A stretch of DNA of 37,528 nucleotides from a virus (lineage: Duplodnaviria > Heunggongvirae > Uroviricota > Caudoviricetes): the IMG/VR virus record IMGVR_UViG_2541047697_000003. One strand, given 5' to 3'. The notes under the pieces were generated by a model, which had not been told where the DNA came from, made no database searches, and saw only the letters and a program-made list of their open reading frames with translations. A program made the position numbers and the translations under genes. Positions 1-37,528 of this stretch are shown in pieces (the stretch's first letter is position 1; every line of letters starts with the position of its first letter).

Positions 1-258
1 ATGCAAACCGTTATTTTTGGTCGTCCGGGTTGCCCTTACTGTGTGCGTGCAAAAGATCTGGCTGAGAAATTGAGCAATGAACGCGATGATTTCCAGTATC
101 AGTATGTAGATATTCGTGCGGAAGGGATCACTAAAGAAGATCTACAACAAAAGGCAGGTAAACCCGTAGAAACCGTGCCGCAGATTTTTGTCGATCAGCA
201 ACATATCGGCGGCTATACCGATTTTGCTGCATGGGTGAAAGAGAATCTGGACGCCTGA
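1..258 (+). CDS. grxA: glutaredoxin 1
   Basis: 85-aa ORF with an ATG start and a CPYC redox motif (GRPGCPYCVRAK); the translation reads as E. coli GrxA from memory. Confidence 0.9.
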   Translation: MQTVIFGRPGCPYCVRAKDLAEKLSNERDDFQYQYVDIRAEGITKEDLQQKAGKPVETVPQIFVDQQHIGGYTDFAAWVKENLDA

Positions 259-267
259 TCGTCTGAC

Positions 268-288
268 AAGCCCTCGCGTTGAGGGCTT
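268..288 (+). terminator. hairpin terminator between convergent grxA and ybjM
   Basis: Inverted repeat aagccctc / gagggctt with a 5-nt loop, followed by a T-rich tract (ttattgatttttt), immediately after the grxA stop. Confidence 0.5.
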
Positions 289-665
289 TATTGATTTTTT
301 CTGTGCTGTGGTTTAAACAAACTACTGATAAATAAGAAACACAATGCCCCCAGCGCACACCAGAACACCGCACTTAATAACCATGCCAGCTCTTGCCAGA
401 ATGAGCGCGTCGGTGAAAAAAACAGCCGCATAATGAGCATCGAACAGGGTGCCGCCAGCATTGCGCCAAACAGAGGTTTCAGGACTTCTCTACGATGTGA
501 AAAGAAGCTGGCAACTGCACCAGGAAGAATGAAAAATAGCAAACCGATTTCAGGATGCCCGGCAGCCCGAAAAGCGCCTTTCATGTGCGTCGCCAGAAAA
601 AGACACACCACAATGAAGAGGACAAAACAGCAGATTGCCCCCGCCCAACGTTGTTTATGTTTCAC
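288..665 (-). CDS. ybjM: inner membrane protein YbjM
   Basis: 125-aa hydrophobic ORF convergent with grxA; matches YbjM by length and sequence from memory; start is GTG per the ORF track. Confidence 0.8.
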   Translation of the reverse strand: MKHKQRWAGAICCFVLFIVVCLFLATHMKGAFRAAGHPEIGLLFFILPGAVASFFSHRREVLKPLFGAMLAAPCSMLIMRLFFSPTRSFWQELAWLLSAVFWCALGALCFLFISSLFKPQHRKNQ

Positions 666-934
666 TCGTTCCTCCTGACACTGCGTCTATCGAACACATT
701 TTTCGCCAGTGTGGCGTTCAGTAAGATAAAGCCGCTTCGCATTCCATGCTAATATAGGCCAACGCAATTCATATAGCCGTTGATACCTAATGTGATTACA
801 CTAGTAAAATATATTGTTACTTTACTATCGTTTAGGTGCGCTGAATGAATCTGCGCCCTGAATTCTGGTAAAAAACATTATCGTAAATTACCATTTCTTT
901 CAACAGCTTACTAGTAAACAAGAAGTTAGCCTCC

Positions 935-2620
935 GTGAATATAAACGTCGCCGAATTGTTAAATGGGAATTACATTCTGTTATTATTTGTGGTCCTCGCG
1001 CTTGGGCTATGTCTCGGGAAATTACGACTTGGTTCGATCCAACTGGGTAATTCCATTGGCGTTTTAGTCGTATCGCTGTTATTAGGCCAACAACATTTCA
1101 GCATTAACACCGACGCGCTTAATCTTGGCTTTATGCTGTTTATTTTCTGCGTCGGGGTCGAAGCCGGACCGAACTTTTTTTCCATTTTTTTTCGCGATGG
1201 GAAAAATTACCTAATGTTAGCACTGGTGATGGTTGGCAGTGCGCTGGTGATCGCCTTAGGGTTAGGTAAGCTGTTTGGCTGGGATATTGGCCTGACGGCC
1301 GGTATGTTAGCTGGCTCTATGACGTCGACACCGGTTCTGGTCGGTGCTGGCGATACACTGCGTCATTCCGGCATGGAAAGCAGGCAGCTCTCACTGGCAC
1401 TGGATAATCTGAGCCTCGGGTATGCCTTAACCTATTTAATCGGTCTGGTGAGTTTGATTGTTGGTGCGCGTTACTTGCCGAAATTGCAGCATCAGGACTT
1501 ACAGACCAGCGCCCAGCAAATCGCCCGCGAACGTGGCCTGGACACTGATGCCAACCGTAAGGTTTATTTACCGGTGATCCGCGCCTACCGCGTCGGCCCG
1601 GAGCTGGTGGCCTGGACCGACGGCAAAAATCTGCGTGAACTGGGTATTTATCGACAAACTGGCTGCTACATTGAACGTATTCGACGTAACGGGATTCTGG
1701 CGAATCCAGACGGTGATGCTGTGCTACAAATGGGCGATGAAATAGCGTTGGTAGGCTATCCCGACGCCCACGCACGACTCGATCCCAGCTTCCGTAACGG
1801 CAAAGAAGTTTTCGATCGTGACCTTCTCGACATGCGTATCGTCACTGAAGAAGTGGTCGTTAAAAACCATAACGCCGTGGGCAAACGTCTCGCACAACTG
1901 AAGTTGACCGATCACGGTTGCTTCCTTAACCGCGTCATTCGTAGCCAGATTGAGATGCCGATAGATGACAACGTCGTGCTTAACAAAGGTGACGTTTTAC
2001 AAGTCAGCGGCGATGCCCGTCGCGTAAAAACCATCGCCGATCGCATCGGCTTTATCTCGATTCACAGCCAGGTCACTGACTTGCTGGCATTCTGCGCCTT
2101 CTTTGTTATTGGGCTGATGATCGGGATGATCACCTTCCAGTTCAGCACATTCAGTTTCGGCATGGGGAACGCTGCCGGGTTGTTATTCGCCGGAATTATG
2201 CTGGGCTTTATGCGCGCTAACCACCCGACCTTCGGTTACATTCCGCAGGGTGCATTAAGCATGGTGAAAGAGTTCGGCTTAATGGTGTTTATGGCAGGCG
2301 TTGGTCTGAGCGCCGGTAGCGGTATTAATAACGGCCTGGGCGCGATTGGCGGTCAGATGTTGATTGCCGGATTGATTGTCAGTCTTGTGCCAGTGGTTAT
2401 CTGTTTCTTGTTCGGTGCTTATGTATTGCGAATGAACCGCGCACTGTTGTTCGGCGCAATGATGGGCGCACGCACCTGCGCGCCGGCAATGGAGATCATC
2501 AGTGATACAGCTCGCAGTAACATCCCGGCGCTGGGCTATGCGGGCACCTATGCAATCGCCAACGTCCTGCTGACGCTGGCAGGGACAATCATCGTCATGG
2601 TATGGCCAGGATTAGGATAA
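935..2620 (+). CDS. ybjL: putative AAE-family transporter YbjL
   Basis: 561-aa ORF with a GTG start; hydrophobic N- and C-terminal membrane domains flank a soluble central region, typical of YbjL/YidE-type transporters. Confidence 0.85.
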
Positions 2621-2732
2621 AACTGAAGTTGCCCTGAAAATGAAATTTTTTTGCACAACCGCAGAACTTTTCCGCAGGGCATCAGTCTTAATTAGTGCCA
2701 CTGCTTTTCTTTGATGTCCCCATTTTGTGGAG

Positions 2733-2776
2733 CCCATCAACCCCGCCATTTCGGTTCAAGGTTGATGGGTTTTTTG
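2733..2776 (+). terminator. putative intrinsic terminator downstream of ybjL, near the prophage left junction
   Basis: 10-bp stem cccatcaacc / ggttgatggg followed by tttttt; the loop is long (about 17 nt), so confidence is moderate. Confidence 0.4.
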
Positions 2777-2855
2777 TTGCCTGAAATTTAAGCTGTTTAA
2801 AATCATGATGTTAGAAACACTGTTTTTTAACGATGGCGACAAAATGGCGGCAGCG

Positions 2856-3074
2856 TCAAAGAGAGAGCGCCACCTGTCCTGATTTCATTGGATGCGGCTG
2901 AACCGGATTTGACTCTTTTGGCGTTGCAATCGAACGAACAAAAGTTTCATGGGTAACAAAAGTATGGCTGCAGTTAATGTTCTGGCACTGGTTGTAACGC
3001 TCTTTGGTCAATGAAGATACCTGAAAACTGCTGCGAGTATGGGCGGCACTTCCACACAGTGGGCAAATCATCAT
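2856..3074 (-). CDS. ogr: Ogr/B-family zinc-finger late transcription activator
   Basis: 72 aa from the ATG at 3074 (track start is an upstream GTG); CPLCG...CQNINC Cys4 pattern and overall similarity to P2 Ogr / 186 B (MMICPLCGSAAHTRSS...TKERYNQCQNINCSHTF). Confidence 0.8.
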   Translation of the reverse strand: MMICPLCGSAAHTRSSFQVSSLTKERYNQCQNINCSHTFVTHETFVRSIATPKESNPVQPHPMKSGQVALSL

Positions 3075-3164
3075 TTTTCGAGTTCTCCCCATTTTTGCTA
3101 AATTCACAATAATGATACCGCATTATTCCATTTTGCAAACTTAAAAGTTCTCCATTGCGAAGAA

Positions 3165-4265
3165 TCATTCCATTTCGAAATCATCAATCCTCACTTCAAG
3201 CTCCAGACTGGTTGTAAAACCGTTATCGGGGCTGACGGTATGCGTCAGAGTCGTAATGGTCCATTCCGCATCATCTATCGGCTGTTTAAAGCCACTGACC
3301 TTCACAGGCATTTCTGTGTAGAGATCTGCCCGCCCTTCCGCCAGTTGTAGCGAGAATGATGCAACGCCGCGTTGCAGGCGTTCCCACTGCATTTTCGCTG
3401 CCCGTTCAGCGTTGCTTCGGTTGGCATAAGTGCGATTAAGTACCAGCACGTTTTCATCCGTACCCACCAGGTAATCGCCCTGCTTCGCTTCTGGCTCTTT
3501 CTTCTGCTTCTTAGTTCTGCGCTTACGCTTCACCGTGGTGCTTTCTTTCTTCGCGGGTTCGCGGGTATGCAACCAGCTGGCAATTACGCCCGTGTAGGCT
3601 CCGCGATCTGCCAGGGTAAAGCGGTGACTGTCGCCGTCCTTGCGTGTGATAGTGATCACCGGCAGTGGTTTACCAGTGGCGCTTTTGCCCTGTCCCTGCC
3701 GGATGAATAACAGATTGCCATTTTTCACCGACGCGATGGCACCGTACTGGCGCGCCAGCCGCATCAGAAAACTGCCGTCACTCTCATTAGTCTGGTCTAT
3801 ATGCTCCACGGGCTTATCCGACAGGTCTTTACCCAGTGCCATCTTCAGCTTGTGACGCGCGGCTATTTCCTTCACCACTTCCCCGACAGTGGTCTTGTGC
3901 CACGATTTTTCACGGCGGGTATTCAGCGTTTCCCTAAAATCAGCACTTCGCGCCCGGATAGTCAGGCGATCCGGTGCGCCAGTGTGTTCAATCTCGTCCA
4001 CCGTGAATGCCCCTTTCGGGAAAAGCGGCTGCCCCTTCCAGCCCAGCGCCAGCGTGATGACCGCACCACGGCGCGGCAGCACGATTTTTCCGTCGGCGTC
4101 GTCCAGTTCCAGATCAAGCTGGTCTGCTTCAAAGCCCCGATTGTCCGTCAGCGTCAGACTCATCAGGCGGTTATCCAGCACAGTGGTGATATCCTTTCCC
4201 TCAATACTGATGCTGAATGCGGGAGTTTTGTTGCCTTTGTTAAGCAGTTCAGAGCTGAAATTCAC
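3165..4265 (-). CDS. D: tail protein gpD-like
   Basis: 366-aa ORF immediately after U in P2 order; GTG start overlaps the U stop (GTGA). Confidence 0.75.
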   Translation of the reverse strand: MNFSSELLNKGNKTPAFSISIEGKDITTVLDNRLMSLTLTDNRGFEADQLDLELDDADGKIVLPRRGAVITLALGWKGQPLFPKGAFTVDEIEHTGAPDRLTIRARSADFRETLNTRREKSWHKTTVGEVVKEIAARHKLKMALGKDLSDKPVEHIDQTNESDGSFLMRLARQYGAIASVKNGNLLFIRQGQGKSATGKPLPVITITRKDGDSHRFTLADRGAYTGVIASWLHTREPAKKESTTVKRKRRTKKQKKEPEAKQGDYLVGTDENVLVLNRTYANRSNAERAAKMQWERLQRGVASFSLQLAEGRADLYTEMPVKVSGFKQPIDDAEWTITTLTHTVSPDNGFTTSLELEVRIDDFEME

Positions 4266-4747
4266 GACAGCAGCCCTCCCACCGTTTTACTGATATCGCT
4301 TAAGGCAGACGTTGCCGTATCCTGCAAATTATTCAGCTGCGCACTGAGATCACCGAACATATCGGACAGGGATTCATCCACCCGTTTGAGCGACAGGGTG
4401 AACTCAATCCGGCGCGGCATACCATCGCGGAAAAACTCCGTTTTAGTCTGATTCAGTCCCTCAATCACATACATGCCGTAAATCGTGCCGCTGCCTTCAA
4501 TCAGGGGCCATGCTTTTCCCTGTTCTGCCATCTGCTCCAGAGCCAGCAACGACAGCCTGCCGCCCGTTATCTCCGGCATAAGAACACCAGAAAGCGTCAG
4601 CATGTCGTTGTCCGGTCCCAGAAACTGCATGGACGGACGTCGGTTGACCCGGCTGTTTGCCGCATGTCGCCAGCTGCGTTGATACTGCAGTTCCTGATAC
4701 GGCACAGTGCGCAGCATAAACACGTACAATCCCAGCACCATCATCAT
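4262..4747 (-). CDS. U: tail protein gpU-like
   Basis: 161-aa ORF with an ATG start overlapping the T stop; position and size fit P2 gpU. Confidence 0.85.
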   Translation of the reverse strand: MMMVLGLYVFMLRTVPYQELQYQRSWRHAANSRVNRRPSMQFLGPDNDMLTLSGVLMPEITGGRLSLLALEQMAEQGKAWPLIEGSGTIYGMYVIEGLNQTKTEFFRDGMPRRIEFTLSLKRVDESLSDMFGDLSAQLNNLQDTATSALSDISKTVGGLLS

Positions 4748-7700
4748 GCGTAGTATCCCCCCTGATCGCTGTAGTTACTCCTGGCTTTTGCCTTCAGCCT
4801 GCGTTCACGTTCATCAAGCTGGCGGGCCACCTCCCGCGCAATATCCTGCGCACTTTGTCCTGGCTGCGTCTGAATGATGATCTGCGTCGGTGCCTCAATC
4901 CGTTGAACGGGCGGCACAGTGGCTGCACGACTCACCATCGCTTCGCCGCCTTTCGAGGGAAGTGCCAAAGGATGCAACGGTGGAAGCTCTGCAGGCGCGG
5001 CAGCAACGCCCATCATTCCGGCAACAACGGCAGCCAGTGAAGCTGTATTTCTCCGGCTGGTCACATTTGCCGGGCCGTTAACAATTTCCGGCCCGTTTTC
5101 ACCGACGATGCCAAACTGCCCGCGCGGGATATAGCCGCCGCTGTCATACATCCCCGCTAAGCCATATCCCCATGACGGAAAACCACCCGATGGCATCATC
5201 ACTTTACCGTCTGCATTCACCGTCGCAGGTTGCTGACGCGTCACGCTTTCCGGCAGTTTCGCCTTTGCGGCCTCTTTACTGACAATGCCGAGTTTTTCCA
5301 GCAACCAGGATACGCCGGATTTCAGGGAGTCCAGCGGATGCATGACCATATTCAGCCCTTCCGCCAGCGCCTCCCCGAATCGTCGCCCCATTGCCGCTGC
5401 GCTCTGCAGTTCGGCAGAAGTCGACTTAACGGGCGTCAGCAAATCAGTAAACCAGCCCCACAGCGCCTGCACTTTGTCGCCAATCCACTGGAACACAGGC
5501 TTAAGCGGTTCGAATGCGGCACTGATGGGTCCTGCCGCCGCTTTGAATCCTTCCACCACGCCACCGAGAAATGCGGTGATGGGTTGCCAGTATTTCCAGA
5601 CAACCAGCGCCACGCCCGCCAGTGCAGTAACCACAAGACCTATCGGACTTAGCAGAGCACCTAACAGACCAGATATGGCATACAGGGCAACGCGCAGCAT
5701 CGCCAGCGGACCAGATGCAAGCACACGAAGCACCGCGCCTACGGCAGCCAGTCCACCGCGCAGTACCGCCAGAGGATTCATAAACATCACAGCAACAGCA
5801 CGTAAACCGGATAATCCAGACCGCAATAGTGCAACCGGCGCACCTGCTACAGTTTTCAGGACATTTCCCGTCAGTGATGCCGTACGGCGCAAAGACGACA
5901 ACGGCGTAGTAAGTAAACCTGCGGCGTTACCCGATGAAGCAAGCCCGCGTCGCAGCAGTGCCAGTGGAGCGCCAGCCAGCCAGGACAACGCGCTGCTGGT
6001 TCGTGTTACTGCTGCCGTAACGGAAGGTAACGTTTTGATACCCAGCACAGAGAATCCCAGACGGATGACTGCCAGCGGCCCCAGCACTGCAGCCAGCGCC
6101 ACAGCCAAGGTGCCGAGGCCTACGGTAACCGCAGCCACAATAGCGGCTACTTTCATCAGTGTGCCTGTCAGTTCCGGGTTAGCTTCCACCCAGCGGCGCA
6201 ACGCCCCCGTGATGCTTTTCACCGTGTACAGAATATCCATCAGCGGCTGGCGCAGCGTTTCGCCCAGGCTGCTAAAGGTGTTCTGCGCTCCGGTTTTGAC
6301 CAGCAACCACTGAGCAGAAAGTGAGTCCTTATTGATGTCGGATTCTTTCTGCATGGAGCCGAGCGCATCATTGCCCGCTGTCAGTTTTAGCTGGCGCTGC
6401 AGTTCCGGCAGGTTGTTTGCCAGTTTCGCCGCGTCATCGCCAAACTCTTTACCAAACAACATGGTCATGGCAGACAGGCGCTTATCCTGCGGCAGTGCGT
6501 TCACCTTCTCCAGTACGCGCTGGATGGTTCCCATCGCATCCTTCGTCATCTGCTTTTCAATCACTTCAGGATTGAGTTTCAGCAGATTCATCCCTTCAAA
6601 GAAACTCTTGCTTTGCATGGTGGCAATGGACAATTCACGCACCATCGCGTTTGCTGCACTGGCTGCAACCTCCGGCGCAGCACCCAGTGTCAGGAAGGTG
6701 GAACCCAGCGCCGCCGCTTTACGATAATCCAGACGATCAGCCACACCGCCCAGGCGTTGCATGACATCAATGATGTCCGCCCCTTTCGACATGGCGTTAT
6801 CATCCAGATAGTTCAGCGCATCACCGAGCTGTTCAATATTGCGGGTAGGGATTTTGTAGAGCTGGGCGATTTTCCCCAGACTTTCTGACAGCTCATCCGC
6901 TGGCAGTTCAAAGGCTGTTGCCGCCTTTGCCGCCGTGCTGGCGAAGGCCAGCAGGTCACGTTTCTGGTCTTCCCAGCTGTCGTCAGGGTTTGCGACGTTC
7001 ATGCGCGCCCCACCTTCAACCAGTGCGGCGAAGTCCACCGCACCGTTTTCCATCGGCAACTGTTCGCTGGCAGCCTTGATGGCATCCTGCATTTCATAAA
7101 AACGTGCAGTGCGGTTGCCATTATCGTCACGCAGACCATTGACCTGCTTTGCCACACCTTTCATGGCATCTTCCATGCTGGTATAGCTTTTTACTGCCGC
7201 CATCACTGGCGTCCCCATTGCCAGCCCTGCCGCCGTGGTGGTGGCTCCGACTCCTGCGATGCGATCGCGCACCTCCAGCGAACGGGCATAACTGGCACGC
7301 GCTGCATTCATCCTGCGCTGAGCTTCCCCCAGTCGCTTCAGCCGCGCCTCCTGTTTCGACAGTTCCTGGTTATAACGTGATGTTTCACGGGCTAAACGGG
7401 CAGTTGCTCCCGCATCATCTTTCGCAGAAATTCCCGCCCGGTACAGTTCAGCACGCACAAGCACCGTTTGCTTCTGCAAGTATTTTTGTTGTTCTTCCAG
7501 GCGTTGGACTGCCAGCGTTTGCCGACCTAAAGCCATAAGGTGCCGTTGTGATGGTTGTTCCATCGCCTCCAGCTCAGAGCTAAGCAAATTAGCCTTCTGT
7601 CTGGCATAGTTCAGCCTGTCGCCTAACTTCTTGTTATCGGCCTGCAGCTTGCGAAATTTTTCCAGGCTGTTACCCGCCTGATTGAGTTGCTTTAATGCGT

Positions 7701-7821
7701 CACGGGAGTTTCTGATTGCGCCAGCCAGCTCTTTCGAACTGGCCTGTGCAGCACGGAATGGGCGGGTGAGTTTGTCAACCGCATTAAGAATGACCTGCAG
7801 GCGCAGGTTATTATCACTCAT
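4744..7821 (-). CDS. T: tail tape measure protein gpT-like
   Basis: 1025-aa ORF with N-terminal coiled-coil-like charged repeats, a central Ala/Gly/Leu-rich hydrophobic block and a C-terminal domain; sits between E/E' and U. Confidence 0.85.
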   Translation of the reverse strand: MSDNNLRLQVILNAVDKLTRPFRAAQASSKELAGAIRNSRDALKQLNQAGNSLEKFRKLQADNKKLGDRLNYARQKANLLSSELEAMEQPSQRHLMALGRQTLAVQRLEEQQKYLQKQTVLVRAELYRAGISAKDDAGATARLARETSRYNQELSKQEARLKRLGEAQRRMNAARASYARSLEVRDRIAGVGATTTAAGLAMGTPVMAAVKSYTSMEDAMKGVAKQVNGLRDDNGNRTARFYEMQDAIKAASEQLPMENGAVDFAALVEGGARMNVANPDDSWEDQKRDLLAFASTAAKAATAFELPADELSESLGKIAQLYKIPTRNIEQLGDALNYLDDNAMSKGADIIDVMQRLGGVADRLDYRKAAALGSTFLTLGAAPEVAASAANAMVRELSIATMQSKSFFEGMNLLKLNPEVIEKQMTKDAMGTIQRVLEKVNALPQDKRLSAMTMLFGKEFGDDAAKLANNLPELQRQLKLTAGNDALGSMQKESDINKDSLSAQWLLVKTGAQNTFSSLGETLRQPLMDILYTVKSITGALRRWVEANPELTGTLMKVAAIVAAVTVGLGTLAVALAAVLGPLAVIRLGFSVLGIKTLPSVTAAVTRTSSALSWLAGAPLALLRRGLASSGNAAGLLTTPLSSLRRTASLTGNVLKTVAGAPVALLRSGLSGLRAVAVMFMNPLAVLRGGLAAVGAVLRVLASGPLAMLRVALYAISGLLGALLSPIGLVVTALAGVALVVWKYWQPITAFLGGVVEGFKAAAGPISAAFEPLKPVFQWIGDKVQALWGWFTDLLTPVKSTSAELQSAAAMGRRFGEALAEGLNMVMHPLDSLKSGVSWLLEKLGIVSKEAAKAKLPESVTRQQPATVNADGKVMMPSGGFPSWGYGLAGMYDSGGYIPRGQFGIVGENGPEIVNGPANVTSRRNTASLAAVVAGMMGVAAAPAELPPLHPLALPSKGGEAMVSRAATVPPVQRIEAPTQIIIQTQPGQSAQDIAREVARQLDERERRLKAKARSNYSDQGGYYA

Positions 7822-8250
7822 CGTTGGCCCCGCTTCTCTGAATCGCTTTATACCGCCATTCCAGCACTTCGGTCAGCGGCATAACGTCAGTAACGGATGG
7901 CGGCCAGTGAAAAATGGTGGCGATATCTGCCACCAGATCGTCAACCGTCAGGCTGTCGGTAAACCGGCAAGCACCGACTTCTTCAACAAAAAAGTGACAA
8001 CCTCAACCGACATTGCTGTGAGATCTGCCGGGTCCATCTCTGCGATTTCCTGTGCAGTCAGTGCCGGACTGGAGATGCGGGGGATCACGGTCATCATCGC
8101 GTTCACATCCATATCCATAATGGCCTGCAGGCGTGTGCCGCGCAGCGCACCAGACTGAGGTTTACGCAGCACAATTTCGGTAATTTCTGTTTTACCGCGC
8201 TTGATGGCGGTATCCAGTTGAATGGTCTTTTCAGTCTGCTTATCACTCAT
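7814..8250 (-). CDS. gpE+E' product of a programmed -1 frameshift (extension in the -1 frame from the slippery site to a TGA at 7814-7816)
   Basis: Slippery T TTT TTG at 7987-7993 on the minus strand; the -1 frame stays open for 58 codons (FFVEEVGACRFTDSLTVDDLVADIATIF...RSGANDE) and stops just inside the T start codon region, as in P2 E/E'. Confidence 0.6.
7948..8250 (-). CDS. E: tail assembly chaperone gpE-like
   Basis: 100-aa ORF between FII and T; contains the slippery heptamer T-TTT-TTG near its 3' end. Confidence 0.8.
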   Translation of the reverse strand: MSDKQTEKTIQLDTAIKRGKTEITEIVLRKPQSGALRGTRLQAIMDMDVNAMMTVIPRISSPALTAQEIAEMDPADLTAMSVEVVTFLLKKSVLAGLPTA

Positions 8251-8304
8251 TTTGCTGTCCTGTAAATTGGGTTCTGGCGCGGTATCCCGCGCCGTTCAGA
8301 TATA

Positions 8305-8820
8305 TCAGAGGCCGAGGGCGTTGCGGTGCGCTTCCATCAGGTCCATACCGTCCACAATTTCCACCATGTTGATAAGGTCCACTTCATAGAGCACCTCACC
8401 ATTGATGGTCAGCTTCGCGTAGCTGTTGGTACTGGTCACTTTGGTGGTGTTGCTTTCGCCCGTCTTCCACTCGCCGGAATCCACTTCTTTGTGACGTCCA
8501 CGCACCACAAGCTCCACGGCCTGCACTTCTCCGGTATCGTCACGCTGGATAGAGCCAGTAAAGCGCAACTGGATGCCATCCACCGTGGCTTTGCCCATCT
8601 GCTTAAACAGCAGCAGTTCAGTACCACCAATGGAAAATTCTGTGTCCAGCGCACTGTCATCAAGCCCCAGATCCACATCAACTGCACCAGGCATTCCGCC
8701 GCCGCGATACTTCTCATATTTGCGGGTGAATTTCGGCAGCGTCAGCGACTCTACGATCCCCTGCCAGTTGTTCCCGTCGTTAAACAGGTTCAGATGTTTT
8801 AATTTGCGTGGTAAAGCCAT
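8305..8820 (-). CDS. FII: tail tube protein FII-like
   Basis: 171-aa ORF downstream of FI; size and position fit P2 FII. Confidence 0.9.
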   Translation of the reverse strand: MALPRKLKHLNLFNDGNNWQGIVESLTLPKFTRKYEKYRGGGMPGAVDVDLGLDDSALDTEFSIGGTELLLFKQMGKATVDGIQLRFTGSIQRDDTGEVQAVELVVRGRHKEVDSGEWKTGESNTTKVTSTNSYAKLTINGEVLYEVDLINMVEIVDGMDLMEAHRNALGL

Positions 8821-8829
8821 GTTGTCCCC

Positions 8830-10002
8830 TTACGCGCTGACCTGGCTGGCGAAATTCACCAGGTACTGATCGGTGATGCGCTGGCGCAGCATCAGATTTT
8901 CAAGTGGCGGCACTGGCGTGTAGTCATAGTCGATGGTGAGTTTTCCGGCTTTCAGCGAGTCTTTGTCGTTCACCGACTCATCCAGCCAGCAATCACCACC
9001 AATGAGATAGCCCTGACTGACCAGGCTGCGCATTTTGGCGCGGATACCTTCGATAATGTCGCGGGCCAGCGACGGGTTAAGCGGTTTATCCACCGCCCAC
9101 ATGTGTGCTTCTGCCATCGTGTCCATCAGCACCTGCGCCGTGCGGGTGTAGTTTTCGAAGGCAAAGAGCGGGTCATCACTCAGGCAGCGGGAACCCCAGA
9201 AGCGGAAACCGTCCTTGCGCACAAGCGTGGTGACGTCGTTCTGGTTCAGCAGACCTGCATCGGTTGCCGGGTCCTGCAGATCCCAGAACACATCAGCAGA
9301 AATTCCGGTGACACCGTTCACGCCCACGTTGGACAGGCTTTTGTGCCATCCAGTCTGCTCATCAATTTTGGCGCGCAGACCGAGCGCACGAGCGGTGGCA
9401 TATGCCGTTGCTTCGGCATTCAGCACCGTGTCCCAGCCAGTAAAGTCAGGCCAGATCAGCATCCCTTCGCGCTGGCTGAAGTTTTCGCGGTAAGTGATCG
9501 CCTCCTGCGCTGTCTTGCAGCCATACGCTGACAGGTAAGCAAACCCACGCAGGCTTTGCGCCACGCTCAGCAACTCAGTAGCTACCGCCTTGGTGTCGTG
9601 GCCTGGCACGCCGAGAATGCGCGGTTTAACGCCGAGCTGTGACTGGGCAGATAACAGGGCTTTCATACCTGTTTTTTTACCTTCAGCAGTCACTGCGCCG
9701 ATGATATTGGTCGTGGTTTCTTCTTCCGTTTCACCCTGCGGCACACGCACAACAACGGTCACGGGTTTTGCCTGGTCAGCGATGGCGTCCAGCGAACGGG
9801 CCAGCGTACCGGACTCACCCGCTTTACCGCTGGCAGTCAGCACATCAGTGATCAGCACTGGTTTATTAAGAGGAAACATTTTTGCATCGGCATCATCGCC
9901 CGTGCAGACCATACCCACGATGGCGGTGCTCACCGTGGTAATGGATCGGGTACCTTCGTTGACTTCAACAACGCGCACCCCGTGGTGGTAATCCTGAGCC
10001 AT
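8830..10002 (-). CDS. FI: contractile tail sheath protein FI-like
   Basis: 390-aa ORF heading the FI-FII-E-T-U-D operon. Confidence 0.9.
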
Positions 10003-10078
10003 AGTGGCGAACCTCCTGATTGGATTAGGCTTCGCCCTATGTTGAAGTTATTGTGCCTGACAAACAGCTAAGCGCAGT

Positions 10079-10096
10079 TGTACCGTTATTCACACA
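10079..10096 (-). promoter_or_regulatory. putative Ogr-dependent late promoter element upstream of FI
   Basis: TGT-N12-ACA partial dyad (tgtaccgttattcacaca) centred about 85 bp upstream of the FI ATG; the same tgtacc...cacacaaa core recurs in the O/P intergenic region. Confidence 0.5.
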
Positions 10097-10144
10097 AAAT
10101 GACGGTATTTGTCTGCTTTCAGGGATAATCAAAATAAAGCTGAT

Positions 10145-10711
10145 TCAGGGAGATTCATTGCTCTTATTTGCCGGAAATTTTCGATAAATTGTAGAAACGC
10201 CTACATCAAAAATCAGTGCAATACGCTGTCTTGATTCTCCGGCCTTGAGTAAACGCCCAATCTGTGCCCACTGTTCGCTGGTCAACTTAGGACGGCGTCC
10301 ACCTACTCTGCCTTTAACACGAGCTGCAGCCAGCCCTGCCCTGGTACGTTCAACTATCAGTTCGCGTTCCATTTCAGCCAGGGCACCCATGACATGAAAA
10401 AAGAAACGGCCCATTGGGGTACTGGTATCAATACTGTCAGTCAGGTTTCGGAAATTCACGCCACGCTGGCGCAACTCTTCTATCAGCGTAACAAGATGCC
10501 GCATACTGCGCCCTAACCTGTCCAGCTTCCAGACAACCAGAGTGTCTCCTGCCGATAGTGTCCTGAGCAGTTTTTTCAGCCCCGGTCTTTCGGACTTAGT
10601 GCCACTGATTTTGTCCTCAAAAATCCGCTCACATCCCGCGCAGTTCAGTGCATTACGTTGCAAATCGGTGTTCTGGTCATTTGTTGACACGCGTACATAG
10701 CCAATAAGCAT
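10145..10711 (-). CDS. serine-recombinase DNA invertase (Gin/Hin/Cin/Pin family)
   Basis: 188 aa from the ATG at 10711; N-terminus MLIGYVRVSTNDQNTDLQRNAL with the catalytic Ser, and C-terminal HTH; near-identical in pattern to Mu Gin / P1 Cin. Confidence 0.9.
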   Translation of the reverse strand: MLIGYVRVSTNDQNTDLQRNALNCAGCERIFEDKISGTKSERPGLKKLLRTLSAGDTLVVWKLDRLGRSMRHLVTLIEELRQRGVNFRNLTDSIDTSTPMGRFFFHVMGALAEMERELIVERTRAGLAAARVKGRVGGRRPKLTSEQWAQIGRLLKAGESRQRIALIFDVGVSTIYRKFPANKSNESP

Positions 10712-10766
10712 GATCAATCCCCTGAATAAATACCGGGGATGATGCCAGTTAGCCGTTACCTCTGCA

Positions 10767-10792
10767 TTTTCTTAAACGTTGGTTTGGGAGAA
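10767..10792. other. gix/hix-like recombination site (invertase-proximal)
   Basis: Imperfect 26-bp dyad ttttcttaaacg-TT-GGTTTGGGAGAA; 16 bp (10779-10794) are a perfect inverted copy of 12593-12608. Confidence 0.7.
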
Positions 10793-11119
10793 GGAGCAAA
10801 ACTCAATGCAGCAACGGCTACATTAGGACGCACCGGTTTCATAGCTATACCGGTTATGATTGGTGGTATTGAGCAATCAGTAATCATTCAGTGGGGGTGG
10901 AATGCCGCAAAAGCATCTGCCTCTGGGGGGGATGGAAATACAGTTGTATTCCCGGTTGCGTTTAATAATGCCTGTGTTGCCGTTGTTGCAAATTATGACA
11001 ATGTCAGCGCACCTATCAATGCAGTGGCAACGGGGGGATATACAACCACTTCGTTTTTATTACGGTGCGCAGCTCAAACGGGTAGTTATTACTATAACTG
11101 GATTGCTATTGGGTATTAA
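10781..11119 (+). CDS. alternative tail-fibre C-terminal variable domain (promoterless cassette, fused to H constant region after inversion)
   Basis: Open frame begins at the crossover site with the same GLGEG junction as H and runs 112 codons to a TAA; no sensible independent start. Confidence 0.6.
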   Translation, partial: GLGEGAKLNAATATLGRTGFIAIPVMIGGIEQSVIIQWGWNAAKASASGGDGNTVVFPVAFNNACVAVVANYDNVSAPINAVATGGYTTTSFLLRCAAQTGSYYYNWIAIGY

Positions 11120-11120
11120 G

Positions 11121-11534
11121 ATGAAAATATACTGTTGCTTAAATACCGTTGGTTTTTTTATGGATGGCTGTGGCGTCATTCCGCCAGATTCTAAAGAAAT
11201 AACGGCAGAACACTGGCAGTCATTATTAAAATCTCAAGCTGAAGGAGGCGTGATCGATTTTTCTGTTTTTCCTCCTTCTATTAAAGAGGTTATCCGTACT
11301 CATGATGATGAAGTCGCAGATGCGAACTTTCAAAAGCAGATGCTTATCTCTGATGCAACTGATTTTATCAATAGCAGACAGTGGCAGGGTAAGGCTGCAT
11401 TGGGAAGACTTAAAGAAGATGAGCTGAAACAATATAATTTGTGGCTGGATTATCTGGAAGCACTGGAACTGGTTGATACATCCAGTGCACCAGATATTGA
11501 ATGGCCTACGCCTCCGGCAGTTCAGGCCAGATGA
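11121..11534 (+). CDS. alternative tail fibre assembly protein (Tfa')
   Basis: ATG one base after the cassette stop; C-terminus ...TSSAPDIEWPTPP parallels the C-terminus of the expressed Tfa (...TSTAPDVIWPELP). Confidence 0.65.
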   Translation: MKIYCCLNTVGFFMDGCGVIPPDSKEITAEHWQSLLKSQAEGGVIDFSVFPPSIKEVIRTHDDEVADANFQKQMLISDATDFINSRQWQGKAALGRLKEDELKQYNLWLDYLEALELVDTSSAPDIEWPTPPAVQAR

Positions 11535-12108
11535 CATCCGGCGCGGTGCTGGTATCCGTTGCCGTCACCGCGTCAATGTAATCCAGCACAGCGTTTAGTC
11601 GGGTGGTTTCTGTCTGCGTCAGCTTCCTCCCGGCTTGCAATTTCAGTTGAATCAGACTAATGGAAGCCATTGCAGTATCGATCAGCGACTGGCGCTGTGC
11701 TTCTGCTGCATCTACTGCGGCGCTATGCTGTGCCTCGATATCCGTCACCCATTTCTCACCATCCCATTTATCATATGGCGTTAATAGGGCGATAGTGGTT
11801 GTATTTTCAGGGTAATCACCCGGAGCGGTGATTTCTTTTGATTCTCCTGTTTCGGTGCTATAGACCGTTTCACCGCGATGGTCTGGCACATATTCCCATG
11901 AGTTAAAATCTGCAGAACGGCAGATTGCATAACCAGCCTTATGTGTGCCAGGGGCATCTAAACAGGAACATGCCGGAATACCGACACCTACAGCAAGATA
12001 TTCAGTTGACGTGGAAATATATTCCCGTGTTTCACCATCGTAGTTATAAACGGTAACATCCCCTGCCTTTGTTGCAATAAGCTCACTATTTAATATTGCT
12101 TTATGCAT
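11506..12108 (-). CDS. G: tail fibre assembly protein (gpG/Tfa-like), currently in expressed orientation
   Basis: 200-aa ORF whose start overlaps the H stop; Tfa-type C-terminus. Confidence 0.85.
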   Translation of the reverse strand: MHKAILNSELIATKAGDVTVYNYDGETREYISTSTEYLAVGVGIPACSCLDAPGTHKAGYAICRSADFNSWEYVPDHRGETVYSTETGESKEITAPGDYPENTTTIALLTPYDKWDGEKWVTDIEAQHSAAVDAAEAQRQSLIDTAMASISLIQLKLQAGRKLTQTETTRLNAVLDYIDAVTATDTSTAPDVIWPELPEA

Positions 12109-13655
12109 CAGGCTGCCCTCACGATATAGTTAAATACAATATTACGCGGACGCGTTTCTGAGGCTGCGGCACCTAAACCAGCCACTGATTGTTTATATGT
12201 TTTAAAAGTTCCATAATCCGGGGCTGGTAATCCGGCATCGTTTGTGTTTCCTCTTTTGATAATGTCAGTGCCACTATTTACCCAGCTTTCATCAAAATAG
12301 AAATTAATCGTTGCATCAGTCACAATCGTGGATCTTGACGGTAATCCATGAGCATGATCCTCAGTTGCATACCCCTGAATACTTAAAATAGAGCGACCTG
12401 TATCAATCCCCCGCCCGTCATCCCAGCCACGAATAAACTCACCACGTAAATCAGGCAATTTATTTGTCGGATAAGCCTTTGCCAGTTCCGGGTATTCTTC
12501 AGCAGAAAAAGCGGCACCGTTGCATTTCAGCCAACCTGTTGGCGGAGTGGCTGAAGGCCACGGAACAGGGACACCAACAGGTAATGCAGAGCCTTCTCCC
12601 AAACCAAGGTATGTGAGAAGACCAGCTACATCCTTTCCACTCAAATTGGTAAGCGTATTGTCCAGCGGTTGTTTACCTGACAGCGCATTAAGCATTGTCG
12701 TGGCAAAGTTCGGATCATTCCCCAGCGCCGCTGCCAGTTCGTTCAGCGTATCCAGTGCCGCAGGTGCAGAACCCACCATTGCTGCAATTGCCGATTTCAC
12801 AAAAGCGGTAGTGGCAATCTGTGTATTGTTGACCGACTGCGCCGCCGTGGGAGCTGTTGGCGTTCCAGTGAGTGCCGGACTCGACAGCGGCGCTTTTTGT
12901 GCCAGTGAATTGTTAATGGTGGTACTGAATTTCGGATCATTGTTAATGGCTGCGGCTATTTCTTTCAGCGTGTCCAGCGTGGCTGGCGCACCATTAATAA
13001 GAGCCGTCAGAGCCGCCTGAACAAACGCGGTGGTCGCAATCTGCGTGGTGTTATTCCCTGCTGCTGGCGTTGGCGCTTTGGGTGTCCCGGTAAACGTCGG
13101 ACTTTCTTTGGGTGCATACTGTGAATGCGGGTCCGGTGCGGCAAGATGTTTTGCCATCTGATCATCCGCGTACACCTTCAGCTCCAGTACCTTATCATCC
13201 ACATACTTGCGGGTTGCCAGCACTACGGCAGGGTCGATTTTCAGGGTGATATTGTCCGTGCTGCTGGTAATCAGCACCATGCGCACGGTCTGGGTACGCC
13301 CGCTGCCTTCAGCCAGTTGCGGCTTATAGCTTTCCGGGCAGTTTCCCACGGCAATCAATGCCCCGGACTCATCAAACAGGCCCACTTCACGTATCCACCA
13401 ACCGCCCTCGTTTTCAGGGATCACCTGTTCAGCAATAATCTGGCTGCTATTCTGCGGGTCGATATAAAGCATATTCAGCGCAGCCCGGCGTTTCTCATTT
13501 ACCAGTGCCGTCTGCTTTGCGTCCGGCGTTGGCAATACTCCGCCACCATCGCCCACCGCCATATGGGTAATTTTTAGCGGCACACCGAGCGCGGCGGCGC
13601 TGGCAAGTTTCGCCGCGCCAATATCCGTCAGCAGGGTATAAAATTTTGTGCTCAT
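12108..13655 (-). CDS. H: tail fibre protein gpH-like (constant N-terminal part plus variable C-terminal part)
   Basis: 515-aa ORF; N-terminus MSTKFYTLLTDIGAAKLA typical of P2 H; internal repeats; the gix-like site falls at about codon 350. Confidence 0.9.
   Translation of the reverse strand: MSTKFYTLLTDIGAAKLASAAALGVPLKITHMAVGDGGGVLPTPDAKQTALVNEKRRAALNMLYIDPQNSSQIIAEQVIPENEGGWWIREVGLFDESGALIAVGNCPESYKPQLAEGSGRTQTVRMVLITSSTDNITLKIDPAVVLATRKYVDDKVLELKVYADDQMAKHLAAPDPHSQYAPKESPTFTGTPKAPTPAAGNNTTQIATTAFVQAALTALINGAPATLDTLKEIAAAINNDPKFSTTINNSLAQKAPLSSPALTGTPTAPTAAQSVNNTQIATTAFVKSAIAAMVGSAPAALDTLNELAAALGNDPNFATTMLNALSGKQPLDNTLTNLSGKDVAGLLTYLGLGEGSALPVGVPVPWPSATPPTGWLKCNGAAFSAEEYPELAKAYPTNKLPDLRGEFIRGWDDGRGIDTGRSILSIQGYATEDHAHGLPSRSTIVTDATINFYFDESWVNSGTDIIKRGNTNDAGLPAPDYGTFKTYKQSVAGLGAAASETRPRNIVFNYIVRAA
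12595..12620. other. gix/hix-like recombination site inside the tail-fibre gene H
   Basis: TTCTCCCAAACC-AA-ggtatgtgagaa; a perfect 16-bp inverted repeat of the site at 10779-10794; lies at H codons about 346-354, the GLGEG junction. Confidence 0.7.
12663..13100 (-). repeat. internal imperfect tandem duplication (about 2 x 215 bp) within H
   Basis: Protein repeats TGTPKAPTPAAGNNTTQIATTAFVQAAL...LDTLKEIAAAINNDPKF and TGTPTAPTAAQSVNNTQIATTAFVKSAI...LDTLNELAAALGNDPNF; DNA copies are visibly similar. Confidence 0.5.
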
Positions 13656-14257
13656 GGATTCACTCTCATTGTGTCAATAACATGGACCGCCCCGCCTTCA
13701 TGCGCGGTGCCACCGGAAATAATCGTTTCGTTGATATACGGATAGATCGTGATTTCTTCGCCAAGATAGCTGGCGGCTCCCACCCAATGCGGGCCGCTGG
13801 TCTGCAGATTGATGGACATGCCGATCATGTGGCGGCTACATGGTTTGGCATCGCTTATCAGTCGCTCAAGTTCCAGATAGGTATCTTCAGTGATGCCATG
13901 GTCCTGCACGCCGATATCCAGGCGAAACGTGCCCGGTGTTTCTCCGGTCTGCCACCACTCAATAATGCGGATCAGAAAGCCGAACGGTTCCACTACCCGC
14001 CGCACTGCACTGGTGGTTCCTTTATGCTGATGAATATAAAAAGCATCCTTCACCACCTGACGTTTGACGCTTTCAGTCCAGCCCTCATCCCAGCGATCCA
14101 CAGAGAACGCCCAGGCGAGATAAGGCAGGAAGCTGACCGGACAGGTCGCCGGATTCCACAAGTCACGAAGCGGCACCTGCAGATCAGAAATCCCGCTGCA
14201 GGTTTGCGCCAGTCGGCGCTCCAGTGGTGTTGAACCCGGTGGCAGCAGACTATTCAT
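13652..14257 (-). CDS. I: baseplate assembly protein gpI-like
   Basis: 201-aa ORF in the P2 V-W-J-I-H-G order; ATG overlaps the J stop region. Confidence 0.85.
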   Translation of the reverse strand: MNSLLPPGSTPLERRLAQTCSGISDLQVPLRDLWNPATCPVSFLPYLAWAFSVDRWDEGWTESVKRQVVKDAFYIHQHKGTTSAVRRVVEPFGFLIRIIEWWQTGETPGTFRLDIGVQDHGITEDTYLELERLISDAKPCSRHMIGMSINLQTSGPHWVGAASYLGEEITIYPYINETIISGGTAHEGGAVHVIDTMRVNP

Positions 14258-15158
14258 CCGTTCCTCCGTTGGTTACGCTCCACTGCGTACATGATGCCGC
14301 CTGCGTTTTGTTCAGGACCACATCCGCCAGAGGTGAAGCCAGCTCCACACGCTGCACACCCTCAACATGCAGGGCGGCAAAGATAGCGCTACGGCGAATA
14401 TCCCGACCAAGACGCGTCTGACTGGCGATGTACTTCTGCAGGCTGGCTTTTGCCGCTGCCATTACCGGCTCTGCTTCCGGTCCCGGATAGAGAAAAATGG
14501 TGGCTTCCACGCGATACGGGATGATTTCTGCGCTGCGAACCGTAAGACGGTCAGCCACCGGGCGGACGTTCTCACTGTTCAGAGCTTTTTCCACCACGTC
14601 CAGCAGGTCTTTTTCTGCAGTTCCATCGCCTTCGCGGCTAAGGACAGTCAGCACCACCTCTGCAGGTGCCGGGCTGGTTGCACTGGCATCCGCCACCCGA
14701 CCGTCGGCGCTTCGGGCATGAAATTCATAAGCTGCAGTTGGCCCCGCAACTGAAAGCCCTTCAAAGGCTGCAGGCACACGCAGGCGTAACGCTTCATCAC
14801 TTTCCATCACAGCCGCAACGGGCGGCACAGCGTCATTATCAGCAGGCGTCACCGTCAAGCGTTTCACGTTGTAGTTGGCAGCGATTTGGTCCAGATCGCC
14901 GCCCATCGCGTAAGCCACCATCACCGCCTGCGCGGCTTCGTTAATGCGCTGGCGCAGAAGCAAATCACGGTAAGCGTTCTCCTGCAACAATTTGGTGACG
15001 GGTTCAGATTCCAGTTCCAGCGTGCGGATCACGGCTTCCTGCTCATCTTTCGGATGAAGCGCCACAAATTCTGCCTTGCGTTCGGCAAGCAGCGTCTCAA
15101 AGTCCGGCACATCCACAATCTGCGGTGCAGGCAACTGCGAAAGGTCAATCACTGCCAT
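14250..15158 (-). CDS. J: baseplate assembly protein gpJ-like
   Basis: 302 aa from the ATG at 15158 (MAVIDLSQLPAP...) with AGGAG 9 nt upstream; the track start is a GTG 13 codons further up. Confidence 0.85.
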   Translation of the reverse strand: MAVIDLSQLPAPQIVDVPDFETLLAERKAEFVALHPKDEQEAVIRTLELESEPVTKLLQENAYRDLLLRQRINEAAQAVMVAYAMGGDLDQIAANYNVKRLTVTPADNDAVPPVAAVMESDEALRLRVPAAFEGLSVAGPTAAYEFHARSADGRVADASATSPAPAEVVLTVLSREGDGTAEKDLLDVVEKALNSENVRPVADRLTVRSAEIIPYRVEATIFLYPGPEAEPVMAAAKASLQKYIASQTRLGRDIRRSAIFAALHVEGVQRVELASPLADVVLNKTQAASCTQWSVTNGGTDE

Positions 15159-15504
15159 TCTCTGCTCCTGTTGATACGGAAAGGGACACAGGCACACCGT
15201 TATTACATCGCCCGGTCAGCTCCACCACCATTGAACCGTCAAAATTGCTGTTGATGGTGATGGAATCCAGCGTCAGCCGTGGCTCCCAGCGACTCAGCGC
15301 CACATACACTGCCGACATGACCTGCAGGCGTAACGCCGGATTTTGTGGCTGGTCTATCAGTGCCGACAGCAGGGAACCATATTCACGACGGGCAATACGG
15401 CTACCCTGTGGCGTGATGAGTATGTCTTTAACAGACTGATTGAGGTGCTCAATATCGGTAATGGCCTTGCCCGTTGCGCTGTTCATGCCGTAATACATCG
15501 TCAT
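15145..15504 (-). CDS. W: baseplate wedge protein gpW-like
   Basis: 119-aa ORF with an ATG start overlapping the V stop. Confidence 0.85.
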   Translation of the reverse strand: MTMYYGMNSATGKAITDIEHLNQSVKDILITPQGSRIARREYGSLLSALIDQPQNPALRLQVMSAVYVALSRWEPRLTLDSITINSNFDGSMVVELTGRCNNGVPVSLSVSTGAENGSD

Positions 15505-16079
15505 ACCGGGCCTCCCGATGTGTCGCCGCCAGACTTCACTTTATTGTGCGCGTGGTCATCCACCACGATCTCGTTGGAACTCATCGGGCCGCCGCCCTGA
15601 GTCACACCACCGTTGATCACCACCTCACTGTTAATACGGGTGGTGTCGGCTTCCACGATAAACTCCCCGGTTTTGAAGGTGACGTTATCCACCGCCTCGA
15701 TCACCATGGATTTAATACCCCGAACGTACCAGCGCCCGGTTTCGGGGTCGTACTCAAACCAGCCGCCGTCTGGGTATTCCGTCACGTTGCCGTCCTCAGA
15801 CTTGGACGGCGGCGGAAACTGGTTTGAATAGACGGCAGGCAGGGCAAAGGCGGTTTCCAGATTGCCGCCCAGGCTGAACAGCACAACCTGCTCCCCCACA
15901 GACGGTTTCCACCAGGTGCGCGAGTTGCCCGCGCGCAGCGTCAGCCAGTTAATCCAGTTGGTTTCAAGCTCACCCGTTTTCACCCGGCACAGCCAGTTGT
16001 CCCGGTCCACTTCCGTTACAGTTCCGGTGCGGATTAGGTTGGTGATAAGGCGCATGATTTCTGTGAGTTGTGCGTTCAT
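15501..16079 (-). CDS. V: baseplate spike/assembly protein gpV-like
   Basis: 192-aa ORF with an ATG start; first gene of the V-W-J-I-H-G block. Confidence 0.85.
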   Translation of the reverse strand: MNAQLTEIMRLITNLIRTGTVTEVDRDNWLCRVKTGELETNWINWLTLRAGNSRTWWKPSVGEQVVLFSLGGNLETAFALPAVYSNQFPPPSKSEDGNVTEYPDGGWFEYDPETGRWYVRGIKSMVIEAVDNVTFKTGEFIVEADTTRINSEVVINGGVTQGGGPMSSNEIVVDDHAHNKVKSGGDTSGGPV

Positions 16080-16193
16080 AGCTATAGATTGCCATGAATG
16101 ATGTATCTAAGAACAAGGTGAGCTTAGTCTGGTCCATGACACAATTAAGAATTACTATATAAAAATTGTTAACTACTTGGTTGAGAAACAAAC

Positions 16194-17180
16194 ATGAAAA
16201 ATAAGAACCAGTATCAGGCTTTACTTAGAGGGAAGGTCGAATCGGCGATTGCTCAAGCCAAAAGTGCTGCAGGATTTTCCCACCAGGGTGTTAAGGGAGC
16301 TGTTCTAGAAATATTATTAAGTCAACTATTTCGACCTCTTTTGCCCGCAGATGTTGGCATCGGCACAGGGCAAATCATTGAACAGTATTCAGGAAAGTTA
16401 TCACCTCAAATAGATATTATTATTTACAATAAATCAATACTCCCTCCGATATTAATCGATGGTGCCACAGGGTTATTCCCAATAGAATCAGTTCTATATA
16501 CCATTGAGGTAAAAACCACATTAAGCTCATCGGAACTCAGCTCTGCACACTCAAGTGCAAAAGAACTTAATGAGAAATTCGGTTACTTACCTGGAATAAA
16601 AGATGAATCAGGCAAACTAATCCAACACAAAATAGAAAAACTTCGCTCGGTAATATTTGCTCTAAGTAGCGACTTATCACCAAATGGAATTACTGAAGCC
16701 GAAAGGTATAAAAAAATATACAAAGAAGACTTTCGTTACGTTACAGCAATTTGCGTTGCAGGTCGTGAGTATAGTTATGAAGATCGAGATTGCTGGGTAA
16801 CAATGCGTAATACTCAAGCGTATGATGAAATCCTTGCATTTATTGGAGGCATAACCAATACATACAAAGGTGTTTCAGAAAGTCGTGGGACACCATTGCT
16901 AGGATATTACATTGTTCCAGAGAATGTCGAACTGAGCCTTACAGCTTGTACCACACTCCCGGAATTGCAAGTTAAGTGCACGCAATGCGCTGAAACTAAA
17001 AAAATAATCCCCACCTTTGACAACGATGATGAACTAATACTAAAAAACTACACTCTTTCTGATAACAAGCCTTGTAAATGTGGTGGGGAATTTAAATCAG
17101 AAAAAGGTAATTTCACCATTAAAAATGGTCGACTGAGAGAAATAGAGTACAACGAGCCAGATCGAATTTACAAAGAGTAA
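16194..17180 (+). CDS. AT-rich cargo protein with a PD-(D/E)xK-like motif and a C-terminal Cys4 cluster (function unknown)
   Basis: 328-aa ORF with an ATG start; the only plus-strand gene in the late structural block, in the V-S slot; translation shows ...QIDIIIYNK...YTIEVKTT... and CTQC...CKCGG. Confidence 0.75.
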   Translation: MKNKNQYQALLRGKVESAIAQAKSAAGFSHQGVKGAVLEILLSQLFRPLLPADVGIGTGQIIEQYSGKLSPQIDIIIYNKSILPPILIDGATGLFPIESVLYTIEVKTTLSSSELSSAHSSAKELNEKFGYLPGIKDESGKLIQHKIEKLRSVIFALSSDLSPNGITEAERYKKIYKEDFRYVTAICVAGREYSYEDRDCWVTMRNTQAYDEILAFIGGITNTYKGVSESRGTPLLGYYIVPENVELSLTACTTLPELQVKCTQCAETKKIIPTFDNDDELILKNYTLSDNKPCKCGGEFKSEKGNFTIKNGRLREIEYNEPDRIYKE

Positions 17181-17194
17181 ATATAACGAAGGAA

Positions 17195-17641
17195 TTAAGG
17201 CCTTAGCCATTTATAAACGACAGATGCAATTTCATCTTTGTCAGATGAAGTAAAACCTAGTAACAGCCGCTCCGCATAACGTACCTCTGGCCCCCGGCGG
17301 CTTACACGATCGCGCAGGCCGTAATGGTGAACACGGGCAATACGCTGCACCTTACCTTCAAACTGTACGCTGGCAGAGTCGGCGCTGGCGGCAGTTTTCA
17401 GGTATTTTGTGGTGCGCAGCTTTGCAAACATCTGACGTTTGATGCGCCCCTTTTTACTGCGTGCTGTTACCCGTCGAGGTTCATAACTGCTGCCATCTGG
17501 ATTGCGCTGCATTCTGATATTCTGCTGCTGTGTCCGGCGCAGTTCCTGCGCCAGCTGGCGCATCATGCGGCTTCTTGCGGCTGGTTCCAGATTCGCCAGC
17601 AAAGCACTCAGCCAATCGTCCACCTTCTGCAGTTCAGCCAC
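17195..17641 (-). CDS. S: tail completion protein gpS-like
   Basis: 148-aa ORF with a GTG start overlapping the end of R; position as in P2. Confidence 0.75.
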   Translation of the reverse strand: MAELQKVDDWLSALLANLEPAARSRMMRQLAQELRRTQQQNIRMQRNPDGSSYEPRRVTARSKKGRIKRQMFAKLRTTKYLKTAASADSASVQFEGKVQRIARVHHYGLRDRVSRRGPEVRYAERLLLGFTSSDKDEIASVVYKWLRP

Positions 17642-18065
17642 GTTTCACCGTCCACATTTCTTCAGGTTCATCGGGTTCCGCTACCGCTTCAACACTCGAC
17701 ACACTGCCGTCAGTGCTGACCAGCACACGCTCCGTCAGTTGCAGGTTAAGGCTGATATCACAGACATCGTTGCGCAAAATATCCACCTCAAAGGTGAATA
17801 GTTTTTCCCGTAACGCCGGGTTATTGATGGCATCGGGCTGGTTATCACGCAGCCACAGCAAAACCGGGGCCATCAGCAGATTCTGGTCGCCGCTGAAATC
17901 CTCAATCACCACGTTCAGGGTGTAACGGTACTCCCATGACATGGAGCTGGCCCCCGTAGCAACCAGCGAACCGTTATCCACAAACAAATGCAGTTTGTCC
18001 GGGTTATTGCGGACATAAGGCACCGCTTTATTGAGGGCGTGGCGCAGGGATTGTGGTTTGTTCAC
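17634..18065 (-). CDS. R: tail completion protein gpR-like
   Basis: GTG at 18065 preceded by AGGAG at a 9-nt spacing; gives an N-terminus MNKPQSLRHAL like P2 R; the track start is a TTG 7 codons upstream. Confidence 0.75.
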   Translation of the reverse strand: MNKPQSLRHALNKAVPYVRNNPDKLHLFVDNGSLVATGASSMSWEYRYTLNVVIEDFSGDQNLLMAPVLLWLRDNQPDAINNPALREKLFTFEVDILRNDVCDISLNLQLTERVLVSTDGSVSSVEAVAEPDEPEEMWTVKRG

Positions 18066-18318
18066 TGTTTCGCTCCTGACACGCAATAATCATGTCCACT
18101 TTGTCTGCACAGACCGCCCAGGCGGCCTCCGTTTCATCCAGCAACGCGTTCAGATCACCGTTAGTGCGCGGCGTTGCCTGATCCAGCCGACACGGCGTCA
18201 CCCGCGGACAACCACTGACGGTAAGCTGCACCTCCGGTGAGTGTCGGACGTTCCCGCAGCCGGATAATGTCAGCAGGCAAAGGAGTATCAGCCCAGCGGC
18301 GTAAATCCTCGTTCTCAC
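18028..18318 (-). CDS. lysC: LysC / Rz1-like outer-membrane spanin lipoprotein (overlapping frame)
   Basis: 96-aa ORF in an alternative frame overlapping the 3' part of lysB; lipobox LTLSGC; Pro-rich; GTG start is uncertain. Confidence 0.5.
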   Translation of the reverse strand: MRTRIYAAGLILLCLLTLSGCGNVRHSPEVQLTVSGCPRVTPCRLDQATPRTNGDLNALLDETEAAWAVCADKVDMIIACQERNSEQTTIPAPRPQ

Positions 18319-18589
18319 GTTTCAGTTCCTCGATCCGGTGTTGTCGTTGTCTCAGCAGCGCACTGGTCTGTTCTGCTTCGGCGTAGAGCCGCGCCTGCTC
18401 CCGATTGTTGGTTTCAGCCAGAATGGACAGACTGATCAGCTGACTATTTTTCTTCGTTAGTTCGTGCGCTTTACTTTTCAGCGCCGCGCGCTGCGTTTCG
18501 ATGGTGTGGCTGGCGCTGTTAAGCCACCACGACTGCCAGCCCAGCGCAACGAGTGCCAGCGCCGCCACTACCGCCAGCGCACGTGTCAT
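18161..18589 (-). CDS. lysB: LysB / Rz-like inner-membrane spanin
   Basis: 142-aa ORF with an N-terminal transmembrane segment and a charged coiled-coil; ATG overlaps the K stop. Confidence 0.8.
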   Translation of the reverse strand: MTRALAVVAALALVALGWQSWWLNSASHTIETQRAALKSKAHELTKKNSQLISLSILAETNNREQARLYAEAEQTSALLRQRQHRIEELKRENEDLRRWADTPLPADIIRLRERPTLTGGAAYRQWLSAGDAVSAGSGNAAH

Positions 18590-19101
18590 AGTCCAGCTCC
18601 TTTAAGGCACCAGGCCATCTCCCGCGCACGGCGGTTATCCAGCCCCTGATTAAAAACACCTTTCACATAAACCCAGCGCGGCAACTGTCGGCACGCATCC
18701 GCCCAGCGCCGCTGATTGAGCAATTTCACCAGCGTGGAACTACAGGCATTGCCCGTCCCCACGTTGAAGGCAAACGACACCGTAGCGTCATACACCTTCT
18801 GCGGCGGCTGTTGCTTCACACACCTTTCCAGCGCCCGCTCCACACGTAGCACGTTGGAGAGCAGCCCTTCTGCTGCCTGTCGTTCCGTAATAGTTTTGCC
18901 GGGAATGACGCCCGACGTATTACCAATGCCGTCGGTCCAGACACCCGCGCTGCACTGATACGGCTGCAGACGACAGCCTTCGTAATCGGCAATCAGTTTC
19001 AGCCCCTCCACGGAGGTGTGAAGTTGCTGAAACCCCGGCAGCGTGGCAGCAATAGCCAGCACGGCCCCGACAAGGCAGCGTTTAACGATTGATGGATTCA
19101 T
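18586..19101 (-). CDS. K: endolysin (lysozyme, T4 E-like) with an N-terminal signal-arrest-release-like hydrophobic segment
   Basis: 171 aa; hydrophobic N-terminus CLVGAVLAIAATLPG followed by a catalytic E...D...T pattern (EGLKLIADYEGCRLQPYQCSAGVWTDGIGNT). Confidence 0.85.
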   Translation of the reverse strand: MNPSIVKRCLVGAVLAIAATLPGFQQLHTSVEGLKLIADYEGCRLQPYQCSAGVWTDGIGNTSGVIPGKTITERQAAEGLLSNVLRVERALERCVKQQPPQKVYDATVSFAFNVGTGNACSSTLVKLLNQRRWADACRQLPRWVYVKGVFNQGLDNRRAREMAWCLKGAGL

Positions 19102-19297
19102 AGTCCTCCCGCGAGATCTGCCCGTCGCGCAGAAGCTGGTAGGCTTTGTGTTTGTAGTACCAGTTGATAGCCAGCATCAGCACACCGATCATCAGGCCGC
19201 CCAGCGTTGAGGCATCCTTGATGGACAAATCGCCCAGCCAGGCCAGCACAACGGCGATGCAATACGTGATAAAGGCGCTGATTCGCTCAAGCGTCAT
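19082..19297 (-). CDS. Y: holin (two-TMD, pinholin-like)
   Basis: 71-aa ORF with two hydrophobic segments and a charged C-terminus, directly upstream of the endolysin. Confidence 0.75.
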   Translation of the reverse strand: MTLERISAFITYCIAVVLAWLGDLSIKDASTLGGLMIGVLMLAINWYYKHKAYQLLRDGQISREDYESINR

Positions 19298-19300
19298 AAT

Positions 19301-19504
19301 TCAGTCCCATAGCTGGACGGTCTGCACGGTGGTGGTGGTCGGAATGTCCGGCAGCTCCACCTGCAGCCCGTGAGGTAAAAAGGGGCCAAATTCGGCAAGC
19401 CCCGGATTTGCCTTCAGTACCTGCTCCGTGACACCCTGCGTGCGCCCGTAATGACGCCAGCAAAGCGCGTCCACCGTGTCATACTGATGCGCACGCACTT
19501 TCAT
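19301..19504 (-). CDS. X: tail protein gpX-like
   Basis: 67-aa ORF between L and the holin, matching P2 gpX in position and size. Confidence 0.85.
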   Translation of the reverse strand: MKVRAHQYDTVDALCWRHYGRTQGVTEQVLKANPGLAEFGPFLPHGLQVELPDIPTTTTVQTVQLWD

Positions 19505-19968
19505 CAGATAAGCTCCACTGTGCAGTGCGGCCCATCCTGCACCCGGCTGATGGCCCAGCGGGCGTCACGCCACAAATCACCGCTGGATTCCGCCAGTTCC
19601 TCGCCTCGCTTCACACCGGATGCCGTGGCGTCATAGTCCTGGTATCGTTCGTTGAGCATGGCGCGTGCCCAGCAGTAAACCGCGTTGAAATAGTGATGAA
19701 TGCGCTCACTTTTGCCCTCCAGCTGTTCCGCCGGAACCTCTGCCAGCGAGGCATATCCCAGCATCTGCTGACGTCTGCGAAACTCATACAGCTCTGCGTT
19801 GACCTCCGAAATTGCCGACAGCGCAACCTGCTTTAAACGCGGCTGCGTCACTGTGCCGTCAGTGCGCATGACACTGCGAAACTCCGACAGGTCCACATCA
19901 GGCCAGAACGGCGTATTTCTGATGATTTCCGCCTGTTCCGGTGCCTGTTCTGGCGCAACAAACTTCAT
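19504..19968 (-). CDS. L: head completion/stabilisation protein gpL-like
   Basis: ATG at 19968 with AGGAGA 8 nt upstream (MKFVAPEQ...); the track start is an upstream GTG. Confidence 0.8.
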   Translation of the reverse strand: MKFVAPEQAPEQAEIIRNTPFWPDVDLSEFRSVMRTDGTVTQPRLKQVALSAISEVNAELYEFRRRQQMLGYASLAEVPAEQLEGKSERIHHYFNAVYCWARAMLNERYQDYDATASGVKRGEELAESSGDLWRDARWAISRVQDGPHCTVELI

Positions 19969-20063
19969 GCTGCTTTCTCCTGAAATAGAGGGCGGTGGAC
20001 GGGGTTTTGATGTGGCAGTGCCTTTCGCCACCCCGTGCCGCCCGTGCGCGGGGGCACGTTCTG

Positions 20064-20714
20064 TCAGCGGCTGTCATTGCGCAGTCTGCGCTCCAGCTGC
20101 TGTTTGTCTTTTTTCACGCCACAGCGGGGATCGAGCTGTAACGCATGGTTGAGATGATTAAGGGCGGAAGCCGGATTGCTTTCACTCAGGACAGCGCCAA
20201 TCGCTTTATGCAGACGCGCCCGTGACTGGTCCGGCATATCCAGACCGTCTGTCAGCTCCAGTGTCTGCAGCAACAGATCGGCATCAAAGCCGGTGGCGGC
20301 AAGCATTGCGCTCTGCGCGGCGTCTGCCATTTCCTCTGCCAGCACGGTCTGCACGTTGCGGTTACCCAGCGGCATCACCCAGCCATGACGCAGGGCATGA
20401 CGCCCGATCTCCAGCGCCCCGGCATAATCTCCGGCATCAATGCGCCACAGCATCACGTACATCAGCACGTCATCCTGTTGAGCGCCTCCGACAGCCAGGA
20501 CACCCTCTGCCCAGGCGGCGTACTTCGGCAGCAGCTCCACCTTGATTTCCGCTTTTTTGACCGTGGACTGAACGCCCTTGAGACGGCGGCGGTCTTCCGC
20601 CAGTTGCAGCAGCATCAGGTCATAGCCCGACGTGTGGCGAACGCTGCCGCCCTCGCGGGCGGCCTGTTCAGCCTGAACGCGCAGGCGATGCTGCCGTGCG
20701 GGACTCAGGCTCAT
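20064..20714 (-). CDS. M: terminase small (endonuclease) subunit gpM-like
   Basis: 216-aa ORF following N in the O-N-M-L block. Confidence 0.8.
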   Translation of the reverse strand: MSLSPARQHRLRVQAEQAAREGGSVRHTSGYDLMLLQLAEDRRRLKGVQSTVKKAEIKVELLPKYAAWAEGVLAVGGAQQDDVLMYVMLWRIDAGDYAGALEIGRHALRHGWVMPLGNRNVQTVLAEEMADAAQSAMLAATGFDADLLLQTLELTDGLDMPDQSRARLHKAIGAVLSESNPASALNHLNHALQLDPRCGVKKDKQQLERRLRNDSR

Positions 20715-20717
20715 GGT

Positions 20718-21776
20718 TTACGCTCCGGCTTCTGCTGCGGCGGCGCTGAAGTCGCCAATCTGGATGTTTTCCACCAGTGCGGCGCAACGGTAGTCCTCAA
20801 CCACGTAGGCTTCGTTAACGGATTCAAAATTTTCAATCCGGTCACGTTTCGGGTTGTCGATAACCGAACGGCGGCGGGTGTCTTCCTGCCAGTAAATGGA
20901 CAGGTTATCCAGACGGGTGATCAGCAGCGCATTCGGCGGGAAGAACGGCGCACGCACGGCCTGCAGGCCACCCATGCGTTTCTGACTGATGATCATATCG
21001 GCAGCCAGTTTTTCACTGTTTTCCTGCTCTTTGTTGACCAGCGGGAAATACTTGTCAGACAACAGTTCACGACCGCAAATCACCACCAGATCGTCATCGT
21101 CCTGGTAAACCACGTCGATAAGCTCATTGACAGCATCCATCACCACGGCATCCAGGTTAGCATATTCGCCACCTTTCCCGACTTTCACCGCGCCCGGTGT
21201 GGTTTCACCACCCGTGGTGGTGCTGCCCATGACGTGATCCGGTGCATCCTCACGGATTTTCTGCAGCCAGCCTTTGTTCACATCCTGCAGTAGCGGGTTT
21301 TCACTACGGTTGGAGGTTTTCGCACGCTTCACGCCGTTAAAACCGATCATGATGCGGTCCAGTGCCTGACGTTTCACGATGGCGTCACGAATACGCACCT
21401 GGAAATCCTGAAACTTCGCCCACAGGTCCAGCTTCGCGTAGGTCAGCACCGTGTCAAAGTTGGTCTGCTCGCATTTGTATTCCACATCGACCATCAGCGT
21501 CGGATCGACAGGCTCACGCTCTTTCGCGGTGGTATCAGTGGTTCCGGCAATGGTGCTGCCAACACCCAGCCCCAGCAGTTGACCGGACTGTTCAGTCACC
21601 GGGGTGACATTAATCAGCGTCAGGAAAGCAGCGGACTGCTGGATCTGGTCTTCCAGCGTCTGCTGCACGGACGGCTCCACGGTGAACTTGCTGGACAGTT
21701 CTTCAACTGCCACACCGTTCAGACGCGCCAGCTGCTGCAGGTAAGCGTTAAAAGCAAAGCGGGTATTCTTCTTCAT
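20718..21776 (-). CDS. N: major capsid protein gpN-like
   Basis: 352-aa ORF between scaffold and M. Confidence 0.9.
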   Translation of the reverse strand: MKKNTRFAFNAYLQQLARLNGVAVEELSSKFTVEPSVQQTLEDQIQQSAAFLTLINVTPVTEQSGQLLGLGVGSTIAGTTDTTAKEREPVDPTLMVDVEYKCEQTNFDTVLTYAKLDLWAKFQDFQVRIRDAIVKRQALDRIMIGFNGVKRAKTSNRSENPLLQDVNKGWLQKIREDAPDHVMGSTTTGGETTPGAVKVGKGGEYANLDAVVMDAVNELIDVVYQDDDDLVVICGRELLSDKYFPLVNKEQENSEKLAADMIISQKRMGGLQAVRAPFFPPNALLITRLDNLSIYWQEDTRRRSVIDNPKRDRIENFESVNEAYVVEDYRCAALVENIQIGDFSAAAAEAGA

Positions 21777-21792
21777 CGGGTTTTATGCTCCA

Positions 21793-22626
21793 TCAGCAAT
21801 TGGTCAGAGTGTCAGCGGGGGCGTTGCCGCCTGTTGCACGCTGGCGGTAGTCCTGGCGGCTGTCTTCATGGCTCAGCTTGTCCACCAGTTCGTTAAAGGC
21901 GGTCTGATGTGCCTGCAGGGCAGTCTCCAGCTCAGACAGGCGTTCTTCCTGCTCAGACAGGGATTTTTCGGTGCGCGCACTCAGGTTCTGCTGCTCAGTG
22001 GCGACCAGTTCCACGGCCTTATGCACATCAGAGAACCGGGCGTCATCGGACTGCTCTTTTTTGGTGAACAGCGCCGTGACACGGGCAAACAGGGACGGTT
22101 TGTCATCCTGGATTTCTTCCAGTTCGATCACCGTTTCCTCTGCAGCGGTAAAAAGATTGGCGGGATTCTGCTTGCGGTTTGCCAGCGGGTTATGGGCTGC
22201 ACTAGCGCTGAATGTCAGCATTTCAGTGCCCAGACTGGCAGGGTCATCAGTGGCAGCCAGGCCGACCAGGTAGGCTTTGCCCGTATCAGCGAACTTCGGG
22301 CTGACTTCCATAGAGGTGAATAATTTCTGGCCTTTTTTCACCAGTTCCACCAGGGACTCCGTTGGCTCAACGTCGGCATACAGCGCCATCTTGCCTGCCA
22401 GCGGACCTTCCGTGATTTCTTCAGCAAACAGCGCCGTCACCTTGCCGTAGCGGTTAAAGGTGCTGTCCGGCAGATAAGACTTGATGTGCTCAAGGTTAAT
22501 CAGCGCGGTATACACCGCCGGGTTGTAGCTGGCTGCCATCTGTTCCAGCCATTCACGCTGGATTTCGCGTCCGTCGGTGGTGGCACCTTCCACCCCGATG
22601 CGAAAACGCTTTGCTTTCACTGTCAT
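21793..22626 (-). CDS. O: capsid scaffolding protein gpO-like
   Basis: 277-aa ORF divergent from P, with an acidic/coiled-coil C-terminal half. Confidence 0.85.
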   Translation of the reverse strand: MTVKAKRFRIGVEGATTDGREIQREWLEQMAASYNPAVYTALINLEHIKSYLPDSTFNRYGKVTALFAEEITEGPLAGKMALYADVEPTESLVELVKKGQKLFTSMEVSPKFADTGKAYLVGLAATDDPASLGTEMLTFSASAAHNPLANRKQNPANLFTAAEETVIELEEIQDDKPSLFARVTALFTKKEQSDDARFSDVHKAVELVATEQQNLSARTEKSLSEQEERLSELETALQAHQTAFNELVDKLSHEDSRQDYRQRATGGNAPADTLTNC

Positions 22627-22704
22627 GAGCCGTGCTCCGTTAGAAAAAACTTACTGGAGCCTTATGGTTGCGGTGATGGGGGCAGTGAAACAATGCGCGG
22701 TATT

Positions 22705-22722
22705 TGTACCGACAACCACACA
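22705..22722. promoter_or_regulatory. putative Ogr-dependent late promoter element in the divergent O/P intergenic region
   Basis: TGT-N12-ACA (tgtaccgacaaccacaca); spacing fits a promoter reading leftward into O; shares a core with the FI-upstream element. Confidence 0.5.
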
Positions 22723-22768
22723 AACCGCAGGCGGGGAAAGCCTTCATTCAAGGCTGTAGGTTTGTGCC

Positions 22769-24535
22769 ATGAACACCACACTGACACCCGCAGATCTCGA
22801 TCCCCGTCGGCAGGCCATGCTGCTGTACTTTCAGGGATACCGCGTAGCCCGCATTGCTGAAATGCTGGGCGAGAAAGTTGCAACCGTTCACAGCTGGAAA
22901 AAACGCGACAAGTGGGGTGACTATGGGCCGCTGGATCAGATGCAGCTCACCACCGCCGCACGCTACTGCCAGCTCATTATGAAGGAGCACAAAGAAGGGA
23001 AAGATTTCAAAGAGATTGACCTGCTGGCGCGCCAGTCTGAGCGCCACGCGCGGATCGGCAAGTTTAACAATGGCGGCAACGAAGCCGACTTAAATCCTAA
23101 CGTCGCCAACCGCAACAAAGGCCCGCGCCGTCAGCCGGAAAAAAATGTCTTCACCGATGAACAGATTGAGAAGCTGGAAGAAATCTTCCATTCCTCCATG
23201 TTCAACTACCAGCGCCACTGGTGGGAAGCCGGAAAAACCAACCGCATCCGCAACCTGCTGAAGTCACGCCAGATCGGCGCGACCTTTTACTTTGCCCGTG
23301 AAGCCCTGATTGACGCCCTGCTTACCGGGCGTAACCAGATTTTCCTTTCCGCCAGTAAGGCACAGGCCCACGTCTTTAAGCAGTACATCATCGACTTCGC
23401 CAAAGAAGTGGAGGTGGAGCTGAAAGGCGATCCGATGGTGCTTCCTAACGGGGCCACGCTTTACTTCCTCGGCACCAATGCCCGCACGGCCCAGAGTTAT
23501 CACGGCAACCTGTATCTGGATGAATATTTCTGGATACCGAAATTTCAGGAGCTACGCAAAGTGGCTTCCGGTATGGCTATTCACAAGAAATGGCGGCAGA
23601 CCTATTTTTCCACACCATCCAGTCTGACCCACAGTGCTTATCCGTTCTGGTCCGGTGCGCTGTTCAACCGTGGGCGCAACAAAGCTGACAAGGTGGACAT
23701 CGACCTGTCCCACAGCAATCTGGCCCCCGGCCTGCTGTGCGCAGACGGGCAATACCGCCAGATAGTCACCGTGGAAGATGCGGTGCGCGGCGGCTGTAAC
23801 CTGTTCGACCTCGACCAGTTGCGCATGGAGTACAGCCCGGACGAATACCAGAACCTGCTGATGTGTGAGTTCGTGGACGATCTCGCGTCCGTGTTCCCGC
23901 TCAGCGAGCTGCAGGCGTGCATGGTGGACAGCTGGGAAGTATGGACCGACTTTCATGCACTGGCGCTGCGCCCGTTTGGCTGGCGCGAAGTGTGGATCGG
24001 TTATGACCCGGCAAAAGGTACGCAGAACGGCGACAGCGCCGGATGCGTGGTGGTGGCACCGCCAGCCGTGCCGGGCGGTAAGTTCCGCATTCTTGAGCGT
24101 CACCAGTGGCGCGGGATGGACTTCCGCGCCCAGGCTGACGCCATCAAAAAACTGACCGAACAGTATAACGTGACCTATATCGGCATCGACTCGACCGGCG
24201 TCGGTCACGGGGTTTACGAGAACGTGAAAGCATTTTTTCCTGCCGTCAGGGAGTTTGTCTACAACCCCAACGTTAAAAACGCCCTGGTACTCAAGGCCTA
24301 CGACATTATCAGCCACCGCCGTCTGGAGTTTGACGCCGGGCACACCGACATTGCGCAGTCATTTATGGCAATCCGTCGCGCCACCACTGCCAGTGGCAAC
24401 CGCCCGACCTATGAAGCCAGCCGCAGCGAAGAAGCCAGCCATGCCGATCTGGCCTGGGCAACAATGCACGCACTGTTTAACGAACCGCTGCAGGGCGAGT
24501 CCGCCAATACCAGCAATATTGTGGAGATTTTTTGA
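22769..24535 (+). CDS. P: terminase large (ATPase) subunit gpP-like
   Basis: 588-aa ORF with an ATG start, divergent from O. Confidence 0.9.
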   Translation: MNTTLTPADLDPRRQAMLLYFQGYRVARIAEMLGEKVATVHSWKKRDKWGDYGPLDQMQLTTAARYCQLIMKEHKEGKDFKEIDLLARQSERHARIGKFNNGGNEADLNPNVANRNKGPRRQPEKNVFTDEQIEKLEEIFHSSMFNYQRHWWEAGKTNRIRNLLKSRQIGATFYFAREALIDALLTGRNQIFLSASKAQAHVFKQYIIDFAKEVEVELKGDPMVLPNGATLYFLGTNARTAQSYHGNLYLDEYFWIPKFQELRKVASGMAIHKKWRQTYFSTPSSLTHSAYPFWSGALFNRGRNKADKVDIDLSHSNLAPGLLCADGQYRQIVTVEDAVRGGCNLFDLDQLRMEYSPDEYQNLLMCEFVDDLASVFPLSELQACMVDSWEVWTDFHALALRPFGWREVWIGYDPAKGTQNGDSAGCVVVAPPAVPGGKFRILERHQWRGMDFRAQADAIKKLTEQYNVTYIGIDSTGVGHGVYENVKAFFPAVREFVYNPNVKNALVLKAYDIISHRRLEFDAGHTDIAQSFMAIRRATTASGNRPTYEASRSEEASHADLAWATMHALFNEPLQGESANTSNIVEIF

Positions 24536-25563
24536 TGGGAAAGAGTAAGAAAAAACGCGCTGCGGCGACGAATCAGATCCAGCATAAAAACCAAACTTCA
24601 GCCGAAGCATTCAGCTTCGGTGATCCCGTTCCTGTTCTGGACCGCCGCGAACTGCTGGACTATGTGGAATGCGTACAGATGGACCGTTGGTATGAGCCAC
24701 CAGTGAGTTTCGACGGCCTGGCGCGAACCTTCCGCGCCGCCGTACACCACAGCTCACCGATTGCAGTAAAGTGCAACATTCTGACCAGCACCTATATCCC
24801 TCACCCGTTGCTCAGCCAGCAGGCTTTTTCACGTTTTGTGCAGGACTATCTGGTATTTGGTAACGCCTACCTGGAGAAACGCACGAACCGCTTCGGTGAA
24901 GTTATCGCCCTTGAACCTGCCCTGGCAAAATACACTCGACGCGGATTAGACCTGGATACCTACTGGTTTGTGCAATACGGTATGGCAACCCAGCCGTATC
25001 AGTTCACGAAAGGCAGCATCTTTCATCTGATGGAACCGGATATTAATCAGGAGATCTACGGCCTGCCTGGCTATCTTTCTGCTATTCCATCCGCTCTGCT
25101 CAACGAGTCCGCCACGCTGTTCCGCCGGAAGTATTACATTAACGGTAGTCATGCAGGCTTCATCATGTACATGACCGATGCCGCGCAGAACCAGGAGGAT
25201 GTGAACAACCTCCGCAATGCGATGAAAAGCGCCAAAGGCCCTGGCAACTTCCGCAATCTGTTTATGTACTCGCCTAATGGTAAAAAAGACGGACTTCAGA
25301 TTATCCCGTTGTCAGAAGTCGCAGCGAAGGATGAGTTTCTGAATATCAAAAACGTGAGCCGTGATGACATGATGGCTGCGCATCGTGTTCCGCCACAGAT
25401 GATGGGGATTATGCCGAATAATGTTGGGGGGTTTGGGGATGTGGAAAAAGCGAGTTTAGTGTTTGTGAGGAATGAATTATTGCCATTGCAAAAAAGGATG
25501 ATGGAACTAAATAAATGGTTAGGCCATGAAATTTTGAAATTTGAGACATATATACTTAGCTAA
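24535..25563 (+). CDS. Q: portal protein gpQ-like
   Basis: 342 aa from the ATG that overlaps the P stop (ATGA). Confidence 0.9.
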   Translation: MGKSKKKRAAATNQIQHKNQTSAEAFSFGDPVPVLDRRELLDYVECVQMDRWYEPPVSFDGLARTFRAAVHHSSPIAVKCNILTSTYIPHPLLSQQAFSRFVQDYLVFGNAYLEKRTNRFGEVIALEPALAKYTRRGLDLDTYWFVQYGMATQPYQFTKGSIFHLMEPDINQEIYGLPGYLSAIPSALLNESATLFRRKYYINGSHAGFIMYMTDAAQNQEDVNNLRNAMKSAKGPGNFRNLFMYSPNGKKDGLQIIPLSEVAAKDEFLNIKNVSRDDMMAAHRVPPQMMGIMPNNVGGFGDVEKASLVFVRNELLPLQKRMMELNKWLGHEILKFETYILS

Positions 25564-25632
25564 TCGCCATTTTTTAAAAGCCACGCCAATAATTAATATT
25601 AGAACCGTGGCTTTAATTTAGAGCATTAGATA

Positions 25633-26718
25633 CTAACGTTTCAACCAAAGGTCATCTACAGAAAACGAATCGAATTCATTCTCAGATGGAGAATAAATAA
25701 AGCTCACTGTAAAATACGGTCTAACCAAAATCTCTAAAGTCACAACGTCACCATCACCATGAGTAAATGGGAATGCCGAATCTAAATCGCTTTTATTTTC
25801 AATATAATCCAAATAAGGAATATCCACTTCAATAAAAACCCGTCTCAAATTAAAAGAATAGGCAATGTAATATTTATCCGCATCAATTGAAGTGATGCCT
25901 TCAATATAGCCATCCTCGAAATCTTCGATGACATCAACTCTAACATCCAAAACATTCGAAACTCTAGACTCAAAAATATTATTTTCAAGGTATTGACTAA
26001 GCATCATGTGATTAAAACTTGATAAATAATCGATACACTCACCTTCTAGAAACTCCTCGAAATAAGGCTCACTTCTTGCATGATCAAAAGCATGGATACT
26101 CTTATCAATAGATGATGTAACGAAGTCAAATAGCTTCCGATATGGAGTTATTTTTTGTGTTATGCCTAACTCTTCAATATCTCTTAGAAGATCATCATTA
26201 AACGTTGCAGGACCTTTACTGTTGGTAAAAAAGTCTGAGCTATTCTCAGTAATAAATACAAAATCATCATTACCCCCTGATGATTTGATATATTGAAGAA
26301 AAGATAACCAGATCAACGTATCACGGTATCCTTTTTCTTGTTCTGAGAAAGGTTTTATCTTTTCAAGGGCCCTACCAACCACCTTAGCATGTGGAATATC
26401 GTTATAATCTATTAAAATTAAATTATCAACTTCCTTATTTAATATTTCTTTCAAATCATATTGTTCAATACCTAAGTTTTCAATTTTAAAATCTATTGGA
26501 TTCTGATTAAGCTTTTTAATTTTACTAATAATGGAACGCATTTCATTTAATTGATTTTTGAGCTCTCTATTCCTGATATTGTTAGTCTCCTCAATTACTA
26601 AATTTGATAATAACAAGTCGTTACATTCATTATTCAAAAAATGGAAAAGAAGTTTAAAATTAGCATTTTTAGCAAACCAATTATTGTAAAATATATTTGT
26701 ATCCAAAAAAACTTTCAT
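25633..26718 (-). CDS. AT-rich cargo protein with an N-terminal PIN-like motif (function unknown)
   Basis: 361-aa ORF with an ATG start; N-terminus MKVFLDTNIFYNNW resembles the first acidic strand of PIN-fold nucleases; lies between Q and the putative cos. Confidence 0.7.
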   Translation of the reverse strand: MKVFLDTNIFYNNWFAKNANFKLLFHFLNNECNDLLLSNLVIEETNNIRNRELKNQLNEMRSIISKIKKLNQNPIDFKIENLGIEQYDLKEILNKEVDNLILIDYNDIPHAKVVGRALEKIKPFSEQEKGYRDTLIWLSFLQYIKSSGGNDDFVFITENSSDFFTNSKGPATFNDDLLRDIEELGITQKITPYRKLFDFVTSSIDKSIHAFDHARSEPYFEEFLEGECIDYLSSFNHMMLSQYLENNIFESRVSNVLDVRVDVIEDFEDGYIEGITSIDADKYYIAYSFNLRRVFIEVDIPYLDYIENKSDLDSAFPFTHGDGDVVTLEILVRPYFTVSFIYSPSENEFDSFSVDDLWLKR

Positions 26719-26935
26719 CTGTCTTTTCCAGTGATGTAGTTAATAACATAGGTAATTATAAATTGAATTGTAGGCCGGATCCACTGATAGTGGATCCGGT
26801 TTAAAAGATTGCATTTATGGCAATGTCAAGTATAAAAACAACCACAACATAATGATTGTATATCCAAAGGCCGTCAGTAAATCATAGCAATTATCACTTA
26901 CAGGGGATGTGCGATTTTAATCGTTCAGCCGCGCG

Positions 26936-26954
26936 CTCATATCCCCGCCACGCC
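26936..26954 (-). other. putative cos (cohesive-end) site
   Basis: Minus-strand GGCGTGGCGGGGATATGAG followed by GCGCGCGGCTGAACG, resembling the P2/186 cohesive-end sequence as remembered (GGCG-A/T-GGCGGGGAAAGCA...); reads toward Q as in P2. Confidence 0.45.
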
Positions 26955-27240
26955 TGCCCGCTTTATGTAGCGGTTTTCATGCAGGTGCATGATCTACGCA
27001 AAATCCCACCAGTTCTGGCGGGCCTTAGCAAAAACGATCCGCAAACGATCATGCGATCTCATGCGGCATAGTCATGCACTTACGGGGGAACTGAAATCCA
27101 GTAACCGAATGATCGCTTGAAAAACGAAACATACGTACTTACAAAGCACAAAGCCTGCTTTGAGCGAAGCGGACGTTAATAATGTTGCTGACCATCCCTA
27201 GTACTTCTCATAATATAGCCCTATGTTAATCAACAAAATA

Positions 27241-29133
27241 TTAATTTGTCCCATCACTAAAGAATTTGATTGCGTCAGTTAGTACATAGTCAATGAAAAT
27301 TTTTACGTGAAAGACCTGAAAAACGCTATTTTCTGAGTTTTGAATGAAATCTACAGCTATATCTTTTAGGTTGATCAACCAGTTATATTCTTCAATCAGT
27401 CTAGTTCTGGCATCCGCATCAGAATAACGACTCCGTAAGCTAAATGCCAGTTTCCTCATGATAACTGGATCAAGTTTCCTATAGCTTTCAATGAAAACAT
27501 CAGCAGGAACTAAGTGTAAAAAAGGTACGTCATGAAGATTTAACTGTCTATTATTAGAATGACTCAATTCAGATAACAACGATGATTTTCCCCTTTGTAA
27601 CTCATCTCTGAACTGCAATGCAAATTCCGAAATTGATTCATCAAACCGTTTCTTCCTTGCTATTTTAATATGTTCAATAATGAGCTTAAAGTCATCACTA
27701 TCCCTGTCAAGAAAACTTAAACTACGCCATCCCCTTAATTCGTTATAATGCGTTTGCGCATATTCCTTATGTACATCTTCAGCTCTCAGTCTATTATAAT
27801 AATTATTTATATTCTGTTTTGTCTCATTTATGAGATCATGAACATCATCTGTTGTTAGACCTTCTTTCGCCATTTCCAGCAAAATACTCGCTGTCATCAG
27901 GAGTTCACCTAAGGTAGTGATCTTACCTGAAAATAGGTTATCCTTAGCAATAGCGTACTGCTCATAAAGCATAGTTTCATTTAGTTCTCTATAGTTCCAC
28001 AAACACCTCCATGCTGGTGAATCGCTGCTTCTAAAAAAACGCGTAACATCCAACTGAGCAAGAAGATCACCCGTTACCTTTCCATCACAGATTAGTTCTC
28101 TCCAAGACGCGCCATCCAGTAACTTCTCGGTTAATACAGGAGACGAATATTTCTCGACAATCATGTCATACTTACTTTTGACGCGTTCTTTACCCAAAAA
28201 CATACCATAATTAACATTGCCGATTGAATTGAAATCCTCGTAGCTAAGATTCCCTCCCCGGTACTCCATCGAAAAAATTAACAATTGATGAAAAAACACC
28301 CTTATAAATTCATCGTTACTTAAATATTTATCTCCCAAAAGGGAAATAATTCGTTGTACATCGAGAAAGAACTGCCTCAAGTGTCTTAGATTATTATAAT
28401 TCGCTGACACATAGAGGTCCTCTATTGTCTGCATATCTTCTTTAAATATATTAGCAACATGCAAACTACTAATTACGTTCAAGAAAATCTTACAAGCACT
28501 ATGTAAATCTGACGTTACTTCAAATGTTTTACCTACTAGCTTTTCTTTTGTTCTCATGTATTCATTGCGATATTTCTCATCATCATTATTTATTCGCTTT
28601 TCTCTATTGATTATTTCATCTTCATTGGCAACCAAGATCGCTTTGTATCCGTTTACTTCCACAAAGTGATTTATATATCCAAATAAGATTGGTAAATCTA
28701 CACCAGCTCTCTCGACATCATCAAAGACCAGCACAAAACCATCTGGTTTTCTAGTAAAGTCGCTAAGATTAATGGTGGGAACATTGCTATTGATATCTAC
28801 GTCAGATTTATTATCGCCATTAAGATCGATCTTGAAAGTAGCCTTAAGCGTATTTTTTAGTACATTTGCACCAAAGATAAGGGCTTTGTTTGATAGGACA
28901 GGATGCAATTGACGATAGAACTCATCTTCAATCTGCTCAATAGAGTTGACGCCATACAAGCTCACTTTTAGAAATTTGAACTCTGAATGTTTCTGCTTAT
29001 ATTCTTCAAGAACTCGTTCAATGAACCAAGTTTTACCTGATCCCCAAGCACCTTTAAGCATAATGGCGTATTGAGGTTCAGTTTTAAGGCTAAGGTAATA
29101 TTCTATATAGTCTTTGATGTACGTATTGTGCAT
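27241..29133 (-). CDS. AT-rich cargo P-loop NTPase with a KAP-type Walker A (function unknown)
   Basis: 630 aa from the ATG at 29133 (track start is TTG at 29184); Walker A LKGAWGSGKTWF and Walker B-like FVLVFDDVER; long helical C-terminal region. Confidence 0.7.
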   Translation of the reverse strand: MHNTYIKDYIEYYLSLKTEPQYAIMLKGAWGSGKTWFIERVLEEYKQKHSEFKFLKVSLYGVNSIEQIEDEFYRQLHPVLSNKALIFGANVLKNTLKATFKIDLNGDNKSDVDINSNVPTINLSDFTRKPDGFVLVFDDVERAGVDLPILFGYINHFVEVNGYKAILVANEDEIINREKRINNDDEKYRNEYMRTKEKLVGKTFEVTSDLHSACKIFLNVISSLHVANIFKEDMQTIEDLYVSANYNNLRHLRQFFLDVQRIISLLGDKYLSNDEFIRVFFHQLLIFSMEYRGGNLSYEDFNSIGNVNYGMFLGKERVKSKYDMIVEKYSSPVLTEKLLDGASWRELICDGKVTGDLLAQLDVTRFFRSSDSPAWRCLWNYRELNETMLYEQYAIAKDNLFSGKITTLGELLMTASILLEMAKEGLTTDDVHDLINETKQNINNYYNRLRAEDVHKEYAQTHYNELRGWRSLSFLDRDSDDFKLIIEHIKIARKKRFDESISEFALQFRDELQRGKSSLLSELSHSNNRQLNLHDVPFLHLVPADVFIESYRKLDPVIMRKLAFSLRSRYSDADARTRLIEEYNWLINLKDIAVDFIQNSENSVFQVFHVKIFIDYVLTDAIKFFSDGTN

Positions 29134-29454
29134 TTTTAGTCCATTTTTATAAAATACATAAACATAGATGGTAAGTAGAGCCAAAGGCCAACTATGGAAA
29201 ATTCAATCGGTAGTGTACATTGTAAGGTTATTATTGGTAAATATTATAGGAATACCCATAATCTTACAAAATTCAGATTATCCGTTGCAAATTAGTCTGC
29301 TATTCGTTAATTGACGAAAGATAGCAGAAGAAATGTTCGCTTCTGGCACAAAGCGGACGATCACTTATAAAAATGACCGCCCACCTTACGCCTTATTTCA
29401 CTCATTGCCCAAACTAGCCCCCATCAGAGTGAATCCTCCTGGGGGCAACATTTC

Positions 29455-29688
29455 TTAATGCTGCCAGCTGTCGTCTTCCCACACCTTCTGCATAATTTTC
29501 ATCACTTGTTTTCTTTCTTCGTCCAGTTGCAGTCCGGTAAGTTCCACACCGTGAGAGCTACCTTTGCGGATACGAATTACCGTTTTGGGATACAGGGGGC
29601 GCAGATTGCGGTAAAGCTCGGATTCAAGGGCGTCTAGGATAGACTGGCTAATCTTCTGCTCTTTATCGATCATTATTTCAATGCGCAT
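29455..29688 (-). CDS. DinI-like protein (186 Tum C-terminal-like)
   Basis: 77 aa from the ATG at 29688 with GAGGTGA upstream; MRIEIMIDKEQ...LESELYRNL...IRIRKGSSHGVEL...VWEDDSWQ follows the DinI pattern. Confidence 0.7.
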   Translation of the reverse strand: MRIEIMIDKEQKISQSILDALESELYRNLRPLYPKTVIRIRKGSSHGVELTGLQLDEERKQVMKIMQKVWEDDSWQH

Positions 29689-29698
29689 AAAAGTCACC

Positions 29699-29887
29699 TC
29701 AACTGATGACATCCATTGAGCGGTTGTATTCGTGGGTTCTGATTTTTGCCATGAGTTCATCAGTCAATTCAGAAACCCACTGCAAAGCCAGCCCCTTCTC
29801 TTCATCACTACACTCACTAGCCGCTACAAGCTTAAGAAAAAAATCAATGCGCTGGAGCTTCAAAGACTCCAAAAAATAGTCCTGCAT
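29699..29887 (-). CDS. small SOS-operon protein (possible Tum N-terminal part)
   Basis: 62-aa ORF with an ATG start and strong AGGAGG, directly downstream of the LexA box; different frame from the DinI-like ORF. Confidence 0.45.
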   Translation of the reverse strand: MQDYFLESLKLQRIDFFLKLVAASECSDEEKGLALQWVSELTDELMAKIRTHEYNRSMDVIS

Positions 29888-29928
29888 CTTTCCTCCTATA
29901 ACACCAAAGAAATATTGTATACATAACC

Positions 29929-29947
29929 ACTGTTTATATTTACAGTA
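29929..29947 (-). promoter_or_regulatory. LexA (SOS) box at the promoter of the small-ORF / DinI-like operon
   Basis: aCTGTttatatttACAGta, a perfect CTGT-N8-ACAG with an AT-rich spacer, about 45 bp upstream of the 62-aa ORF start. Confidence 0.7.
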
Positions 29948-30039
29948 TATAATAATCTTACTGATGTAAAACGTTTTTTTACGTTCATCAGCCTGATATG
30001 CTTGGTATTATTAAGAGCACGAATTGTTAACCCGCGTAA

Positions 30040-30396
30040 TTAATACAGGTTCCGCCACTTATCATCTTCCTGCAAACGCTGGTTCCGATAGAAGATACGC
30101 AGGCCTGCTCCTGACGGAATACTGCCGCCGCGAAGGAGTAAATCGACCTCTTTCTCGCTACCATCAAATCCTCTGGACTTCAGTTCATAGGCGAGCTGCT
30201 GTCGCTGATGGTCTGTAATTCGCTGTTTGTAGTCTTTACGCCGTTTCGGTTTCACCAGGCGTAACCTTGCTGCCAGTTCCCGGCGCTCTTTTTTGCTCAT
30301 ACTGTGCAGGTAATCGTGCAACTCCTTGTCATCCATGCGGGTGATATCCGTTCTGGTATCCCCATCAGCTGATTTGTCTTTCCCTTGTTGGTTCAA
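30040..30396 (-). CDS. hypothetical basic protein downstream of A
   Basis: 118-aa ORF from a TTG (internal ATGs at 30336 and 30300); no clear RBS; highly charged. Confidence 0.35.
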
Positions 30397-32480
30397 ATTT
30401 TCAGCAAGGGGACAGTTATTGCCACGAGTCCAAGGGGACAGTTATTGCCACGAGTCCAAGGGGCGCAAGCGCCCTGGTCGGCTGCCGCCTCCTGAACGTC
30501 AACGGCCTTACGAACCATTTTCCACTTCACTGCATGAGTGCAGATTTTGCCCTCTGCAATGGGTGACCAGATGCCATAAATACGAATGCCGTGATCGCCA
30601 TAGGCGGTCGGCTCTTCGTTGATTTCATAAGCGGTTCTGATGAGGTGATATTTACGGGGAACCAGTACGCCGCCCTGCTTCATGATGTAGGTGGCAAAAC
30701 AACCAGCATCAGCTGCAGCCAGAATGGCATCAAGGCGCGGGTTATCCAGTACCGGCGCACCTGCTTTTTTGTCACCCTGTTGCCTTGCCACCTGACCAGC
30801 CAGCAATCGCAGTTCACGGTAAGCCTGACGCCCCGGAATGCCAAAGAAGCGGAATTGCTGAACACGATGCAGAGACGCCCAGGCATTAACGTATTCAGCG
30901 TTATCACGCAGAGATTTACCCGTTTCCTTGCTGATCTCGCCAGCCAGACCACGCCCGTCAATGTTCTTACTGATGTATTTCGCGATGTAGCTTGTCGGCG
31001 TTCCTTTGCGCGGGTTTATCAGCTCAGATTTAAAGCGTGGACCAGTGTTATTACCCAGTTCCTCGCGGTCTTCACGGATGGCAAACTTACGCAACAATGC
31101 AGTAATGGCGCGGCGGTCTTTTTTGCGCATGAAACACAACAGGTGCCAGTGAACTGTACCGTCATGATGCGGCTCAGCCACCCGCACGCCATACCAGCGC
31201 AACCCGGCTTTGTGCATCGCCTTACGAAATGCAGCAAACATGCCGACCAGATAATCGCTGCTTTGTCTTACCGTCGCATTTGTCCAGGTTGGGTTTGGTC
31301 TGCCGTTATTGAGCGTGGAATGGAAACGTGACGGACAGGTAATGGTGTAGAAAACGGCGCAGTCACCGCGCATTTCCGCGATAAGCTCCAGACCTTTAAC
31401 ACAGGCCATCATCTCATTGCGGCGGTGCGCCGGGTTGCTGCTGCTGGCGTTTACCACGTCTTCCATATCCAGCGTGTCGCCCTCTTCGTTCACCAGTTCA
31501 TGAGAACGGAAAAACTCCAGTGACTTGCGGCGCTGCTCACGTTTATGCATCACGGCTTCATAGCTGACATAGGGAGATGCTTTTTTGCTGACCAGGCAGA
31601 CAGCACGCAACTGCTCTTCCCGCCATTCGCAACGCATTTTCCATAATTTCCGGTACCACCAGTCGGCGCACAACATACGCGCCAGCGAACCCGGAATGAG
31701 TTCATAGGGCACGGGTTTACGGCGGTTTCTTTTCCGACGGAGTTGCTCAAACGCAGGCGGGATGACATCCAGACGCAGGGTTTCCGCTGCCACCTTTTCC
31801 CATGTCTTGCGGATTTCTTCTGGCTTAACGTCATCGGTGGCATACAAATCACCACAAGCTGCATCAAGGCACATGCTCATATGCGCAGCGACAAGGGTAG
31901 ACAGGCGTTTCACCTGATCCTGACTCATTTCAGGCAGAATCAGCAGGCCGTCCAGCCCTACATGGCTTGCCATAAAACGAAAAGATGCAGATAGCTGGCT
32001 GTCGCGTACATGCTCCAGTCGTTCCAGACATGGCTTAATCGTCTCACGTAAATAGCGGGAATAAGCCTTTGGCCTGCCCAGGCTGTTAAAGTATTCAATA
32101 CGTTGCATCAGCGGCTTGCTGATATGGGAGGGCTGGGCGCTGACGTCTGCCAGAATGACCATGTCCGGGTTAAAACGCTGCTGCTCATGCGCCAACTTTG
32201 CCCGGCTAATGAGCTTATCCTGCTCTATTTCGCGTTGGACAGGATCACGGGATTCATTAAAGAAATAACGCTCCCAGACCTGATCACTCAGTGCCTCGCG
32301 GCGCAGTTGTTCCTGCTCGTTATCGGCAGCGTACAGAGTGATCAGGTTTGAAAGCGCAGAAACCGGCGCAACTTCCGCCGGGTCCAGATAAGGGTTAATG
32401 GCCTTTTTCGGGCTGTTCCATGAGAACGATGCGGCAGCCTCGTTAAAGCCGCAGCAGTTGCTCATATCGGCATGGCTCAT
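30393..32480 (-). CDS. A: replication initiation endonuclease gpA-like (rolling-circle, HUH-Y family)
   Basis: 695-aa ORF; HWHLL (HUH-like) and SYIAKYISK tyrosine motifs; ATG overlaps the dam stop. Confidence 0.9.
30405..30474. repeat. tandem direct repeat (2 x 26 bp plus a partial third copy) followed by a 14-bp palindrome, inside the 3' end of gene A
   Basis: caaggggacagttattgccacgagtc at 30405-30430 and 30431-30456, then caagggg; then gggcgc-aa-gcgccc at 30461-30474. Confidence 0.8.
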
Positions 32481-33334
32481 GCACGTACTCCGTACACGGC
32501 AGAACTATCCACGCCACGCGAATAATCAAATCCCACCCAGCAGCGCGGCCCGGAAACAGCAATGATTTCTGTTGCTGATTTACTCTCACCAGCTGCTACG
32601 CCGATGCTGCGTTTTACCTTGATATAGTGGTGAGTAAAATTGCGATACAGCGAACGGATCAGGGATGTGTCACTGTTAGAAACAATGACCGGATGTCCTT
32701 CTGATGACCGATGTTCAAGAACGGATGCCAGGTGATACTGGTCATCTTCAGTAAAGCCGTCAGCGTGATAGCCGGAAAACGTACCGTCATAAGGCGGATC
32801 GCAATACACCACATCCCCCGCCTTCAACATCGCCAGCGTTTCATCAAAGCTGGCGCAGATAAACGTTGCTCGCTGGGCTTTTTCTGCAAAAGCGCGAATT
32901 TCTTTTTCAGGGAAATACGGATTTTTATAATTACCGTAGGGAATGTTGAAATGCCCGCTCTTGTTATAGCGACATAACCCACGGTAACCGTGACGATTGA
33001 GATACAGGAAATATACCGCTTTCATGAAATCAGTAATTTCAGTTGAGTAATTAAACTCCTGCCTTATGTTGTAATAAGCCACCTCCCTGTTTGCGATCTC
33101 AAATAAAACTTTGGCGCGAGATATAAACGATTCACAATCAGCGGCAACCTTTTTATAGAGGTTGATTAAATCAGGATTAATATCCGCAACCAGATAGCAG
33201 GGATAATCCGTCTCCATCATCACAGCACAGGAACCCGCGAAAGGTTCAACTAGTCGCGGACCAGCAGGAAGATGTTTTTTCAGTTCGGATATTACGGCGG
33301 TTTTATTTCCCGCCCATTTCAGGATGGTGCTCAT
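32477..33334 (-). CDS. dam: DNA N6-adenine methyltransferase (Dam-like)
   Basis: 285 aa from the ATG at 33334 with GGAGGTG upstream; [16 protein letters not shown] (AdoMet motif) and DPPY catalytic motif. Confidence 0.85.
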
Positions 33335-33558
33335 ACAGCACCTCCGTTGTAATGTTTGCCTTTCAGCTCTGCGATTTCCTGACAGGTAATGCAAAGCTGC
33401 ACACCCGGAATGGCACGGCGGCGTGCTGGCGGAATTGGCGCTTCACACTCAACGCAAAGCACGCGGGACACGCCCGGCGTTTTGGCACGGGCAGCACGGA
33501 TATGGCGCTGGCGTTCTTCTTCAACGCGCTGCTGTACGAGATCCATTGCATCAGCCAT
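33331..33558 (-). CDS. TraR/DksA-family C4 zinc-finger protein
   Basis: 75 aa; CVECEAPIPPARRRAIPGVQLCITCQ, i.e. CxxC-N17-CxxC. Confidence 0.7.
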   Translation of the reverse strand: MADAMDLVQQRVEEERQRHIRAARAKTPGVSRVLCVECEAPIPPARRRAIPGVQLCITCQEIAELKGKHYNGGAV

Positions 33559-33791
33559 TAGTGGATCTCCTGCGCTTCGTTCTGGATTGCTTCAGCAGTC
33601 ACACGCAGCAGTTCTGCCGCTTCCACGTGGTTTAGCTGACGGGATGAGATATGACACGCCAGGCTATCAAGGCGAGCTGCCATTGCTTCAGCCCTTGCCC
33701 GGCGTTCTTCCAGACGAGCCTCTGTCAGTAAAATATTAAGCCCTGCGTCATCCGGTCCGGTTTTAGTCGTGAGGGTTTCAATATTACGCAT
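33558..33791 (-). CDS. hypothetical early protein
   Basis: 77 aa from the ATG at 33791 with AGGAG upstream; helical and charged. Confidence 0.5.
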   Translation of the reverse strand: MRNIETLTTKTGPDDAGLNILLTEARLEERRARAEAMAARLDSLACHISSRQLNHVEAAELLRVTAEAIQNEAQEIH

Positions 33792-33858
33792 AATCAATTC
33801 TCCTGAATTTAGATAAAGGGATGCCCGGCGGGTTTACGCCATTAATTTCATTAGTTGG

Positions 33859-34200
33859 TTAATTCGGCATGGTTAGCCGTCTGGGAAATAAGCTCACCAC
33901 TGCACGAAAATGATTCATTGCTTTAATCAGCTCCCGCTTTTCGTCAGTGGTCAGCTCATTAATGCTGATGCTATGACGTTCAGCTGGAATTTTTGCCATA
34001 AAGAATATGGCAGCCAGTGCCCGTTTATTTTGTTCATTATTGATATCCCGTGGATCACGCATATCTTTAATAAACCGCTCAAGCTCTGACTCAATATTCA
34101 GGCCAAAAACTTTCGCCCTTAACTCCGCAATGTGATTAAGTCCATTCAGGCGTTCACCGGGGCTTAATGGAACAGTTGCTGCAGCGCCATTAATTGCCAT
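33859..34200 (-). CDS. hypothetical early protein
   Basis: 113-aa ORF with an ATG start in the early rightward operon. Confidence 0.5.
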   Translation of the reverse strand: MAINGAAATVPLSPGERLNGLNHIAELRAKVFGLNIESELERFIKDMRDPRDINNEQNKRALAAIFFMAKIPAERHSISINELTTDEKRELIKAMNHFRAVVSLFPRRLTMPN

Positions 34201-34222
34201 ACTTCATATCCCCCAAACGCAG

Positions 34223-34447
34223 CTATCGTTCTTTGTTCTTACGGTAACGCTCAAGAGGAGATACATTTTTTCGTATCGTCTCTTTAACCTGCTCTCCCCG
34301 TAAAAACGTCCCATCCTTTAACGCGAAAAAGTAACTGCCATCGCCCGACAATGACGGATAGCAACAGAGCAAATCATCTTCAGGTACTGAATAACTCTCC
34401 CCTCTGTAACGAAACTGATAAACCACTTCACTTTCTGCCGCATACAT
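34223..34447 (-). CDS. hypothetical early protein (position of 186 fil/dhr-type genes)
   Basis: 74-aa ORF with an ATG start and GGAGAAA upstream. Confidence 0.5.
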   Translation of the reverse strand: MYAAESEVVYQFRYRGESYSVPEDDLLCCYPSLSGDGSYFFALKDGTFLRGEQVKETIRKNVSPLERYRKNKER

Positions 34448-34621
34448 TTGGACTTTCTCCGTTTCCTCGTGGTCAATTTAGACAGCAATTCATCTTGTGA
34501 ATGACATGGATGCCAGCGTTTTCCATCCTCACCCGTGATCCAGCCGTGACCGTAGTGCATTGCCGGGCTTTGTTTTACCAGCAGCGATGCAAATGATGGT
34601 TCTTTCGTCAGCATAAGCACC

Positions 34622-35131
34622 TCACAGCAAACCGAATGAAGCACCGAGGCCAGTCACGGTATCAACTGCACTCGCCATCGCAGGGTTAGCCTGTAAACGG
34701 GCCTGCAATGAAACAGCAGCCAACGCCATCAGTCGTGTTACAGAGTTAATGCTGCTGATAGCATCACGACGACCTGCACTGGTTTTTACATCGCCAGATA
34801 CCGCACCTGCAGCAACACGCCCGATCTCTGCGGTTGCACTCATGACGTAATGTGGCAGTTTCTCTTTTGCCACCTCATTAATTGGTACGCATGGCAGGCA
34901 GTGAATCTGTGCCAGAAAACCATCTACCAACGTTGAATCTTCAGTCAGATCGGTAAGCAGCCAGATTTCTGGTGCGGTTAATAAATGAGGTTGAGCTGGG
35001 TTCAGCTTGTTCCGCAGAATCTGCACATTCATGCCCGCACGTTCTGCCAGTTGCACCAGATTGTGGCGCAGTGCGAATGCACGACAGGCTTCATCAAAAT
35101 GTGGATGTTTGGAAACTTGGTAATCAAACAT
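34622..35131 (-). CDS. cII: CII-like lysogeny-establishment transcriptional activator (186 CII family)
   Basis: 169 aa from the ATG at 35131; [25 protein letters not shown]...[22 protein letters not shown] is closely similar to 186 CII from memory. Confidence 0.8.
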
Positions 35132-35163
35132 GGTCAATGCCTCTGATGTATTTCAGAATCGAA

Positions 35164-35385
35164 CTAATTAAGGTTTAGATTGCATTCTGAAAGCGCATCA
35201 ACGGTCATGGCTGCTATGTTGATCATCACTTTTTCGCGTTTTTTATCTTTGCGCAAACGGTGACGGATAAGGCGTCCATCAGCCAACATGTCATTGATAG
35301 TATCGATGGACAGCCCTGTCAGCTCGCTATAGCGTTCAATAGTCACATGAGGCGTGGTAAGAGTGATTGAAATGTTAGGTCTCAT
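35164..35385 (-). CDS. apl: Apl/Cox-like excisionase and repressor of the lysogenic promoter
   Basis: 73-aa ORF, first gene of the rightward early operon, divergent from cI; HTH-like [21 protein letters not shown]. Confidence 0.7.
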
Positions 35386-35510
35386 GATGCAACATTCCTC
35401 GTTTAATGATGATTAATCAGGACGAATACGGATCGTTTGTATTTTGTGAACACCATAAACATACGATCGCACGGTGAAATCGTCAAGACAAAAGTTCACT
35501 TGGAGTGACC
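35386..35510. promoter_or_regulatory. immunity switch region (divergent/face-to-face early and repressor promoters with operator-like inverted repeats)
   Basis: 125-bp intergenic between apl and cI; GTGAAC (35446-35451) and GTTCAC (35494-35499) inverted, with a GTGAAA copy between them. Confidence 0.45.
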
Positions 35511-36080
35511 ATGAATTTGGAGAAAGGCGGACGAGGCGCTATAGAGCGCATGGTAGAAGCTTATGGATTCAAGACTCGACAGGCGTTGTGCGATCATTTA
35601 GGAATCTCTAAAAGTACACTCGCCACACGCTACATGCGTGACTCATTCCCAGCAGAATGGGTAATCCAGTGCGCCCTTGAAACAGGCACCTCGCTTAATT
35701 GGCTCACAACCGGGCATGGTTCAAAGCAAACTTCAGGTAATACAAATACTATGGAAGTTGCTAAATATGTATTATCTGATGGGGCCTTGTGTGAAGACGG
35801 TTTTTATATTTTCGATAGAGAATTTCTACCGTCGGCATACAAGAATCTTTTTGTAATCACAGATAATAATTCTGAATTTATTTGTGATAAGGAATTTGAT
35901 GATATACGTGATGGTAAATGGGTAATAAGTATTGATGGCGAAATAACGATCCGTGACATTACTCGTTTACCCGGTGGAAGAATCTTCGTCGAGGGTGGAA
36001 ACAGAGCCTTCGAATGCAAGATAGAAGACATTGAAATAATTGGTAAAATTATAAGTTTAACAGTCAAGTATGTTAAATAG
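35511..36080 (+). CDS. cI: CI-like immunity repressor (186 CI family)
   Basis: 189 aa from the ATG at 35511 with GGAG upstream; N-terminal HTH (AYGFKTRQALCDHLGISKSTLATRY) and a C-terminal oligomerisation domain; resembles 186 CI. Confidence 0.8.
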   Translation: MNLEKGGRGAIERMVEAYGFKTRQALCDHLGISKSTLATRYMRDSFPAEWVIQCALETGTSLNWLTTGHGSKQTSGNTNTMEVAKYVLSDGALCEDGFYIFDREFLPSAYKNLFVITDNNSEFICDKEFDDIRDGKWVISIDGEITIRDITRLPGGRIFVEGGNRAFECKIEDIEIIGKIISLTVKYVK

Positions 36081-36095
36081 TACCGGGAGGAAATT

Positions 36096-36287
36096 ATGCT
36101 TGGTAAGGTATTTTTTGTGGTTTTGTCATGTTCTTTGTTATTAAACCCACTAGCTACCTATGCTAGAAATTATCCCTGCTCAGGGAAAAAGGGAGGTGTT
36201 TCTCACTGTACCTCTGATGGCAAATTCGTTTGCAATGATGGAACTATTAGTAAATCCAAAAAAATCTGTACTAAAAACTCACGATAA
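36096..36287 (+). CDS. small secreted Cys-rich peptide (moron between cI and int)
   Basis: 63 aa; strong GGGAGG RBS 5 nt upstream; signal-peptide-like N-terminus [23 protein letters not shown]; mature part has four Cys; AT-rich. Confidence 0.5.
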
Positions 36288-36475
36288 CTTTTGCTTTTAT
36301 ATCTGCGCCTAAAATAAAAATGAGCCACAGGTTAACCGCAAAAGTTACATGCTCACATAGCAAAAAGAATAGTCTACTTCATTATGGCTTCAGTGAGATG
36401 TATGGTCGCAGGATTTCATACATTGACACTGGTTATACATACAGTAAAAATGCTCTCTATTGGAGGGCATTTTTT

Positions 36476-37528
36476 ATGGCTGTACGAAAACTCACCACAG
36501 GAAAATGGCTTTGCGAATGTTACCCCGCCGGACGTAGTGGACGTCGTGTGCGTAAACAATTCGCCACCAAAGGCGAAGCACTGGCTTTTGAGCGTCACAC
36601 GATGGAAGAAACCGAAGCAAAGCCCTGGCTAGGTGAATCAGTGGATCGTCGAACACTGAAAGACGTGGTTGAGCTATGGTTCAAACTACATGGTAAATCA
36701 CTGACAGCTGGGCAGCATGTCTATGACAAATTGCTGCTGATGGTTGACGCTCTGGGCAATCCCCTTGCAACCGATCTAACCTCTAAAATGTTTGCCCACT
36801 ATCGAGATAAACGCCTGACAGGTGAGATCTACTTCAGCGAGAAATGGAAGAAAGGAGCAAGCCCGGTCACCATTAACCTGGAGCAAAGCTATCTAAGTAG
36901 TGTTTTTAGCGAACTATCCCGCCTGGGCGAATGGTCGTATCCGAACCCACTGGAGAACATGCGAAAATTCACCATCGCAGAAAAAGAGATGGCATGGCTT
37001 ACCCATGAGCAGATTGTTGAATTACTGGCTGATTGCAAACGTCATGACCCAATTCTGGCACTGGTAGTTAAGATATGCTTAAGCACAGGCGCACGCTGGC
37101 GAGAAGCCGTAAATCTTACTCGTTCACAGGTGACCAAATACCGAATTACCTTTGTAAGAACGAAGGGGAAGAAAAACAGAAGCATCCCTATCAGTAAAGA
37201 GCTTTACGAAGAGATCATGGCGCTTGATGGGTTCAATTTCTTCACAGACTGCTATTTTCAATTTTTATCCGTGATGGAAAAAACGTCTATCGTCCTCCCT
37301 CGCGGTCAACTGACACACGTTCTGCGCCATACGTTTGCGGCGCATTTCATGATGTCGGGTGGAAATATCCTTGCTTTGCAAAAAATCCTCGGACATCACG
37401 ATATAAAAATGACTATGCGTTACGCTCATCTGGCACCGGATCATCTGGAAACGGCGCTCCGTTTCAACCCTCTGGCAACGCTGCCAAGTGGCGACAAAGT
37501 GGCGGCAGCGGTTGGCATTACCCCGTAA
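36476..37528 (+). CDS. int: tyrosine integrase (P2/186 Int family)
   Basis: 350 aa from the ATG at 36476 with GGAGGG upstream (track ORF starts further up); C-terminal HxLRH ... RYAHL catalytic pattern; stop codon is the final triplet of the window. Confidence 0.9.
   Translation: MAVRKLTTGKWLCECYPAGRSGRRVRKQFATKGEALAFERHTMEETEAKPWLGESVDRRTLKDVVELWFKLHGKSLTAGQHVYDKLLLMVDALGNPLATDLTSKMFAHYRDKRLTGEIYFSEKWKKGASPVTINLEQSYLSSVFSELSRLGEWSYPNPLENMRKFTIAEKEMAWLTHEQIVELLADCKRHDPILALVVKICLSTGARWREAVNLTRSQVTKYRITFVRTKGKKNRSIPISKELYEEIMALDGFNFFTDCYFQFLSVMEKTSIVLPRGQLTHVLRHTFAAHFMMSGGNILALQKILGHHDIKMTMRYAHLAPDHLETALRFNPLATLPSGDKVAAAVGITP

Follow-up and report, generated by a model that had tools for sequence, protein, structure and literature searches.

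What is the small open reading frame (ORF) that separates the repressor gene from the integrase gene of this prophage, and what could its product do in a lysogen? The window, i.e. the whole analysed stretch of 37,528 nucleotides, is a segment of an E. coli chromosome (positions 35400-36600 are 100% identical to NZ_LT883142.1), in which a P2/186-like prophage ends at the int stop codon and the host genes rcdA and ybjJ adjoin. An earlier note, made from the letters alone, had described the ORF as an insertion between cI and int that codes for a secreted Cys-rich peptide. The following genes define the locus:

34622-35137, - strand, cII-like gene
35164-35385, - strand, apl/cox-like gene
35511..36080, + strand, gene for a 186-type CI repressor (Phage_CI_repr 2.8e-33, Phage_CI_C 2.5e-27; RefSeq 'phage repressor protein CI')
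36096..36287, + strand, YdcA-family gene of 63 codons plus TAA stop (ORF list, NF007463, PHROG 6000, PF27300, RefSeq CDS WP_001513672.1)
36476..37528, + strand, tyrosine integrase gene (Int_N 3.2e-32, Phage_integrase 7.2e-22; RefSeq CDS)

The ORF starts 15 nt behind the cI stop codon (TAG, 36078-36080), and its own stop is followed by a gap of 188 nt before int. Its description as a 63-aa AT-rich reading frame with a near-consensus ribosome-binding site was borne out, the site being a strong GGAGG placed 5 nt before the ATG. The GC content amounts to 35.9% in the ORF, 34.2% in the part of cI encoding the C-terminal domain and 36.2% in the gap before int, while int has 48% and the entire window 50.1%. 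Within and just ahead of the gene, three elements can be distinguished:

36086..36090, + strand, Shine-Dalgarno sequence GGAGG, 5 nt 5' of the ATG (direct sequence reading)
36096..36164, + strand, putative Sec-type signal peptide, residues 1-23, with predicted cleavage after T-Y-A (alignment, AF2 helix)
36165..36284, + strand, predicted mature peptide of 40 aa with four conserved Cys and a pI of 9.7 (alignments, pN/pS, AF2, Dis2 superposition)

The leader carries K4, then hydrophobic residues at positions 5-19 and finally T-Y-A|R at the predicted cleavage site, and the AF2 model shows a helix for residues 3-15. Across the 33 homologues of alignment A1, which takes in two apparently disrupted variants, the -1 Ala is invariant and the other leader positions are free to vary. 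We infer that the product is exported via Sec, cleaved after Ala23 and soluble. The predicted mature peptide (40 aa, 4.3 kDa) contains Cys28, Cys38, Cys46 and Cys58. All four are invariant among the 25 intact homologues of alignment A2; in the 33 sequences of A1, this holds for C38 and C46, and the conservation of C28 and C58 is at least 90%. Invariant columns in A2 are, in this order, P, C, S, K, G, G, C, F, C, D, G, S, S, K and C, and the window protein displays the motif PCSGxKGG...F[VI]CxDG[ST]xSxSK. A lipoprotein was considered as well, a lipobox prediction being among the checks proposed in the earlier note, and was ruled out: the candidate V-L-S-C12 comes too early, the hydrophobic stretch runs past C12, and this fifth Cys, which lies within the signal peptide, is not conserved in the homologues.

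The homology search confirmed the small gene and showed it to be neither an orphan nor a peculiar insertion, since the product belongs to the named YdcA/PRK10040 family. The NCBIfam model NF007463 is matched with 114.6 bits (curated cutoff 93; E = 1.3e-33) over residues 5-63 of the protein and positions 1-58 of the 58 in the model, and PHROG 6000 with E = 3.1e-34. For an identical protein (P0001), which represents a cluster of 355 members and occurs on at least 1000 contigs, the Pfam assignment PF27300 'YdcA' is precomputed; our local Pfam-A scan, done with a copy apparently older than PF27300, gave a sub-threshold GULLO2-like match as its sole result. In RefSeq, the CDS WP_001513672.1 begins and ends at identical codons, and the name 'YdcA family protein' is increasingly used. 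The ORF is thus a member of an already named and annotated family, in which it falls into a prophage-borne paralogous subfamily. With 68.5 bits it stays below the cutoff of 118 of the K-12 equivalog model NF007462; therefore, it is regarded as a paralogue of K-12 ydcA (b1419) and not as its orthologue. Both proteins share a Sec leader and a core of about 35 aa with the motif PCSGxKGG[VI]SHC...GKFVCNDG[ST]ISxSKKxC, and the mature cores are 78% identical, but the K-12 gene is found beside rydC and hokB, whereas the window gene lies within a phage immunity operon. YdcA has been listed as a protein of unknown function (PMC11340327), and our literature search returned no functional study beyond notes on 3-hydroxypropionate (3-HP) and YdcI. 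A circular permutation of DUF3761 was an idea prompted by the motif CxDGxxSxS...CSxHGGV, which we take to be typical of that domain; it was dropped, as permuted and duplicated sequences both lacked a DUF3761 match in Pfam.

The ORF is a real gene under very strong purifying selection. In the 32-codon core, comparison of the window allele with other enterobacterial prophage alleles gave pS values of 0.86-0.96, i.e. saturation, together with pN values of 0.03-0.07; the comparison with the allele of Haemophilus phage HP2 gave 0.78 and 0.13, respectively. Conservation acts at the level of the protein, because synonymous change is saturated while pN stays low. The core sequences show amino acid identities of about 94, 88 and 75% (counted on the core sequences), and in the same comparisons cI is 71, 59 and 38% and int 98, 67 and 51% identical. 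The signal peptide and cI diverged much further than the mature peptide, the C-terminal domains of the compared CI proteins being 29-55% identical to that of the window, and DNA similarity between alleles is limited to the codons of the mature peptide. The ORF is intact at all 80 IMG/VR loci examined, a near-identical set that informs on intactness and not on diversity; only two protein alleles occur among them, which differ solely at leader residue 20. Furthermore, 591 of 5426 complete E. coli genomes (~11%), including E. coli HS, C and a B derivative, contain the cI-ORF-int segment at a coverage of at least 80%, and at least 530 viral contigs in IMG/VR encode a relative. The suggestion that the cI-int interval contains a true small gene, coding for an exported peptide with four Cys, therefore stands, on account of the family profile, the signal peptide visible in the alignment and the purifying selection.

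In all enterobacterial and Pasteurellaceae prophage homologues that we looked up, the YdcA gene is the first gene past a 186-type cI:

E. coli prophage locus with the same attB: cI-YdcA-KAP NTPase-int
Klebsiella prophage: cI-YdcA-KAP-int
Hafnia prophage: cI-YdcA-347 aa-int
Enterobacter prophage: cI-YdcA-int, with a 3-nt gap to int
Yersinia prophage: cI-YdcA-int
Haemophilus phage HP2 (and S2): cI-YdcA-orf1(S)-int

An intact homologue of 60 codons is present in HP2 and S2, where its ATG overlaps the cI stop codon (TAATG) and the GenBank records leave it unannotated; in HP2, it is followed by a gene for a secreted OB-fold (tRNA_anti-like) protein, and pL is marked in the record as the promoter of the lysogeny genes. 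The compared CI proteins are 38-71% identical to that of the window and the YdcA cores about 75-94%. Since cI diverged so far with YdcA still adjacent, the gene has long travelled with this type of repressor. Judged from these sequences, ydcA is a long-standing partner of the 186-type cI and not a recent insertion; what had looked like a peculiarity of this prophage recurs next to cI in E. coli, Klebsiella, Enterobacter, Hafnia, Yersinia and HP2. Among deposited phage genomes, tblastn found YdcA only in phages of Moraxella, Acinetobacter, Haemophilus and Pseudomonas, and gave zero matches in deposited enterobacterial phage isolates with the same CI type.

Other genes occupy the slot between YdcA and int, or replace YdcA. 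PADLOC identified PD-Lambda-1 in vB_EcoM-813R9 and PDC-S20 (a KAP NTPase) at the E. coli locus L008; Klebsiella has a KAP NTPase of the same size, and proteins without assignment are found in Hafnia and in Klebsiella phage 4LV2017. While YdcA keeps its place next to cI, the presence of recognised defence genes 3' of it varies. The ORF product itself had no match in PADLOC-DB 2.0 at E <= 1e-3. The cargo in the cI-int slot of relatives agrees with the report that the integrase-primase interval is a minor defence hotspot of P2-like phages, which holds 8% of the P2 defence systems (PMC13586616).

The earlier note started from cI and int being normally adjacent and co-transcribed. Adjacency is seen in SopEPhi, where both genes are direct neighbours, whereas the inclusion of int in the lysogenic unit is less likely in the present prophage, as the sequence behind ydcA suggests:

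36285..36347, + strand, long hairpin beginning at the ydcA stop codon, AACUUUUGC...GCAAAAGUU, no U-tract (RNA fold)
36423..36451, + strand, promoter-like sequence TTGACA-N17-AAAAAT in the int leader (consensus scan, 10/12; kept in four other prophages)
36446..36474, + strand, terminator-like 13-bp hairpin plus U6 that buries the int Shine-Dalgarno sequence GGAGGG (fold -17.5 kcal/mol, z = -6.4)

No terminator-like site was found between cI and the ORF, and the consensus scan gave no + strand promoter-like site upstream of the ORF. Because the ORF follows cI on the same strand at a distance of 15 nt with no terminator-like site in between, expression from the lysogenic transcript is the natural inference, and cI and the ORF would be co-transcribed from the lysogenic promoter. 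Promoter-like sites in the region occur at chance level (four found, 4.2 expected). The region 36280-36490 is highly structured (z = -5). Its first hairpin (-15.3 kcal/mol, z = -3.3) has a sequence that is absent from the other loci compared, and an equivalent of the int-leader hairpin exists in five of five aligned loci with register shifts among them; the last ~60 nt 5' of int are conserved across prophages with differing cargo. The Rfam scan of 34500-37528 returned no match. A readthrough RNA would form the int-leader hairpin, but transcription from the promoter-like site would yield an RNA devoid of the 5' arm; this suggests that the unit ends after ydcA. With its own promoter-like site and the hairpin/U-tract leader, int is thus less likely to be a third gene of the lysogenic unit than to follow a unit cI-ydcA, whose 3' boundary is likely the hairpin at 36446..36474.

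Structure prediction relates the peptide to a subunit of a secretion system. AF2 proposes with good confidence a small beta-hairpin core, with a pLDDT of 82.5 for the mature peptide and of 87-90 in its centre. In the Foldseek search of the PDB, the full model matched Dis2 (Lpg0823), chain AN of 7MUC/7MUD, with a probability of 0.98 and 38% identity, and no other match was credible; the mature-only model superimposed on a Dis2 lobe with TMq 0.63 and an rmsd of 1.8 A over 35 columns (40% identity, probability 0.80). Dis2 was also the top match in an hmmsearch of the PDB (E = 4.5e-5 when the leader was included, 0.099 when it was not), in which both lobes were matched, and hhalign to Dis2-like proteins gave P = 9e-5 and 1.2e-5, one of these proteins having Pfam's own PF27300 match. 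Hence, we regard homology between YdcA and a Dis2 lobe as probable. They share the motif CS-x-x-GG[VI]-x-x-C-x(2,3)-G-x-x-VCN[DN]G-x-x-S, and the ORF product is predicted to be periplasmic and disulfide-stabilised like Dis2. The differences are that Dis2 has two lobes with five disulfides and is a subunit of a type IV secretion system (T4SS), whereas the window protein has one lobe and four Cys; no T4SS genes occur among the window ORFs examined, which belong to the P2-like prophage and flanking host genes. Dis2 is located near the outer membrane in the Legionella Dot/Icm T4SS and contacts the lipoproteins DotK, DotC and DotD, and it was described as Legionella-specific and free of structural relatives (PMC8486379, PMC12716638). 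Its deletion caused only subtle effects (PMC12716638). Our literature search found no paper linking YdcA to Dis2, and the searches for YdcA gave none on Dis2 or the Legionella T4SS.

The family extends far beyond P2-like prophages. When 1.84 billion representative proteins were searched with the profile, 334 clusters (50% identity) were matched at E <= 1e-3, and some members contain two or three tandem copies of the domain. In the Moraxella Mcat phages and Acinetobacter phage Ab11510-phi, YdcA lies inside the tail-gene cluster before the genes of large tail proteins; on mobilisable Acinetobacter/Psychrobacter plasmids of 3.9-5.4 kb it is one of just five genes, and it is also present on large Acinetobacter and Rhizobium plasmids. 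Core-genome copies are represented by K-12 ydcA beside rydC and hokB/sokB (sequence verified) and by a 57-aa homologue (P0050) beside dsbC, hom and cysS. Therefore, the family does not exclusively serve phages. Among the 46 members of at least 110 aa, the fusion partners include SNase (twice), a PLD-type nuclease, Endonuclease_NS, a PBCV basic adaptor-like motif (twice) and VasL, and in the fusions inspected the YdcA domain stands straight after the signal peptide, N-terminal to the partner. In a type VI secretion system (T6SS) cluster on a Citrobacter plasmid, the gene for a YdcA-domain protein of 133 aa adjoins those for a GIY-YIG nuclease and a VasL protein. This recurrence with secreted nucleases, three unrelated kinds of which occur in the fusions, and with envelope-spanning machines fits a binding or docking module and would not be expected of an enzyme. 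A conserved partner gene 3' of ydcA was sought as well: blastp found weak links among Moraxellaceae neighbours only (Api_243 to Psy_319, 1.6e-5; Mcat15_212 to Psy_319, 8e-8) and none to enterobacterial or HP2 neighbours, so a general two-gene system is not indicated.

From these data, we propose with somewhat more confidence than doubt that the lysogenic cI operon has ydcA as its second and, probably, final cistron and that the ydcA product is a periplasmic binding module, which might hinder the entry of competing DNA. The lysogenic promoter would give rise to a joint cI and ydcA transcript, from which the GGAGG site should permit efficient translation of ydcA. The product would be exported via Sec and released in soluble form by cleavage after Ala23, as sequence and alignment suggest, and would fold in the periplasm into a beta-hairpin mini-domain of ~4.3 kDa, presumably with two disulfides made from the four conserved Cys; this step is deduced from the AF2 model and from the probably homologous lobes of Dis2, in which cryo-EM density revealed the disulfides. 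Showing no catalytic features, the mini-domain is most likely a binding module. It could dock on a highly conserved envelope structure close to the outer membrane, or on nucleic acid crossing the periplasm. As cargo made by the lysogen, it might then interfere with the entry of competing DNA, i.e. act in superinfection exclusion in the broad sense, and this last step, by envelope or nucleic-acid binding alike, is a guess. Several observations speak against the binding and exclusion reading: the solved relative provides no clear function, as dis2 deletion effects are only subtle (PMC12716638); PADLOC does not match the ORF product; the family includes the core-genome copies named above; and the K-12 ydcA deletion has a stress phenotype (3-hydroxypropionate) and not one concerning phages (PMC7642389). 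Moreover, a simple DNA-binding model is weakened by the high basic charge not being family-wide, for it is lower in Dis2 and in the copies fused to nucleases. A wider generalisation is speculative and in our estimate quite improbable. In it, the mini-domain common to YdcA and the Dis2 lobes would serve in the periplasm to recognise DNA or outer-membrane-proximal parts of the machines that translocate DNA and proteins, and its stand-alone copies in prophages (next to cI), phage tail modules and tiny plasmids would form an unrecognised, very widespread class of exclusion factors. If it were true, such factors would target incoming phage, conjugative or transforming DNA at the level of the envelope, and the module would in addition serve as a tether for secreted nucleases and as an accessory part of T4SS and T6SS machines.

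The main rival of exclusion is a factor of host fitness or lysogenic conversion, which would improve the envelope or stress tolerance of the lysogen, as the chromosomal paralogue YdcA may do, and have no incoming DNA or phage as target. Deletion of the K-12/W ydcA rendered E. coli W sensitive to 300 mM 3-hydroxypropionate, and the gene was reported to be YdcI-controlled and acid-induced (PMC7642389); these reports favour such a role, as do the core-genome copies in housekeeping contexts and the 78% identity of the mature core to K-12 YdcA. But the 3-hydroxypropionate sensitivity, the sole reported phenotype, is indirect and suppressed by yieP deletion (PMC7642389), and the score of 68.5 against the NF007462 cutoff of 118 marks the ORF as a paralogue, hence not the same gene. 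A pure fitness role also leaves unexplained the linkage to cI, the tiny plasmids, the phage tail modules and the associations with nucleases, T4SS and T6SS, and we consider it rather unlikely.

Of the roles raised in the earlier note, entry exclusion and lysogenic conversion are plausible candidates. The third, a small toxin, found no support. The corresponding reading, a secreted, bacteriocin-like cationic disulfide peptide whose immunity function resides in the neighbouring membrane protein on small plasmids, could draw on the pI of 9.7 and the four Cys and on weakly related membrane-anchored proteins encoded 3' on small Acinetobacter/Psychrobacter plasmids and in Moraxella phage Mcat15. Nevertheless, it is very improbable, given that export by a Sec leader ends in the periplasm of Gram-negatives, that the window offers no exporter, double-glycine leader or immunity gene, the neighbours being cI and int, that singleton chromosomal copies are tolerated, and that the domain serves also as a structural subunit (Dis2) and as N-terminal module of enzymes. 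Least credible of all, the coding sequence could be incidental and the segment act as an RNA or spacer for int expression or cI mRNA stability. The structured 3' region and int leader (z = -5 for 36280-36490; -17.5 kcal/mol for the hairpin) would be in line with this, but it is effectively refuted by the pN/pS pattern, i.e. conservation of the protein with saturated synonymous change. The confinement of inter-allele DNA similarity to the mature-peptide codons, the same peptide in unrelated genomic contexts and the lack of an Rfam match speak against it, too.

The periplasmic binding module stays our preferred reading, and its possible importance is partly one of scale, as roughly every ninth complete E. 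coli genome contains the exact locus. From Enterobacteria to the phages of Haemophilus and Moraxella, the 32-residue core hardly changes, with the adjacent repressor going down to 38% identity, and such a near-frozen core beside a diverged repressor implies a conserved, still putative envelope target. Being presumably expressed together with the repressor, ydcA is a leading candidate where a phenotype of the lysogen is sought, be it exclusion or a changed envelope, and the active part is a 40-aa peptide and hence easily tested. Through the probable homology, the "Legionella-specific" subunit Dis2 gains a large family and YdcA its first structural template. The linkage to cI, the relation to Dis2 and the nuclease fusions are new here; the family name and the RefSeq annotation already existed.

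Besides YdcA and Dis2, two known kinds of system invite comparison. Hotspots of P2-like prophages carry defence cargo (PMC9122126, PMC13586616). The ORF likewise lies in a variable slot near the integrase, where close relatives have PD-Lambda-1 or PDC-S20, but its product lacks a PADLOC match and is predicted to be exported rather than cytoplasmic, and the gene retains its position beside cI. Superinfection exclusion is caused by Ltp of Streptococcus phage TP-J34 and by Sie2009 of lactococcal P335 phages, both encoded between integrase and repressor. They have no sequence relationship to the ORF product, and Ltp is a lipoprotein, which the ORF product is not. The likeness lies in a small exported or membrane protein encoded in the repressor-integrase interval and made by the lysogen, as would apply to the ORF. 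With its position between cI and int and its predicted signal peptide, the ORF combines two marks of a superinfection-exclusion gene, namely a location in the lysogeny module and a predicted action at the envelope.

The int gene is preceded by a conserved leader, in which a promoter-like site and a strong hairpin overlap.

36418-36475: conserved int leader
36423-36451: promoter-like TTGACA-N17-AAAAAT, within the leader
36446-36474: 13-bp hairpin followed by U6 (RNA fold -17.5 kcal/mol, z = -6.4)

In the predicted fold, the hairpin sequesters the Shine-Dalgarno sequence of int, and an equivalent int leader is found in four other prophages, in which the cargo differs. This arrangement points to termination or translational silencing, by the leader hairpin, of transcripts that run on from the cI operon into int, while a locally initiated transcript would stay open. 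Two further elements were found upstream.

36076-36048, minus strand: near-consensus (11/12) promoter-like TTAACA-N17-TATAAT, overlapping the cI 3' end in antisense orientation
36285-36347: long hairpin without U-tract (z = -3.3), which starts with the stop codon of ydcA

It must be mentioned that the number of promoter-like sites in the AT-rich cI-int region corresponds to chance level in a consensus scan. The stretch of approximately 130 nt that follows the ydcA ORF had no match in any of the 14 comparison loci, and the whole segment 36081-36475 occurs in about 590 E. coli genomes.

In related prophages, the slot that separates int from cI (or from ydcA) is occupied by PD-Lambda-1, by a PDC-S20 KAP NTPase or by uncharacterised proteins of 347-349 aa.

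L005 (vB_EcoM-813R9) 3785-5461: slot contents
L008 (E. coli) 4198-5529: slot contents
L012 (Hafnia) 4247-5290: slot contents
L006 (Klebsiella phage 4LV2017) 3767-4816: slot contents

The 347-349-aa proteins matched neither Pfam nor PADLOC models; we regard them as candidate new defence genes. Putative defence cargo is also present elsewhere in the prophage under study, which in addition carries a recombinase gene.

25633-29184, minus strand: two genes in the classical P2 defence hotspot, which is flanked by the portal gene and gpA (30393-32480)
16194-17180, plus strand: 328-aa ORF with DUF6602, matching PADLOC PD-(D/E)xK and NucC-type nuclease models (6.6e-32)
10145-10717, minus strand: serine resolvase/invertase gene (Resolvase and HTH_7)

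The two hotspot genes encode a KAP NTPase of 647 aa, which matches PDC-S49, a PADLOC candidate system (8.7e-157), and a 361-aa PIN_12 protein, for which the PADLOC scan gave no match. The DUF6602 ORF runs opposite in strand to the large ORFs around it in the structural region and is probably another defence moron. That the serine recombinase acts as a tail-fibre inversion switch is a guess.

Outside such prophages, the YdcA gene is followed in Moraxellaceae small plasmids and Moraxella phage Mcat15 by genes for N-terminally membrane-anchored proteins.

L016 (Acinetobacter plasmid) 966-1697: membrane-anchored protein
L017 (Psychrobacter plasmid) 1281-2240, minus strand: membrane-anchored protein
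L002 (Mcat15) 3626-4264: membrane-anchored protein

These proteins show weak C-terminal likeness (blastp 1.6e-5 and 8e-8), matched no Pfam family and may represent a lineage-specific partner of YdcA. Moreover, longer YdcA-family proteins of beta-proteobacteria (P0056-P0062, P0183) carry a Cys-containing C-terminal extension, CxGPRGGxYC...GxKxY, which is similar to the PBCV basic adaptor domain, with single-sequence scores below threshold and an E-value of 1.1e-4 for the best member.
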